The notes beneath the pieces are model-generated. The model had not been told where the DNA came from. It saw only the letters and a list, made by a program, of their open reading frames with translations, and made no database searches. From Patescibacteria group bacterium (GTDB lineage: Bacteria > Patescibacteriota > Patescibacteriia > UM-FILTER-42-10): DNA of 48,637 nucleotides. The DNA is taken from contig JAHJEX010000045.1 in assembly GCA_018825385.1 (NCBI GenBank), positions 1 through 48,637 on the forward strand, written 5' to 3'. Positions 1 to 48,637 of this stretch are shown here, piece after piece (within the stretch, counting starts at the first letter, position 1; each line of letters begins with the position of its first letter). A program made the position numbers and the translations under genes.

Positions 1-366
1 CTTGGGATTACCATAGACCTCCGAAGTTGATGCCTGCAGAATGCGCGCATTACATCTTCTTGCTATTCCGAGCATGTTCACAACACCAACAGTTGAGAGT
101 TTGATTGTTTTAATTGGGTTTTTCTGGTAGTGAATCGGCGATCCCGGGCAAGCAAGATTATAGATTTGATCGACCTCTAAAAACAACGGAAACGTAATAT
201 CATGCCTTATCAACTCAAAATCTTTGTTGTCCAGAAGATGTCGGATATTTTTTTTCTGACCTGTAAAAAAATTATCCACACATATTACTTCATTTCCTTG
301 GCTTAGCAACTCTTCACATAAATGTGAGCCAATGAACCCGGCTCCACCCGTGATTAGAATTTTCAT
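1..366 (-). CDS. UDP-glucuronate decarboxylase-like SDR (UXS family), N-terminal 122 codons; C-terminus lies beyond the window edge
   Basis: Own translation from ATG at 364-366: [122 protein letters not shown]. It has the GxxGxxG Rossmann motif and the VDNFFTG / [12 protein letters not shown] / [11 protein letters not shown] blocks typical of UXS. The ATG overlaps the TGA of the upstream gene (ATGA). Confidence 0.85.
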
Positions 367-1286
367 AATGACTCTTCTTTAAACCACTGAATAGTTTCTT
401 TGATCCCTCGATCTAAACTGGAAGACACAGAAAAATTCCATTTCCTTCTTATTAAGGAATTACTCAAACAGCTTCTTCTTTGGTCTCCATCAGGTGACTT
501 TCCAAATTTTTGCTTGATTTGAATATTTCCTATTTTCATAATCTTATTATAAAGCTGCAAAATACTCGTTTCCTTTGTTGTGCTGACATTCATAACTTTC
601 CCGTTCTTTTTTATAGCCATCACAGTTGCCCTTACAGCGTCACCTACATAAAGAAAATCCCGTGTTTGTTTACCATTTCCATAAATTATTGATTGAAGGT
701 TTTTTATTGCATTATCAATAAATATAGCGACAACCCCTGCTTCACCCTTTGCATTTTGACGCGGTCCATACACATTTGAATAACGCATAATTGTGTAATC
801 AAGACCGTATTGTAATTTGAAATATTCCAAGTACTTTTCTACCGCTAATTTTCCTATTCCATAGGGCGAAACAGGCACTTCAGGAAACAATTCTGTAGCA
901 GGAGTGCCTTTTGTCTCCCCATAAATAGCCCCTCCGGTTGATGCAAAGACCATTTTCTTTACTTTATTATCAGCAGATTGCTGAATAATATTTATTGATC
1001 CAACAATATTTGTAGTTGCATCTGCAACAGGATTATCAATTGATTTTTGAATATCTATCTGGCCGGCTAAATGAAATACATAGTCAAATTTTTCCTTTCG
1101 GAAGATCCCATTTATTCTATTGGAATCTATGCTAAATCTGTACAGTTTAGCCTTTGAATTAACATTCCTTGCATACCCGGAAGATAAATTGTCGATAATA
1201 ACAACCCTATGCTTTTTTGCTAAAAGATCGTCCACAATATGAGAGCCAATAAACCCGGCTCCACCAGTTACAAGAATTTTTGCCAT
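363..1286 (-). CDS. NAD-dependent epimerase/dehydratase (GalE-like SDR)
   Basis: 307-aa ORF with N-terminal [10 protein letters not shown] Rossmann motif and YGIGK (YxxxK) catalytic motif. Lies in a sugar-nucleotide/glycosyltransferase cluster. Confidence 0.85.
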
Positions 1287-1292
1287 TATTTT

Positions 1293-2474
1293 CTATTTCC
1301 TTAATGCTCTTTTTAAAACCGCAGCTTTATCAGTTCTTTCCCAGGTAAAATCTTTATCATTTCTGCCAAAGTGCCCATAGGCTGCAGTTTTCTTATATAT
1401 TGGTCTTAACAATTTTAGATGATTAATGATTCCTGCTGGAGTCATTGGAAAATTCTTTTTCACAAGTTGCACAATTTTTGACTCCGGGATCTTTCCTGTA
1501 CCTTTTGTGTCCACCAAGACACTAATTGGTTTTGCATAGCCGATCACATAAGCCAGCTGTACTTCACATTTGGTGGCGAGCCCGGCAGCTACAATATTTT
1601 TTGCAATGTAGCGCGCCATATACGAAGCGGATCGGTCAACTTTTGACGGGTCCTTTCCTGAAAACGCTCCTCCGCCATGACTGCCATGACCGCCATAAGT
1701 ATCGACAATAATTTTTCTTCCTGTGAGACCTGCATCAGCCGGCGGACCACATTTCACAAACTTGCCAGTCGCATTTACAAAGAATCTTGTTTTCGAATCA
1801 ATGTATTTTCCACACACAGGCTTAATAACCTTGCTAATAACATCATGCTCAAGCTTCTTAGAAGAAATATTTTCATTATGACTAGTTGCGATGATTACAG
1901 TATCAATCCTTTTCGGTTTTCCCTTTTCATACTCAACAGCTACTGCGGATTTTCCATCAGGTCTTAAATAAGGCAGTGTCTTGTTTTTTCGAAGCGCAGA
2001 TAACCGGTAAGCTAATTTGTGGGCAAGTGCAATTGGGAGAGGCATATACTCTCGGGTTTCATTCGTTGCATAACCAAACATCAATCCTTGGTCACCCGCA
2101 CCCTGTTCTTTAAATTTTCCTTTTCCGCTATCAACCCCCTGAGCAATATCAGCGCTTTGCTCATTTATGGTAACCATTACTCCGCAGTCCTCCCAATGAA
2201 ATCCTATAGAATGGTCATCATAACCAATATCTTTGATAGTCTTTCTAGCAATATCAGCTACATCGACATAGCCTTTTGTACGAATTTCTCCTCCCACAAT
2301 TACCAAGCCAGTAGTAGCAAATGTTTCAATTCCTGCGTGTGAAGATTTGTCCTGCTTTAATAATTCATCAAGAATTGCATCAGAAATCTGGTCACACACC
2401 TTATCAGGATGACCCTCGGTAACTGATTCCGAAGTAAAAATGTAGCTTTTGGTATTTTTTGATGTTGGTGACAT
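1293..2474 (-). CDS. metK: S-adenosylmethionine synthetase
   Basis: Motifs [17 protein letters not shown] and GGGAFSGKD over full length. The track ORF starts at a TTG (2480); the ATG at 2472-2474 (MSPTSKN...) is the more likely start. Confidence 0.95.
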
Positions 2475-2483
2475 AAACAATTT

Positions 2484-3509
2484 TTATTTAAGTTTATTAA
2501 TATCGAAGTTTACAAGATGACTTCGTCCTTTCATATGTTCGATGGTTTCTTTTAGTCCACTCGACAATGGCACAACAGGAAACCATCCTAATTTTGCTTT
2601 AGCTAGAGTAATATCGGGAACGCCTTGTTTTGATGTAAATGGCAAAGCTTCTTTAAAAACTACTTTTGATTCAGATTGGGTCAACTTTACTATTTCATTC
2701 GCAATATCTACTATTTTATGCTCCTGAGGATTACCTATATTAAGAATTCCAGAAAATTTTGATCTCATTGTCCTTACAATTGCTTCAATAAGATCATTGA
2801 TATAGCAAAAAGTGCTGGTTGCATTTTCATCACCATATATTTCAATATCTCTATTCTCAATGGCAGAAACAACAAAATCGGGAATCATGCGACCATCATC
2901 CATGCGCATTCGAGGACCAAAAGTATTAAACACCCTTAGAATCTTATTCTCCATCTCATATGCTCTTTTATAGTTTACAACCATACTCTCCGCAAAACGC
3001 CTGCCTTCATTATAGCAACTCCTCGGACCAACGGGATTAATAAATCCCCAATAGTCTTCTTGAAATGGAGCCTTTTCTAAAGGTTCACCATACACTGAGG
3101 AACTAGAAACATGCAGAAATTTAGCTTTATACTTCACGGCCAATTCTAGCATGTTACGGGTACCATGAGAGTTTGTCAACAAAGTTTCAATTGGAATTCG
3201 ATTGTATTCTTTTGGTGAGGTAGGGCAGGCAAGGTGAAAGATTTTTTGAACACCTTGAAATTCTACTTTGAACTTTTTTAGTCCTGGAAGTTTTTCAAGC
3301 TCTATTGGTTCGATTATGTCATGGTGAATAAATTCAAAGTTGGGGTTTTCCAATAGACTGTCAATATTTTGCTCTTGACCGGTAATAAAATTATCAATAC
3401 AAATAACTTTGTATTTTTTTACCAATTCATCACATAAATGAGAGCCAATAAACCCCGCTCCGCCTGTAACGAGAACATTTTCCTTGTCAAATATTGGTGT
3501 CTCGGTCAT
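2484..3509 (-). CDS. UXS-like SDR epimerase/dehydratase paralog with atypical YxxxR
   Basis: 341 aa with [15 protein letters not shown] Rossmann motif, IDNFITG block and SSSSVYG. The expected CYDEGKR motif reads CYNEGRR (Lys to Arg). It has an extra insert (LEKLPGLKKFKVEFQGV) relative to the partial UXS at 1-366. Confidence 0.8.
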   Translation of the reverse strand: MTETPIFDKENVLVTGGAGFIGSHLCDELVKKYKVICIDNFITGQEQNIDSLLENPNFEFIHHDIIEPIELEKLPGLKKFKVEFQGVQKIFHLACPTSPKEYNRIPIETLLTNSHGTRNMLELAVKYKAKFLHVSSSSVYGEPLEKAPFQEDYWGFINPVGPRSCYNEGRRFAESMVVNYKRAYEMENKILRVFNTFGPRMRMDDGRMIPDFVVSAIENRDIEIYGDENATSTFCYINDLIEAIVRTMRSKFSGILNIGNPQEHKIVDIANEIVKLTQSESKVVFKEALPFTSKQGVPDITLAKAKLGWFPVVPLSSGLKETIEHMKGRSHLVNFDINKLK

Positions 3510-4245
3510 TGTTTTGCAAGTTATATTTATTAGTTATGGAATTCCACCTTATCTTCAGTAATTCAGTGAATGTATTTATGTAATGTGAAAAACCAGATAC
3601 TTTTGTGCCAAAATCGTTGATCCAACGAACAGGGATTTCCTTGATTCTGAAACCCATTTTCTTGGCTAACCATAAAATTTCAAAATCAAAACCCCATCGA
3701 TTAATAGTTTGTTTTTCAAAAACAGCCAAGGATTTTTTGTTAAATAGTTTGAATCCACACTGTGTATCCTGAATTCCCGGAAGCAGCATGAATTGAATTA
3801 CCTTATTCCCTACTCTTCCCAAAAACTCTTTGAACCATGGCTGATGAATCTCGATATTTGAATCTTTCATTGCCCGCGAGCCTATTATGATATCAAAATT
3901 TTCGATGTGTTTTGAAAATTTTTCTAGCTCCTCAATTGGCGTTGACAAGTCCGCATCAGAAAAAAGAACATATTCGTACCGAGCTACCAGCATACCTTTT
4001 TTTACTGCATATCCCTTACCTCTATTTTCATTAACCAATATTATGCGAAAACGGTCCGTGGCCATCTCTTTTACAACATCTTGGGTTTTATCACTACTTC
4101 CGTCATCAACTATTATAATTTCATACTCCGCACAAACATCATTTAGATAGCTGACAATTTTTTTAAGAGATTCTTTAATTCTCTTTTCTTCGTTATAGAC
4201 CGGAATAACAAGGGATAGTGTCTTAAATAGGGGTACTTTTTTCAT
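3487..4245 (-). CDS. Family 2 glycosyltransferase (dolichyl/polyprenyl-phosphate sugar transferase-like)
   Basis: VIPVYNEE, VDDGSSD and SDADL (DxD) motifs. 252 aa. Overlaps the downstream SDR gene by 23 nt. Confidence 0.85.
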   Translation of the reverse strand: MKKVPLFKTLSLVIPVYNEEKRIKESLKKIVSYLNDVCAEYEIIIVDDGSSDKTQDVVKEMATDRFRIILVNENRGKGYAVKKGMLVARYEYVLFSDADLSTPIEELEKFSKHIENFDIIIGSRAMKDSNIEIHQPWFKEFLGRVGNKVIQFMLLPGIQDTQCGFKLFNKKSLAVFEKQTINRWGFDFEILWLAKKMGFRIKEIPVRWINDFGTKVSGFSHYINTFTELLKIRWNSITNKYNLQNNDRDTNI

Positions 4246-4267
4246 ATCTGATCAACATGATTATAAC

Positions 4268-4747
4268 TTAAACTTCAGGATTTTGCAACTCACTACTTTG
4301 GGTCTTTTGCTCCGGTCGAAAGGTCCAGATTTTGTTGATGATAAAGTTCCAGAACAATACTACGCAAGCTGCTAATACCTTTGCCCATAAATCATAAAAT
4401 ACAGCTTGCGTAACCAAAAGATAAAGAATTGTTTCGTTTAAGGAAAGACCTACCGCGCTCACTAGCAAGAATTTTGGATACTGAATATGAATTTTCCTAT
4501 TACCGTCTTTAAATGTCCAATTTTTGTTAAATATATAGCTAGAGGTGGCAGCAAAAACAAACGCAATAAAATTAGCCCAAAGATAATGCCCTTCCCAAAA
4601 TTCTGATGAACGAGTTAAACCGAAGTATATTCCAAAATCGACAAACGTATTTGCAGTACCAACAATTGCAAATTTTACAAATTGCTCGATATAGGGACGT
4701 TTTTTGACTTGCTCGTTATTTCTAATATTTTCAATTATAGTGCGCAT
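4268..4747 (-). CDS. GtrA-family membrane protein
   Basis: 159 aa, four hydrophobic segments, FVKFAIVGTANTFVDFGIYF N-terminus typical of GtrA. Adjacent to the GT2 gene. Confidence 0.75.
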   Translation of the reverse strand: MRTIIENIRNNEQVKKRPYIEQFVKFAIVGTANTFVDFGIYFGLTRSSEFWEGHYLWANFIAFVFAATSSYIFNKNWTFKDGNRKIHIQYPKFLLVSAVGLSLNETILYLLVTQAVFYDLWAKVLAACVVLFWNFIINKIWTFRPEQKTQSSELQNPEV

Positions 4748-4755
4748 CGCTAATT

Positions 4756-6033
4756 TTATTCCACTCCAGATAATAAAGTTTTTGCTGTTTTCCTCTCTCC
4801 GTCACGAAGGTATTCTACATCGACCTGTTCTTCCGGATCAAAACTTTGAATAATTACCGACAGATTTTCCGTCTTTGATATTTCCTTTCCATTAATCGAA
4901 GTAATTATATCGTTTGCTTCAAGTCCCATTACTTCAGCCGGACTTCCAACCTCCACGGCTGAAACTGACAAAGAGGCATTGTCGTATAGTAGAGCACCAA
5001 CAGAGTTGCTACCAACTATTTCACTGTCTAATTGAGTTGTTCTACTTAGGTCTATATACGTTACACCAAAGAATGTTCTGTTTACTGTGTTGTCTTGAAG
5101 TATTTTCGGAATAGTTTGTTGGACATATCCTCCGGGTAGAATTTGATTTAGCTCATTCAGTTCGTTTGCAATCGCAATTCCCACAATTTTTCCATTCGTA
5201 GTAACCAGTGGTGAACCTAAAAATCCGTCTGGAAGGGATTTATTGATAAGGATTGAATCTGAAAGTTTTTCTGAAGAATAAACAATATCGCTTACTTTCT
5301 CATCTTGATAGTAAAGTAAGTCCCGAATTGTAGAGGAATCACTCTCATACATTCCGTTAGTTTTATTTGCCAAAGTTAATAATTTTTGTCCGATTCGCAA
5401 TTCTACAGGGTCAATAAATTCGGCTACTGAAAGGTTAGAAGCATCAATCCTGAAGAATACGAGATCAGTCGCAGAGTCCTGTATAATTTTTTCAGCTGTG
5501 AATATTTTCTTTTCAGACGTTACAACCACATATTCTTTTTGTGGGTTCGATAATACCTGATTCGTTGTTACTAATAATCCGTCGTCAGTCAAAATCAAGG
5601 CATTGCCTAATGCTTCGCCAGATTGATAGTTTTGGTCTAAGACATCGTCTAGTACTGCGTTCTTTTTTTCAAATACAGTTACAACGGCTGACTGAATTTG
5701 ATCCAATGTCTCCAATATTTCAAATTCCTGCGCTTCTATTGTTTTTCCGTTCTTCTGAAGAATAATACTACTATCAGTAGGATACGTGCTTACATATAAA
5801 GAGCTAATAACGGGAAGGTTAGGATACGAAACTGATAGTGCATTGATTATGGTTTCTCCTAAAATTCCTGCCAAAAACCCGGCCAGAGTTGCCAATACAA
5901 GTATCAGGATTCCGTTGTGATGCCGAACCGGCGGTTTATCAAAAGACTTTTGAATATCTTGTTTGTATATCTCATCAACAACATTCTCTTTTTTTCGTAG
6001 CTTGGGTGACGTAGGCACAGGTTTTGTTTTCAT
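4756..6033 (-). CDS. Membrane-anchored HtrA/DegP-like trypsin-fold + PDZ protein; catalytic His and Ser apparently replaced
   Basis: N-terminal TM (ILILVLATLAGFLAGILG). Trypsin-fold blocks LLVTTNQVL (expected TNxHV), TDLVFFRID, DGFLGSPLV (expected GNSGGPL). C-terminal PDZ-like VGSPAEVMGLEANDIITSINGKEI. Confidence 0.7.
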   Translation of the reverse strand: MKTKPVPTSPKLRKKENVVDEIYKQDIQKSFDKPPVRHHNGILILVLATLAGFLAGILGETIINALSVSYPNLPVISSLYVSTYPTDSSIILQKNGKTIEAQEFEILETLDQIQSAVVTVFEKKNAVLDDVLDQNYQSGEALGNALILTDDGLLVTTNQVLSNPQKEYVVVTSEKKIFTAEKIIQDSATDLVFFRIDASNLSVAEFIDPVELRIGQKLLTLANKTNGMYESDSSTIRDLLYYQDEKVSDIVYSSEKLSDSILINKSLPDGFLGSPLVTTNGKIVGIAIANELNELNQILPGGYVQQTIPKILQDNTVNRTFFGVTYIDLSRTTQLDSEIVGSNSVGALLYDNASLSVSAVEVGSPAEVMGLEANDIITSINGKEISKTENLSVIIQSFDPEEQVDVEYLRDGERKTAKTLLSGVE

Positions 6034-6066
6034 GCTAATTTCATTAAAAAATTATTTATAGCTGAA

Positions 6067-6831
6067 TTAAGTCCAGCGTGCTGACAAAGCAACAACAAGA
6101 AAAATTGACAAACTAATGATTATATACCTTCTAAAGACTTTACGATCTAGACTTTTTAGCAGCCAATATCTAAAAATTCCCACAAGAAAATAGTAACTAA
6201 GCGCTACAACGAGGCCATTTACCAGATAACTAGAGGGCAGAAAGACAGTTGCATAAAACATTTCAGATACAAGTAATGCCAGTATTCCAGTCACTATATA
6301 GTTGCCTTTCAGCACAATTTTATTAATCCATAACATCTGAATAATTAGAACATACGTAACAATAAAAACGAAAATTGTCGATATTGCTCCTGAGGTTCCC
6401 AGAAACAATATACTACTATGGAAAAAAGCTCCCATACAAAATACTGTGACTAAATTTAGATAAGCAGAAACATTTTCCAAAGCATATGGCTGATATCTAA
6501 CTGGCTGATACAAAAATAGAAAAGTGTTTTCTATGAAGTTCCACAAAAGGAATAAAACAAACACAATAAACAACTGCGTATAGAACATGCCTTCGATAAA
6601 AAAAATAATGACATAAGCAGCACCAACCAAAAAAGCAGGTGGAATAAGAAACTGCCATACCTCCTGTAGTTCAATTTTCTTCCATGCTAAGCCTATGACT
6701 GTTAATACAACCGTCGCTTCAAGAAAAAGAATAATAAAAAAGAACCAATTAGGTTTTAAAACGAATAATTCAAAAAATCCTAGAATTAGTAATAATGAAG
6801 CAATAGAGCTGATTCGACGAACTATGATCAT
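6067..6831 (-). CDS. Polytopic membrane protein, unknown function
   Basis: 254-aa ORF that is almost entirely hydrophobic helices (7-8 predicted by eye). No recognisable motif. Confidence 0.6.
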   Translation of the reverse strand: MIIVRRISSIASLLLILGFFELFVLKPNWFFFIILFLEATVVLTVIGLAWKKIELQEVWQFLIPPAFLVGAAYVIIFFIEGMFYTQLFIVFVLFLLWNFIENTFLFLYQPVRYQPYALENVSAYLNLVTVFCMGAFFHSSILFLGTSGAISTIFVFIVTYVLIIQMLWINKIVLKGNYIVTGILALLVSEMFYATVFLPSSYLVNGLVVALSYYFLVGIFRYWLLKSLDRKVFRRYIIISLSIFLVVALSARWT

Positions 6832-6835
6832 TCCA

Positions 6836-7891
6836 TTAAAACCAGTTATTGTATTCGTTAGTTAGCTGTGCTGTTTTAGATTCAAAACTCTTCCTTATCC
6901 ATATTTGACGATCCCCGTTTTTACCTGGTGCTACATAGGCAATCTCACCGCTATTATTCCAGCGGACATTTGAAGCAGATACACTGAGGGGTAATGCGGA
7001 TTTATCCTCGAGAGAAATATACATCGTTTCTAGTAATTGTTCATTAGAAGATATAGTGAGTAGAAGCTGTTCTTCTGTAGGATGTTTTAAGAGCCGATAC
7101 ACAGTTCCGTCTTTTGGCTGTATTCTAATTTGAAATTCTTCTAGATAATCCTCTCCTCTCAGACTGGTAGAAACAATACTTAAATTCTCTCCATTAACAT
7201 CTAGAAAAAATATTCGTTTATTGGCACCTACAAATACGGGGGCTACTCCTCCAACGAATATTGTTTTGGGATCGTCTAGTTCACCATTTTCGGCAATTAT
7301 TCTAATATTCATCTCACTTTTAATTATGCTCGGCAATGAGTTATGGGTATAAATAATCGCAGTACTATCACTAGACCAAGAAAAGTCATTCACAAACGAT
7401 GCCACCCGCTCTTTGGAACTATTTCGTGTATTTATAATATACAATTCTTTTTTTTCTTCATCTTCCTCAAGATATGCCAGCAAAAGACCATCGGGAGAGA
7501 AATTCATTTTTAGGGGAGTAGCTTTGGTTATTGATAATAATTTCTTTTCGTAGTTTTCCAGAGAATAGGTCCATATTCCAAAAAAACCATCTTCTTCCGA
7601 AAAAAAAGCCAGTTTACTGGCATTTGGTGTCAATGTAGGACCAAACTCATTAACACGAGTGTTGGTAACGCGTTGCATTAGTTGAGTATCGGTATTTTGA
7701 AGATACACCTCCTGATTCTCATCTTTATCAGAAATGTATGAAATTACGCTCTTTGAAGGCCTGACATTATTTACAGTACTTGTGATAGAAGACAACACAT
7801 TTCCAGAATCCTGCTGGTTTGCAACAATATATAGCCCCCCGCCAATGAGGACAATGACAACGAGAACAAAAATCAAGTAAAAATATTTCAT
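6836..7891 (-). CDS. Membrane-anchored TolB-like (PD40/WD40-like beta-propeller) protein
   Basis: 351 aa with N-terminal TM. Repeated segments of the type F.P..SPDG..LAY / WS.DS..I.Y are reminiscent of PD40 repeats. Confidence 0.55.
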   Translation of the reverse strand: MKYFYLIFVLVVIVLIGGGLYIVANQQDSGNVLSSITSTVNNVRPSKSVISYISDKDENQEVYLQNTDTQLMQRVTNTRVNEFGPTLTPNASKLAFFSEEDGFFGIWTYSLENYEKKLLSITKATPLKMNFSPDGLLLAYLEEDEEKKELYIINTRNSSKERVASFVNDFSWSSDSTAIIYTHNSLPSIIKSEMNIRIIAENGELDDPKTIFVGGVAPVFVGANKRIFFLDVNGENLSIVSTSLRGEDYLEEFQIRIQPKDGTVYRLLKHPTEEQLLLTISSNEQLLETMYISLEDKSALPLSVSASNVRWNNSGEIAYVAPGKNGDRQIWIRKSFESKTAQLTNEYNNWF

Positions 7892-7907
7892 TCAGATATT
7901 TTTTCTT

Positions 7908-8369
7908 TTAAAACCAAGCGTATTGATCTTTAATTTCTTCTAATCTTTTCTTAACATCCAAAACATCAGTTTCATTAAAACCTAGATCAGAAATTATTGC
8001 CAATTTATTAGTAACACTCACAAGTTCCAAGTGCAGGTTTTGATATACTTCAGGAACCTTATGCTTTAATAATCTCTGTTCAATATTATTTAGCTCACCT
8101 TGGTATTCACTTACTGAGGAATTCATTTTGTCAGAATCTGAAAAAAATTCTAATTCCAAAACAATATTCTTGATAGACGTTTGGTAATTACCAGCCAGTT
8201 CTTCAGAAATAACCACAGGTTCATCATAAACTGATACGGTTGCAGAAAGTACCGTACCCTGTTCAGTAGCAACTGGATTCACAATCGCCTCGTTAAAACT
8301 GACTAGGATATAAAGCACAACTAGAAACGCAGCAAAAGGATATGTAAATTTCCTGAAAAGCTTCAACAT
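7908..8369 (-). CDS. Membrane-anchored hypothetical protein
   Basis: ORF with a single N-terminal TM (FAAFLVVLYILVSF). Start moved to the ATG at 8367-8369 (MLKLFRKF...), which removes the overlap with corA. Confidence 0.55.
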   Translation of the reverse strand: MLKLFRKFTYPFAAFLVVLYILVSFNEAIVNPVATEQGTVLSATVSVYDEPVVISEELAGNYQTSIKNIVLELEFFSDSDKMNSSVSEYQGELNNIEQRLLKHKVPEVYQNLHLELVSVTNKLAIISDLGFNETDVLDVKKRLEEIKDQYAWF

Positions 8370-8388
8370 TTTTTGTGTGATTAATACT

Positions 8389-9306
8389 CTAAAGTAATCC
8401 CCTCTTTTGAAAATAAAAAACCGTTCCAACAATCAACGATATCATAAGCCCCATAATGCCCCATAATGCCCCTGGACTTCCCGCGAAGGGTAAGCCCGCA
8501 ACATTCATTCCATATATGCTGGCAATAAGTGTAAGTGGCAACAGGGAAACGGAAATTACAGTAAGCACTTTCATTACTTCGTTTATTTTATGTGAAATTA
8601 GTGCTTCGTTGGTATCACTCAATCCACGCACAATTTCCCTATAGTTTTCTAAAAGCATCCAAATTCTTTCAATATGATCGTGAATATCATCAAAGTAAAT
8701 ATCAGATTCTGTTCCCAGGAATTTTCTTTTCAGATGGACTAATGTATCGATTAGAAATCTTTGTGGTTCTACAATCCTTCGAAAATTAAGAATATTGCGC
8801 CTTTCCATTGCCAATTCCTTTACCACGTCAATTGTCTTGTCGCTGTAAATATCCTCCTCAATTTCTCTTAGGTTTTCTCCAATTTTATCCACCAGGGAAA
8901 ACGCCTTTTTAAAGATTGGGTTTATTAGGTTATACAACAAAAAACCGGGGCTCCTATTCATAAACTGATCTTTGGCTTCACTATTTTTCTTCATATAATT
9001 TATCATCCCCTCTACTGCATCAAATTCGCCCTTGTGTAGAGTTACTAAAAAACCATCCCCAATAAAGACATTTAACCTACGATAAATCATTCTCTGTTCC
9101 TTTGGATCATAGTCAGGAAAATGGAATACTATGAAAAGATAATCATCATAAATATCCAGTTTTGGTGACTCCGTTACTGAGAGACAGTCACGCAAATCAA
9201 AAGAATGAAAACCATACTTGGATTTCAGATACTTTGTATCCTTTTCAAACGGCTGGGTGATATTTGTCCACTCCAAACCATTGTACTCTATCGTTGTTCG
9301 CGACAT
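8389..9306 (-). CDS. corA: CorA-family magnesium/cobalt transporter
   Basis: 305 aa with two C-terminal TMs separated by the signature YGMNV (GMN motif). Confidence 0.9.
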   Translation of the reverse strand: MSRTTIEYNGLEWTNITQPFEKDTKYLKSKYGFHSFDLRDCLSVTESPKLDIYDDYLFIVFHFPDYDPKEQRMIYRRLNVFIGDGFLVTLHKGEFDAVEGMINYMKKNSEAKDQFMNRSPGFLLYNLINPIFKKAFSLVDKIGENLREIEEDIYSDKTIDVVKELAMERRNILNFRRIVEPQRFLIDTLVHLKRKFLGTESDIYFDDIHDHIERIWMLLENYREIVRGLSDTNEALISHKINEVMKVLTVISVSLLPLTLIASIYGMNVAGLPFAGSPGALWGIMGLMISLIVGTVFYFQKRGLL

Positions 9307-9385
9307 AAGTCTTTATTAATTAGCCTATTTTACTTTTGATATTTTAACACAAAATGCTAAATAAATAAAGTGCTTTTAAAATATA

Positions 9386-9415
9386 CAAAAAGACCGGTTG
9401 TAGGTCATACCGGCC
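9386..9415 (-). terminator. Intrinsic terminator after the 163-aa secreted-protein gene
   Basis: Minus strand reads GGCCGGU-atgaccuaca-ACCGGUC (7 bp including one G-U) followed by UUUUUG. Confidence 0.6.
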
Positions 9416-9444
9416 TTTTTGCTTTTCGACGAGTTACTGTCGTT

Positions 9445-9936
9445 TTAGAAATGCATGCCTCCATGGCGCATTCCTCCACCCTTACCAAATCCCATTTCTA
9501 GCATCATTCCATTCTTTTCTTCATGCTGTTCACGGAATTGATCTGCCTGTTCTTGGGTTAGAAATCCGGAATCGATCTTGGCTTGTAACATCTCCTCAAA
9601 ATGGCTGTTCATTGCCTCTTGAATATCAGTATATGTTACGCCCTGCTCTTCAGCTATCTCGATAAAGGTCTTGCCTTCATCTAATTTCGCTTGAAGCTCT
9701 CCCGTGGTTAGATTCAATATCTCTGCTTTATGCTCAATCATTTCTTCGTGACCACGTCTTGCACCTCGATCTCTTCCGAAAGGGCACCCTTCATCAACAT
9801 CATCTGCTGCGATGGCAGACTCGGATACCGTTAACTGTGTATCAGTTATTGCTGCATCTTGGGCCATTGTAAACCCGATTCCAACGGTACCAAGAGCAAT
9901 TGCTGAAACAAGGGCGGTTAAAAGCATTTTTTTCAT
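9445..9936 (-). CDS. Secreted helical His/Met/Glu-rich protein (DUF2680/YckD-like character)
   Basis: Signal peptide MKKMLLTALVSAIALGTVGIGFTMA. Repeated LT.GE/EQ helical units. C-terminal GKGGGMRHGGMHF. Confidence 0.5.
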   Translation of the reverse strand: MKKMLLTALVSAIALGTVGIGFTMAQDAAITDTQLTVSESAIAADDVDEGCPFGRDRGARRGHEEMIEHKAEILNLTTGELQAKLDEGKTFIEIAEEQGVTYTDIQEAMNSHFEEMLQAKIDSGFLTQEQADQFREQHEEKNGMMLEMGFGKGGGMRHGGMHF

Positions 9937-10018
9937 TGCTTTTTTGTCCTTTCTTAATTTTTAAATGTTCTCGACCTTTCATCTGTTACTACGTTTGCCC
10001 ACAATAATTTATTTCATT

Positions 10019-11893
10019 TTATTCATTACTAATGGCTTGTACCGGGGATATTTTAGAAGCTCGAGTCGCTGGAATAATAGACACAATAACAGCAATAACA
10101 ATTAGTAGTACAGTGTATACACCGAACATCTGCCAATCAATACCTGCAAAGGTTCCAGCGCTTGTGTGCTGAACAACTGCAAATGTTTCTTCAACTGTAT
10201 TTTTAATAAAGCTATCAAACCATAGCTGTACTGGTTTTGAAATTAGTAGTACAAAACTTACCCCCAGTATTGAACCTAATAGATAACCTATCAATGTATA
10301 CATTATTGCTTGTGACATGAACAATTGCTTAATATCTCGTTTTGTTGCACCTATGGCCCTAAACACACCAATTTCCTTTTTACTATCAGATACAAATTTA
10401 CCCATAGTAAGAATTATAATAATCGCAGATAAAATGATAAATGATATCGTAAGAATTGATGTGACATTGTTCAGTGTTGATTGTAGTTCAGAAAACACTT
10501 CCAAATCATTTAGATCCTGATAGGCAAATCCCAAATCATTTAAATCCTTTACAACCTGATTTCTGCTTTCTGTATTACTAATTTTTATCAGCATAGTGTC
10601 AGATGATTTTACTGCCTCATCAAAAACCGAAGCATTAGGATAAATACCAATTACAGTTCCTGAACCACCAAATATTCTGGAACGAAAAGCATCTGTATCG
10701 CCTTCTTCTCTTTCCGTTTCAATAACCAATCCTGGTATAGAATAGCTGGCTTGAATTTCTTGCTGAGTGTCTTGATTTAATGCATTAGGTCCGCCAACTG
10801 AACGCATCATGCTACCCACACCACCAATTCCACCAATAGTTGCATTACCGCCTCCATTCAGTTCTAGCCCGTCATAGGTAAGGCCGGTATAAGTAGAATT
10901 TAATTCATCGGTGGAAATTTCTGCATCATTTCGAGAATCAATTTGGTTTTGAATATAATTCTTTACCAGCAAAGACGCAAATTGATCAGGGATATATGTA
11001 GAAAAATTTGTATCATTTTCCAGAATTCCCACCACTTTGAACGTGTATGCCAGAGGTGTTTTAATTTCCTGATAATCCCAATATTTACCAATTGCATCAG
11101 CCCTTTCTTGTTCTGCTGTCTGAATTTGTTCATCAGTTAATTTTCTGAATAGAATCCCGCTCCCAGTGAACTCTTGCTCAAAGGACTGAACATCTCCCAG
11201 TCCGCCAAACTCAATCATTATCTCAGAGCCAACTAATTCATCCTTTTCATATGTTACCGCTTCAGTTTTGAAGGGAAGATTATTCTGAATATTTTCAATA
11301 TTTTCTTCCATCCCTCTCGATGGTCTTGCCTGGGTAAAATCGATAGCAACCTCATCCCTCCCAGCCCAATCTTCATATTGATAGGTTAATGAATTTGCAT
11401 TCAGGATAATTGGAATCGGTTCACCGGTAATGTAATGGAAATCTTCTTCAGTATAAAGTGCGGCTAAATCTTCATTAATGCCCTTAATGCTATTTAGCGT
11501 TATTGCATTGCCAGTATAAATATCTTCAGTGATTACACGGTCAATTGGTACTGCAACATTCAAAGAAGCTGCTTCAACATTATCAATTGTTTTTACCGTT
11601 TCTAAATCTCCTGTTTTATAATCGCTAGATCCCCCACGAATCATTCTTACAAAATCCTCATTTTGTCCTGGTCCACCAGCAGTCTGTACAGAGCTTAATT
11701 CAATAAGTCGACTCTGCTCTTTGGCAGTGCCAAGTATTACATCTTCTGATGCCGTCATTATATTCGCCGATTGACTGGATATCAAAACACCCAGAGTCAT
11801 TAATAAAGTTATCGGAATAATCAGGAAAAGAGATTTTCCCCGATATAATTTTAATTTCTTTAGATTAATTTTGTTAATATAACTGAATTTCAT
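10019..11893 (-). CDS. ABC transporter permease, FtsX/MacB type with a large extracytoplasmic domain
   Basis: 624 aa: N-terminal TM, about 430-aa soluble domain, then three C-terminal TMs with the FtsX-like block GVFRAIGATKRDI. Start is 2 nt from the ATPase stop. Confidence 0.8.
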   Translation of the reverse strand: MKFSYINKINLKKLKLYRGKSLFLIIPITLLMTLGVLISSQSANIMTASEDVILGTAKEQSRLIELSSVQTAGGPGQNEDFVRMIRGGSSDYKTGDLETVKTIDNVEAASLNVAVPIDRVITEDIYTGNAITLNSIKGINEDLAALYTEEDFHYITGEPIPIILNANSLTYQYEDWAGRDEVAIDFTQARPSRGMEENIENIQNNLPFKTEAVTYEKDELVGSEIMIEFGGLGDVQSFEQEFTGSGILFRKLTDEQIQTAEQERADAIGKYWDYQEIKTPLAYTFKVVGILENDTNFSTYIPDQFASLLVKNYIQNQIDSRNDAEISTDELNSTYTGLTYDGLELNGGGNATIGGIGGVGSMMRSVGGPNALNQDTQQEIQASYSIPGLVIETEREEGDTDAFRSRIFGGSGTVIGIYPNASVFDEAVKSSDTMLIKISNTESRNQVVKDLNDLGFAYQDLNDLEVFSELQSTLNNVTSILTISFIILSAIIIILTMGKFVSDSKKEIGVFRAIGATKRDIKQLFMSQAIMYTLIGYLLGSILGVSFVLLISKPVQLWFDSFIKNTVEETFAVVQHTSAGTFAGIDWQMFGVYTVLLIVIAVIVSIIPATRASKISPVQAISNE

Positions 11894-11894
11894 C

Positions 11895-12578
11895 TTACTT
11901 ATTACCTTTCTGTATTACACTGCCTTTATCAAGATGCAATACATGCTGATATCGATGACTCATTTGCTCATCGTGCGTAATCATTAAAACACTTACCCCA
12001 GATTCTGAAATTTTATCCAAAACATCTAAAACATTTTTTGCATTTTCTTTGTCTAGGTTTCCCGTAGGCTCGTCAGCCATAATAATTTTTGGCTTATTCG
12101 CCAATGCGCGTGCAATGGCAACACGCTGCATTTCACCACCTGACATTTTCTTAGGCGTGTGGTTTATCCTATTGGATAAACCAACCTGTTCCAGCAATTT
12201 CTCCGCACGCAAGTATGCAGCATTAGAATCCTTGCCGGAAACGATCAGCGGTAGGGCAACATTTTCCTTTGCTGTTAAATAATCTTGCAGATGAAAAAAT
12301 TGAAACACAAAACCAATTGTCTTATTTCTGAAATGTGACAATTCATTATCATTAAAATCTTTTAAAGATTTACCGTCCACAAAAACCTCACCTGATGTCG
12401 GATAATCCAATCCGCCCAATAGCTGTAATAATGTAGTTTTACCAGAGCCGGATGTCCCAATAATTGCAATACTTTCTTTTTCCGGTAATTCTATGCTGAC
12501 ATTATCAAGGGCTGTAGTAGTTGAATCACCATCCCTGTATTTTCTGGTCAATCCTTTTGCTTCAATTATGTTTGACAT
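11895..12578 (-). CDS. ABC transporter ATP-binding protein (LolD/MacB-like)
   Basis: Walker A GTSGSGKTT, signature MSGGEMQR, Walker B IIMADEPTGNLD, H-loop ITHD. Confidence 0.92.
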   Translation of the reverse strand: MSNIIEAKGLTRKYRDGDSTTTALDNVSIELPEKESIAIIGTSGSGKTTLLQLLGGLDYPTSGEVFVDGKSLKDFNDNELSHFRNKTIGFVFQFFHLQDYLTAKENVALPLIVSGKDSNAAYLRAEKLLEQVGLSNRINHTPKKMSGGEMQRVAIARALANKPKIIMADEPTGNLDKENAKNVLDVLDKISESGVSVLMITHDEQMSHRYQHVLHLDKGSVIQKGNK

Positions 12579-12669
12579 AATACATTGTTTGTTAAATTTT
12601 TTATTGAATTGCTATTTGGATAAAAAAAGCTGCATTCTTCATTTAATTAATACGCAAGGTTAGCCAAAT

Positions 12670-13425
12670 TTATTTCATTCTTCTAAAGTTCGGTTTACTT
12701 TGAAAATGAATAGCGCCATTAGGTGCAAAACCGAATTGCCAGGGCATTATTTGGTCCGCGACAAATGTTTCTGTATCTTCAGGCATGCCGATGATCCTAA
12801 CATATTCACCTTCCATTATTATTACGGCCGGATGAATTCTATAATCCTCGCCAGGTCGAACAACCCAATACTGTCCTTCGAGATCTTCGATGCTGAAAAT
12901 CCCTACCCCGCCTAGGATTTGTTGTATTTCGCCAGCAACAAATCCTTTCTCCGGATGCATCCAAATTTCCTCTCTGCTGTGCATAAGTTTTTCCATACCT
13001 GGCACACTCTCCATAAATCTATCAACGCGAGGGGCGAATCCAACTGAGTAAATAACTGTACCAACAATAACACTAGCAAGAACAGCTCCAATCACTACGC
13101 CGTATGTGTTATATTTATACCCTTTCTTTGTATGACGCGTATTATAATATGCCAATAGCACAAACAGTCCTAATACAACAATCCAGACATATGGCAATGT
13201 TGTTAAGGCATGACCAATCGGACTCCTTTGCAAAAACTTCAGCGTATCCCAGTCGTTGTTTACCATTCGGAAAATTATGGCAGCAACAGCATTGCTTCCA
13301 ATTATTACAGAAACAACAGCAAGAGACCACAAACCAACCTGTTCCAGCCGAAACTGCCACTTCGGCTTAGGAGCAATTTTTTCTTTTTCTATTTTATCTA
13401 ATGTCTTCTTTGATGAATTTGTCAT
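12670..13425 (-). CDS. Membrane protein immediately downstream of the ECF sigma factor (candidate anti-sigma/sensor)
   Basis: 251 aa with three TMs then a soluble C-terminal domain. Its start is 1 nt after the sigma-factor stop. Confidence 0.45.
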   Translation of the reverse strand: MTNSSKKTLDKIEKEKIAPKPKWQFRLEQVGLWSLAVVSVIIGSNAVAAIIFRMVNNDWDTLKFLQRSPIGHALTTLPYVWIVVLGLFVLLAYYNTRHTKKGYKYNTYGVVIGAVLASVIVGTVIYSVGFAPRVDRFMESVPGMEKLMHSREEIWMHPEKGFVAGEIQQILGGVGIFSIEDLEGQYWVVRPGEDYRIHPAVIIMEGEYVRIIGMPEDTETFVADQIMPWQFGFAPNGAIHFQSKPNFRRMK

Positions 13426-13426
13426 A

Positions 13427-14011
13427 TTAAAATTCGGTTCCCTGTTTTTGAACGACTTGTTTAAACTGTTTTTTTGCTCTGCTTAATAATGTACCTATTG
13501 TTCCTACCGGTTTCTTTAGAATATCTGATATTTCCTGGTAGTCTTTATCTTCCAGATATTTAAGTACAATTACTTCCTGATACTTTTTATCCATTTGAGA
13601 AAGCACTTTTTGAATCTTTTCGTTTGATAATGTCTCATCAATCAATTCGTGCGGATCATTATCATCCTTAATCATATGCAGAATTAATTCTCCATCTTCA
13701 CCGCCAATTGACTGAGGCCTACTTTGGACTTTTCGGTAATGACTAATTACATGATTTCTGCAAATTCGGTAAATCCAGGAAGAGAATTTAAGATCTAAGT
13801 CAAAATTGTTAAGGTTACGATACACTTTTATAAATACGTCTTGCAGAATATCCTCCAGGTCTTGATCGTTAACTCCTGATATCCGCCTGATAAATCTGGT
13901 CAGTTTAGCTTCGTACCTTTGCATCAAACACAAATACCACCCTTGATCAGAAAGTGTTAATTCTACTAGTTCCTCGTCTGATTTGAGATTACAATCTCTG
14001 ATTACAGCCAT
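13427..14011 (-). CDS. ECF-type RNA polymerase sigma-70 factor
   Basis: Region 2 block DILQDVFIKVYRNLNNFD...FSSWIYRICRNHVISHYRK. Region 4 HTH YQEISDILKKPVGTIGTLLSRAKKQF. Confidence 0.9.
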   Translation of the reverse strand: MAVIRDCNLKSDEELVELTLSDQGWYLCLMQRYEAKLTRFIRRISGVNDQDLEDILQDVFIKVYRNLNNFDLDLKFSSWIYRICRNHVISHYRKVQSRPQSIGGEDGELILHMIKDDNDPHELIDETLSNEKIQKVLSQMDKKYQEVIVLKYLEDKDYQEISDILKKPVGTIGTLLSRAKKQFKQVVQKQGTEF

Positions 14012-14068
14012 TATTATTAATACGCTAATGTGTATGAATTTCTTTCATTGTATCAAGGTGTGATATTC

Positions 14069-14096
14069 TTGACAAAATGATCAAATAGCATATAGT
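14069..14096 (+). promoter_or_regulatory. Candidate sigma70 promoter (TTGACA-N16-TATAGT) facing the GC-rich leader and the half-size MFS gene
   Basis: TTGACA at 14069-14074, 16-nt spacer, TATAGT at 14091-14096. No ORF of 60 aa or more lies between it and 14536. Confidence 0.4.
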
Positions 14097-14344
14097 AGCC
14101 AATCGTAAGCAATTAAGTATTTGGAAGTGTTATCAGTAAAAATATATTTACAATGGAATAATTCTTGTAGATATTTTTGTCCAGGATATCCACTTTTTTT
14201 GTATTTAGCATTTAGACGGGAAGAATCGGAAGATTATAATATATATCTCGGTTCCCCTCTACTAAGATGTTTTATCTAAGGAGAGGCGTTATTTGAAAAC
14301 TTACTCATATCAAGTTTTTTCGTTTGAGCTACTTTCTGTTTTGA

Positions 14345-14491
14345 GTTTCAGCCATGCTGGCATCGCGGTCGTTCGCTTGGAAAGTACAACGTACAATCCG
14401 ATCGATAACTAGTTCCTTGACCCATCCGGGTCACCCGAGGATACAGAGAGGGCATTGCCCAGGCAATGTTCCCCTGCCCCTCGGTTTTTTT
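14345..14491 (+). promoter_or_regulatory. GC-rich structured leader (riboswitch/attenuator-like) ending in an intrinsic terminator, upstream of the half-size MFS gene
   Basis: Local GC is far above the flanks. Hairpins: GCCA-ugc-UGGC; CGGUCG...CGAUCG enclosing GUAC-aac-GUAC; GACCC-aucc-GGGUC. Then a long terminator. The ORFs on both strands here are Arg/Ser/Pro-rich junk. Confidence 0.5.
14435..14491 (+). terminator. Intrinsic terminator
   Basis: CCGAGG-auac-AGAGGG-CAUUGCC-ca-GGCAAUG-uu-CCCCU-gc-CCUCGG followed by UUUUUUU (14485-14491), 45 nt before the ATG at 14536. Confidence 0.75.
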
Positions 14492-14535
14492 ATTGATTTG
14501 ATATATACTATATATACAGCAATAATAGGAAAAAT

Positions 14536-15150
14536 ATGTTCTCACGATCCATTATTAGATCAATTGGCCATTACAAAATCAATGTAATAATTAAGGTACT
14601 AATTATTTCTGATTTTCTTATCTGGTCTTCTTATCAACTATTTGCACCAATTTTTGCAATTTTTGTAACAGATAAAATAGAAAATGGCTCTATAGAAATA
14701 GTCGGTATTGCTTCCGCAATATATTTGATCACCAAATCATTATGTGAGATTCCAGTAGGAATGAAGATTGATAAATCAAAATCAGAGAAAGATGATCTTT
14801 ATACTGCTGTGTTTGGAACAATTCTGACAGCAATTGCATATTTAACCTACATTGGAATAAATAGTATTCAGGAACTCTACCTAGTACAAGCATTGTTAGG
14901 AGTCGGATCGGCTTTTGCTTTCCCAGGTTGGTATTCAATATTTACGCGCCATGTTGACAGAGGGAAAGAAGCATATGAATGGAGCCTATACGATGTATTA
15001 CTAGGAATAGGAATGGCATTTGCTGCTGCTCTAGGTGGTTTTTTGGCAAACAGCTACGGTTTCAATACTTTGTTCATAATTATCGGAGTATCAACGTTTT
15101 TTGGTGCAATGCTATTATTAGCAATTAAAAAGAAAATATACAATAAATAA
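14536..15150 (+). CDS. Half-size (6-TM) MFS-like transporter
   Basis: 204 aa with six hydrophobic helices and MFS-like loop motifs. No N-terminal six-helix half is encoded upstream. Confidence 0.55.
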   Translation: MFSRSIIRSIGHYKINVIIKVLIISDFLIWSSYQLFAPIFAIFVTDKIENGSIEIVGIASAIYLITKSLCEIPVGMKIDKSKSEKDDLYTAVFGTILTAIAYLTYIGINSIQELYLVQALLGVGSAFAFPGWYSIFTRHVDRGKEAYEWSLYDVLLGIGMAFAAALGGFLANSYGFNTLFIIIGVSTFFGAMLLLAIKKKIYNK

Positions 15151-15243
15151 TTGCCTCAGAAAAACTCACCGTTTAACTAATTTAATAAAAAAAATACCCT
15201 TCTATAATTGGAGTGGTATTTTTTCATATCTAATTTTACAATA

Positions 15244-15600
15244 CTATGTTACTCCACTGGTATTTTCTAATACACTTAATGTAAAGATAACGATTGCCCA
15301 TGCCAACAGAATAATTACTAATCCGATAATTGCACCAGTCATCATTTTTTTTGCTTTCTCAACCCTTTCCTCACTTCCTCCACCTGCAGTAATAAATATG
15401 AATCCGGCATATAAAATCATTATAACTGCAACCAATCCAAGTAATCCCAACACCCATTGAATAATAGAAACAATCGTCTCCTGAAGGTCTGCTGATCCTA
15501 AACCTAGTGTATCTGAGGGATTATAAAAAGAAACAGCTAAAGTAAGTGCCGGCCAAAGCATAAACATAATTCCACTAATGGCACAAAGTGCTTTTTTCAT
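15244..15600 (-). CDS. TrbC/VirB2-like pilin-type small membrane protein
   Basis: 118 aa: signal peptide, then two long TM helices separated by AGGGSEERVEKAKK. This architecture is typical of VirB2-like T4SS pilins. Confidence 0.5.
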   Translation of the reverse strand: MKKALCAISGIMFMLWPALTLAVSFYNPSDTLGLGSADLQETIVSIIQWVLGLLGLVAVIMILYAGFIFITAGGGSEERVEKAKKMMTGAIIGLVIILLAWAIVIFTLSVLENTSGVT

Positions 15601-15629
15601 AATTCTTATATAAATGATTATTTGTAATA

Positions 15630-15638
15630 ATTATAGCA
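15630..15638 (-). promoter_or_regulatory. Extended -10 promoter element (TGcTATAAT) for the pilin-like gene
   Basis: Minus strand reads TGCTATAAT, 29 nt upstream of the ATG at 15600 and just downstream of the ncRNA terminator. Confidence 0.45.
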
Positions 15639-15650
15639 CTTGTGGAAAAT

Positions 15651-15917
15651 AAAAAAACCCCCTTTGTCTAGAAACAACGCAGGGGGCGGGCGAGGAGGCG
15701 GACGCGCGGTCCTTAACGATTGAAACAGCATGTCTCGAGGAGGGAAGAATTCCCATTGCCAGCAGACTGCCAGCGGAATCTCGATTAACCAACGGTTTTC
15801 ATCAACTTCTTCTTCTGCTTCTGACTTCTCGTCTTGCTCAACTTCATCGGACTAACCGGTGGCTGCTGTCTGGCGCAAGTGACCGCGCGCCGTACTGAAT
15901 CGCATATATATGTGCTG
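15651..15917 (-). ncRNA. Unclassified GC-rich structured RNA (about 265 nt) with its own promoter and terminator
   Basis: 11-12 bp long-range helix: GGCGCGCGGUC (from 15879-15892) pairs with GACCGCGCGUCC (from 15700-15712). 3' terminator CCCCCU-gcg-UUGU-uucuag-ACAA-AGGGGG + U7 (15651-15686). About 55% GC by hand count versus about 30% in flanks. No credible ORF. Confidence 0.6.
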
Positions 15918-15923
15918 ACTTTA

Positions 15924-15951
15924 ATGATACTATGCGTATAAAAATAGTCAA
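15924..15951 (-). promoter_or_regulatory. Sigma70-type promoter TTGACT-N16-TATCAT for the GC-rich RNA
   Basis: Minus strand: TTGACT (15946-15951), 16-nt spacer, TATCAT (15924-15929). Confidence 0.55.
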
Positions 15952-15991
15952 GAGAGCCGGCAATATTTCCCTTTTCTTAGTGAATTTATAC

Positions 15992-16024
15992 AAAAACCGC
16001 TCTTATGTAAGAAGCGGTTTTTTA
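15992..16024 (-). terminator. Bidirectional-looking intrinsic terminator after the RND gene
   Basis: ACCGCU-...-AGCGGU hairpin flanked by an A-run and a T-run, 20 nt after the RND stop at 16043. Confidence 0.7.
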
Positions 16025-16042
16025 TTTGGATACTATAGCAAT

Positions 16043-19000
16043 CTAGGCCGGTTGCTTTTTCCTTGTAAACAGCCTTACAAACGGTTTTTTTACTCTATCG
16101 GTGATGTAGATAAGGATAGGTAGCACAACCAGATTACCAATCGTAGAGAATATCAGTCCACCAATAATTGCAGTTCCCAGACCGGTCCAAAACGGATCAG
16201 CCATAGTTAGAGGAAGTACACCAGCAATGGTTGTGATAGATGTAGAGAAGATCGGCTTAAAGCGCACCTTGCCGGTATATACCAATGCTTCTGCAATCGA
16301 CCAATCTGGATTCTTCTTGCGTTGCCGGTTAAAGTAATCCACAAACACAATAGCATCATTCACCACAATTCCTACCAGCGCTATAATCCCCAATCCTGAA
16401 ATCATATCGATAGAGCTTCCTACTAAAAGCAAGCCAGGAAAAACACCAATCAAAGCCATAGGGATAGCCATAAGTATTAATGCCGGTTGAATGTAGGAAT
16501 TAAACTGGAACACTAGTATAAGGTAGACAGCAATTAGAGCAATGATAAATACATTCATCAGACTACTCATGTCACCTTCTATCTCCGAAGCAAATCCTCC
16601 ATAGCCCACCCCATCACTTTCTAGTCCAAGCGATTCTAGTTTTTCTGCTGAGAGATATTCTTTTATATCCGTCTCTAATTTTCCGGCAACTCCAGAGCGA
16701 TCATCTTCAGCTACATCCAGATCAATCTGATACATAATTGTTCGCTCACCATCTATAAAGTCAATAGACTCAGCCTCTTCTACTTTGCTGACTGTTGCGA
16801 TCTGATCCAGCGTTACCACTCCCCCTACCGCTGTAGGGATTAGCAGTTTTTCAAGCTTCTCTACAGAATTTGTTGATTCCTCACTAAAGGTCAAAACCAC
16901 ATCGTCCTGAACGCCATCTTCTCTCACAACAATCTTGGATATATCAGACTCGCTAAACACGCTATTAACTATCATGGAAGTTGTAAGTGGAGTAATTCCC
17001 AGTTGACGTACCTTGTCTTTGTCAAAGGAAATATCAACAGAAGGAACCAACTTATCTGTAATGTCGTTGGAAATTCTTTTAATCTCATATTCCCCTGCTT
17101 CACTTTTCCCACGAACAAACTTATCAACATCATCTACTGCGCTTTCTAGTATCCCGGCATCAGAGTTTTTTATTTCCAAGATAACATCATACATTGTTCC
17201 CGAAGGGCCGTAACTAATTGCATTAACACTAATGTAGGTTCCCTCTGGAGCTTTATCTCTTACATACTGAAGCTCATCGTCTATATCCTCAACAATAGTA
17301 TAAACAGTTGTTTCTTTATCGTCTGATCTTGCTCCTGGCTCAGTAATAAGTACCATATTTGTGTTATCAAAAATGTATGATCCTTCAAAATAAGGCACTT
17401 CAATCCCCTCTTTCACAATATCAGACATTATCTCTCTTCTGACATCCGTGGGCGTGCCAGCGGGATAGTTAACACTCACTGTAAAAGACCAAGTATCCGT
17501 AATTGGAAATTGTGATCCTGGTATCTTTCCACTCCCAGCAATCGCCAAACTACCACCCAAAGCCGCGACCAAAATAACTAAAATGGCTATTTTTAATGAC
17601 CATTTTCGGTGCACTTTTTCCATCAGTTTCCCGTATCCACTCACAACACTGTCAATCATTCTCTGACCATATAAAACAATAATAGGAATAATTAGCATTT
17701 TCTGCCAAGGACGCAGTTTTCTGTTTGCTCTTTCTTCTTCAGTTTCCTGTTTAAGGATCCATTTACCCAGTAGCGGAGTTATACTGATCGCTAGGAAATA
17801 AGACACTATCATCATTATAATAATAGTGTACGGAATATACTTCATAATTTCACCCATTATTCCACCCATGTTAGCGGCTGGAATAAATACCACAATCGTA
17901 GTAAGTGTTGCCGCTGTTACCGCTGGACCCAAATCACGAATAGCAAGCACTGCTGCTTTTGCTTTCGTCTCTCCGTACTTTTGTATCCGATGAACAATCC
18001 CTTCAGCTATAACAATAGCGTTATCCACTAAAATACCTAGCGTTAAGATCATAGCAAAAAGAGTCAGAGTATTTAGTGAATAACCAATCTGGTTCAGAAC
18101 AAACAAAGTAATAAGAAATGTGAAAGGAATTATCAAGCCAACAACTAATCCTATGCGTATATCAATAAAGAACATAAACACAATCAGAATAGCAATGAGT
18201 CCGATCAATCCATTTTTCAAAAGCGAATTTATTTGCGACTCTACTGAGATCGCAGAATCCATCACTAGATTTATGCTCATGCTTTCATCCAATATGCCTT
18301 TTTCATAAACATCCTCTAGCGCTACTTCAACATCATTTTTCAGCTGGATTATATCTCCATCATCAGTTTTGCCTACCATCAAATAAACAACTTCATCGTT
18401 GAACTTTGGCTCACCATTTTCTATATATCCAGCCATGGTCAAAGCATCAAAGTCAGAAGCTTGTCTTTTAACTTCTGCAATATCAGATAGTTTTACACCG
18501 GCAGACAAAACTATGTTTTTAATGTCATCAACACTGGTGCTTGGATTTTCTATGTTGATTTGGTTTGTTATTCCTGTTTCCTCATCTACTATGCTTCCTC
18601 CGGGCAAAAGAGATAAATTTGCTCCAACTGCACCTTTTACTGTCTGAACATCCATCCCTTTCTGAATCATTTTTACAGCATCCAGCTCAATCCGCACATC
18701 GAAATCAGAGCTAGGAGCAAGGTCAATATTTTTAATCTCATCTGAAGAGTTCTGAATGTATTCTTTCAGCTTCGGTGCTGCAGATAAAACATCATCAAGT
18801 GACTCAGTATCGCTAGAAAGTACATACGCCATAGATACTGACATTGCATCTTCTGTGAACACCCTGGTATCAACATTTTCCGGAAGGCTTAAAGCATCAA
18901 TTTGTTCCTTAAACTCTTTTATCGTCTCATTTATTACTGATTCATTAAACGATTTTATTTCAACCCAGGAAATACCATAGTTTGGATACGCAGTTGAGCG

Positions 19001-19285
19001 AATCCGCACAGTTTGTTCATGATTATTTACAGTATCCTCAATCGGACCCAATACTTCTGTAGCAATCGCTTCCGGTCCGGCACCAGGGTAAACGACTGAA
19101 ACAAATACAAAATTAAGTGGTACAGGAGGGAAATCCTGTCTCTGATTTTGATCCGTTGCCCAAAAACCCATGAGAATCATGGCAATCAGGAAGATAATAG
19201 TTATCTTATATTTACTAATAAAAAATCTTGACCATTTGGCAAGAAAGTTCAATTTCTCCTCTTTTTCTTTTTGGTAGTATTCCAT
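16043..19285 (-). CDS. RND-superfamily efflux permease (AcrB/AcrD/AcrF family)
   Basis: 1080 aa with 12-TM / two large loop topology and the conserved GIIALVGIVVNDAIVFVDY block. No adjacent membrane-fusion or outer-membrane partner gene. Confidence 0.9.
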   Translation of the reverse strand: MEYYQKEKEEKLNFLAKWSRFFISKYKITIIFLIAMILMGFWATDQNQRQDFPPVPLNFVFVSVVYPGAGPEAIATEVLGPIEDTVNNHEQTVRIRSTAYPNYGISWVEIKSFNESVINETIKEFKEQIDALSLPENVDTRVFTEDAMSVSMAYVLSSDTESLDDVLSAAPKLKEYIQNSSDEIKNIDLAPSSDFDVRIELDAVKMIQKGMDVQTVKGAVGANLSLLPGGSIVDEETGITNQINIENPSTSVDDIKNIVLSAGVKLSDIAEVKRQASDFDALTMAGYIENGEPKFNDEVVYLMVGKTDDGDIIQLKNDVEVALEDVYEKGILDESMSINLVMDSAISVESQINSLLKNGLIGLIAILIVFMFFIDIRIGLVVGLIIPFTFLITLFVLNQIGYSLNTLTLFAMILTLGILVDNAIVIAEGIVHRIQKYGETKAKAAVLAIRDLGPAVTAATLTTIVVFIPAANMGGIMGEIMKYIPYTIIIMMIVSYFLAISITPLLGKWILKQETEEERANRKLRPWQKMLIIPIIVLYGQRMIDSVVSGYGKLMEKVHRKWSLKIAILVILVAALGGSLAIAGSGKIPGSQFPITDTWSFTVSVNYPAGTPTDVRREIMSDIVKEGIEVPYFEGSYIFDNTNMVLITEPGARSDDKETTVYTIVEDIDDELQYVRDKAPEGTYISVNAISYGPSGTMYDVILEIKNSDAGILESAVDDVDKFVRGKSEAGEYEIKRISNDITDKLVPSVDISFDKDKVRQLGITPLTTSMIVNSVFSESDISKIVVREDGVQDDVVLTFSEESTNSVEKLEKLLIPTAVGGVVTLDQIATVSKVEEAESIDFIDGERTIMYQIDLDVAEDDRSGVAGKLETDIKEYLSAEKLESLGLESDGVGYGGFASEIEGDMSSLMNVFIIALIAVYLILVFQFNSYIQPALILMAIPMALIGVFPGLLLVGSSIDMISGLGIIALVGIVVNDAIVFVDYFNRQRKKNPDWSIAEALVYTGKVRFKPIFSTSITTIAGVLPLTMADPFWTGLGTAIIGGLIFSTIGNLVVLPILIYITDRVKKPFVRLFTRKKQPA

Positions 19286-19343
19286 AAGTATAGTTTTAAT
19301 TTGACCTAAATTAGGTAAAAAAATGGCTTAAAGCCATTTGTAA

Positions 19344-19371
19344 ATTCTAACAGATTTTTGCAATAATGCAA
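19344..19371 (-). promoter_or_regulatory. Possible promoter TTGCAT-N16-TAGAAT for the RND gene
   Basis: Minus strand: TTGCAT (19366-19371), 16-nt spacer, TAGAAT (19344-19349). The transcript would begin with hairpin AAUGGCU-uua-AGCCAUU + U7 (about 19319-19342). Confidence 0.3.
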
Positions 19372-19383
19372 CATTTGCAATAA

Positions 19384-19424
19384 AAAAACCACTTAGGACA
19401 GTAAGTGGTGGGCGGATATGTCCG
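19384..19424 (-). terminator. Terminator of the GC-rich 201-aa gene
   Basis: Minus strand: GGCGGA-caua-UCCGCC, then CCACUUA-cugucc-UAAGUGG followed by UUUUUUU. Confidence 0.7.
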
Positions 19425-19425
19425 C

Positions 19426-20031
19426 CTAGGAGAATGCGATGCCGGTCGCGCGGACCTGCTCGGCAATCCTCTGTTGGAGAAAAGCGGAAAACCGCTGGTA
19501 GATGACTCCCAGTATGTATTTTTCAAGAGTATCGTGCCTTGTTCTGTTCTGAACGGCAAACTGTTCCAGCGCCATTTGGAAGCGGGCATATTCCAGCATC
19601 AGGATCGGGTTGCCCGGGGAGGTTTCGTGCCACTCTCTTCCGTGGCCGATTATAGCCCGGATCGGAGTATTGACGAACCAGTAACCCATTACGTCCTGAT
19701 TGGGTGCTGAGTTGAGGATGAAGTCCGAAATGTTTTTTTTCCCAACACGCCCTGCCAAGAAATTGCTGGATAGATCTCTAAGCTCAATATTGATGCCGCC
19801 AGCATCAACAGGTTTTTCGAACGGTCTCCGAATGCTGTAACTGACGCCCCATACATCGTTAGGTTGTCCCTTGTTACGAGCCATTACACAGATGGTAGTT
19901 TTTCTCGCATGACAAAACACTCTTGGGGAGTCGTCCCTGCCTAAATGCTCGTGCGCCACACGAATAAACAGGATCTTGGTCGACATCTCCAGCACATCAC
20001 TGGGTTCGAATCTACTTCTCTTCAGCATCAC
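19426..20031 (-). CDS. Hypothetical protein in a GC-rich, SD-led cassette (likely foreign origin)
   Basis: 201-aa ORF with balanced composition. GGAGGA lies 6-9 nt upstream of GTG/ATG. Sample 60-mers count about 50-62% GC. The overlapping alternative-frame ORFs look spurious. No motif recognised. Confidence 0.7.
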   Translation of the reverse strand: MMLKRSRFEPSDVLEMSTKILFIRVAHEHLGRDDSPRVFCHARKTTICVMARNKGQPNDVWGVSYSIRRPFEKPVDAGGINIELRDLSSNFLAGRVGKKNISDFILNSAPNQDVMGYWFVNTPIRAIIGHGREWHETSPGNPILMLEYARFQMALEQFAVQNRTRHDTLEKYILGVIYQRFSAFLQQRIAEQVRATGIAFS

Positions 20032-20049
20032 AGTTCCTCCAATCGCCTA

Positions 20050-20061
20050 TGGGCATGCCCA
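20050..20061. promoter_or_regulatory. Perfect 12-bp palindrome TGGGCATGCCCA next to the RBS of the GC-rich gene (operator-like)
   Basis: Read directly. It is too short-looped to be a stable hairpin, so protein binding is more plausible. Flanked by two CCAATCAG direct repeats (20059-20066, 20114-20121). Confidence 0.35.
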
Positions 20062-20130
20062 ATCAGCTATGGAAAAGTACAAAACTCTAAAAGCCATTCA
20101 ACCTATGGAGATTCCAATCAGTTGTGACTT

Positions 20131-20163
20131 TTCGAATAAACCATACACTGTCCTGTATGGTTT
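20131..20163 (-). terminator. Terminator of the 22.5-20.2 kb operon
   Basis: Perfect 10-bp stem AAACCAUACA-ggacag-UGUAUGGUUU followed by AUU. Located 43 nt after the stop at 20206. Confidence 0.6.
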
Positions 20164-20205
20164 ATGACTTTATTATATTTTGTTTACATTGTCAACAATA
20201 CAGTA

Positions 20206-20937
20206 CTACTGATGCACGTCCATCCAGTTTTCTTCCATTACTACCCGGTCAAAATGTTTTTGCAGTTGCGGTGACACCTTTACATCATGCTTCACCTTTT
20301 GTACCCCCCATTCAAACGCCTCTAGAAATAAATACGGCTGAATATGAAACTGTACGCGAGCGATTCCGGACTCAATATCAAATTTTAACAGCTCCGGAGG
20401 AGAAACAATAGCTCCGGTATAGCCTTTTTCCACCATAGCAAATGTCACGTTAAAGTTGCGCACTTTGCCAAGTTGATCCCGGCTCATTATTCTATTCTTG
20501 ATAAAAGATTTGGCAAACTCTCTAAACATCGGAGCGCTGTCCGCTTTCAGCCGCATATATAACTGAAAATTGTTGTGTTCTATTCCGTTGCGCAAAAGCC
20601 GTGCCGCCGCATATTCCAAAGGCCTTAGCCCCATATAGTTTCTATAAAACAGAATATAATCACTGTATTTAACATAGTCTTTTCCGCTGGAAAGCATCGT
20701 CATTTTTTTCACTGCAATATGCGCCAGAAGAATCGCTGAAAAATATGGCATCTGATGAATCGGCGGATTTGGAAAAGTTATCAGCTTTCCGGTCAAAAGT
20801 AAAATCTGCCGGCGCAATAAATACAGCGGCGAATACGAAATAGGCAGATCAGTGCCGGCCGAATACAGCTTGGCATATTCTTCCTCCCCTTTCGTCGGGT
20901 CGAAAAAATACAGCGCTAATTTTTCTTGCAAATCCAT
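20206..20937 (-). CDS. Hypothetical protein with an RNxxxH (HEPN / Abi_2-like) motif
   Basis: 243 aa containing AARLLRNGIEHNNF (R-x4-H with Asn after Arg, as in many HEPN RNases). No other recognisable motif. Confidence 0.4.
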   Translation of the reverse strand: MDLQEKLALYFFDPTKGEEEYAKLYSAGTDLPISYSPLYLLRRQILLLTGKLITFPNPPIHQMPYFSAILLAHIAVKKMTMLSSGKDYVKYSDYILFYRNYMGLRPLEYAAARLLRNGIEHNNFQLYMRLKADSAPMFREFAKSFIKNRIMSRDQLGKVRNFNVTFAMVEKGYTGAIVSPPELLKFDIESGIARVQFHIQPYLFLEAFEWGVQKVKHDVKVSPQLQKHFDRVVMEENWMDVHQ

Positions 20938-20940
20938 ATG

Positions 20941-21738
20941 TTAATCGTACCATAATTTATTATACGGATGAAATATTCTGTATCCCCTTTTTTTATTTAA
21001 CTCTTTTTCTATATAACTTTTTTTGACCTCAATGCCTTTGGCATTGAGTGGGGTCATGCCCTCATAAGCCCGTGTATCAAACCACCACACGCCTAAGTTC
21101 CTTTGATACATTGGTTGCTTTAGAATATCCGCATGAGTAGGAACACTGTACTCTAACATTCCCATTTCCTTGCTTGGTAGCAATTGCCATTTTTTAAAAA
21201 AATCCTTTGGGATTACTTCCAGAATAAACAAACATATTTTAACTGGTTTATTGTAACCGTATTTTTCCTTTACATAGTTTTTGAATTTTATATACGTTTT
21301 TCTGTTTGCTGGCTTATTAGGGGTAGTCCAACTCCATTTCTTTTCAATTGTACAATCCAAATTTCTATAGCCGGATAGAAACAGCTCATTCTTTTTTATT
21401 CCCGGAAACTGTTTTCGAATTAGGCCTAATACCAGCATATCCCACTGCACTACAACCACACTGTCCCACCTTAGCCTTCTGCCCTTCTTCATATACCATT
21501 CTAGAATCATCAAGTCACCATGAATCCATTTCCAGTTCTTTGGCTTATTGGAGTATGTGGATACATAGAAATTATTAAAATATTTTCCCAGCTTTTTTCT
21601 ATACTTTTCTTCATCCTTTTTACTCCCACCATAAAGACCAAATATCTTGATATTCGGATTATGTTTCCTTATCAGTTGCAATCTGTTTTCACAGATTTCA
21701 GGTTCTTTATAAAACCAGAATAGAACGGCTAGTTGCAT
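20941..21738 (-). CDS. Hypothetical protein (weak glycosyltransferase-like N-terminus)
   Basis: 265 aa, Trp/Lys/Tyr-rich. The N-terminal LAVLFWFYKEPEICENRLQLIRKHNPNIKIFGLYGG pattern resembles branching-type GT folds. The call is weak. Confidence 0.35.
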   Translation of the reverse strand: MQLAVLFWFYKEPEICENRLQLIRKHNPNIKIFGLYGGSKKDEEKYRKKLGKYFNNFYVSTYSNKPKNWKWIHGDLMILEWYMKKGRRLRWDSVVVVQWDMLVLGLIRKQFPGIKKNELFLSGYRNLDCTIEKKWSWTTPNKPANRKTYIKFKNYVKEKYGYNKPVKICLFILEVIPKDFFKKWQLLPSKEMGMLEYSVPTHADILKQPMYQRNLGVWWFDTRAYEGMTPLNAKGIEVKKSYIEKELNKKRGYRIFHPYNKLWYD

Positions 21739-21758
21739 GGTGGGTCATATTTTTTCAA

Positions 21759-22535
21759 TCAATTAGCTGCCTTAAAGTCATTAATATTTTCCATACAATC
21801 ATCTTTACTAAATTTTGAACCTTCATTGAAACTAAACATATCACAAAAAGTTAAATCATTTACCTCCCGACTTATTTCTTCCAAACAGCTATCTCTCATA
21901 ACATCGTTGCTTAGTGAATTATTGTAAATACTTAGAGCATCACAGACCAAAATTACAGCTTCGAAATCCACTGGTTCTGCTGACATTAATTCATCCAACC
22001 GGTCTAATTCATCTAGCAACTTTTGTTTAAGTAAATCGTTTGGATCATGTCCATTGAGTACTTCTTCTAAATCACTATGGTTATCATTATCTGTGTCTGA
22101 TTTAGTATCATCCGTTGAATAAAACTTTTCTAAAAATGCATTTAGGCCATCCTCATCCTTGTCGGTCTTTATTAAATCAGAATAATAATCATAAGCATCT
22201 CGGCTATAATTATTGCAGAATACCACATCATCTCCAGTAGGAGTTTTCGGAACAACATTATCACGCAAATCAGGATGAAAATAACTCACATCATCTGGAT
22301 ATTTATATAAGTAACAAAGTGATAGATCATTAAGATTGTTAAATTTTGTGTAGTCCAGGTTTTCCCTAACAGTATTTGTATCAGTTTCAGAATTTGTGAT
22401 ACTCACATTTATATTTTTACCAATTACTAAATCTTTTGATTCTTTATTGGAAATAATAAAATAGTACACTGCAGTCCCAACCCCAATGATTATGACAGCA
22501 ATTATTGCTACTAAAATAGCAGATTTAAATTTCAT
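21759..22535 (-). CDS. Membrane-anchored Asp-rich (calcium-binding-repeat-like) protein
   Basis: N-terminal TM. DxDxD-type stretches (KTDKDEDGLN, DTDNDNHSDLEEVLNGHDPND) reminiscent of TSP3/dockerin-like Ca-binding loops. Confidence 0.5.
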   Translation of the reverse strand: MKFKSAILVAIIAVIIIGVGTAVYYFIISNKESKDLVIGKNINVSITNSETDTNTVRENLDYTKFNNLNDLSLCYLYKYPDDVSYFHPDLRDNVVPKTPTGDDVVFCNNYSRDAYDYYSDLIKTDKDEDGLNAFLEKFYSTDDTKSDTDNDNHSDLEEVLNGHDPNDLLKQKLLDELDRLDELMSAEPVDFEAVILVCDALSIYNNSLSNDVMRDSCLEEISREVNDLTFCDMFSFNEGSKFSKDDCMENINDFKAAN

Positions 22536-22648
22536 ATTGAAGCATATTAATATTTAAAACTTAATTAAAGTATATCATAATTTTATAAAAAAAACTCTTT
22601 CGGGTTGGGAAAGAGTAGTGAGACATGGGGAAGGCATGAGTCGACTGA

Positions 22649-22693
22649 TCATTTCGGGTTCTTATAAGACCAGAATAAAACGGCTAGTTGCAT
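22649..22693 (-). pseudogene. Orphan duplicated 5' fragment of the 20941-21738 gene
   Basis: ATGCAACTAGCCGTTTTATTCTGGTCTTATAAGAACCCGAAATGA (MQLAVLFWSYKNPK*) versus the real gene start MQLAVLFWFYKEPE. The nucleotide similarity covers about 45-50 bp only. Confidence 0.7.
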
Positions 22694-22749
22694 ACCCATA
22701 TTATAACATTTGTCAGTAAAATAAAAAACTTTCGGCCTTTTGCAACCTT

Positions 22750-22777
22750 GGAGGGGAGACTAATCAGTCTCCCCTCC
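22750..22777. repeat. Perfect 12-bp-stem palindrome GGAGGGGAGACT-aatc-AGTCTCCCCTCC
   Basis: Read directly. Lies downstream of the DUF559 gene. Related in composition to the CCCCTCC palindromes elsewhere in the window. Confidence 0.8.
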
Positions 22778-22834
22778 GTTTTTAGAGTTCTAAAGTCACC
22801 TTGAATTTAATTCGTTTTGCAAAACATCATAAAA

Positions 22835-23233
22835 CTAATCTTCCCGCCCTAATGAGTAAAAGCGAGGGGAATCATAAGTAGATAGTCTATTTATAATTTC
22901 AACAATTACGCCTTCTATATTTTCACAAACATCTTTATTCGAAAATCTTACAATTCTATTCCCGAACTTACTGATCCACTTACTCCTTGTCCTATCATAC
23001 TTTATTGCTTTTTCTTCGTAATGCGAATCCCCATCTACTTCTATAATAAATCTATGCTTTGGGCAATAAAAATCCACAATGTAATTTCCAATACTTACCT
23101 GCCTTCTAAATTTATATCCTTTCAATCTCTTATTTCTCAAGCGCTCCCATAGGACTTGCTCCGGATAAGTCATGTTTTTACGCAAATATCTTCTTCTGCG
23201 TTTTATTTGTGATCTATTATAAATCTTTGTCAT
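22835..23233 (-). CDS. DUF559 (Vsr-fold) endonuclease-domain protein
   Basis: 132 aa with YPEQVLWERLRNKRLKGYKFRRQVSIGNYIVDFYCPKHRFIIEVDGDSH, the typical DUF559 core. Confidence 0.8.
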   Translation of the reverse strand: MTKIYNRSQIKRRRRYLRKNMTYPEQVLWERLRNKRLKGYKFRRQVSIGNYIVDFYCPKHRFIIEVDGDSHYEEKAIKYDRTRSKWISKFGNRIVRFSNKDVCENIEGVIVEIINRLSTYDSPRFYSLGRED

Positions 23234-23255
23234 AAATTTTAGGACCCCACCTTAG

Positions 23256-23400
23256 TCCTCCCCTTATTAAGGGGAGGAACCTTATGTTCCACTCTTTACG
23301 TAAAGCAAGACTAGCGAGCTCATCTTCCCCCCCTCTTACAAAAAGAATAGTTTTCGATTTCATATTCCCCTCCTTACAAAGGAGGGGCTAGGGGAGGTAG
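23256..23400. repeat. Cluster of palindromic modules (MITE/REP-like)
   Basis: TCCTCCCCTTA-t-TAAGGGGAGGA (23256-23278), GGAAC-cttat-GTTCC (23274-23290), CCCCTCCTT-aca-AAGGAGGGG (23367-23387). Confidence 0.75.
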
Positions 23401-23484
23401 AACAAAAATTTAAACATAAAAGCTCCCCGCGTGAGGAAGCCCAATATGCGTATATTAAGCTAACTGTACTTTAAAGTCAACTGC

Positions 23485-24054
23485 TTAATTCAAACTAATG
23501 CCAAGCTTTCTTAAATCCTTTCTTATTTCCTTGTAGTTTGGAAAGAATATATAAACCAAATCCCAAAACTTCTTTGAATGGTTCATCTCCTTTAAATGGC
23601 ACAACTCATGCACTATTATATAGTCTGCCGTTCGCAGTGGAAGATGAACTATTTTGTAATTAAAATTGAGGTTTCCTTTACTGGAGCAACTCCCCCACAT
23701 AGTTTTCTGATTCCTTATACTAATCCTGTTGTATTTGCATTTGTATGTTTCATTGAAATACTCTACCCGTTCAGTGGCCAGCTTGCGGGCAACTTCTTTA
23801 TACTTTCGGTAATCATCCTTGCCGTACCTTGTCCTTTTTTGTCCTTCGCGCTGTTTGAAAAGTGCCAGTTTCTTCAAAAGCCATTTGGACTTCTCTTTCA
23901 CAAACCGTTCCGCCACTTTTTCCCGAACAAAAAAGGGCATACTCACCACCACTGTTCCGTCGTGACTAACCGAAAGGCGCACGTTGCGCGCCTTTTTGCT
24001 TTTCTTCAGCGTATAGATCAGCGTTTCGTTTCCAATAGCTATTTGTTTTTGCAT
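23485..24054 (-). CDS. YgjP-like (DUF45/M48-like) zinc metallohydrolase
   Basis: 189 aa with C-terminal HELCHLKEMNHSKKFW (HExxH ... H.KFW) typical of the YgjP family. Confidence 0.8.
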   Translation of the reverse strand: MQKQIAIGNETLIYTLKKSKKARNVRLSVSHDGTVVVSMPFFVREKVAERFVKEKSKWLLKKLALFKQREGQKRTRYGKDDYRKYKEVARKLATERVEYFNETYKCKYNRISIRNQKTMWGSCSSKGNLNFNYKIVHLPLRTADYIIVHELCHLKEMNHSKKFWDLVYIFFPNYKEIRKDLRKLGISLN

Positions 24055-24056
24055 TA

Positions 24057-24482
24057 TTAGGATTTGTGATCCAAATATTTTATTAAATAGTGATGGATAG
24101 CCGGTGGTAATAATTCTATTTTCTTAATCTTCTTGACATTAAGCCAAGCGAATTTAATATGATCCTCTTGTGCTTTGATTTCTTCTGGACCCTTTATTTT
24201 TAAGAAAACTTCATGCACAAGATTTATTTCGTGATGTTCCTTACCACGCCATTTATAAGTATTTTCAAATAGTTTTAGGAAATTCATGGATTCTACTTCA
24301 ACTCCAGCTTCTTCTTTAATTTCTCTCTTTAAGCATTCCTCCAAAGTTTCACCAAACTCCAAATGTCCACCGGGCAAAAAATGAACTGGCACTTTATCAT
24401 TCGAACCACACATCAAAAGCTTATTATTGAAAACAATAATTGCTCTTAATACAATTTCAATATGTTTATGATTTTTTTCCAT
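24057..24482 (-). CDS. NUDIX hydrolase
   Basis: Complete Nudix box [24 protein letters not shown] (Gx5Ex7REUxEExGU). Confidence 0.9.
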
Positions 24483-24512
24483 ATCAGCATTATAGCACTA
24501 TATTGTATGAAT

Positions 24513-24541
24513 AAAAAAACTCCGTTTGATGTTCACGGAGT
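24513..24541 (-). terminator. Intrinsic terminator
   Basis: Minus strand ACUCCGU-gaacaucaa-ACGGAGU followed by UUUUUU. Lies after the 77-aa gene. Confidence 0.7.
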
Positions 24542-24573
24542 TTGATAAGAACCATTTTATATTCAGCAAATAA

Positions 24574-24807
24574 TTACCCACTAACTTTTGTCAAACCGCC
24601 ATCATAGTATAGAGATTGCTTACATTCTGGACAAACTACTATGATAGTTCTTTGGCTTCCAAGCCTATAGGGCAACAATTTGAAATCACCAGTGGAGGTA
24701 ATTATGAAATCACAACCACAGAAGCAGCGAATCTTACTACCAATCCATCCCGCAGGACTAGCGCGGTGATCTCTGCCTTTTTTCACTATTCTAGCCATTT
24801 TAATCAC
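24574..24807 (-). CDS. Small Cys-rich (zinc-ribbon-like) protein
   Basis: 77 aa with CFCGC ... CPEC cysteine pairs. No family recognised. Confidence 0.4.
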   Translation of the reverse strand: MIKMARIVKKGRDHRASPAGWIGSKIRCFCGCDFIITSTGDFKLLPYRLGSQRTIIVVCPECKQSLYYDGGLTKVSG

Positions 24808-24889
24808 CTCCTCTCAAAGAACGAGTTTTTGTTTTGTCTGCCACCTTATCACCATTATATTATCAAGTCAATATACCCACCAGGCAAAA

Positions 24890-25085
24890 ACCCCATTTCT
24901 GGGAAAAACAAACTGTCATTCTCGGGCTTGACCCGAGAATCTATGCCTGTTTATCCCCTCGACTATGGTTCTACTAGATCACCACTTACGCTCAGAAAAT
25001 ATTTCCTGAGCGAATCCCACCATGGCGGGATGAGTCGAAGGCTCCTTTGTAAATAGAAGCAGGCGATACGCCGGCGTATTGCCTG
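24890..25085. repeat. Mosaic of palindromic MITE-like modules
   Basis: ATTCTCGGG-cttga-CCCGAGAAT, CGCTCAG-aaaatatttc-CTGAGCG, GCAGGCGATACGCC-GGCGTATTGCCTGC. The same module types recur at 26.5, 29.3, 30.4, 32.9 and 48.2 kb. Confidence 0.75.
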
Positions 25086-25091
25086 CGCTTT

Positions 25092-26417
25092 TTATCCCCT
25101 TGCCTCTTTTATAAAATCACTTTGAAGCTTATTTACTTTCTTCTTCCCAAATTCCTTCAGTTCATCTGCATCACTTTGCGATCTGATTATAAATTCTCTG
25201 TTAAGTCCAACAACATCTTTATTCACCTCCAGTGCAGTATTGTTTATTCCGGTTAACTTTATTCCGGAAAGCGAACGCACTCTCGATAGAGCAACATACC
25301 CCATCCCCCGCTCAAAAGCCCGACTCAGATCTATCTCCGCCGTTTCCAAACTCATTCCCTGACTTTTATGAACACTAATCGCCCAGGCCAAGCGCAAAGG
25401 CACTTGCTCTACGCGCGCAATAGTTTCCCCCTCCTCCTCAATCCCCCAGCTTTCCGGTTCCGCTATTATCCGCTTGCCACTACTGGTCTCAATAATCGGC
25501 CAGCCTTCTTCCTTGCCAAAACCAACAACCTTGCCCAGCGTTCCGTTTACATATTCTTTGTTAAAATTGTTTTTGACAAACATAACCGAGGCTCCCAGCT
25601 TCAAAGTTATTTCCTCCGGTGCCAGACATCCTTTTTTCAAAGTTTCTACAACGTTTGGTGACCCTGTAGAATTCATTTCAAACTTCACCGGTTTACCAAT
25701 TAGTTTTGCCAATTCACGATTGTTTATCGCATCCACATCGGCATTGTGCGTATTCAGTTTTGTGGGAACTATTTCATCACCAATATCTACATTTAGTCGG
25801 GACATAAGAGTGCTTATCGTATCCGCTGTTACTTTGTCATCTCTAATATCATTCAATATCTTTGAAAACTCTTTGTCTGACTGCCTAAACTGTTCATCCA
25901 AATAACAAATCTTCAGATCCATTTCCTCCCAAACAGATGACTCCGTAGCAAACTTGTTTTCACCTTCATCAGAAGCTTTATTAATTGGTGGCAGTTGAAA
26001 GAAATCACCGGACAATATAATCTGCATCCCCCCAAACGGAATGTTCTGTTTCTTGCCCAATCGGCATATTTCATCCACCAGATCCAGCTGTCTGTGTCCT
26101 AACATAGATATCTCATCTATTATCAAAACTCTGGTACCGGCAATTCTCTTCTTGATGTGAGCTTTTCTCAGAACCTTCTTTATTTCAGGTTTAGTCATTT
26201 CTGAACTTATTCCCATCCCCGCCCAAGAATGAATAGTCCTGCCTTCCATATGGGTAGCCGCGATGCCGGTAGAAGCAGTAACACCCACCTCTACATTGCT
26301 TTTTCTCAAGTATTCTATATATTTGTTTAACAAAAAAGTTTTGCCACTCCCGGCAAATCCTGTTAGAAACACATTGTGTCCCATTTTCAATATATCCAGC
26401 GCGTCCGATTGCTTCAC
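25092..26417 (-). CDS. Pif1/RecD-like SF1 DNA helicase (AAA_30 + UvrD_C_2-like)
   Basis: Walker A GFAGSGKTF, Walker B LIIDEISML, C-terminal ISVHKSQGMSLE and YVALSRVRS. GTG start. Confidence 0.8.
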   Translation of the reverse strand: MKQSDALDILKMGHNVFLTGFAGSGKTFLLNKYIEYLRKSNVEVGVTASTGIAATHMEGRTIHSWAGMGISSEMTKPEIKKVLRKAHIKKRIAGTRVLIIDEISMLGHRQLDLVDEICRLGKKQNIPFGGMQIILSGDFFQLPPINKASDEGENKFATESSVWEEMDLKICYLDEQFRQSDKEFSKILNDIRDDKVTADTISTLMSRLNVDIGDEIVPTKLNTHNADVDAINNRELAKLIGKPVKFEMNSTGSPNVVETLKKGCLAPEEITLKLGASVMFVKNNFNKEYVNGTLGKVVGFGKEEGWPIIETSSGKRIIAEPESWGIEEEGETIARVEQVPLRLAWAISVHKSQGMSLETAEIDLSRAFERGMGYVALSRVRSLSGIKLTGINNTALEVNKDVVGLNREFIIRSQSDADELKEFGKKKVNKLQSDFIKEARG

Positions 26418-26504
26418 TTTTGTTTTTGAACTATCTATTTATATGCGTGAAGGTATTATAGCATTGGAAGGGTAAATAAAAAAATCTGTGATAATACAGA
26501 TATT

Positions 26505-26700
26505 TCCTGATTCAATCTAATAATTCAATATTTCCTGAGCGAAGCCAAAGGCGAAGTCGAAGGATGTGTGGGCAATCACGGAAAGAATAACAGTACCCAT
26601 TGCGAGGAATCCTACTTCAGTAGGACGATGACGCAATCTCGATACTCTTTTCAAGTAGGTGTTTTATTCCGCCCTCACACCAATGAGTCTATATAATGTT
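26505..26700. repeat. Mosaic of MITE-like modules
   Basis: tttcctgagcgaagc..gaagtcgaagg and cccattgcgaggaatcc. The inverse copies gggattcctcgcaatgggtgctg occur at about 33070 and ctcgcaatgggtgctg at about 29410. Confidence 0.7.
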
Positions 26701-26789
26701 TCTCTTTTTTTGCCCATTCAGGGTACAAAAAAACCGTTCTCTCGAGAGCGATGCTTTTTAATAAATCAATCTTTTCTTAAACTATATAT

Positions 26790-27524
26790 TCAAAATCTCT
26801 TTTCTATAAATTTTTTTTGATCTTCAATAAAAACTCCCGCATTTGCATCTTTCCAATTGAAATATTTAAATGTTTCAATTGCAACATCCAGAGAAAACTC
26901 CTTATATTGGGAAATTAAATCATCAGTCTTATATTGTTTTGTCATTTCTATAGGCTCAAATTTACAAGTATATGCCATTGATAGATGTCTCATAAACATA
27001 TTCCAAAAGAAGAGTGTCCTACCGCTGGTATTCCCGAGAGTAATGGAAATTTCAATTTCATCAGAGTATTCTACTTTTTCTGCAATTCGTGATGCAAAAA
27101 GATAAATTTCAGTAAATGAATACAAGCCATTAATGATTTCAAAGAATCTATCGCCAAGTCTTACAGGATCAGAAAGTCTAAACTCCCTCTTAATTTCCAT
27201 AATTTTTTCATTTTTTATTTCAAGGTCTTCTCTTATACAAAAATAATGTGTGAACTGAGCACTTTGGTCTAACTCCCAATATTCAATTTTTCCACCTTCT
27301 GGCCAATTTGAAAATGACGCAACACTACTTGTACTGCTTCTAAATATCCCCTCCTGAGAATCAACGTGCGGATAATCCCAGCCGCGTAATCTAACTTGAT
27401 TGTCTTTAATCAACTTCTCGCATTCTTCGAGACTATTGATTCGTGTTTTCTTATATTCACCAGGGCGAATTACAACCCTCCAGTATCCATGTTTTCTTAT
27501 TTTTTCTAGTAGTTCTTCTTTCAT
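26790..27524 (-). CDS. Hypothetical 244-aa protein, translationally coupled to the AlbA_2-like gene
   Basis: Start moved to the ATG at 27522-27524 (MKEELLEKIRKHGYWRVVIRP...), 4 nt after the upstream TAA at 27529-27531. No motif recognised. Confidence 0.6.
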   Translation of the reverse strand: MKEELLEKIRKHGYWRVVIRPGEYKKTRINSLEECEKLIKDNQVRLRGWDYPHVDSQEGIFRSSTSSVASFSNWPEGGKIEYWELDQSAQFTHYFCIREDLEIKNEKIMEIKREFRLSDPVRLGDRFFEIINGLYSFTEIYLFASRIAEKVEYSDEIEISITLGNTSGRTLFFWNMFMRHLSMAYTCKFEPIEMTKQYKTDDLISQYKEFSLDVAIETFKYFNWKDANAGVFIEDQKKFIEKRF

Positions 27525-27528
27525 AAAA

Positions 27529-28206
27529 TTAAAAGGTTTTATAACGAGTAGCACTTTTCTTTTTTCCACTTAACAACTTACCCTTACTGGTTATAGGTGT
27601 ACGTAATGATCTACATATTTTTTTAAGCTGTTCGTTTGTCAGTTCTTCTCTATGAGACATCAACCATAGTAATAGTTCATCCCATTCGTCTTGAGTCTCA
27701 ATCATTTTTGTCTCAATTGGAGTAGTCGTTGTTCTATAATACAAAGCACCATGAACAATTCTAGCAGTTTTATTTCTTGATTTATAATGTGTTGTACTTA
27801 TTACTGGGAATGGTTGCTTAATATCTTGCACTTTAATTACTATAAATCTTCTTTCTTCCTCTTTTATCATTACCAATCCCCCATGAATGATAATGTTTAA
27901 TTTTTGATTTGCTTTGGGATTAATAAATCGTGCAATATCGTCCTTATTGTCAAAAGATTTATACTGTTTGAGTGTTAGTCCTTTTCTTGCGTAACTCCTT
28001 CCTCCACTTCTCTCTTGTTTAATACCGATAATGATATTCCCACCTCCTTCAAGATTAGCCATTGCAAAACAAGTCTTCGCAATTTCGTGTCTACGCATAG
28101 CAGAACTACTTGAAGTTCCCCAAAAAAACGGGGGTTTAAATTCCCAGTTTCTTTCTTCATCACCATATGCTATGTATCCTTTCATGTCCTGAGTAAGGGA
28201 AATCAT
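27529..28206 (-). CDS. AlbA_2 (Schlafen-like / divergent-AAA) domain protein
   Basis: 225 aa. RNWEFKPPF..., IAKTCFAMANLEGGGNIIIGI, RFIVIKVQDIKQPFPV and GALYYRTTTTP follow the AlbA_2 pattern (E.EFK ... vAfaNt.GG.l.iGv ... v.V....P ... y.R.gs.t). Confidence 0.65.
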   Translation of the reverse strand: MISLTQDMKGYIAYGDEERNWEFKPPFFWGTSSSSAMRRHEIAKTCFAMANLEGGGNIIIGIKQERSGGRSYARKGLTLKQYKSFDNKDDIARFINPKANQKLNIIIHGGLVMIKEEERRFIVIKVQDIKQPFPVISTTHYKSRNKTARIVHGALYYRTTTTPIETKMIETQDEWDELLLWLMSHREELTNEQLKKICRSLRTPITSKGKLLSGKKKSATRYKTF

Positions 28207-28335
28207 TTTGTAAAATTTATTTTGTTGTTCCTACTTAGATTATCCATTATATTGCTAATTGAAATTAGCTTTTCAGAAATACTCACACCCCCACCATACT
28301 CCAATCTTAGCCAAAAATCAAGAAAACCGCCTTTT

Positions 28336-29106
28336 TTATGCAAGTTGGTAATAGCCACGAGAAACAAAATCTAAATATCCTTTATCCCGCAAAAATTGAA
28401 GCTGTTGTCGAATTTTGTCCTTAATGTGTTTATTGTTTGGATGAAGCTTACTTAATTCTTTTTCAAAGCCATATACTTCATTAAGTGTGAAATCTTTCTT
28501 GCCAATTTTCTCAATACAGTAGATCACATCAAGCAACCAACCTCTTTCCAAAACCTCTTCGGTATCTCTAAGAAACAATGTCTTCTTCCACTCAGAAAGC
28601 ACTTTCTCTTTTGGTTTAATTACTTTGTTCCTAACTAAATATATCCTTCCAGTCTGTGGTATATTTTTAAGAATAATATTGCAGCCAACCCAACCAGAAC
28701 GGCTCGCTGTTGGCGCAAGCGGTTTTCTTTTTTCAATTATTTGTGGAATAAAAAAATGTTTGGGAATAACCATAAAATTAATTATCTCCAGTTTTGACAA
28801 ATCATAGTTTAATAAAAAGAAATTGGGATTAGTACTGCTAGTCAATCTTTCAATCATAGTACGATATGCCCCATCAACAATCTTTGTCCCTACATTATTT
28901 TGCTTGCTCTTTAATTCATAATCTTCATGACAATTGACACAGAAAAAATCAGCAACGGGCTGATTGTTTGGATATTTATCAATATAATTTTTCCCACAAT
29001 TCGGACAATAGACAGAATCATCAACCCACTGTTCAGTTAAGACACGCGCCTTCTGCGATGCACTCTTGTAATCTCTAGCAATATTCTCATTAAGTTTAAG
29101 TTCCAT
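28336..29106 (-). CDS. DpnI-type (Type IIM, GmATC-dependent) restriction endonuclease
   Basis: 256 aa, colinear with my recollection of R.DpnI. Shared blocks: MEL..N......YKS.SQKAR.LTE.WV....YCPNCG, RPVADF.C..C.E..ELKSK, DGAY.TM..R......PNFF.L.Y, RKPLAPTA.R.GW.GCNI, IK.KIRQQLQ.LRDK. Confidence 0.9.
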   Translation of the reverse strand: MELKLNENIARDYKSASQKARVLTEQWVDDSVYCPNCGKNYIDKYPNNQPVADFFCVNCHEDYELKSKQNNVGTKIVDGAYRTMIERLTSSTNPNFFLLNYDLSKLEIINFMVIPKHFFIPQIIEKRKPLAPTASRSGWVGCNIILKNIPQTGRIYLVRNKVIKPKEKVLSEWKKTLFLRDTEEVLERGWLLDVIYCIEKIGKKDFTLNEVYGFEKELSKLHPNNKHIKDKIRQQLQFLRDKGYLDFVSRGYYQLA

Positions 29107-29175
29107 AGTTTCATATTACGCTATATCAACATTAAATCAAATAAAAACGACCAACGAGAAAACCCCAAAACCTGC

Positions 29176-29232
29176 CCCCACACCAATAATTTATATTCAA
29201 TAAATATCGGTAATTTACTTATTGGTGTGGGG
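29176..29232. repeat. 14-bp perfect inverted repeat CCCCACACCAATAA ... TTATTGGTGTGGGG with a 29-nt AT-rich loop, upstream of the DpnI-type gene
   Basis: Read directly (29176-29189 / 29219-29232). Confidence 0.8.
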
Positions 29233-29289
29233 CTGATCAATTAAACCTGTTTCTAGTTTAAATATAATTCTGTTTATAAGCAAATTGTA

Positions 29290-29545
29290 CCTACAGAATG
29301 AGGAGCGGGGACACAGAAGAAAAATAGAAAGAAACAAGAGAAGACCCCCGGAACCACACACGGACTGTTACTACAGTATCGGGATTGCTTCGCCCTTCGA
29401 CTTCGCTCAGGACTCGCAATGGGTGCTGATATCCTACCGGAATAAAACACTTCCTTCGACTCTCTTTGTTCGCTCAGGAAATATTGTGGATCTCCGGGTC
29501 AAGCCCGAAGATGACATGAGACTAGCTCAGGAAATATTGTGAATT
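29290..29545. repeat. Mosaic of MITE-like modules (covered by a spurious 85-aa ORF)
   Basis: Contains cttcgacttcgctcagga, ctcgcaatgggtgctg and ggatctccgggtcaagcccgaagatgaca modules shared with other intergenic regions. Confidence 0.7.
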
Positions 29546-29560
29546 ATTTTGTTTTCTATT

Positions 29561-30313
29561 CTATTCAGTATAAATCAAACTATACTGAGATGTAATTTCG
29601 CCGTCACTGATAACAGTTTCATAATCAGCACTATAGCCTCCCGTCTCTGCATCCTCTACATAGAATGGTGCTGAATCAAATATTGCCAGGGTATCTCTAT
29701 TTATGAGCATTTCATAATCAAAATTATCGCTATCATAATAGTTGCCATACAAATGATAGAATGTGCTAGTTGTGTGCCACGGATCATATTGAGCATCGCA
29801 ACCCTCATACAATTCTATACCAAGAATGCGATCAGCAGCTATCGCTAAAATATCTGGATCTTGATCGGTATTGCAGAATGCCGCGGACAAAGCTCCAGTA
29901 CCATTACCAGTTTTTAAATTAGCCAGCTTAGCATGGTTAGTAATATAGTAATATGCATCGCCAGCAGCAACTACTTCAGCTCTTGATTTTGGCAGACTGT
30001 CATTCACCTTCATAAAATATATTACTGCGATTGGATATGTTTCCGTCATGTCAAACTTTATCCCAATCTGACCGGTTATCTTGCCATCTGTAGAAGTAAT
30101 ATCAATTGTTGTACCATCATACTGCTTTAGATCAGCATATGGATCAGCTGTAGCATTTGTATTAACAGCTGTTTCATTCGTATTTGCCGGTTGATTAGTG
30201 GTGTTTGTAGTATCTTTTCCGGAAAAAAGAAAATAGGCTCCAATTGCTAGGCCTATTATTACCACAACCACAACTATTGTAATCATCGGCGATTTTTTCG
30301 TATCATCCGCCAT
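29561..30313 (-). CDS. Membrane-anchored extracytoplasmic protein, unknown function
   Basis: Start moved to the ATG at 30311-30313 (MADDTKKSPMITIVVVVVIIGLAIGAYFL...). TM, then an N/T-rich linker, then a soluble domain. Confidence 0.55.
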   Translation of the reverse strand: MADDTKKSPMITIVVVVVIIGLAIGAYFLFSGKDTTNTTNQPANTNETAVNTNATADPYADLKQYDGTTIDITSTDGKITGQIGIKFDMTETYPIAVIYFMKVNDSLPKSRAEVVAAGDAYYYITNHAKLANLKTGNGTGALSAAFCNTDQDPDILAIAADRILGIELYEGCDAQYDPWHTTSTFYHLYGNYYDSDNFDYEMLINRDTLAIFDSAPFYVEDAETGGYSADYETVISDGEITSQYSLIYTE

Positions 30314-30403
30314 AGTTTTATGGTTAATAGTCTTGTTACATTCATTATAGCTTATTCCAGCTAAAACCAAAAACCCCCCAGCCTTGGCGTCGAGACAGGC
30401 CAT

Positions 30404-30492
30404 TTTTGGGGAGGTAATAGATTGTCATTCTCGGACGCCAACACAGGAGGCGATCTGGGAATCCATGACTTTTTTACGAACTATGTTTTTTG
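30404..30492. repeat. About 88-bp direct repeat, copy 1 (copy 2 at 30700-30788)
   Basis: ggggaggtaatagattgtcattctcggacgcc[a/g]ac[a/g]caggaggcgatc[t/c]gggaatccatgacttttttacgaact[a/t]tgtttttt. Near-identical copies are spaced about 296 bp apart. Confidence 0.85.
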
Positions 30493-30600
30493 GCCGCCTA
30501 ACTGCTGTAAGGAAGTGCTGCAGTTTTTTATTTATATTAGAATAATAATATCTAACCATTCCGCCCTACAAACTAGAATATAGCATTTGCTACGTACCCC

Positions 30601-30818
30601 ACCTCCCCTCGGAATAATGTTTTTAAAAGTAACAATGTCACTCTCCCCTCCTTGGCAAGGAGGGGAAGGTAATGTCGGGTTCTTAGATTGAATAATGATT
30701 TTCAGGGGAGGTAATAGATTGTCATTCTCGGACGCCGACGCAGGAGGCGATCCGGGAATCCATGACTTTTTTACGAACTTTGTTTTTTGAATCTCCGGAT
30801 CCAGTCCGAAGATGACAT
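30601..30818. repeat. About 160-200 bp repeat, copy A (copy B at 32782-32982)
   Basis: The two copies are about 90% identical over about 160 bp. Includes palindrome CCCCTCCTT-ggc-AAGGAGGGG (30645-30665) and the gtcattctcgg module. Confidence 0.85.
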
Positions 30819-30887
30819 GTAACATGCTCAAATCAAAAAACCCCGCGAATTACTTCATGGGGTTTTTATTTATACAGTATTATTCGA

Positions 30888-31187
30888 CTATTCTTTATCA
30901 AACATATCTCTCATTCTTTGATGCAGTTCTTCAATAGCAGCCAGTTTTTCGTTCAGTATTTCTCTATCCTGCTCTGCATTACCGGTTATCTCCCCTATCT
31001 CAGATTCTATCTGTACTAGGCTGCTTTCAACTTCAGTTACTATTTCTGAGACTTCCGGTTTGTTTTCAAATATTTCCAGGAGGCCGCGAACACTAATTGC
31101 TGCTTCATTTATTTTTGCGTAAATATGCGTCGTCATTTCACTATCTGATATTCCCTCTTTGGATCCTCCTCCGTCAAATAAGTTCAT
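30888..31187 (-). CDS. Acidic coiled-coil hypothetical protein
   Basis: 99-aa ORF, Glu/Ile-rich, preceded by a stem-loop/T-run at 30841-30865. Confidence 0.5.
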   Translation of the reverse strand: MNLFDGGGSKEGISDSEMTTHIYAKINEAAISVRGLLEIFENKPEVSEIVTEVESSLVQIESEIGEITGNAEQDREILNEKLAAIEELHQRMRDMFDKE

Positions 31188-31235
31188 AATCTATTCCTAA
31201 ATTATTATTTATTTCTCCAGATATTAGTGTGGGAG

Positions 31236-31859
31236 TTACTTTTTTTTCTTGACCGCTTTCTTCACAGCTTTTTTAGCAACTTTCTTTGTTGCAGGTTTTT
31301 TTGTTGTTTCCTTTTTTTCTACTGTTTTCTTTGCCTGTCCCCGACTTGATCGGGGATCAATTTCCATTTTTGACATTTCTTTCCCAACCACCGCTTTTTC
31401 TATGAATCCGATAACTCTGTCCAGTTTGTTGTTTAAAGATGTTAGCTGTTCGGATATCTGCTTGTTACCTACGCCATCACTTGGTGCTTTTTTTGGTCTT
31501 CCACCATCTCGAAATCCTCCCGGACGGTCTTCTTTACTGAAACAGTCACTGCAGAAAATAGGTTTTCCGCTGGTTGGTTTGAACGGTACTTCTGCTTTTC
31601 CACCACATTTATCACAAATAGCAGTATACATACCGCGATCACTTGATCTGCCAAATCCTCGGTCATTGGATCTTCCATAACCTCGATCGTTGGATCTGCT
31701 AAAGTTACGCCCTCCTGATCCTCCGCTATGACTGTTTCCTTTTTCGCCAAAACAGTTACTGCATAGAACAGGTTTTCCGCCAGATGGTCGGAAGGGCACT
31801 TCGCATTTATTTCCACACTCATCACAAGTAGCTGGAAACATTGGTTTTTTGTCGTACAT
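31236..31859 (-). CDS. Tandem CxxC zinc-ribbon protein with an RGG-like repeat linker and a Lys-rich tail (likely nucleic-acid binding)
   Basis: Two copies of C-x2-CG-x4-VPF+P-x3-KP-x-C-x2-CF. Three RSNDRG[YF]G repeats. C-terminal KKPATKKVAKKAVKKAVKKKK. Confidence 0.65.
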   Translation of the reverse strand: MYDKKPMFPATCDECGNKCEVPFRPSGGKPVLCSNCFGEKGNSHSGGSGGRNFSRSNDRGYGRSNDRGFGRSSDRGMYTAICDKCGGKAEVPFKPTSGKPIFCSDCFSKEDRPGGFRDGGRPKKAPSDGVGNKQISEQLTSLNNKLDRVIGFIEKAVVGKEMSKMEIDPRSSRGQAKKTVEKKETTKKPATKKVAKKAVKKAVKKKK

Positions 31860-31925
31860 ATATATTTGTATTAGTCTATAATTATTTAATCGAGCTTTAG
31901 TAATATAAAAATATTGGTTTGGGGA

Positions 31926-32117
31926 TCAATAAATCTCTTTAACTCTCCCAACTACTCCTGATTCTAATCTCACTTTTATTCCGTGCGGGTGATTAACTGA
32001 ATTGGTCAAAATATCTTTCACAATACCCTCTGTAAGTTCTCCTGTTTTTTGATCCTCTTTTTTCACTACAGCTACATGCAAACCCTCTGATATGTTTTCT
32101 CTATTGTTTCCATTCAT
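31926..32117 (-). CDS. YwbE-family small protein (DUF2196)
   Basis: 63 aa with GIVKDILTNSVNHPHGIKVRLESGVVGRVKEI, the YwbE signature. Confidence 0.8.
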   Translation of the reverse strand: MNGNNRENISEGLHVAVVKKEDQKTGELTEGIVKDILTNSVNHPHGIKVRLESGVVGRVKEIY

Positions 32118-32130
32118 ATTTATCTATATC

Positions 32131-32424
32131 TTAACATTTATCCCACTTAAAACCGGGGTGTTTTTGTTCAAATTTCTTTGCAGACTGCTTGGTAATGACG
32201 TGCCAGGGAACATTGGCACTAGCACCAACAATTCCAGCTAAAGCACATCGACAAAGGGTAGGATCAACTTTAGCTAGCAATTCATCAAAAACTTCATAAG
32301 GATCACGATCTAAAAATTCTTCTTTTGAGCTGATTCCGATCTTTCTAAGTTTTCCAGCAGTTACTTTGCCAATATTAGGCAATGATTCAAGCGGACTATT
32401 TTTCGGAGACATTTTCTTATTCAT
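32131..32424 (-). CDS. TfoX/Sxy C-terminal-domain (HhH) protein
   Basis: 97 aa with LPNIGKVTAGKLRKIGISSKEEF...DPYEVF, resembling the TfoX_C / McrB-like HhH module. Confidence 0.6.
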   Translation of the reverse strand: MNKKMSPKNSPLESLPNIGKVTAGKLRKIGISSKEEFLDRDPYEVFDELLAKVDPTLCRCALAGIVGASANVPWHVITKQSAKKFEQKHPGFKWDKC

Positions 32425-32519
32425 ATACCTATCCTACTACTAAATAACCCATAAATCAATCCATCGACTTAGTTTCCCGATGTATGTCGGGACACACTAC
32501 AGGTCGCTAAGGACCAATC

Positions 32520-32736
32520 AAAAAACCCTTTGTAAAGGGTCCCAATTTACTTCCGACGAGTGACGCGTAAATCCTTTTAGCCTCTCTATGATTTGGGCTG
32601 GACGCTATAACGTTTAAACTCTATCCTGAAAAACTGATAATTACTGGTTTCTGTTCACAATATCTTCGCAACAACGCGTTTATATGCGTGTCTGTATTAC
32701 TTTCTGAAGCGCGACACAAAACCATTAAATACTTGA
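32520..32736 (-). ncRNA. Candidate about 215-nt transcript (sRNA, leader or 34-aa small-ORF mRNA) between a consensus promoter and a terminator
   Basis: Bounded by the promoter at 32743-32771 and the hairpin ACCCUU-uaca-AAGGGU + U6 (32520-32540). Contains a possible ORF, MVLCRASESNTDTHINALLRRYCEQKPVIISFSG. Confidence 0.3.
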
Positions 32737-32742
32737 ACGGGT

Positions 32743-32771
32743 ATGATAGCATGCATACCACACCCTGTCAA
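32743..32771 (-). promoter_or_regulatory. Sigma70-type promoter TTGACA-N17-TATCAT
   Basis: Minus strand: TTGACA (32766-32771), 17-nt spacer, TATCAT (32743-32748). Confidence 0.5.
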
Positions 32772-32781
32772 GGGTCGGTCT

Positions 32782-32982
32782 ACCTCCTCTCGGAATAATG
32801 TTTTTAAAAATAACAATGTCACTCTCCCCTCCTTGACAAGGAGGGGAAGACAATGTCGGATTCTTAGATTGAATAATGATTTTCAGGGGAGGCAATAGAT
32901 TGTCATTCTCAGACGCCGACGCAGGAGACGATCTTGGAATCTACTCTTCTACTGGATCTCAGGAGCAAGTCCGAAGATGACA
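32782..32982. repeat. About 160-200 bp repeat, copy B (copy A at 30601-30818)
   Basis: See copy A. Includes CCCCTCCTT-gac-AAGGAGGGG (32826-32846). Confidence 0.85.
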
Positions 32983-33197
32983 GTTCCTCAAGCTTAGAAA
33001 ACGAAACAATCCCGTTACTCAATATGAAACCGCTTTCACTAAGTATCGGGATTGCGTCGTCATCCCACAAAAGCGGGATTCCTCGCAATGGGTGCTGTTT
33101 TTCTGACCTAACCCCAAAACTTAATAAGTAATCCTTCGACAAAGTTTATCCGGGCTTATGCCGGGACTCAGGAAATAAACCGGATTGTGTGTGTGGG

Positions 33198-34424
33198 CTA
33201 CTTCCGTCTTCTCCTTCCTTGTCCACGGTTTCCGCGCGGGCGACTGCGGGAATAACTGCGTCTGGTATTACGGGAATTAAATTTAGTCTTTGCCGGCTCT
33301 TTAGGGTAGGCACTTCCCTCTCCCAAAACAATCTGGGTTCGGATCAGCTTTTCTATATCTCTTATATCCCGGTGTTGATCAGGCGTAGCAAACGAAATTG
33401 CCTTACCTTTTTTGCCCGCTCTTGCCGTTCTACCAATACGATGAACATAGTCATCTGGTGAACCCGGCAAATCATAATTTACTACTACTTCTATATTGTT
33501 GACGTCTATTCCCCGAGCGGCTATATCAGTTGCCACCAAAATCCGATGCTTGCCATTTTTAAATCCTTCAATAGCAGCCCGCCTTTGTGCCAAAGTTCGA
33601 TTTGAATGGATTTCAGCAGCAGTATGGTTCATGCGGCGAATATCAATGGCAAGTTTTTTAGCTCCCCATTTTGTTCGGGAAAAAACCAAAATGGAACCGC
33701 TGTATTTATCGAGTACGGTCTTTAACATTGCTGTTTTATTATTTGCTGCAAGAAAAACCACTTCCTGATCAATTTCTTTAACGGTGGTTCCGGGCTGTGC
33801 TATTTCAACACGCAGGGGTAAATGCATATGCCGATTTGCAATCGCAAGTATGGACTGCGGCATGGTCGCAGAATATAACAGTGTTTGTCTCGTCTTGGGG
33901 GTACGGATAAGGATTTTTTCAATCTGCGGAGCAAATCCCATGTCCAGCATTCGGTCTGCCTCATCTAGAGTCAGAACACCAACTTCATTTAGCAGTTTCA
34001 GATTATGTGAAAGATGATCGATTAATCTCCCGGGCGTTGCAATAATAATGTGCGGATTGTTTCTCAGCGCACGGGTTTGCATCCCCATTGAAGCACCACC
34101 AATAACTACTACAATCTTTAATCCTAATGGTCTGCCGAATCGCATCAGCATCTCATCTGCCTGAGCAGCCAGTTCACGCGTTGGAACCAAAATCAGACCT
34201 CGCGTTTTTTTGCGCGCAATGTTTTGGATCATAGGAAGTCCAAAGGCCAAAGTTTTTCCTGTTCCGGTCTGGGCAATCCCGATCAGGTCCTTTCCTTCAA
34301 TTGCCAAAGGAATAGTCTTTGCCTGAATTGGCGTCGGTACTGTAAACCTATTTTTATCCAATATTTGAAGTAGCTTTGGTGCCAGTCCAAGTCCATAGAA
34401 ATTTGATGTTGATTCCTGATTCAT
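33198..34424 (-). CDS. DEAD-box ATP-dependent RNA helicase (RhlE-like) with an Arg-rich tail
   Basis: Q motif PTPIQ, AQTGTGKT, DEAD, SAT, HRIGRTARAG. The track ORF begins at a TTG (34466); the ATG at 34422-34424 (MNQESTSNFYGLGL) is more likely. Confidence 0.92.
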   Translation of the reverse strand: MNQESTSNFYGLGLAPKLLQILDKNRFTVPTPIQAKTIPLAIEGKDLIGIAQTGTGKTLAFGLPMIQNIARKKTRGLILVPTRELAAQADEMLMRFGRPLGLKIVVVIGGASMGMQTRALRNNPHIIIATPGRLIDHLSHNLKLLNEVGVLTLDEADRMLDMGFAPQIEKILIRTPKTRQTLLYSATMPQSILAIANRHMHLPLRVEIAQPGTTVKEIDQEVVFLAANNKTAMLKTVLDKYSGSILVFSRTKWGAKKLAIDIRRMNHTAAEIHSNRTLAQRRAAIEGFKNGKHRILVATDIAARGIDVNNIEVVVNYDLPGSPDDYVHRIGRTARAGKKGKAISFATPDQHRDIRDIEKLIRTQIVLGEGSAYPKEPAKTKFNSRNTRRSYSRSRPRGNRGQGRRRRK

Positions 34425-34555
34425 AACTTTAAATAGTAAAGAATAAAAGCAAAGTGCAGTTTTCAAGTTTTTATCATGGTCGATGCTCTTTACAAATGTA
34501 CCCTACCACGAAACCCCAATAAACACTAACCGGATTACCGATTAACAAATAAAAA

Positions 34556-34584
34556 AACCCGCGATCATGTTGATGCAGGTTAAT
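34556..34584 (-). terminator. Terminator of GC-rich cassette d
   Basis: Minus strand CCUGCAUCA-aca-UGAU(c)GCGGG followed by UUUUUUU. Confidence 0.65.
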
Positions 34585-34585
34585 G

Positions 34586-34675
34586 TCAGCCGAAGCCAAC
34601 CGCCAAAGCAATAATGGCAAAAAGTGCAAGGATTCCCAGCGTTACAACGCCAATGATTTTGGCTATGCGGTTCAT
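34586..34675 (-). CDS. 29-aa hydrophobic peptide (type I toxin-like / small membrane protein)
   Basis: Own translation: MNRIAKIIGVVTLGILALFAIIALAVGFG*. Preceded by GAAGGTGG 7 nt upstream. Below the 60-aa cutoff of the ORF track. Confidence 0.45.
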   Translation of the reverse strand: MNRIAKIIGVVTLGILALFAIIALAVGFG

Positions 34676-34813
34676 GAGCCACCACCTTCTAATTTAGGAA
34701 AGAAAAATACCCTTCCTATTTCCACCCTAACACCATATTTACCATTCATCAAGAGAAGAAAAAAACTCCCAAATCTGCCGAAACAAATGGGAGGGAGCGG
34801 AACGCTCGAAAGA

Positions 34814-35353
34814 TCAGTGTTGGCCGCGACGATCGATGGGATGCCCAAACGGCATTGTGCTGCCCTTGCAGGCTTGGGGATCATCGGTGCGGATGCCGAA
34901 CGGCATGGTGCTTTCCATGATGACCATACTGCCGTCATCGAGAAGATCAAAGAGCGAGATGCCAGACCGCACTTCCTCGATCGGAAACTTGACCGCTTGC
35001 CACCCGTTGCGGATGGCAATGGTGCCGTCGTAGCAATCGAAGAAAACCTCCAGGTACTTCCAGAAGAGCTCTCTGATCGCGTCAAGCCGATTGTCCAGAT
35101 GCTCCATCTCGGAGGTGAACTGACAATCCGTTCTGTGACCGCGTCCCGTCGCTGGACACGCAGTATGGTGTTCTGCGTGGAGCTCTTCCATCTTTCGGAC
35201 GAGTACCATTTGGACCATGAATAGCTTCTGCAGTTCATCGGGAATCGGCCCGAGTACCTCTTCATCGCCACCGGCTTCCTTGTCAGGTAGCTGGCGGTCA
35301 TCTTCAGTGATCTCCTGCTGGAGATCGAGAATCCATTGCGGAATTGGAAGCAT
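34814..35353 (-). CDS. Hypothetical protein of GC-rich cassette d
   Basis: Of three overlapping long ORFs, only this frame has protein-like composition. The ATG at 35351-35353 is preceded by AAAGGAA. The track start (GTG at 35431) lies inside the predicted promoter. Confidence 0.6.
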   Translation of the reverse strand: MLPIPQWILDLQQEITEDDRQLPDKEAGGDEEVLGPIPDELQKLFMVQMVLVRKMEELHAEHHTACPATGRGHRTDCQFTSEMEHLDNRLDAIRELFWKYLEVFFDCYDGTIAIRNGWQAVKFPIEEVRSGISLFDLLDDGSMVIMESTMPFGIRTDDPQACKGSTMPFGHPIDRRGQH

Positions 35354-35421
35354 CGCCGTTCCTTTCGCTTGTAGTAACAAGATGTACTGCGAAATGACTT
35401 CTTTCTGCAGAAGTTCGAACA

Positions 35422-35450
35422 ACCTTAGCACGTGTTTGCAGGTTTGTCAA
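35422..35450 (-). promoter_or_regulatory. Promoter TTGACA-N17-TAAGGT of cassette d
   Basis: Minus strand: TTGACA (35445-35450), 17-nt spacer, TAAGGT (35422-35427). Confidence 0.45.
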
Positions 35451-35471
35451 CCCCGGTTTTTATCCTAAATA

Positions 35472-35500
35472 TGGATAGAGTTCAAGAAATTGTATATAAT
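35472..35500 (+). promoter_or_regulatory. Promoter TGGATA-N17-TATAAT for the 83-aa gene
   Basis: TGGATA (35472-35477), 17-nt spacer, TATAAT (35495-35500). Confidence 0.4.
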
Positions 35501-35535
35501 GTAGGAAGTATTTATCATTAAATAAAGCAAACAAT

Positions 35536-35787
35536 ATGGCAGATGCCGATAGGACCAGAGCAATTCGTATTGAATGCGGAGAAATTTCCGCTGATTTACG
35601 GCAAATTCGTTTCGATGTAGCCGGTGAAACAGATCAAGCAAAGAAAGATGAAATGAAGAATAAAATGGGACCGCTGCAAGATAAGCTAGCAGCGCTGATT
35701 CAGGAAGTAGAGGATAATAAACTGGACTTCCCACAAAATGAGCTGGAAAATTTCAAAGACGCAATCAGACTTAACAAAACAGCATAA
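35536..35787 (+). CDS. Helical 83-aa hypothetical protein
   Basis: Charged coiled-coil-like sequence. The antisense 89-aa ORF looks non-protein-like. Confidence 0.5.
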   Translation: MADADRTRAIRIECGEISADLRQIRFDVAGETDQAKKDEMKNKMGPLQDKLAALIQEVEDNKLDFPQNELENFKDAIRLNKTA

Positions 35788-35792
35788 CATTA

Positions 35793-35867
35793 CACAAGTC
35801 AGTAAAAGTCGAAGTAGATCGATATGAAACAATAACTAGAATTGATCCTACCGATTGGTATAACTAG
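35793..35867 (+). pseudogene. Orphan 3' fragment of a paralog of the 163-aa gene (37464-37955)
   Basis: HKSVKVEVDRYETITRIDPTDWYN* versus the real C-terminus HKAVKVEVERYETVTRIDPIDWYN*. About 88% nucleotide identity by eye. Followed by the same terminator-plus-MITE arrangement. Confidence 0.8.
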
Positions 35868-35881
35868 GGAGTAAAAGCGAA

Positions 35882-35903
35882 ACCCGCTAGCTGCGGGTTT
35901 TTT
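35882..35903 (+). terminator. Intrinsic terminator (paralogous to 37971-37995)
   Basis: ACCCGC-uagcu-GCGGGU + UUUUU. Confidence 0.75.
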
Positions 35904-35946
35904 GTTTTACAGTCATTTTTATACAAGATATCACTCTACTCCAACA

Positions 35947-36039
35947 GTCATTTCGAGCGAAGCCGAGAAATCTATAGACTTCCCCGCCTCGACTTGGTTG
36001 TTCGTCGAGGCGAGGCGGATCCACTGTGGTCGAAGTGAC
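35947..36039. mobile_element. MITE-like element with imperfect terminal inverted repeats (GTCATTTCGAGCG ... GGTCGAAGTGAC), copy 1
   Basis: Second copy at 38015-38090, sharing gtcatttcgagcga, gtcgagaaatc.atagacttc.ccgc and ggtcgaagtgac. Confidence 0.65.
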
Positions 36040-36139
36040 GAACTATTTTGCTTGAAATGGCAGTTTTGAATGGTAAAAGTAACATATGTTCAATTTAGAA
36101 ACTTTTTGCTAATATTAGAATGTTATTAACAAAAATATT

Positions 36140-37453
36140 ATGACAAAAAAGTATTTATACATTGGCGCTGTTCTAGGCGTATTTTTATTAATACCCTCAA
36201 TTGCATTTAGTGCCGATGATTGTAAAAGTGGATATGAATATCAAAGAATGAGTGGTGTGGGTTGTGTGCAGATAGACTGCAATAATATTCCAGATGCACA
36301 CTATAGTTATACTCAACACTGCATTTGTGGGTCCTCGGGTAGTATCTATGAAGACGCTTCTGACCCAAACAAGGAATGTTATAGAGAACCATCATACACA
36401 GCATGCCCAAGTTGTCTTTATGCTTGCGTTCATGCTGATGAATCCTGTCCGGGAGAAGAACGCGATAATTATGTTGAGGATGACCAGATAAACACTAACG
36501 ATAGCAATACAAATTCCAGCTCGAATGTGAACCAAAGTACAAACACAAACTCCACACCAAATCAAAATATAAATGTATCTACTGCTGGTACTAACATGTC
36601 TCTCTCTACAACAGGAAATATAGATTATAACAGTTGTGATTATATTTGCAGCAAGTTCACGAGGGGTAAGAAGAATGCTGTTGTAACTTTAGCTGAAGGT
36701 ACTCCCCCTAACTGCAAATGCCAGATTGATATTAAAGACGATTTAAACAGATTAAATCAAACGATAAATGTTGACGGAAATGATGAAACAACATTTACTT
36801 TTGATCCTGAGACTGAACGACTAATTAAAAAGACAAAAATTAATAGAAAAGATGAAAGTGAAAAAATTCGAATCAGGCTAGGTTATAAGTACACACAAGA
36901 ACAAATAGACAAATTACTTGCATCAGACAAAGTTGATGAATGGTTTAATAAGCAGATAAAAAGTATTAAAACTGCAACAAGTAAGTGGGACCCCCAATAC
37001 TGGTGGCAACATATGGTAGCTATTTGGGATCATGGCTTCAATGGCAATAGTGCTGATTTTGTAGATACTTATGAATTTGGAAGATGCGGTGATTCTATGT
37101 TGTGGCTTGAACGTGATCTTACTGGACATCTAGATCTATCTGACGATAAAACAAAAGTAGGACAAAAACATGAAGCAATACTTTCTATCACTGGAGAAAG
37201 CTATGGTAATATGTTGAATCATACTTCCATTCTTGTTCGTCCTCAAGGTATATCAAATGTCGCATGGGAAGATTTAGTAAAAACTCTTAAAACACAATCG
37301 GGTGGTACAAAAGGAAACTCTGGTATAGCAAATAGTAATTTGAAAAATATTGCACCCGAGATTATGGATGCAAAAGTTCTTGATCCCTACAAAAAAGAAA
37401 TTACCACTGTGCGAGAATTCATTAAGGGTTGGTCATATATAAGAATTAGTTAA
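36140..37453 (+). CDS. Secreted Cys-rich protein with a C-terminal transglutaminase/papain-like C..H..D pattern (candidate toxin/peptidase)
   Basis: Signal peptide ...IPSIAFS/ADD. About 80-aa domain with 14 Cys. N/S/T-rich linker. C-terminal FGRCGDSMLWLERDL, LNHTSILVRP and AKVLDPY in the order Cys-His-Asp. Confidence 0.5.
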   Translation: MTKKYLYIGAVLGVFLLIPSIAFSADDCKSGYEYQRMSGVGCVQIDCNNIPDAHYSYTQHCICGSSGSIYEDASDPNKECYREPSYTACPSCLYACVHADESCPGEERDNYVEDDQINTNDSNTNSSSNVNQSTNTNSTPNQNINVSTAGTNMSLSTTGNIDYNSCDYICSKFTRGKKNAVVTLAEGTPPNCKCQIDIKDDLNRLNQTINVDGNDETTFTFDPETERLIKKTKINRKDESEKIRIRLGYKYTQEQIDKLLASDKVDEWFNKQIKSIKTATSKWDPQYWWQHMVAIWDHGFNGNSADFVDTYEFGRCGDSMLWLERDLTGHLDLSDDKTKVGQKHEAILSITGESYGNMLNHTSILVRPQGISNVAWEDLVKTLKTQSGGTKGNSGIANSNLKNIAPEIMDAKVLDPYKKEITTVREFIKGWSYIRIS

Positions 37454-37463
37454 CTATAAACAT

Positions 37464-37955
37464 ATGAAAAAAAGGAAAAAGATTGGAATATCCATAGTCA
37501 TAATAGTTATACTAATCCTGGTTGGTGGATATTTAAAACTAAGTTGGGTACCAAATGATATTACTAAGGTCACTCAAATTGATTCAGAAGAACATTGGGG
37601 AACTATTACTGGATCACTTGGATATCCTAGTGAAATGATTCCTGGAATGGGAGTATGTGCTGAAAGCACAGATAAAGAAGATTTATTCTGCACATATGAA
37701 ATGCTTGAGGATGAGGACTTTACCTATAGTCTTGGATATGAAATCAAAGTACCACCTGGATCTTATTATGTATATGCACACTTAGTTGATGAGGATAATA
37801 AAAATATCGGATATACCAATGAAGATAAGGCTTACTACTCAAAATTTGTTACTTGTGGGATGGATATAGAATGCACATCACACAAGGCAGTAAAAGTCGA
37901 AGTAGAAAGATATGAGACAGTTACCAGAATTGATCCTATCGATTGGTATAATTAA
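37464..37955 (+). CDS. Membrane-anchored 163-aa protein (candidate cognate immunity/partner)
   Basis: N-terminal TM. Starts 10 nt after the 437-aa gene. Its 3' end is duplicated at 35793-35867. Confidence 0.5.
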   Translation: MKKRKKIGISIVIIVILILVGGYLKLSWVPNDITKVTQIDSEEHWGTITGSLGYPSEMIPGMGVCAESTDKEDLFCTYEMLEDEDFTYSLGYEIKVPPGSYYVYAHLVDEDNKNIGYTNEDKAYYSKFVTCGMDIECTSHKAVKVEVERYETVTRIDPIDWYN

Positions 37956-37970
37956 AACTAATTATAATCA

Positions 37971-37995
37971 AAACCCGCATAACGCGGGTTTTTTG
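37971..37995 (+). terminator. Intrinsic terminator
   Basis: AAACCCGC-auaac-GCGGGUUU + UUUU. Confidence 0.8.
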
Positions 37996-38014
37996 TTTCA
38001 TTATTCTAGTAGTT

Positions 38015-38090
38015 GTCATTTCGAGCGATGCCCTGCAAAGCAGAGCGGAGTCGAGAAATCCATAGACTTCTCCGCTTCGGTCGAAGTGAC
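38015..38090. mobile_element. MITE-like element, copy 2
   Basis: See 35947-36039. Confidence 0.65.
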
Positions 38091-38176
38091 AAAAATAGAA
38101 TCGGAATGCTAAATATTTCAATGTAATCACATTTCTCTTTTATTATCCAGATCTAGATTTTTCAGTGTTGGTACTA

Positions 38177-38776
38177 TTATATTTTGAAATCTAAACTTCT
38201 CGCAGTTTTATAGAACAAATCTTTATTCTCTAACCATTTTGCTGTTGTAGTATTGCCAGTTAATGTGTAAAAATTATCATCTCTTAAATATACCGCCAGG
38301 AAAACCGTAATATCAACTTCCTGCTGGGTCATGGTAATAACGTTAAACTTGACTGGTAGCCCATCAACCGTATCATCACTTGATGCAATTACTTTAGCCG
38401 ATGGAACAGATGTTTTCATTCCGTCTACTAAAGAATCGTTGATTACTGCTAATGAGTTTTCGTTGGCTATATCATACGTAATGGCTATGTAACTATTAAA
38501 ATCGATATTTTTCGCTGCGCTGCCTTCTGGATGAACATCATTGGCATTATGAAAACTAACAAGTGTCCCCGTCACCTGGCTCTGCACCCAATCGGATGGT
38601 TTAAGAAGATCAAAATACTCACCAGTGTAGGTATTTTCTTGCATTGCAGCAATATTGGTATCACTCTCGATATTGACTTGATTGGTGTTTTCTGATTCGG
38701 TTCCCTGGGTGACAAAGTATATTACTACTATTACGCCAACGATTACAATCGCAATGATAATTGGTAGTTTTTTCAT
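38177..38776 (-). CDS. Membrane-anchored extracytoplasmic protein (PsbP/DcrB-like character)
   Basis: 199 aa with N-terminal TM then a beta-rich domain. No firm motif. Confidence 0.45.
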   Translation of the reverse strand: MKKLPIIIAIVIVGVIVVIYFVTQGTESENTNQVNIESDTNIAAMQENTYTGEYFDLLKPSDWVQSQVTGTLVSFHNANDVHPEGSAAKNIDFNSYIAITYDIANENSLAVINDSLVDGMKTSVPSAKVIASSDDTVDGLPVKFNVITMTQQEVDITVFLAVYLRDDNFYTLTGNTTTAKWLENKDLFYKTARSLDFKI

Positions 38777-38886
38777 ACATTTTCGATTAATGATGAATTA
38801 TTTTTGATAGTTCCATCTTACCTCATTTAGTGCCAGAAATCAAAAACATGCCCTCTATAAAAAGTTTGGCGAGATTTTATTTCAGT

Positions 38887-38915
38887 AAAAAAACCTCGCC
38901 AGATAATAGGAGAGG
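38887..38915 (-). terminator. Terminator of GC-rich cassette e
   Basis: Minus strand CCUCUCC-uauuaucu-GGCGAGG (one mismatch) + UUUUUUU. Confidence 0.6.
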
Positions 38916-38922
38916 TTGGGTG

Positions 38923-39405
38923 TCATTGGGGAGCGATGCGGATCTTATTGATCTCTGCTACCAAACTGTTGCCGCGTTCGATCCTCACGTTGCCGACCAC
39001 CATAGCAGAGTGGTGCTTGGTAATTTCTGCAATCACCGTCACATTATCTGGTGGATCAACAGCCTGCCGAAAAGTGACGTTACCGAAACCGCGGAAAAAC
39101 GGGATGATCGGAGCGGTTTCCTGATCCACATTTTGCCACGTCGGGCCGTATGCCACTACCCCCAGCATTTGTGCGGCCAGTTCGACCAACAGCACTCCGG
39201 GGAAAACCGGGTTACCGGGGAAATGGCCTTCGCAGTGGCCCCTCCTGACTGCAAAACCGGTCATTCCGCCAGTCGGACGTCCGTCCTCATCCAACGCGAC
39301 AATGACGGGATTTTGAAGCAGGAACCAGCGGCCGGTGTGCGGTAACATCTGCGAAATCTGGAGGAACGGTACTGTACAGGATCCTGTCCGCAATTTTTCT
39401 GCCAT
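38923..39405 (-). CDS. FabZ/FabA-like hotdog-fold (3R)-hydroxyacyl-ACP dehydratase homolog in GC-rich cassette e
   Basis: LPHTGRWFLL (compare LPHRYPFLLVD) and GHFPGNPVFPGVLLVELAAQ (the FabZ active-site block HFPxxPVxPGVL..E..AQ). AAGGA SD present. Confidence 0.75.
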   Translation of the reverse strand: MAEKLRTGSCTVPFLQISQMLPHTGRWFLLQNPVIVALDEDGRPTGGMTGFAVRRGHCEGHFPGNPVFPGVLLVELAAQMLGVVAYGPTWQNVDQETAPIIPFFRGFGNVTFRQAVDPPDNVTVIAEITKHHSAMVVGNVRIERGNSLVAEINKIRIAPQ

Positions 39406-39428
39406 AGCAATCCTTTCGAACTTTTGCG

Positions 39429-39596
39429 TTATACTCGTACCGAACGGTCAAGTGGACTCCCATCCCGGGTGAGAGCCATCATGAAGGGAATCGGGTGAAA
39501 GAAAATAATGGCGAGAATCTGATGGATCATGCCGAGGATGAACACACAGACTCCAAGAACCAGTATGAACAGATATTTGAAAGGACTTAGCACCAT
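39429..39596 (-). CDS. 55-aa two-helix membrane protein, first gene of cassette e
   Basis: Own translation: MVLSPFKYLFILVLGVCVFILGMIHQILAIIFFHPIPFMMALTRDGSPLDRSVRV*. GGAGGTGA lies 5 nt upstream. The track's 61-aa ORF in another frame looks spurious. Confidence 0.5.
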   Translation of the reverse strand: MVLSPFKYLFILVLGVCVFILGMIHQILAIIFFHPIPFMMALTRDGSPLDRSVRV

Positions 39597-39654
39597 GCTC
39601 ACCTCCAATTAGTTCAGGGAGTACCGAAACCATGCACGGAATGTATCGTAGTTG

Positions 39655-39683
39655 ATTTTATTGTTTTAGTGCTTTTTTGTCAA
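39655..39683 (-). promoter_or_regulatory. Promoter TTGACA-N17-TAAAAT of cassette e
   Basis: Minus strand: TTGACA (39678-39683), 17-nt spacer, TAAAAT (39655-39660). Confidence 0.5.
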
Positions 39684-39768
39684 CCACCACACTTTTTATA
39701 AAGTAGGATGGTCAATCAAAAATTCCCATTTTTCTTTTCTATGTTTAGGGATTTTTTGCAATTTTTAT

Positions 39769-40371
39769 TTACTTCTTTTTACTAAAGTAAAATATTGTTC
39801 CGATTAATAAACCTATAGCAAGCACTCCAATTATCGCCATACCAATAACAAGCGTGCCATTACTGCTCGGTTCAGTCTTTTCAGAAGAAGGGTCAATAAC
39901 CGTATCAATTTCCGGAAGCACAGGAATCGCTTCAGCGGGTGTATTGGCAGTTTCATATTGAATTTTTTCCAGTACTTCTTGTTCATTCTCAGATTCCGAA
40001 AGGAGTTTTGTACCATCACAAGTGCTTGTATACATCTTTCCATCTTCGGTAATTGTTGCATATATCAAATATTCTTTTCCTTCCGTAAAACTGTATCCGC
40101 ACATACTAGATCCTACGGATGTACCTACCGTTACTATTCTTGGATCATTATCATTTCCCTTCCAGGAATCGTAGACCACAAATTCAGCATCTTTATAAAC
40201 TTGCTCACTTCCCTCTCTATCAAAAAAAGAAGCCACAATCCCTGAAAAAACCACATCAGCCTTGGAATATGCATCACTAGTATCAAGAAGTTCACACTTA
40301 CAAGCCAGAGCTTGGCTGCTAAAGCCGATTGATAAAAAAAATAGGATAAATATGAATAATATTTTTTTCAT
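39769..40371 (-). CDS. Secreted, C-terminally anchored TIMP/NTR-like protein
   Basis: Signal peptide ends ...SSQALA, then the mature N-terminus CKCELLDTSDAYSKADVVFSGIVAS (compare TIMP-2 [25 protein letters not shown]). Later MCGYSFTEGKEYLIYA and TSTCDG. C-terminal TM. Confidence 0.5.
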   Translation of the reverse strand: MKKILFIFILFFLSIGFSSQALACKCELLDTSDAYSKADVVFSGIVASFFDREGSEQVYKDAEFVVYDSWKGNDNDPRIVTVGTSVGSSMCGYSFTEGKEYLIYATITEDGKMYTSTCDGTKLLSESENEQEVLEKIQYETANTPAEAIPVLPEIDTVIDPSSEKTEPSSNGTLVIGMAIIGVLAIGLLIGTIFYFSKKK

Positions 40372-40934
40372 GTTTTTTTTTGATATAGTTCTTTCATTAA
40401 TTTCTCTATCAAGGCGGGACAGGATCGCTTAGCTTTTTCTGTTTTTAGTCTCTTTGGTATTTCATTCATATAGTATCCTTCAAATATTGTTAGCCAGTCT
40501 GTTTCTTTATATTTCTGCTTTAAGTGATCGATATCCAGTTTACCTAAGCTATCCGCATCAACCAAAATTTCCTCATCTTCCAGTTTTGATTCATGATTAT
40601 CAGCGGCTACTGCCAGCCTCACCACCTTATCAATGGCATCCTGCGAATAACCGTGGGCGCCCATTATTTCAGTAATGAACGGCTTGGTATTTTTAGCCGC
40701 TTCCTTTTCTGATGCCAGCAATTCCTGAAAAAATATTTTTTGATTTGGTAATATGTCCCACCAACCAACATCATGCAAATACCCTGCCACAATCAGTAAT
40801 TCTAAATCATCACGTCCCGCTCCCAGCTCTTTCACCCAATGAACCACCCGCTGACAGTGCTCCCAGTCTCCGGCACGGCATTTTAGCAGATGGGGTTTTA
40901 CATATTCCTTAAATTCCTCCTCGTTAAATTCCAT
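40368..40934 (-). CDS. HD-domain phosphohydrolase
   Basis: H...HD pattern (WEHCQRVVHW ... AGYLHDVGW). Start moved to the ATG at 40932-40934. The stop overlaps the next ATG (ATGA at 40368-40371). Confidence 0.75.
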   Translation of the reverse strand: MEFNEEEFKEYVKPHLLKCRAGDWEHCQRVVHWVKELGAGRDDLELLIVAGYLHDVGWWDILPNQKIFFQELLASEKEAAKNTKPFITEIMGAHGYSQDAIDKVVRLAVAADNHESKLEDEEILVDADSLGKLDIDHLKQKYKETDWLTIFEGYYMNEIPKRLKTEKAKRSCPALIEKLMKELYQKKT

Positions 40935-40938
40935 ACTT

Positions 40939-41721
40939 TTACAGATTAAACAATCCTCCCCAACCGTCAACAGTCGGTCTGGCATTAGCAGGATAGGTAC
41001 CTTTTAGATATGAATTTCCTCCTTTTATTTCATATTCCTCCATCTTGAACCCTGGAATTTTATTCATTAGTGCGTTTACATTTTCTTCAAAGAAGTCTTC
41101 ACCCTGCTGCAAATATTTTTCCGGAACATTGAATATCCCGAACTTACCTTCAACAAAATTCAATGACACTTGATTAACTCCCACCTGATCAACAGTCAGT
41201 TTAATGTAAACTGGTGCTTTGACATATTTTTGCATCATCGCAGAAATTTCCATTGTCCCATCCCCTTTTTTCACTTGCACATTATCAAAAATAGGATTTT
41301 CACCTTCAAACCTCTCTAACCAAGATGTGATCTCTTCAGAACTGAATGCGGCATCTACATCTATTTCTCCCGTAAAAATTTCAGAAGGGTCAGCAGTATA
41401 GCTAACATAGTCTCCTGATATCTTCATGGGAATTTTTTCCGATATGCTTGCCACCGCTTCCGGACTGGTCTTTATGCCCAGATCCCTAGGCTTGTTTGTG
41501 CCCATTATCGATGAAATTCCCGGCACATCATAAAGTCCTGTCGCCGCAAATCCAATTACTGATAGAACTAGAACGATCACCAGAACGATAAAAAAAGTCC
41601 TTAGCCGATGCTTCTTTTTTGGCTGGTCAATTTTCTCTGCTTTTTCTCTTGGTAAAAAAGCATCTTCCGAATTCTCGTGCTTTTCTTTCACTTTTTCTTG
41701 ATTTGAACTTTTTTCTTCCAT
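40939..41721 (-). CDS. Membrane-anchored hypothetical protein
   Basis: 260 aa: charged N-terminus, one TM, soluble domain. Confidence 0.5.
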   Translation of the reverse strand: MEEKSSNQEKVKEKHENSEDAFLPREKAEKIDQPKKKHRLRTFFIVLVIVLVLSVIGFAATGLYDVPGISSIMGTNKPRDLGIKTSPEAVASISEKIPMKISGDYVSYTADPSEIFTGEIDVDAAFSSEEITSWLERFEGENPIFDNVQVKKGDGTMEISAMMQKYVKAPVYIKLTVDQVGVNQVSLNFVEGKFGIFNVPEKYLQQGEDFFEENVNALMNKIPGFKMEEYEIKGGNSYLKGTYPANARPTVDGWGGLFNL

Positions 41722-41747
41722 GCTGCGTTTTGTTAATAAATAAATTA

Positions 41748-42467
41748 CTAATATGTCATATCGCTCATACTCATTTTAGTATGTTCTCTGTTATGAGTAA
41801 ACAGGTCGATCACTGTTTTGATTGCTATTAGAATTGTTGCAGTAAATACCGAGTATCCCAATCCCGCTATTACAAATGCGCTAATCAATATGATAAAATG
41901 CATAGATATTACTCGACCATAAGGTTTAAATAACTGTTGCGCCGCAGAAACTTTTTTATATTCTCCGTTTTGAATATAATTCTTCCGATAAGATATGCCA
42001 TGACTTACAATTAGCATCAACAAAGCAAATAATATTCCCAAAAATGAAACATCAGGCCATGCTATTTCTGACCAGGGAATCGTTCCCTGATTTACCAAGG
42101 ATGTGCCAGATAGAGAAGTAATTCCAAAAATCGTAAAAACAAAAACTCCATGGACCAATGCAAAAATCCCAAAATGGAAAACAAAAAATATCACAAATCC
42201 TAATTTAGCAACACTTTTTACCTGTTTCCCGCCTATTTTCAGACCCTCCGCTGAGATTCCATCTGCCCTCAACATTTTCAGAACATTATAAAATCCGATC
42301 ACGATATTTTCCAACCAATACAAAAGCATAATCGAAAACAGACTCCACTCAAAAAACATCACGCCAACAAGCGGAATAAAATTTACGCTCAGTAACGTCT
42401 TTGCGGAAGTGGAGCTAATACTAAATCTGCCGGATTTTTTAATTTGCTCCCTTCTTTTGTTTTGCAT
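41748..42467 (-). CDS. Polytopic membrane protein (DUF6498-like)
   Basis: The FEWSLFSIMLLYWLENIVIGFYNVLKM block resembles DUF6498. Six hydrophobic helices. ATG at 42465-42467 preferred. Confidence 0.45.
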   Translation of the reverse strand: MQNKRREQIKKSGRFSISSTSAKTLLSVNFIPLVGVMFFEWSLFSIMLLYWLENIVIGFYNVLKMLRADGISAEGLKIGGKQVKSVAKLGFVIFFVFHFGIFALVHGVFVFTIFGITSLSGTSLVNQGTIPWSEIAWPDVSFLGILFALLMLIVSHGISYRKNYIQNGEYKKVSAAQQLFKPYGRVISMHFIILISAFVIAGLGYSVFTATILIAIKTVIDLFTHNREHTKMSMSDMTY

Positions 42468-42810
42468 TATTTCTTTGAGATTTTGTACCACTGACAATAA
42501 ATAAAATACCAATCAGAGTTATCGGCAATGTCAAAACCATACCTGCCAACAATTCTCCGCTATTTGCAGTCATTATCATATAAAAGACACCCAGTGTAAT
42601 AAACAACAGCCCCCCTATTTGCTCCCATTTCCAGGCAATCATCACTATGCCAATAAGCACAAATGTCGGCAACAAATGTATGATGAATGCCGCTATTGAT
42701 TCCCAAAAGTCATAGCCCTCCCAAAACACATCTAGAGCAAACAAGCTGATAAATACAACCATTGCAATAGATAGTGTTCTGGGAGTCCAGTATATAATTT
42801 TTTGTTTCAT
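42439..42810 (-). CDS. Four-helix small membrane protein
   Basis: Start moved to the ATG at 42808-42810 (MKQKIIYWTP...), 7 nt after the upstream stop. Confidence 0.5.
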   Translation of the reverse strand: MKQKIIYWTPRTLSIAMVVFISLFALDVFWEGYDFWESIAAFIIHLLPTFVLIGIVMIAWKWEQIGGLLFITLGVFYMIMTANSGELLAGMVLTLPITLIGILFIVSGTKSQRNNAKQKKGAN

Positions 42811-42817
42811 AATTTTT

Positions 42818-43111
42818 TTAATGCTGGTGTTCGCTGTCATGCTCGTGGCTGTGATCGTCAGAATTATCGCTTTTGTGATCATGGCCATCATCCATTACTT
42901 GATCCGGATTATGTTCATCCGGTTCCATTGGTTTTGGCGGTGCTGGCGCCTCTTTAGTTTCTTTCTTAAATCCCATAAAGAATACAATCAATCCGAGAAC
43001 CGCTAGTACAATTCCGCCAAAATATTTTACAGTAGTATCTTCTATGGTTACAAAGATCCAAACTGCTATAGCGACCAAAATAATACCAACTGATATTTTC
43101 CCTGCTTTCAT
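42818..43111 (-). CDS. Membrane protein with a His/Asp-rich C-terminal tail (metal-binding-like)
   Basis: Two TMs, then ...DEHNPDQVMDDGHDHKSDNSDDHSHEHDSEHQH. Confidence 0.55.
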   Translation of the reverse strand: MKAGKISVGIILVAIAVWIFVTIEDTTVKYFGGIVLAVLGLIVFFMGFKKETKEAPAPPKPMEPDEHNPDQVMDDGHDHKSDNSDDHSHEHDSEHQH

Positions 43112-43162
43112 GTCATCACCTCCCTTCTGTGTAAATAAATTTTATAGGGAAGACTTTTATTT

Positions 43163-44308
43163 TTATCGAAGAACCTGAAAATCCGCGCAGTTTTCTGTTG
43201 CCCAGTTAATATAGTCACTGGAACATATCCAACTGCGCTCTTTTGGAATAATCGGCATGCAGTTTACGCTTGCCATACAATCATATTCACCTTCTTCTGG
43301 CATTTCGGTTACTTTTGTATTTGTATTATTATTCGCTTCAGTTGATTCCACTGTGCCGGAATATTGTTTAATTTTTCCTGAACCGGAAATACTTTGGGAG
43401 AGATTGGGTGAACCAATGTATTGAACCTCGCCACTTCCGCTGATAGTTATATCCAGTTCTTCTGAAGCGTTCAATACCCCTTCGCCGGAACCGCTGACCT
43501 TTATACTGGCTGTTTTTGAAACAAGGTTTTTTGCGTTATAGTCTCCCGAACCGCTAATTATTATGTCTTGATCAGTTGCTTCTCCAGAAAGTAAAAATTC
43601 TCCGGACCCTGAAATATTTATGTCTAGATTTTCCACATCCAATACCATATCCGCTTTTCCACTTCCGCTGATTTGAATTGCAAAGTCATCTGCTTCCAGA
43701 CTGTTAGAATTAATTTCTCCTGAACCGGAAATCCCCACATGTTTTAAATCATCAACTGTCAGATTGTAGGTGATTTTTCTCGTAGGCCAGATTGTCCAGA
43801 AAAACCATGGATTTTTTAATCGCAACATCAAAGTATTATTTTCAACAACAGTTTCAATATATTCCATCACATTATCTTCTGCTTCAACCTCTAAAGACTC
43901 CTCTCCGGATTGAACGATGTTTAGAACACCAGTTCCACTTATTTGCACCTGGTTAAAGTTAGAGATTTCGCGATTTTCTGAAATTAAATTACCAGAACCC
44001 CTACCAAATGCATACGAAGAGGCAAAAAGTAAGATTATTAAAACGCCTATAACTGATACTGCTATTCGCCAAAACGATGATTTTTTCTTTTCAGTTGCTG
44101 ACTTGTTTTCGCCCGCTTCTGATGATTCTTCCTCCTCTGGATGCAGTCCCACAGTCCTTAGTATTGGGAACCCTACTATCCATATTACTAAAGCAATAAT
44201 CACGCCCACCAATACATCATAAACACTGGTAATAGCACCAATAATTATAGCGATTACGGCAATTCCGTTTAATATGGACTTTATACCCTTTTTTTGGTCA
44301 TTGGTCAT
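43163..44308 (-). CDS. Membrane-anchored DUF2807-like (beta-helical GIN-domain) protein with a Cys-rich C-terminus
   Basis: Repeated ISGSG..... units (nine or more). Two N-terminal TMs. C-terminal CMASVNCMP...C..........C. Confidence 0.6.
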   Translation of the reverse strand: MTNDQKKGIKSILNGIAVIAIIIGAITSVYDVLVGVIIALVIWIVGFPILRTVGLHPEEEESSEAGENKSATEKKKSSFWRIAVSVIGVLIILLFASSYAFGRGSGNLISENREISNFNQVQISGTGVLNIVQSGEESLEVEAEDNVMEYIETVVENNTLMLRLKNPWFFWTIWPTRKITYNLTVDDLKHVGISGSGEINSNSLEADDFAIQISGSGKADMVLDVENLDINISGSGEFLLSGEATDQDIIISGSGDYNAKNLVSKTASIKVSGSGEGVLNASEELDITISGSGEVQYIGSPNLSQSISGSGKIKQYSGTVESTEANNNTNTKVTEMPEEGEYDCMASVNCMPIIPKERSWICSSDYINWATENCADFQVLR

Positions 44309-44369
44309 TTTTACCTTTATCTGAATTGTGGATAACGTCTATTTCTATTATACACTATGAATGGAGAAT

Positions 44370-44650
44370 AAAAAAAATAACCCCCGCCCCATCTCACAAA
44401 CTGAAACGGTTTGGGGGCCGAGATGCGCTACAACAACCAGAGACGGTGGAACCTTGCGAGACGCCGCCGGAATACGTCCAGCGATGCTGTGGTGCCGGAA
44501 TCGATACCGGTCTATGCAGCGGTGCGGACGGCTATCCGCCGGCTAGGTTCGCGAGTCAGAACGAGGTTCTGGGCCCACATGGTGGGTTCCTCGCCTAATC
44601 AGCCAATCAGCTGGTGTTGAGCCACATCTCTATCCTAATCAGAAGCTAAA
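44370..44650 (-). ncRNA. Unclassified GC-rich structured RNA (about 280 nt); orientation inferred from the terminator
   Basis: About 58-62% GC in 44401-44520 by hand count, versus about 32% in 44281-44340. All three plus frames are open with Arg-rich junk. Hairpins: CCCAC-cau-GUGGG, GAAC-cuc-GUUC, GCGGA-uagccg-UCCGC, CCGG-uaucgauu-CCGG, CAGC-auc-GCUG, CAUCUC...GAGAUG. Ends GGGGCGGGGGUUAUUUUUUUU. Possible promoter TTGCCA-N15-(TGg)TGTAAT at 44656-44682. Confidence 0.5.
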
Positions 44651-44715
44651 ATAACATTACACCATCAAAAACATTCTGGCAATAGAAACTGCTCGTTTGG
44701 AAAGGAAAAATTATT

Positions 44716-45996
44716 TTACCACTGATAATTTGCAAAAATCCAGTCTATCAGTTCCGACGTTTCCTGCCAGCGCGCCCAGTCAGAATCGGTTCCTAGTACC
44801 ACTGTGATAATTTCATCGCCATCTTCATTTTTTACTCTAGAAGCAAAATTGTATTTAGATTCATCTAAGTAGCCTGTTTTGCAAGATAAAAAGTAATAGC
44901 CCGAGTCCAGAAGCTTGTTGGTATTTCTAATATTATGAACACTGCCAACATTGATCGTAGTAAAAGAATAAGCAGGAGCAGTTGTCGCTTGTAAAATCTC
45001 AAATCTGTCCGTTACAGTCTGCATAAATTTTGCATAGTCCGTAACAGTTGATCTGTTATCCAGACTCAGACCGGAAGGATCACCAAATACTGTATTCGCT
45101 AATCCCAAATCAGCTGCTTTCTTATTCATGGCAGCTACGAATTCATCTCTGGTCATGCCGGTTGACCTGGCTATCGCATTGGCGGCATTGTTTGCAGAAC
45201 CTACCAGCATTGAATAAAAGAGATCCCGAACAGTCATGGTTTCCCCGTCCGACACATACAATTTTCCGCCGATTGCATTATCTTCAGATGAATATGCAAA
45301 AACTTCATCAAAATCAGGTTCAGTTTCCAAAAATACCAATGCGGTCATCATTTTTGTTAAACTGGCTATCCACCACTCTTTATCTGCATTTAGTTCGTAT
45401 AAAACTTTTCCGGTGCGCTCATCTATAGCGATTGCGGTTTCCGCCTGAATACTAGGATCACCGGCACCAGTAATTTTTACCGGTTCATCCAAAACACCGG
45501 TTGTTTCAAACACCGCCACAATAGACCATGGGAAATGTATTGCCGCTTTGGCAATATTATTTTCATAATCAATCTGTGTAGGAATAGCCTGCCATTCACT
45601 GGTTACTCTGTTCCAAAAGTGAATCCTTTTTTTATAATTATTTTCTGATTCAAATTCCAAAGAAATAAACACTGGATTTTCAAGTACCTGAGGATCTTGA
45701 ACTCTAATATCATAAACATATGTTGGACTTATTATCTCTTTTGTTGAAGGAATCTCATTAACAGCAATTGATGTTTCTTTTATCTTCACCCATGCGCCTT
45801 CTTCAAAAATTCCTCCGCGAATTCCCACAAGAAAATCATAATGCTTGCTTGGCACAGTGTATCCGACCGCCATAGTTGCCTCGTCTACATAACGTGCGCG
45901 GTTTAAGGTTTCAGCGGCATCGGCAGGATTTGAAAATAACAGAAATAATATTTCCGCTACAAAAATGGTTAAAATTGTGTAATTTTTGTTTTTCAT
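44716..45996 (-). CDS. Serine-type D-Ala-D-Ala carboxypeptidase (peptidase S11, PBP5-like) with an N-terminal extension domain
   Basis: SLTK (SxxK), SANN (SxN) and KTGY (KTG) in the correct order. Start moved to the ATG at 45994-45996 (MKNKNYTIL...). Confidence 0.85.
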   Translation of the reverse strand: MKNKNYTILTIFVAEILFLLFSNPADAAETLNRARYVDEATMAVGYTVPSKHYDFLVGIRGGIFEEGAWVKIKETSIAVNEIPSTKEIISPTYVYDIRVQDPQVLENPVFISLEFESENNYKKRIHFWNRVTSEWQAIPTQIDYENNIAKAAIHFPWSIVAVFETTGVLDEPVKITGAGDPSIQAETAIAIDERTGKVLYELNADKEWWIASLTKMMTALVFLETEPDFDEVFAYSSEDNAIGGKLYVSDGETMTVRDLFYSMLVGSANNAANAIARSTGMTRDEFVAAMNKKAADLGLANTVFGDPSGLSLDNRSTVTDYAKFMQTVTDRFEILQATTAPAYSFTTINVGSVHNIRNTNKLLDSGYYFLSCKTGYLDESKYNFASRVKNEDGDEIITVVLGTDSDWARWQETSELIDWIFANYQW

Positions 45997-46000
45997 TTTT

Positions 46001-46489
46001 TTAGAATAATTGCCAGAAAAATATACCAATCATCAAAAGGCCGATAATAAACTTGATCAGGGTGCCACTCAAAAAACCAACAAATGTTCCTAGCCCTGCT
46101 TTAAACGCGCTACGGTGATCTTTGCCACTAATCAATTCTCCTAGTGTTGCACCGATTATCGGACCGATAATTAATCCGACCAAACCGCCGGTAACGATAC
46201 CAATCATCATACCTAAAATTGAGCCAGCTATCCCCCACCTACCAGCACCAAATTTTTTCGCACCGTAGAGATTTGCTAAATAGTCAACTATAAATGAAAA
46301 GATGGTTAATAAAGTAAATACCGCAATTACTAACCATCCTACCTCCCGAAAATCAGTAAAAATTGCATAGATTAAAGCACCCAACCAAATAAACAGAATC
46401 CCTGGTAATACAGGAATTACAATTCCAACCAAACCAACTGTAAAAAACAGTATAGCTACCACTAGTATAATTAACAGTCCCCAACCCAT
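46001..46489 (-). CDS. DUF456-family membrane protein
   Basis: 162 aa with four Gly-rich TM helices. The VIPVLPGILFIWLGALIYA block is typical of DUF456. Confidence 0.65.
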   Translation of the reverse strand: MGWGLLIILVVAILFFTVGLVGIVIPVLPGILFIWLGALIYAIFTDFREVGWLVIAVFTLLTIFSFIVDYLANLYGAKKFGAGRWGIAGSILGMMIGIVTGGLVGLIIGPIIGATLGELISGKDHRSAFKAGLGTFVGFLSGTLIKFIIGLLMIGIFFWQLF

Positions 46490-46592
46490 AGTGTTTACAT
46501 TATTTACTTATAACCATTATATCAAAATACACTAAAATAGGCACTTTTTTGCATATCTCTTGGCAGGGCATTTTTCCAAAAATGCGACTGCC

Positions 46593-46621
46593 TTGACGTT
46601 CGGTTTTTGTTCGGGTATACT
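46593..46621 (+). promoter_or_regulatory. lexA promoter TTGACG-N17-TATACT with an embedded GTTC-N7-GTTC direct repeat (candidate LexA operator)
   Basis: TTGACG 46593-46598. GTTC 46598-46601, seven nt (GGTTTTT), GTTC 46609-46612. TATACT 46616-46621. Confidence 0.55.
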
Positions 46622-46740
46622 ACTTATGCTAGGAAAAATACCTGTGGATAACTCAGTTAGAGTAATTAGCAATAAGTTACTAATAAATAAAGGGAGCTAA
46701 TAACCAACCACTAGTTACCAAATTACTAACCCCTAAAATA

Positions 46741-47355
46741 ATGACTGAAAACATTACCAAAAAGCAGAAAGAAATACTGGACTATATTACAGAATTTATT
46801 TCTGTAAATGGATATTCTCCCAGTTATCGCGAGATAGCTGAATACTTTGGGCTTGCCTCCCCTGCTACCATTTTTGAACATATCAGAGGTTTAGAGGATA
46901 AGGGCTTTATTAAGGCAGAAGATAGGAAAGCTCGATCTATTAAAATACATAAAAAAGAAAAGAGAGAAATGCCCGCCATACCCGCTTTGGAACTGCCGCT
47001 GGTAGGTACTATCACTGCCGGTGAACCAATAGAAGCAATAGAAGAAAGAGAAACCATTTCTATACCAGTAGGATTAGCAGATAGCATTAACTCCTTCGTA
47101 CTAAAAGTCAAAGGAGAATCTATGATTGATGAAGGGATATTTGACGGAGATTATGTGGTGTGCGAGAGAAATTATTATCCAAAAAACGGAGATGTGGTAG
47201 TTGCGCTTTTAAACAACGAATATGCCACACTGAAAAAATACTTCAGAGAAAAAACCAGAATCCGTCTCCAGCCGGCTAATCCTAAAATGAAGCCTATCTT
47301 TTCCAAGAACCCGGTTATTCAGGGAATAGTAAAGGCCATCTTTAGAAAATATTAA
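46741..47355 (+). CDS. lexA: LexA repressor
   Basis: N-terminal wHTH (KKQKEILDYI...GYSPSYREIAE), cleavage-site AG in VGTITAGEP, Ser in VKGESMID, Lys in ATLKKY. Confidence 0.92.
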   Translation: MTENITKKQKEILDYITEFISVNGYSPSYREIAEYFGLASPATIFEHIRGLEDKGFIKAEDRKARSIKIHKKEKREMPAIPALELPLVGTITAGEPIEAIEERETISIPVGLADSINSFVLKVKGESMIDEGIFDGDYVVCERNYYPKNGDVVVALLNNEYATLKKYFREKTRIRLQPANPKMKPIFSKNPVIQGIVKAIFRKY

Positions 47356-47380
47356 AAAATAATAATTAAACACAAAAATC

Positions 47381-47629
47381 ATGTTCAAAACAATCAACGA
47401 AACCGTAAAAGTAACCAGCTCCTTCTTTCGGGACAGAGTAATACCGGAAAAATTTGAATGGAACGGCCGGCAACATGTCATAAAAAATTCCAAACTGGTG
47501 CATGCAGCAAGAAAAGGAGAAGGTAAAATGTTTTTCTTTGACGTAAAAGACGGAAGAGACTTTTTCAAACTTTCTTTTGACACTAAAAGCCTGGAATGGG
47601 AACTAAATCAGATTTTCATACAAAAATAA
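47381..47629 (+). CDS. 82-aa hypothetical protein, paralog 1, co-oriented 25 nt after lexA
   Basis: Shares M..TINET..V...F......P..F.W......V.K..L.H....GE....F.V.D....FKL.F....L.W.L....I with the next ORF. Confidence 0.65.
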   Translation: MFKTINETVKVTSSFFRDRVIPEKFEWNGRQHVIKNSKLVHAARKGEGKMFFFDVKDGRDFFKLSFDTKSLEWELNQIFIQK

Positions 47630-47633
47630 TTCG

Positions 47634-47882
47634 ATGTACGAAACGATCAACGAGACAATCGAAGTTTTGGTTCGTTTTGGGACAAAGACTGTTGCCCCTA
47701 CAATCTTTCGCTGGCGCAATAAAGTATATAAAGTGAAAAAAGTTAATTTAGCTCACAGTGGCAAGGTAGGTGAAGAAGAATGGTACTACTTCTCCGTTTC
47801 CGACGATGCTAACTATTTTAAACTAGCTTTCAACAGCACCACCCTAAAATGGTATTTGGATGAACTGTATATAGACGGATAA
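47634..47882 (+). CDS. 82-aa hypothetical protein, paralog 2
   Basis: Same length and colinear similarity to 47381-47629. Starts 4 nt after it. Confidence 0.65.
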   Translation: MYETINETIEVLVRFGTKTVAPTIFRWRNKVYKVKKVNLAHSGKVGEEEWYYFSVSDDANYFKLAFNSTTLKWYLDELYIDG

Positions 47883-47910
47883 TATAAATAAATTATTTTC
47901 TAACAGCTAC

Positions 47911-48357
47911 TTTTGTAATCTTCGGACTTGATCGGTGAATCCATAAATAACAGTAGATTCCCGTTCCCCGATCAGGTCGGGGACAAGTTCCGCGGGAATG
48001 ACAAATCAATAGAATGAAATAATAATGATATTCCCTGAGTAAGTCCCGAGTTTAATCGAGGGACGCATCGAAGGGGTACACTAATATGGAAAATGGAATA
48101 GGAATTGGAAGATTGACTTAATAGAAAATGTAAATCCAAAATGGAATGATTTATATGAAGTTTAGTAAAAAATTATAGATTCCCGGGTCAAGCCCGAGAA
48201 TGACAACTTAACAACCTCTTGTAATCTTCGGACTTGCCTGCCCCACTGCCTAACAGCAGTTAGGCGGCCGGAGATCCAAATATCAAATATATAATAATAT
48301 TCCCTGAGTAAGTCCCAATTTTAATCGAGGGACGCATCGAAGGGGTACACTAATATG
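47911..48357. repeat. Mosaic repeat region, including a duplicated about 70-bp GIY-YIG upstream/5' segment (48021-48096 and 48291-48366)
   Basis: The string ataat(g)atattccctgagtaagtccc[g/a]a[g/t]tttaatcgagggacgcatcgaaggggtacactaatatg occurs twice. The first copy leads only to an 11-codon remnant (MENGIGIGRLT*, 48086-48121). Also gattcccg...cgggaatgac and gtaatcttcggacttg modules. Confidence 0.8.
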
Positions 48358-48621
48358 AAAAAATGGAAATGGCATGTTTATATTATAAAATGTGAGGATA
48401 ACAGTTATTATACTGGATTAACTTGGCAAATAGACAACCGTTGGACACAACATTTGTCAGGCCTAGGATCAAAATATACTTTAAAACACAAACCTAAATA
48501 TTTAGCCTATTCGGAGGAATATGAGAACTTAGAAGAAGCAAGATTAAGGGAAAAACAGATTAAAGGCTGGACAAGACAAAAGAAAGAAAAGTTGATTGCA
48601 GGTGAATGGGTAAAACTATAA
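48355..48621 (+). CDS. GIY-YIG nuclease-family small protein
   Basis: VYIIKCEDNSYYTGLT (GIY/YIG), RWTQHLSG and EKQIKGW (conserved Arg, His, Glu positions). 88 aa. Confidence 0.85.
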   Translation: MKKWKWHVYIIKCEDNSYYTGLTWQIDNRWTQHLSGLGSKYTLKHKPKYLAYSEEYENLEEARLREKQIKGWTRQKKEKLIAGEWVKL

Positions 48622-48637
48622 TATAAGCCTTCGATTC

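What the first reader, a model, noticed from the sequence alone, without database searches (positions are those of the whole stretch)
15651..15951. Stand-alone about 265-nt GC-rich structured RNA with its own promoter and terminator; no family match by eye
Seen in the sequence, on the minus strand:
- Promoter TTGACT-N16-TATCAT.
- An 11-12 bp closing helix (GGCGCGCGGUC / GACCGCGCGUCC) that brings together positions about 15890 and about 15705 and encloses about 165 nt.
- Two CCUCCUCG (anti-SD-like) boxes.
- A bulged terminator hairpin plus U7.
- The downstream pilin-like gene has its own TGcTATAAT element, so this looks like an independent RNA gene rather than only a leader.

I checked for, and did not find, the following signatures: the tmRNA tRNA-like 3' end, the RNase P GGAAAGUCC / ACAGAA..GGCUUA boxes, the SRP GGAA-tetraloop helix 8, and the cobalamin B12 box. 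Only short partial resemblances were seen. The only ORF is a 20-codon Lys-rich one.
Basis: partly seen in the sequence, partly recalled or inferred. Interest (0 to 1): 0.66.

Follow-up and report, generated by a model that had tools for sequence, protein, structure and literature searches.

The report
Orphan candidate small RNA gene
A GC-rich stretch of about 265 bases with a plausible promoter and terminator sits between an efflux-pump gene and a pilin gene of an uncultured Patescibacteria bacterium, but it matches no known RNA family, is seen only in this one species and is absent from the same site in the closest relative, so it is at best an unproven lineage-specific small RNA.

Summary
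- the promoter-like TTGACT-N16-TATCAT;
- the 9-12 bp GC closing helix;
- two CCUCCUCG boxes;
- a bulged terminator followed by U7;
- the pilin gene's own TGcTATAAT.

Rfam (4227 models) and ARAGORN give no hit.

The case for a structured RNA family did not strengthen.
- Predicted stability is only moderately unusual. The register-optimised core ranks 10th of 242 same-size minus-strand windows in this contig.
- Promoter-like matches of this quality are common (36 in the window against 28 in shuffles).
- No homologue was found downstream of RND-pump (AcrB) orthologues or upstream of pilin orthologues.
- Seed scans of GTDB species genomes, JGI metagenomes and IMG/VR found none. Phage and plasmid BLAST and a covariance-model search of 101 kb of held DNA also found none.
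- All copies come from one species and are about identical, so covariation cannot be tested.

The closest relative has the flanking 243-aa gene and the pilin gene only 70 nt apart. The RNA therefore lies at the edge of a ~4.6 kb lineage-specific segment (200-aa ORF + RND pump + RNA).

Best reading: an orphan stand-alone sRNA transcription unit. A non-functional remnant is nearly as likely.

The parts
15993..16026 (-). Intrinsic terminator of the upstream RND (AcrB-family) gene. It is the upstream boundary of the unit.
   Evidence: Perfect 10-bp inverted repeat AAAAACCGCT/AGCGGTTTTT. Sequence read.
15924..15951 (-). Sigma-70-like promoter TTGACT-N16-TATCAT. The predicted transcription start is near 15917.
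   Evidence: Promoter scan, 10 of 12 positions. Such matches are common in the window, 36 against 28 in shuffles. The start site is inferred, not shown.
15651..15917 (-). Predicted non-coding transcript of about 265 nt.
   Evidence: Bounded by the promoter and the terminator. No expression data are available.
15875..15892 (-). P1 closing helix, 5' strand.
   Evidence: MFE and ensemble fold, pairing probability about 1. The 9-bp perfect core is listed.
15699..15717 (-). P1 closing helix, 3' strand.
15758..15874 (-). P2, a long imperfect hairpin. The lower ~16 bp are GC-rich. The upper part is purine-rich and weakly paired, with apex AGAAGAAGAAG.
   Evidence: In contig L002 the SNP C15865U changes a C-G pair to U-G, which is a single event.
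15742..15754 (-). P3 mini-hairpin GGGAA-UUC-UUCCC.
15722..15736 (-). P4 mini-hairpin GAGACA-UGC-UGUUUC.
15736..15743 (-). CCUCCUCG box 1. Its UCCUC core is the unpaired linker between P3 and P4.
   Evidence: Pattern search. Unpaired probabilities 0.9-1.0 at 15741-15737.
15691..15698 (-). CCUCCUCG box 2, between P1 and the terminator, partly unpaired.
15651..15687 (-). Intrinsic terminator: GCCCCCU..AGGGGGU stem with a bulge, then U7.
   Evidence: -15.2 kcal/mol.
15785..15847 (-). 20-codon Lys-rich ORF (MKLSKTRSQKQKKKLMKTVG). It is probably not translated.
   Evidence: No SD upstream, it sits inside P2, there is no Pfam hit and no protein relative in any frame.
15630..15638 (-). Extended -10 element TGCTATAAT of the pilin gene's own promoter.
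   Evidence: The pilin-proximal ~45 nt align with relative L008, which lacks the RNA.
15244..15600 (-). Downstream gene: T4SS_pilin (PF18895) family protein, 118 aa.
   Evidence: Pfam E = 4e-14. NCBIfam gives a pilin-like conjugal transfer protein.
15645..20205 (-). Lineage-specific ~4.6 kb segment absent from relative L008. It holds a GC-rich 200-aa ORF, the RND pump gene and the RNA.
   Evidence: L008 has the 243-aa gene (76% identical) only 70 nt from the pilin gene (82% identical).

Best explanation
The region is an orphan, lineage-specific, stand-alone transcription unit in a Patescibacteria (CPR, Kerfeldbacteria-like) genome.

Proposed working:
- A sigma-70-type promoter drives a non-coding RNA of about 265 nt, which ends at its own intrinsic terminator just before the pilin gene's separate promoter.
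- The RNA is predicted to fold into a four-way junction. P1 is the closing helix, P2 is a long hairpin with a floppy purine-rich tip, and P3 and P4 are two mini-hairpins. A C-rich single-stranded tail follows.
- The most likely mode of action is a trans-acting base-pairing regulator. It would use its exposed C/U-rich stretches, the two CCUCCUCG boxes, to pair with G-rich sites such as the GGAGG ribosome-binding sites of the minority of genes that have them.

What is shown: the sequence signals, the predicted fold, the strand asymmetry, the absence of any known family, and the position at the edge of a 4.6-kb segment missing from the closest relative.

What is inferred: transcription, stability, any function, and the seed.
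For: - The promoter, the non-coding body and the strong terminator are all on the minus strand, directly after the upstream gene's own terminator.
- The intergenic gap is 442 nt in a compact genome.
- GC is 0.53 against about 0.38 for the flanks.
- The minus strand folds better than the plus strand. The core z-score is -3.1 against -2.0, with 0 of 300 shuffles as stable.
- P1, lower P2, P3, P4 and the terminator are well defined in the ensemble. The box 1 core is unpaired and box 2 is partly unpaired.
- Two of the window's three CCTCCTCG copies lie 45 nt apart here, against 0.47 expected for the whole window.
- No protein relative exists in any of the six frames among 5.8 billion proteins at E <= 10. 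The mini-ORF has no SD.
- The pilin gene keeps its own promoter region in L008 without the RNA, so the RNA is not an obligatory pilin leader.
- The region is retained about unchanged in independent assemblies from several samples.
Against: - No homologue was found anywhere outside the species, so there is no conservation or covariation evidence.
- The folding z-score ranks only 10th of 242 windows although its register was optimised.
- Promoter-like matches are frequent.
- The best predicted target is the SD region of the 200-aa gene at -27.7 kcal/mol. That is only about the 1st percentile of all 45-nt windows, which is expected when 48 start regions are tested.
- Only about 8 of 48 genes have an SD-like motif.
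- The contig carries other GC-rich islands, coding and non-coding. High GC here may therefore mark acquired DNA rather than RNA structure.
- There are no expression data.
Confidence: 0.42

Rival explanations
1. Non-functional remnant. A GC-rich scrap of acquired or decayed DNA was left at the junction of the 4.6-kb accessory segment. Its promoter-like and terminator-like signals are either relics of a lost gene or fortuitous.
For: - It lies exactly at the pilin-side edge of a segment absent from the closest relative.
- The other edge of that segment is also GC-rich, the 200-aa ORF with no family.
- Several further GC-rich islands occur in the window, and relative L008 has one at a different site.
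- No conservation was seen beyond the species.
- The folding z-score is unexceptional.
- Promoter-like sites are common.
Against: - No trace of protein similarity exists in any frame.
- The terminator is strong and correctly placed, and the promoter has the right strand and distance.
- The minus strand folds clearly better than the plus strand.
- Compact CPR genomes usually purge useless DNA. This last point is established knowledge and was not tested here.
Confidence: 0.35
2. Cis-acting leader (riboswitch- or attenuator-like). Transcription from the upstream promoter either stops at the terminator or reads through into the pilin gene, depending on a ligand or factor bound by the P1-enclosed four-way junction.
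For: The order promoter, P1-closed multi-stem domain, short linker, intrinsic terminator and then a same-strand gene 50 nt downstream is the classic architecture. Two other GC-rich terminated elements sit upstream of same-strand genes in this window.
Against: - The pilin gene has its own extended -10 element between the terminator and the ATG.
- That proximal region is conserved in L008, which lacks the element.
- Pilin orthologues and paralogues in other relatives have unrelated upstream regions.
- No alternative antiterminator pairing was evident on inspection of the sequence.
- No riboswitch family matches.
Confidence: 0.13
3. It is a small-protein gene, either the 20-aa Lys-rich peptide or one of the 41-53-aa ORFs, or a type I toxin-like mRNA.
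For: ORFs exist in the region. The start of the mini-ORF is buried in a long hairpin, as in some type I toxin mRNAs.
Against: - There is no SD before any of the ORFs.
- The 20-aa peptide is hydrophilic, not membrane-active.
- There is no Pfam hit.
- There are no relatives in 5.8 billion proteins.
Confidence: 0.05
4. It is a highly divergent housekeeping RNA (6S, SRP, RNase P or tmRNA) that the standard models miss.
For: It is a stand-alone, GC-rich, roughly rod-like RNA of about 200-265 nt. 6S RNAs are notoriously hard to detect by sequence (established knowledge).
Against: - No Rfam hit even at E <= 10 on a 601-nt query.
- ARAGORN finds nothing.
- There is no single-stranded 5' side of a central bubble. 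The 5' strand 15879-15856 is almost fully paired.
- It is absent from the relatives' syntenic loci.
- It lies inside an accessory segment, which is unusual for a core RNA.
Confidence: 0.03

Closest known systems
Orphan (species-specific) trans-acting sRNAs with C-rich seeds, e.g. the Staphylococcus aureus Rsa RNAs and RsaE/RoxS, whose unpaired UCCC/C-rich motifs pair with SD regions (PMC2790875 appeared in the search list; the mechanism is from my own knowledge)
   Same: It is a stand-alone unit with its own promoter and intrinsic terminator. It is GC-richer than an AT-rich genome. It has C-rich motifs predicted to be unpaired in linkers or the 3' tail.
   Different: The Rsa RNAs are expressed, conserved across species and have validated targets. 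Here there are no expression data, no homologues and no target complementarity beyond chance. This RNA is also longer and more elaborately folded.
GC-rich long intergenic regions used as predictors of structured ncRNAs in AT-rich genomes (the GC-IGR / DIMPL approach; PMC8723152, PMC11109978, PMC6429828 were listed)
   Same: It is a 442-nt intergenic region with 53% GC in a ~38% GC genome. That is exactly the kind of outlier such pipelines flag.
   Different: Those pipelines only name a motif after finding multiple representatives with covariation. This one has a single representative.
Transcription-terminating riboswitches and leaders
   Same: It has a P1-closed multi-helix junction followed by an intrinsic terminator upstream of a same-strand gene.
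   Different: A separate promoter lies between the terminator and the gene. The element is absent upstream of the orthologous pilin gene. No Rfam family matches.
6S RNA (Rfam RF00013)
   Same: Similar size, its own transcription unit, and 5' and 3' ends paired into a closing stem.
   Different: It has no central bubble with an open 5' strand, no model match and no conservation.

Membership tests
Any Rfam 15 family (4227 models, including 6S, SRP, RNase P, tmRNA, riboswitches, T-box, OLE/GOLLD/ROOL/raiA) | Covariance-model score at or above the family's gathering threshold | tested here: not met
   There are 0 gathering-level hits in the whole window. On 15500-16100 at E <= 10 there were only chance-level hits. 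The best was E = 0.82, and it lies on the neighbouring AcrB terminator.
tmRNA / tRNA-like | tRNA-like acceptor and T-arm, plus a tag reading frame | tested here: not met
   ARAGORN finds no tRNA or tmRNA in the window.
6S RNA | Long rod with a large central bubble whose 5' strand is single-stranded | tested here: not met
   In the MFE and ensemble folds the 5' strand 15892-15856 is almost completely paired. All 40 unpaired or mini-hairpin nucleotides are on the 3' side.
6S RNA | Conserved as a core gene in related genomes | tested here: inconclusive
   No relative was found. Whole genomes of relatives could not be scanned.
Riboswitch / transcription-attenuation leader | Lies in the 5' UTR of the regulated gene and is conserved upstream of its orthologues | tested here: not met
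   The pilin gene's own TGCTATAAT lies after the terminator. The orthologous pilin gene in L008 and the paralogues in L009-L018 lack the element.
Riboswitch / transcription-attenuation leader | Mutually exclusive terminator and antiterminator pairings | tested here: inconclusive
   No convincing alternative pairing was seen on inspection of the sequence and the ensemble. This was not a formal test.
Trans-acting base-pairing sRNA | Own promoter and Rho-independent terminator in an intergenic region | tested here: met
   Sequence-level signals only.
Trans-acting base-pairing sRNA | Accessible seed with target complementarity beyond chance | tested here: not met
   The seeds are accessible. The best start-region duplex of -27.7 kcal/mol is about the 1st percentile of all windows, which is expected for 48 tests. 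Only 48 kb of the genome was available.
Trans-acting base-pairing sRNA | Detectable transcript | not testable with these tools
   No transcriptome data are accessible.
MITE / repeated palindromic element | Multiple copies, terminal inverted repeats and target-site duplication | tested here: not met
   There is a 9-bp inverted repeat. There is only a single copy in the window and the loci, none in the collections, and no flanking direct repeat.
Retron msr-msd RNA (plus-strand reading gives the order closing repeat, small hairpins, long hairpin) | Adjacent reverse-transcriptase gene on the same strand | tested here: not met
   The neighbours are an RND pump, a pilin, an MFS protein, an ECF sigma factor and an ABC/FtsX pair. 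The promoter and terminator are on the minus strand.
Small protein / type I toxin | Translatable ORF with a ribosome-binding site, and conserved or hydrophobic peptide | tested here: not met
   No SD, a hydrophilic Lys-rich 20-mer and no relatives in any frame.

The most novel reading that the evidence does not exclude
This genome largely lacks Shine-Dalgarno sequences. In it, an accessory sRNA that arrived with the RND-pump segment might display two copies of the 16S-like anti-SD core (CCUCCU). It could use them to silence specifically the minority of SD-led, GC-rich (apparently acquired) genes. The 200-aa gene at the other end of the same 4.6-kb segment is an example. Its GGCGAUUGGAGG start region can pair with box 2 (CCUCCUCGCC).
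Probability: 0.06. Interest if true: 0.6.

Novelty: new member of a known kind. Interest (0 to 1): 0.24.

Why it matters
If it is transcribed and functional, it would be one of very few candidate regulatory RNAs described in Candidate Phyla Radiation bacteria, whose RNA biology is almost unexplored. It would also show an sRNA travelling with an accessory efflux-pump segment. On present evidence it is a single-species candidate without conservation, covariation or expression data. That is the commonest and least informative class of GC-rich intergenic outlier, so its practical value is as a low-priority target for metatranscriptome mapping.

Tried and rejected
1. Synteny through the RND pump. 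Orthologues at 60-69% identity (L005-L007) have only 12-110 nt downstream and different neighbours.
2. Synteny through the pilin gene. Homologues at 66-82% identity (L008-L018) have unrelated upstream regions: a small antisense ORF, or AT-rich promoter/SD regions.
3. Collection scans with a translated frame of the RNA as query, which acts as spaced DNA seeds.
   - The first query was probably saturated at 600 candidates by low-complexity seeds in the genome and metagenome collections, though not in the viral collection (417 candidates).
   - A second, chimeric query without low-complexity seeds gave 499 and 529 candidates and none confirmed.
   - Caveats: the seeds need about 24 nt of near-identity. 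Not even the window's own sequence was returned, so this species is not in those collections.
4. A concatenated six-frame translation against 5.8 billion proteins gave nothing at E <= 10.
5. blastn against phage and plasmid collections gave nothing.
6. blastn and nhmmer searches, plus a covariance model (R1), were run on the window and the relatives' loci. The model search covered 101 kb. Only the self-match appeared.
7. Same-species contigs for covariation. One contig differs, by 8 SNPs and 1 indel in 6.4 kb. Only one SNP lies in the RNA (C-G to U-G), plus one U fewer in the U-tract.
8. Target prediction with the C-rich boxes was not above background.
9. Similarity to the two other GC-rich non-coding islands in the window: none.
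10. The 6S, SRP, RNase P, tmRNA, retron, MITE and leader-peptide readings were rejected, as set out in the membership table.
11. Literature searches for CPR ncRNAs, 6S or riboswitches found nothing relevant.

Full report
**Organism and setting**

The window is a contig of an uncultured Patescibacteria (CPR) bacterium. The pilin protein encoded at 15244-15600 occurs with identical sequence on NCBI MAG contigs (GCA_018813665.1 JAHJBG010000006.1 and GCA_043815985.1), and on ENA and Logan contigs. Its relatives are mostly annotated Patescibacteria or Candidatus Kerfeldbacteria.

The finding lies in a 442-nt intergenic gap (15601-16042). All the genes below are on the minus strand except the MFS gene.
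- Upstream: a 1080-aa RND/AcrB-family pump gene (16043-19285).
- Downstream: a 118-aa T4SS_pilin gene (15244-15600).
- Further downstream: a half-size MFS gene (plus strand), an ECF-type sigma factor with a membrane protein, and an ABC/FtsX pair.

**Checking the observation**

- TTGACT-N16-TATCAT at 15951-15924.
- A perfect 9-bp inverted repeat CGCGCGGUC/GACCGCGCG at 15889-15881 and 15711-15703. It extends to 12-17 bp with bulges and encloses 169 nt.
- CCUCCUCG at 15743-15736 and 15698-15691.
- A bulged terminator at 15687-15657, followed by U7.
- TGCTATAAT at 15638-15630, before the pilin gene.
- The 20-codon Lys-rich ORF at 15847-15785.

GC reaches 0.53 against 0.35-0.40 in the flanks. The upstream RND gene has its own hairpin terminator at 16026-15993, so the unit is insulated on both sides.

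One detail needs correcting. Three further mechanical ORFs of 41-53 aa overlap the region.

**Predicted structure**

The minimum-free-energy and ensemble folds agree on a four-way junction.
- P1: 15892-15875 paired with 15717-15699.
- P2: a long hairpin at 15874-15758. Its lower 16 bp are GC-rich. Its upper half is purine-rich and poorly paired.
- P3 (15754-15742) and P4 (15736-15722): two mini-hairpins.
- After P1 come a C-rich linker and the terminator.

Box 1 supplies the unpaired UCCUC linker between P3 and P4. Box 2 is partly unpaired between P1 and the terminator.

**Is it more than chance?**

Partly.
- The P1-enclosed core has z = -3.1, with 0 of 300 dinucleotide shuffles as stable. The plus strand has z = -2.0, which fits an RNA read from the minus strand.
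- The full RNA has z of about -2.0 to -2.2.
- I also scanned the whole contig's minus strand in 194-nt windows, with one window placed exactly on the core.
  - The background was mean -0.54, sd 1.53.
  - The core ranked 10th of 242, even though its register had been optimised.
- Promoter-like matches at 10/12 or better occur 36 times in the window against 28 in shuffles.
- CCTCCTCG occurs 3 times against 0.47 expected, and two of the copies are here. The local C-richness inflates that comparison.

**Known families**

- Rfam 15 gives no gathering-level hit anywhere in the window.
- A sensitive scan of 15500-16100 gives only chance hits. The best lies on the neighbouring terminator.
- ARAGORN finds nothing.
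- The fold lacks the open 5' strand of a 6S central bubble.
- No reverse transcriptase, transposase or CRISPR feature is nearby.

**Search for relatives**

- RND-pump orthologues at 60-69% identity sit in entirely different neighbourhoods, with 12-110 nt downstream.
- Pilin homologues at 66-82% identity have unrelated upstream regions.
- Sequence searches of the window and the loci held at the time found only the self-copies. A covariance-model search of 101 kb gave the same result.
- Phage and plasmid collections gave nothing.
- For the big collections I used translated frames of the RNA as spaced seeds.
  - A first query was probably swamped by low-complexity seeds.
  - A cleaner chimeric query gave 499 candidates in GTDB species genomes and 529 in JGI metagenomes. 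None was confirmed.
  - IMG/VR was also negative.
  - These seeds only catch close relatives, and the species itself is evidently not in those collections.
- A concatenated six-frame translation found no protein at E <= 10 among 5.8 billion. That argues against a recognisable decayed gene or a conserved small protein.
- All available copies belong to one species. One contig differs by 8 SNPs and 1 indel in 6.4 kb, and the RNA carries a single SNP (C15865U, C-G to U-G). Covariation therefore cannot be assessed.

**The most informative comparison**

Contig L008 (Logan SRR32414324) encodes a 243-aa protein 76% identical to window gene 20206-20937. It is followed after only 70 nt by a pilin gene 82% identical to ours. 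The last ~45 nt before the pilin ATG are alignable between the two. Nothing further upstream is.

Relative to this closest available genome, window positions ~15645-20205 form a 4.6-kb lineage-specific segment. It consists of a GC-rich 200-aa ORF of no known family, the RND pump gene, and the candidate RNA at the pilin-side edge.

Two conclusions follow.
- The pilin gene has its own promoter and does not need the element. This favours a stand-alone RNA over a leader.
- The element is accessory, not a core RNA.

The contig carries several other GC-rich islands, both coding and non-coding, and L008 has one at a different site. High GC here may therefore mark acquired DNA as much as RNA structure.

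**Mechanism**

The best-supported reading is an orphan stand-alone sRNA (confidence about 0.4). Its most plausible working parts are the exposed C/U-rich boxes. That step is weak, for three reasons.
- Only about 8 of 48 genes in the window have an SD-like motif. This count is rough and uses longest-ORF starts.
- The best predicted partner is the SD region of the 200-aa gene in the same segment, at -27.7 kcal/mol.
- That value is no better than the 1st percentile of all 45-nt windows.

The rivals are these.
- A non-functional remnant at an insertion junction (about 0.35).
- A cis-acting terminator-type leader of the pilin gene (about 0.13).
- A small-protein gene (about 0.05).
- A divergent housekeeping RNA (about 0.03).

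**Verdict**

The claim of a novel structured RNA remains unproven. It is an ordinary, low-priority orphan sRNA candidate.

Noticed in passing
window 44380-44640 (-): A second GC-rich (up to 62%) non-coding island ends in a strong terminator (GGCCCCC...GGGGGUU plus a U-run). TGTATAAT follows, then a DUF2807 adhesin-like gene (43163-44308). There is no Rfam hit and no similarity to the finding.
   Followed up: partly
window 14069-14494 (+): TTGACA-N16-TATAGT (11/12) is followed by a leader of about 385 nt whose 3' half is GC-rich. It ends in the terminator CCGAGG...CCTCGG plus U7, about 40 nt before a half-size MFS transporter gene (14536-15150). This is a riboswitch-like leader candidate with no Rfam hit.
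   Followed up: partly
window 24880-25100 (-): A cluster of five near-perfect hairpins in a 609-nt intergenic region. It was the most stable window of the whole contig in my scan (z = -8.9). A promoter-like site follows, then a small Cys-rich ORF with a strong SD (GAGAGGAGGUGA) starting at about 24797.
   Followed up: partly
window 15645-20205 versus L008 1931-2001: The 200-aa ORF, the RND pump and the RNA form a 4.6-kb indel relative to the closest relative contig. RND orthologues in other relatives sit in different neighbourhoods each time, which suggests the pump gene is mobile or accessory in this lineage.
   Followed up: yes
whole window (48 gene starts): Only about 8 of 48 genes have a GGAG/GAGG/AGGA motif at -22 to -3. 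The clear SDs seen (GGAGG or GGGGAGGAC) include the GC-rich 200-aa gene (19426-20028) and the DUF559 gene (22835-23233), plus two small ORFs starting near 24797 and 39596. The count is rough because it relies on longest-ORF starts.
   Followed up: partly
window 20059, 20114, 22760, 44595, 44603, 44635 (-): The motif CTGATTRG occurs 8 times against 3.4 expected. It is clustered upstream of the 200-aa gene, where it appears twice as CTGATTGG-N8-CCATAGG, and in the 5' part of the 44.4-kb GC-rich island. It may be a regulator-binding site.
   Followed up: partly
window 34600-35430; 19426-20031; 38923-39405; L008 1-1150: These are GC-rich (48-62%) islands in a ~38% GC genome. One has three long overlapping ORFs on both strands and no Pfam hit (34583-35431). 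One encodes a FabA-like protein. The relative L008 has its own island at another site. They look like horizontally acquired DNA.
   Followed up: partly
L009 1720-1905 (-): Upstream of a pilin homologue in a relative, the intergenic region holds an uncalled ~50-codon ORF on the opposite strand with a good SD (GGAGCACGCC-ATG). It is unrelated to the finding.
   Followed up: no

What the first reader, a model, noticed from the sequence alone, without database searches (positions are those of the whole stretch)
19340..20200. GC-rich, Shine-Dalgarno-led single-gene cassette embedded in an SD-less AT-rich genome
Seen in the sequence:
- The 201-aa ORF region counts about 50-62% GC in sample 60-mers, versus about 30-35% in flanks.
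- It is preceded by GGAGGA (GGAGGAACTGTGATG).
- Native genes show no purine-rich SD: metK cttaaataaaaattgtttATG, corA attaataaagacttATG, lexA cccctaaaataATG.
- The unit lies between the terminator of the upstream operon (20131-20163) and its own double hairpin plus T7 (19384-19424).
- It carries a perfect 12-bp palindrome, TGGGCATGCCCA, next to its RBS.

The protein has no motif I recognise. Together with the cassettes at 34.55 and 38.9 kb, this looks like recent acquisition of autonomous expression units from a higher-GC, SD-using donor. It sits at the edge of the defence-type block, so an Abi/anti-phage or counter-defence role is possible.
Basis: partly seen in the sequence, partly recalled or inferred. 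Interest (0 to 1): 0.65.

Follow-up and report, generated by a model that had tools for sequence, protein, structure and literature searches.

The report
Inserted orphan gene with Shine-Dalgarno leader
A roughly 0.8-kb self-contained gene unit for a protein with no known relatives was inserted into a variable spot of one ultra-small (Patescibacteria) bacterium; it is an ordinary kind of gene gain, but it belongs to about 70 GC-rich genes with classic ribosome-binding sites in a genome whose core genes have none.

Summary
ORF 20031..19426 (-) has 50% GC against a 38% genome. A GGAGGA sits 4 nt before its GTG. It has a promoter-like site, a structured leader and a hairpin after the stop.

It is not an assembly chimera: four independent assemblies carry it. 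Three equidistant sister species, about 80% nt identical, have the same neighbours. One shows an empty site, where the 243-aa gene is followed 159 nt later by the RND pump gene. Others hold different cargo there. The insert is therefore about 20205..19409. The second hairpin, the T7 run and the downstream TAGAAT promoter are resident DNA.

The 201-aa protein (23 kDa, pI 9.7, no membrane segment) is an orphan. It matched nothing real in 5.8 billion clustered or 1.8 billion representative proteins, nor in Pfam, NCBIfam, PADLOC, PHROGs, PDB, phages or plasmids.

Genome-wide, 44% of 71 GC-rich ORFs have a core SD, against 2.9% of 918 AT-rich ORFs, which is background. GC-rich SD genes are mostly missing from congeners; AT-rich controls are conserved.

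The 16S rRNA keeps its anti-SD. rpsU carries an extended SD across the class, as in Bacteroidia.

No donor was found and function is unknown. The cassette is a new member of a known kind. The two-class translation pattern is the interesting lead.

The parts
20206..20937 (-). Resident upstream neighbour: a 243-aa protein, the last gene of a 258/265/243-aa operon, with an invariant R-N-x-x-E-H-N-N motif (HEPN-like). It is not part of the insert.
   Evidence: Homologs at 85/84/78/76% identity are all 243 aa long and have a conserved C-terminal NWMDVH. The gene therefore ends natively at 20206.
19409..20205 (-). The inserted unit, about 797 bp. Its boundaries are known to within about 10 nt.
   Evidence: At the empty site of sister species L035/L036 the 243-aa stop is followed by 29 nt and then the resident terminator. 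The unit has no similar sequence elsewhere in the genome.
20167..20195 (-). Promoter-like site: TTGACA (20195-20190), 17 nt, TAAAGT (20172-20167).
   Evidence: Consensus scan, 10 of 12 matches. The same TTGACA type is seen upstream of pump orthologs in other Patescibacteria. It is a prediction; no transcript data were available.
20138..20163 (-). Hairpin T' (AAACCATACA-GGACAG-TGTATGGTTT). It probably terminates the upstream operon. Its loop is the exact reverse complement of the loop of the resident terminator.
   Evidence: T' and the resident terminator are the only two hairpins in the genome with a CTGTCC or GGACAG loop and a stem of 5 bp or more.
20032..20137 (-). Structured 5' leader. GATTGG occurs at 20119, 20064 and 20044 (plus GAATGG at 20099), and CCATAG at 20108, 20072 and 20052. 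The palindrome TGGGCATGCCCA is at 20061-20050. A 16-codon uORF (MAFRVLYFSIADWACP) runs from ATG 20097 to its stop at 20049-20047. UUUUCC (20076-20071) pairs with the SD.
   Evidence: Coordinates. Fold of 20165-20010: -47 kcal/mol, z=-3.5, 0 of 200 shuffles as stable, with the SD inside a 7-bp stem. uORF. This is a single-sequence prediction and no covariation test is possible.
20035..20040 (-). Shine-Dalgarno GGAGGA.
   Evidence: It is complementary to the retained anti-SD of this genome's 16S rRNA...GGATCACCTCCTTTCT.
19426..20031 (-). ORF of 201 codons starting at GTG. Codon 2 is ATG only in this strain and ATA in the four other copies. The product is a soluble, basic orphan protein (23.1 kDa, pI 9.7).
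   Evidence: GC by codon position is 0.52/0.40/0.59. Apart from codon 2 the ORF is identical in all five copies. No homolog or family match was found.
19411..19426 (-). The cassette's own short GC hairpin, GGCGGA-CATA-TCCGCC, overlapping the stop codon.
   Evidence: Sequence. It is absent from the empty site in L035.
19382..19408 (-). Resident intrinsic terminator: CCACTTA-CTGTCC-TAAGTGG plus T7. It is not part of the insert.
   Evidence: The same hairpin (CACTTACTGTCCTAAGTG plus a T run) follows the 243-aa gene at the empty site of L035/L036.
19344..19371 (-). Resident promoter of the downstream RND pump gene: TTGCAT, 16 nt, TAGAAT. Base 19344 is the last base shared with the second haplotype (L004/L005).
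   Evidence: AAATCTGTTAGAAT is conserved in L035, in L037 (one mismatch), in L004 and in the window.
16043..19285 (-). Downstream neighbour: a 1080-aa AcrB/RND-type transporter. In this haplotype it is a xenolog that replaced the ancestral 1054-aa type.
   Evidence: Pfam ACR_tran, 3.6e-137. It is 44-47% identical to the pump of L035, L037 and L004, which are 91-92% identical to one another.

Best explanation
This is a species-specific, horizontally gained, moron-like single-gene unit of about 0.8 kb. It was inserted between the stop codon of a HEPN-like 243-aa gene and that gene's resident terminator. The site lies in an intergenic slot, upstream of an RND pump gene, that turns over between sister species.

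Steps inferred from sequence signals:
- A host-type sigma-70 promoter (TTGACA-17-TAAAGT) starts a transcript near 20160.
- Its roughly 125-nt leader folds so that the canonical SD (GGAGGA) is paired with an upstream UUUUCC.
- Translation starts at GTG 20031, or at ATG 20028 in this strain, when the SD is freed and can pair with the retained anti-SD of 16S rRNA.
- Transcription stops at the cassette's own GC hairpin plus the resident terminator.

The product is a soluble, basic, 23-kDa cytoplasmic protein with no detectable relatives. My best guess, with low confidence, is an accessory protein related to conflict with phages or to regulation. This rests only on its position in a defence-type variable region and its basic charge.

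The unit belongs to a genome-wide class of about 70 GC-rich, SD-led accessory genes in a genome whose AT-rich core genes show no SD signal.
For: Not an artefact. The same unit sits in the same context in four independent assemblies: ENA ERZ27247128, GCA_018817785.1, and Logan SRR10598176 and SRR26275507.

Insertion.
- L035/L036 have 265aa-243aa-159 nt-pump, with the resident terminator and -10 region intact.
- L037 has an AT-rich methyltransferase at the same slot.
- L038 and G003 have a 3.2-kb, 60% GC, two-gene block there.
- A, L035 and L037 are equidistant: the 243-aa protein is 84-85% identical and PIF1 85-87%. L038 and G003 are the outgroup. One gain is therefore more parsimonious than two or three losses.

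Coding.
- The stop-free run has P=0.0035 in shuffles.
- GC by codon position is 0.52/0.40/0.59.
- The SD is at the right distance from the start.
- There is no Rfam hit even at E<=1.
- There is 1 difference in the 606-nt ORF against 2 in the 165-nt leader.

Class.
- A core SD is present in 43.7% of GC-rich ORFs and 2.9% of AT-rich ORFs, and the signal is position-specific.
- Of 14 GC-rich SD genes, only 1 has a match above 50% identity in the three congeners. Of 14 matched AT-rich controls, 12-13 are found in each congener at 61-95% identity.
- The same GC-SD link is seen in G002, G003 and G017.

The anti-SD is retained in the 16S rRNA. The leader fold has z=-3.5 with the SD sequestered.
Against: - No donor or homolog exists in any database searched, so 'horizontal' rests on distribution and composition, not on a traced source.
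- Promoter, terminator and leader structure are single-sequence predictions.
- The five copies are nearly identical, so there is no dN/dS or covariation test of coding or structure.
- The structure prediction failed (pLDDT 41), so nothing supports any particular function.
- The insertion mechanism is unknown. There are no flanking repeats or target duplication, no integrase or transposase in the window, and no copy elsewhere.
Confidence: 0.62

Rival explanations
1. The gene is old and vertically inherited. It has stayed GC-rich and SD-led and was lost independently from the sister species.
For: Earlier notes on two other cassettes of this genome concluded persistence, not recent transfer. In this very slot a 60% GC block is shared by L038 and G003 at 77% nt identity, so GC-rich inserts can persist through speciation. 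Crotonase, purN and purD homologs stay GC-elevated and SD-led in other Patescibacteria.
Against: No homolog was found in 5.8 billion or 1.84 billion protein sets beyond the near-identical copies. L035 has a clean empty site. This explanation needs two or three independent losses on the A/L035/L037 trichotomy plus outgroup.
Confidence: 0.1
2. The insert is non-functional foreign DNA, such as a remnant of a phage or plasmid fragment taken up by transformation. Its long open frame would then be fortuitous or already dead.
For: The protein is an orphan, the AlphaFold model has low confidence (pLDDT 41), and there is no selection test. Patescibacteria are thought to take up DNA readily (PMC12455944).
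Against: An open frame of 201 codons has P=0.0035 in shuffles. The codon-position GC pattern is coding-like. The SD is correctly placed, and there is a promoter and terminators. The ORF is intact and identical in five copies from four or more samples and across two haplotypes.
Confidence: 0.12
3. The unit is a mobile cassette that recently jumped between two different species. This would explain why L004/L005 share 906 bp (20249..19344) at 99.6% identity but differ from the window on both sides.
For: There are sharp identity breaks at 20251 and 19344. The downstream pump is only 46.6% identical between the two contexts.
Against: The L004 pump is 91-92% identical to those of L035 and L037. That is exactly the distance between L035 and L037, and the distance expected for the window species' own ancestral ortholog. 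The shared segment includes 119 nt of resident DNA (the gene 3' end, the terminator and the -10 region) with a single mismatch. The simpler reading is two haplotypes of one species, with the window's pump gene replaced by a xenolog. The left break rests on 36 nt at a contig end that form a perfect palindrome.
Confidence: 0.08
4. The GC-rich stretch is a structured non-coding RNA gene and not a protein gene.
For: GC-rich islands in AT-rich genomes are often RNAs. The leader is significantly structured (z=-3.5). Other GC-rich, ORF-less patches exist in this contig.
Against: There is no Rfam match at the gathering threshold or at E<=1. The ORF body has z of only -1.9, and 1 of 20 shuffles folds as well. 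The long frame, the codon-position periodicity and the SD all favour coding.
Confidence: 0.03
5. It is an assembly or binning chimera.
For: The genome is a 90-contig MAG with 4.6% estimated contamination.
Against: The same junctions appear in four independent assemblies from different samples. The unit is embedded between conserved resident genes.
Confidence: 0.01

Closest known systems
Morons of temperate phages. These are autonomous promoter-gene-terminator units inserted between genes that are adjacent in related phages (concept of Hendrix, Juhala and colleagues, 2000; cited from my own knowledge).
   Same: A single gene with its own promoter-like site and hairpin terminator. Its composition differs from the flanks. 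It lies between two genes that are adjacent in a close relative. Its cargo is unrelated to its neighbours.
   Different: The host DNA here is a cellular chromosome region with conserved housekeeping-type flanks, not a prophage. Neighbours have no PHROG hits. The cargo is an orphan.
Individually transferred genes and small genomic islands in groundwater Patescibacteria (PMC12455944).
   Same: The phylum and the phenomenon match. That paper attributes up to 13% of genome length to HGT, mostly between Patescibacteria, with competence and pili proposed as routes.
   Different: That study needs a donor among its MAGs and did not detect unique genes. This unit has no donor or homolog at all. The link between GC-rich accessory genes and SD usage is not among the passages of that paper that I searched; I did not read the whole paper.
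SD-blind ribosomes of Bacteroidia with rpsU autoregulation through an extended SD (PMC7797042, PMC9976891, PMC13000453).
   Same: Core genes lack SDs although 16S keeps the anti-SD. rpsU carries an extended SD (GGGGAGGTGA-5 nt-GTG), as do 16-17 of 19 same-class relatives.
   Different: In Flavobacterium only rpsU has an obvious SD. Here about 40% of a class of some 70 accessory genes have one too. Sequestration of the anti-SD by bS21, bS18 and bS6 is not shown for any Patescibacteria ribosome.
Integron gene cassettes.
   Same: Single-gene units that accumulate at a variable site.
   Different: There is no attC-like repeat shared among the islands and no integron integrase. The genome has one tyrosine recombinase, on another contig. 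The unit has its own promoter.
Variable hotspots of defence islands.
   Same: The slot carries different cargo in each sister species. It lies beside DpnI, Schlafen/AlbA_2, PIF1, DUF559 and a HEPN-like operon.
   Different: No cargo at this slot matches a known defence family. Cargo in the sister species includes a methyltransferase and lipoproteins.

Membership tests
Moron-type autonomous accessory unit | Inserted between two genes that are adjacent in a related genome | tested here: met
   In L035/L036 the 243-aa gene and the pump gene are 159 nt apart, with the same terminator and -10 region.
Moron-type autonomous accessory unit | Own promoter and factor-independent terminator | tested here: inconclusive
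   Sequence signals are present: TTGACA-17-TAAAGT, a GC hairpin after the stop and the resident terminator with T7.
Moron-type autonomous accessory unit | Nucleotide composition distinct from the flanking genes | tested here: met
   50.3% GC against a 38.4% genome; GC3 is 0.59 against a native mode of 0.30.
Moron-type autonomous accessory unit | Resides in a phage or prophage genome | tested here: not met
   Neighbours have no PHROG hits. The flanks are chromosomal genes conserved in sister species. There is no phage match by tblastn.
Integron gene cassette | attC site at the cassette end and an IntI integrase with attI nearby | tested here: not met
   No part of the unit recurs in the genome. 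The only PF00589 gene is on contig C84.
IS-, MITE- or transposon-borne passenger | Terminal repeats, target-site duplication, a transposase, or multiple copies | tested here: not met
   The unit is single-copy. There are six Y1_Tnp genes in the genome but none in the window. The T' and T hairpins are a unique pair, not a repeat family.
Known anti-phage defence or Abi proteins (PADLOC-DB) | Significant match to a defence-system model | tested here: not met
   The 201-aa protein and both upstream genes gave 0 families at E<=0.1.
Any curated protein family (Pfam, NCBIfam, PHROGs) or solved structure | Significant sequence or fold match | tested here: not met
   Sequence searches found nothing. 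The AlphaFold model has pLDDT 41, and Foldseek against PDB gave a best E of 0.49 with TM below 0.25.
Bacteroidia-type SD-blind translation with rpsU extended-SD autoregulation | Core genes lack SDs while 16S retains the anti-SD | tested here: met
   2.9% against 2.1-2.6% background. The 16S 3' end is GGATCACCTCCTTTCT.
Bacteroidia-type SD-blind translation with rpsU extended-SD autoregulation | rpsU carries an exceptionally long SD | tested here: met
   G000 has GGGGAGGTGA-5 nt-GTG. An extended SD is present in 16-17 of 19 rpsU loci of same-class genomes.
Bacteroidia-type SD-blind translation with rpsU extended-SD autoregulation | The 16S 3' tail is physically sequestered by bS21, bS18 and bS6, and ribosomes fail to use SDs | not testable with these tools
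   This needs ribosome structures or in-vitro initiation assays.
Bacteroidia-type SD-blind translation with rpsU extended-SD autoregulation | rpsU is essentially the only SD-bearing gene | tested here: not met
   31 of 71 GC-rich ORFs (43.7%) also carry a core SD.

The most novel reading that the evidence does not exclude
This Patescibacteria clade may run two translation-initiation regimes. The first would serve an SD-less, AT-rich core genome read by ribosomes whose anti-SD is normally hidden, as in Bacteroidia. The conserved extended SD on rpsU across the class is the tell-tale for this. The second would serve a GC-rich, SD-led accessory gene pool, which includes this cassette (whose SD is additionally locked in a leader stem). 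Those genes would be translated mainly when the anti-SD is exposed, for example on bS21-poor ribosomes.

Newly acquired genes would then be kept quiet by default and switched on as a conditional regulon. The combination of SD and high GC would be a maintained feature, not a fading donor signature.
Probability: 0.2. Interest if true: 0.75.

Novelty: new member of a known kind. Interest (0 to 1): 0.45.

Why it matters
On its own, the cassette is one more lineage-specific orphan gene gained at a variable hotspot. That is useful for annotation but not surprising.

What matters more is the pattern it exposes. Within single small genomes of this clade, the presence of an SD separates the GC-rich genes (mostly missing from congeners in the sample tested) from the conserved AT-rich genes almost cleanly. 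The ribosome keeps its anti-SD. rpsU alone among core genes carries an extended SD across the class.

If this reflects Bacteroidia-like masking of the anti-SD, three things would follow:
- 'Specialised ribosome' control would extend to a second, very large phylum.
- It would explain how streamlined symbionts tolerate and regulate foreign genes.
- It would give a simple sequence rule for flagging accessory genes in Patescibacteria MAGs.

The work also warns that GC-richness is not a reliable clock for recent transfer in these genomes.

Tried and rejected
**Searches that found nothing**
- tRNA scan and Rfam (gathering threshold on the whole window; E<=1 on 19300-20260): no hits.
- Pfam, NCBIfam, PADLOC and PHROGs on the ORF, and Pfam on five alternative frames: nothing.
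- Word-indexed search of 5.8 billion proteins and full HMMER search of 1.84 billion representatives: only the protein itself, plus a spurious hit to an Ig-repeat giant protein.
- PDB by sequence: best E 0.21.
- Single-sequence AlphaFold gave pLDDT 41, and Foldseek on that model gave nothing.
- tblastn against phages and plasmids: nothing.
- Exact 33-mer scans of metagenome and genome contigs: 0 hits; records of the window's own genome are left out of those scans.

**Tools unavailable**

**Ideas dropped**
1. The cassette supplied the last 15 codons of the 243-aa gene. Rejected: that C-terminus is conserved in homologs.
2. The cassette jumped between distant lineages. Rejected: the second context carries the ancestral pump type, and it is the window's pump that was swapped.
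3. The flanking hairpins belong to a REP/RAYT-type repeat family. Rejected: they are the only such pair in the genome.
4. Y1 transposases mark GC-rich islands. Only 1 of 6 is adjacent to an island.
5. The leader repeats or the palindrome recur elsewhere as a shared operator. They do not.
6. The palindromic 39 nt at the end of L005 is a mobile-element end present in this genome. No match was found.
Full report
**1. What is there**

The window is the whole of contig C52 of a 1.27-Mb, 90-contig genome that is 90% complete and 38.4% GC. Titles of related loci place it in Patescibacteria, with Kerfeldbacteria-like relatives.

On the minus strand, ORF 20031..19426 (201 codons) has 50.3% GC. Its codon positions read 0.52/0.40/0.59. 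It has z=2.4 against all 600-bp windows of the genome, and 3.3% of windows are as GC-rich.

- GGAGGA at 20040-20035
- GTG at 20031 and ATG at 20028
- the palindrome TGGGCATGCCCA at 20061-20050
- an upstream hairpin at 20163-20138
- two hairpins plus T7 after the stop, at 19426-19382

A promoter-like TTGACA-17-TAAAGT lies at 20195-20167. A stop-free run this long appears in 0.35% of dinucleotide shuffles of the GC-rich stretch.

**2. It is real DNA, and it is an insertion**

The protein's 90% cluster has four members. Contigs from ENA (L002, 99.1% identical over 15.3 kb) and NCBI (L003, 99.75% over 14.4 kb) show the same gene order. Two Logan contigs (L004, L005) also carry the unit. That excludes an assembly chimera.

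The upstream 243-aa gene has homologs at 85, 84, 78 and 76% identity. All are 243 aa long and share a conserved C-terminus, so the gene ends natively at 20206. Their contigs give the sister-genome test:
- **L035/L036:** 265aa-243aa-159 nt-pump. The spacer holds the same terminator hairpin (CACTTACTGTCCTAAGTG plus a T run) and the same AAATCTGTTAGAAT -10 region that end the 'cassette' in the window.
- **L037:** an AT-rich SAM-methyltransferase sits in the slot.
- **L038/L039 and the same-genus genome G003:** a 3.2-kb, 60% GC, two-gene lipoprotein block lies there on the other strand. It is 77% identical between the two species.

The insert is therefore about 20205..19409. The second hairpin, the T7 run and the TTGCAT-16-TAGAAT promoter are resident DNA.

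Pairwise identities make the window species, L035 and L037 an equidistant trio, with L038 and G003 outside. The 243-aa protein is 84-85% identical within the trio and PIF1 85-87%. One gain is more parsimonious than two or three losses.

**3. The second context**

L004 and L005 share 20249..19344 with the window at 99.6% identity but differ on both sides. Their pump is only 46.6% identical to the window's. I first read this as cassette mobility. Three observations argue against that:
- The L004 pump is 91-92% identical to those of L035 and L037. That is exactly the distance between L035 and L037.
- Its 5' UTR aligns with theirs.
- The shared segment includes 119 nt of resident DNA with one mismatch.

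The simpler reading is two haplotypes of one species. In the window's haplotype the pump gene was replaced by a xenolog, with the breakpoint right after the -10 box. The left break rests on 36 nt at a contig end that form a perfect palindrome. It stays unexplained.

**4. The gene product**

All five copies of the ORF are identical except at codon 2, which is ATG here and ATA elsewhere. GTG 20031 is therefore the common start.

The protein is 23.1 kDa with pI 9.7 and 9.5% Arg. It has no hydrophobic segment; the maximum 19-residue Kyte-Doolittle hydropathy is 0.71.

It has no relative in any resource searched:
- 5.8 billion clustered proteins and 1.84 billion representatives scanned by full HMMER
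- Pfam, NCBIfam, PADLOC and PHROGs
- PDB
- phage and plasmid collections

AlphaFold without an alignment gave pLDDT 41, and Foldseek on that model gave nothing. Function cannot be read from sequence.

The neighbourhood is defence-like. It contains DpnI, Schlafen/AlbA_2, PIF1, NUDIX, YgjP, DUF559, and the 243-aa protein with an invariant RNxxEHNN motif.

**5. The leader**

The 156 nt from 20165 to 20010 fold to -47 kcal/mol, with z=-3.5 and 0 of 200 shuffles as stable. The SD is paired with UUUUCC (20076-20071), and the palindrome forms the apical hairpin of that stem. A 16-codon uORF (ATG 20097, stop 20049-20047) runs through the 5' arm. This suggests translational gating, but it is a single-sequence prediction.

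The ORF body is not unusually structured (z=-1.9), and no Rfam family matches.

**6. The class**

The genome has 79 islands of about 1 kb with at least 48% GC. The GC-rich and AT-rich ORF classes differ sharply:

| Measure | 71 coding-like ORFs, GC >= 0.47 | 918 ORFs, GC < 0.44 |
|---|---|---|
| GGAGG/AGGAG/GAGGA at -18..-3 | 43.7% | 2.9% |
| Same motifs in control upstream windows | 1.4-5.6% | 2.1-2.6% |
| Same motifs in gene bodies | 3.5% | 2.8% |

I concatenated 14 GC-rich SD genes into one query and searched 20 relatives. The three same-genus genomes gave a single match above 50% identity. Fourteen length-matched AT-rich controls were found 12-13 times in each congener, at 61-95% identity.

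The same link between GC and SD holds in other genomes:
- 216 kb of G003 and 180 kb of G002: 24-29% against 2.5-4%
- 400 kb of G017, a same-class genome, as a gradient: 3% rising to 17%

A crotonase from the class has only 14 homologs. Two of them lie on contigs with Patescibacteria-like gene content and 41-44% GC (L040, L041). There the gene cluster is again GC-elevated and SD-led, while neighbouring ValRS, TsaD, RF1, S2 and EF-Ts genes have no SD.

The cassette therefore belongs to a GC-rich, SD-led gene pool that, in the sample tested, is mostly not shared with congeners. Members of the pool can persist, so GC-richness does not date an acquisition.

**7. Why SDs in an SD-less genome?**

The 16S rRNA (C13) ends ...GGATCACCTCCTTTCT, so the anti-SD is intact.

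rpsU, a 35% GC core gene, carries GGGGAGGTGA-5 nt-GTG. Among 19 rpsU loci in same-class genomes, 16-17 have an extended SD.

In Bacteroidia this combination marks ribosomes whose anti-SD is sequestered by bS21, bS18 and bS6. There rpsU, and reporters with a strong SD, are translated better by ribosomes lacking bS21 (PMC7797042, PMC9976891). No paper in the held library mentions both bS21 and Patescibacteria.

By analogy, SD-led accessory genes here could form a conditionally translated set. This is inference only.

**8. Mechanism of insertion**

This is unknown.
- No part of the unit recurs in the genome.
- The genome has one tyrosine recombinase, on another contig, and six Y1 transposases, none in the window.
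- The one oddity is that the upstream hairpin and the resident terminator are the only two hairpins in the genome with a CTGTCC or GGACAG loop, and they lie in opposite orientation around the ORF.

**9. Verdict**

Gain of an autonomous unit is supported. The donor and a defence role are not shown.
- The closest known kind is a moron-like accessory unit or an individually transferred gene, as described for groundwater Patescibacteria (PMC12455944).
- The cassette itself is of modest interest. The genome-wide split between SD-led and SD-less genes, together with the rpsU signature, is the lead worth following.

Noticed in passing
window 16043-19344; L004 724-2329; L035 7733-11056: The window's 1080-aa RND pump gene is a xenolog. 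It is 44-47% identical to the 1054-aa type carried by sister species and by a second haplotype of the same species. The replacement breakpoint falls immediately after the conserved -10 box TAGAAT (19349-19344).
   Followed up: partly
slot downstream of the 243-aa gene: L035 7733-7891, L037 7762-8421, L038 7800-11100, G003:C5 1-2640: The same intergenic slot is empty in one sister species. It holds an AT-rich SAM-methyltransferase in another. In two further species it holds a 3.2-kb, 60% GC, two-gene lipoprotein block (GC3 0.80, SD AAGGAGAG), which is 77% identical between those two species.
   Followed up: partly
window 20138-20163 and 19389-19408: The two hairpins that bracket the ORF are the only ones in the genome with a CTGTCC or GGACAG loop. 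Their loops are exact reverse complements and their stems differ by compensatory changes. This may be a trace of the insertion event.
   Followed up: partly
G000:C15:15084-15239 (-) and L088-L105: rpsU (bS21) carries an extended SD (GGGGAGGTGA-5 nt-GTG) in this otherwise SD-less genome. Similar extended SDs precede rpsU in 16-17 of 19 same-class genomes. This is the signature of the Bacteroidia bS21 autoregulation system.
   Followed up: partly
G000:C13:13519-15042: The 16S rRNA keeps the canonical anti-SD tail (GGATCACCTCCTTTCT) although core genes show no SD enrichment.
   Followed up: yes
G000:C66 about 31313-31681 and 34092-34460: Two GC-rich cassettes 3 kb apart share 369 bp at 93.8% identity. 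The shared part includes an identical 25-nt SD leader (tttctcttaaacaaggagtagtgtcATG). Their 3' parts differ.
   Followed up: no
window 20047-20097 (-): A 16-codon uORF (MAFRVLYFSIADWACP) lies in the leader. It overlaps the arm that pairs with the SD. The one polymorphism inside it (AGA/AGC) is non-synonymous.
   Followed up: no
L005 1-39: The second-haplotype contig ends in a perfect 39-nt palindrome (TCATTGAGTCAGGCTACAACATTGTAGCTGACTCAATGA) abutting window position 20251, with an in-frame TGA. It could be a contig-end artefact or a rearrangement that truncates the 243-aa gene. It has no match in this genome.
   Followed up: partly
window 20026: Only this strain has G at codon 2 of the ORF (GTG ATG). 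The four other copies have A (GTG ATA). The change creates an ATG with ideal 7-nt spacing from the SD.
   Followed up: no
G000:C32:33952-35949, G000:C22:131-1177; L041 11987-14075: Purine-synthesis genes (purN, purD, purM-like) are GC-rich and SD-led in this genome. In another Patescibacteria contig, purN shows a near-identical SD context (aaggaggtgaagc).
   Followed up: no
L035 5590-6147; L041 4932-5546; G000:C71:4609-4854: Y1 (IS200/RAYT-type) transposase genes sit next to variable or GC-elevated blocks in three places. Only 1 of the 6 copies in this genome is adjacent to a GC-rich island.
   Followed up: partly
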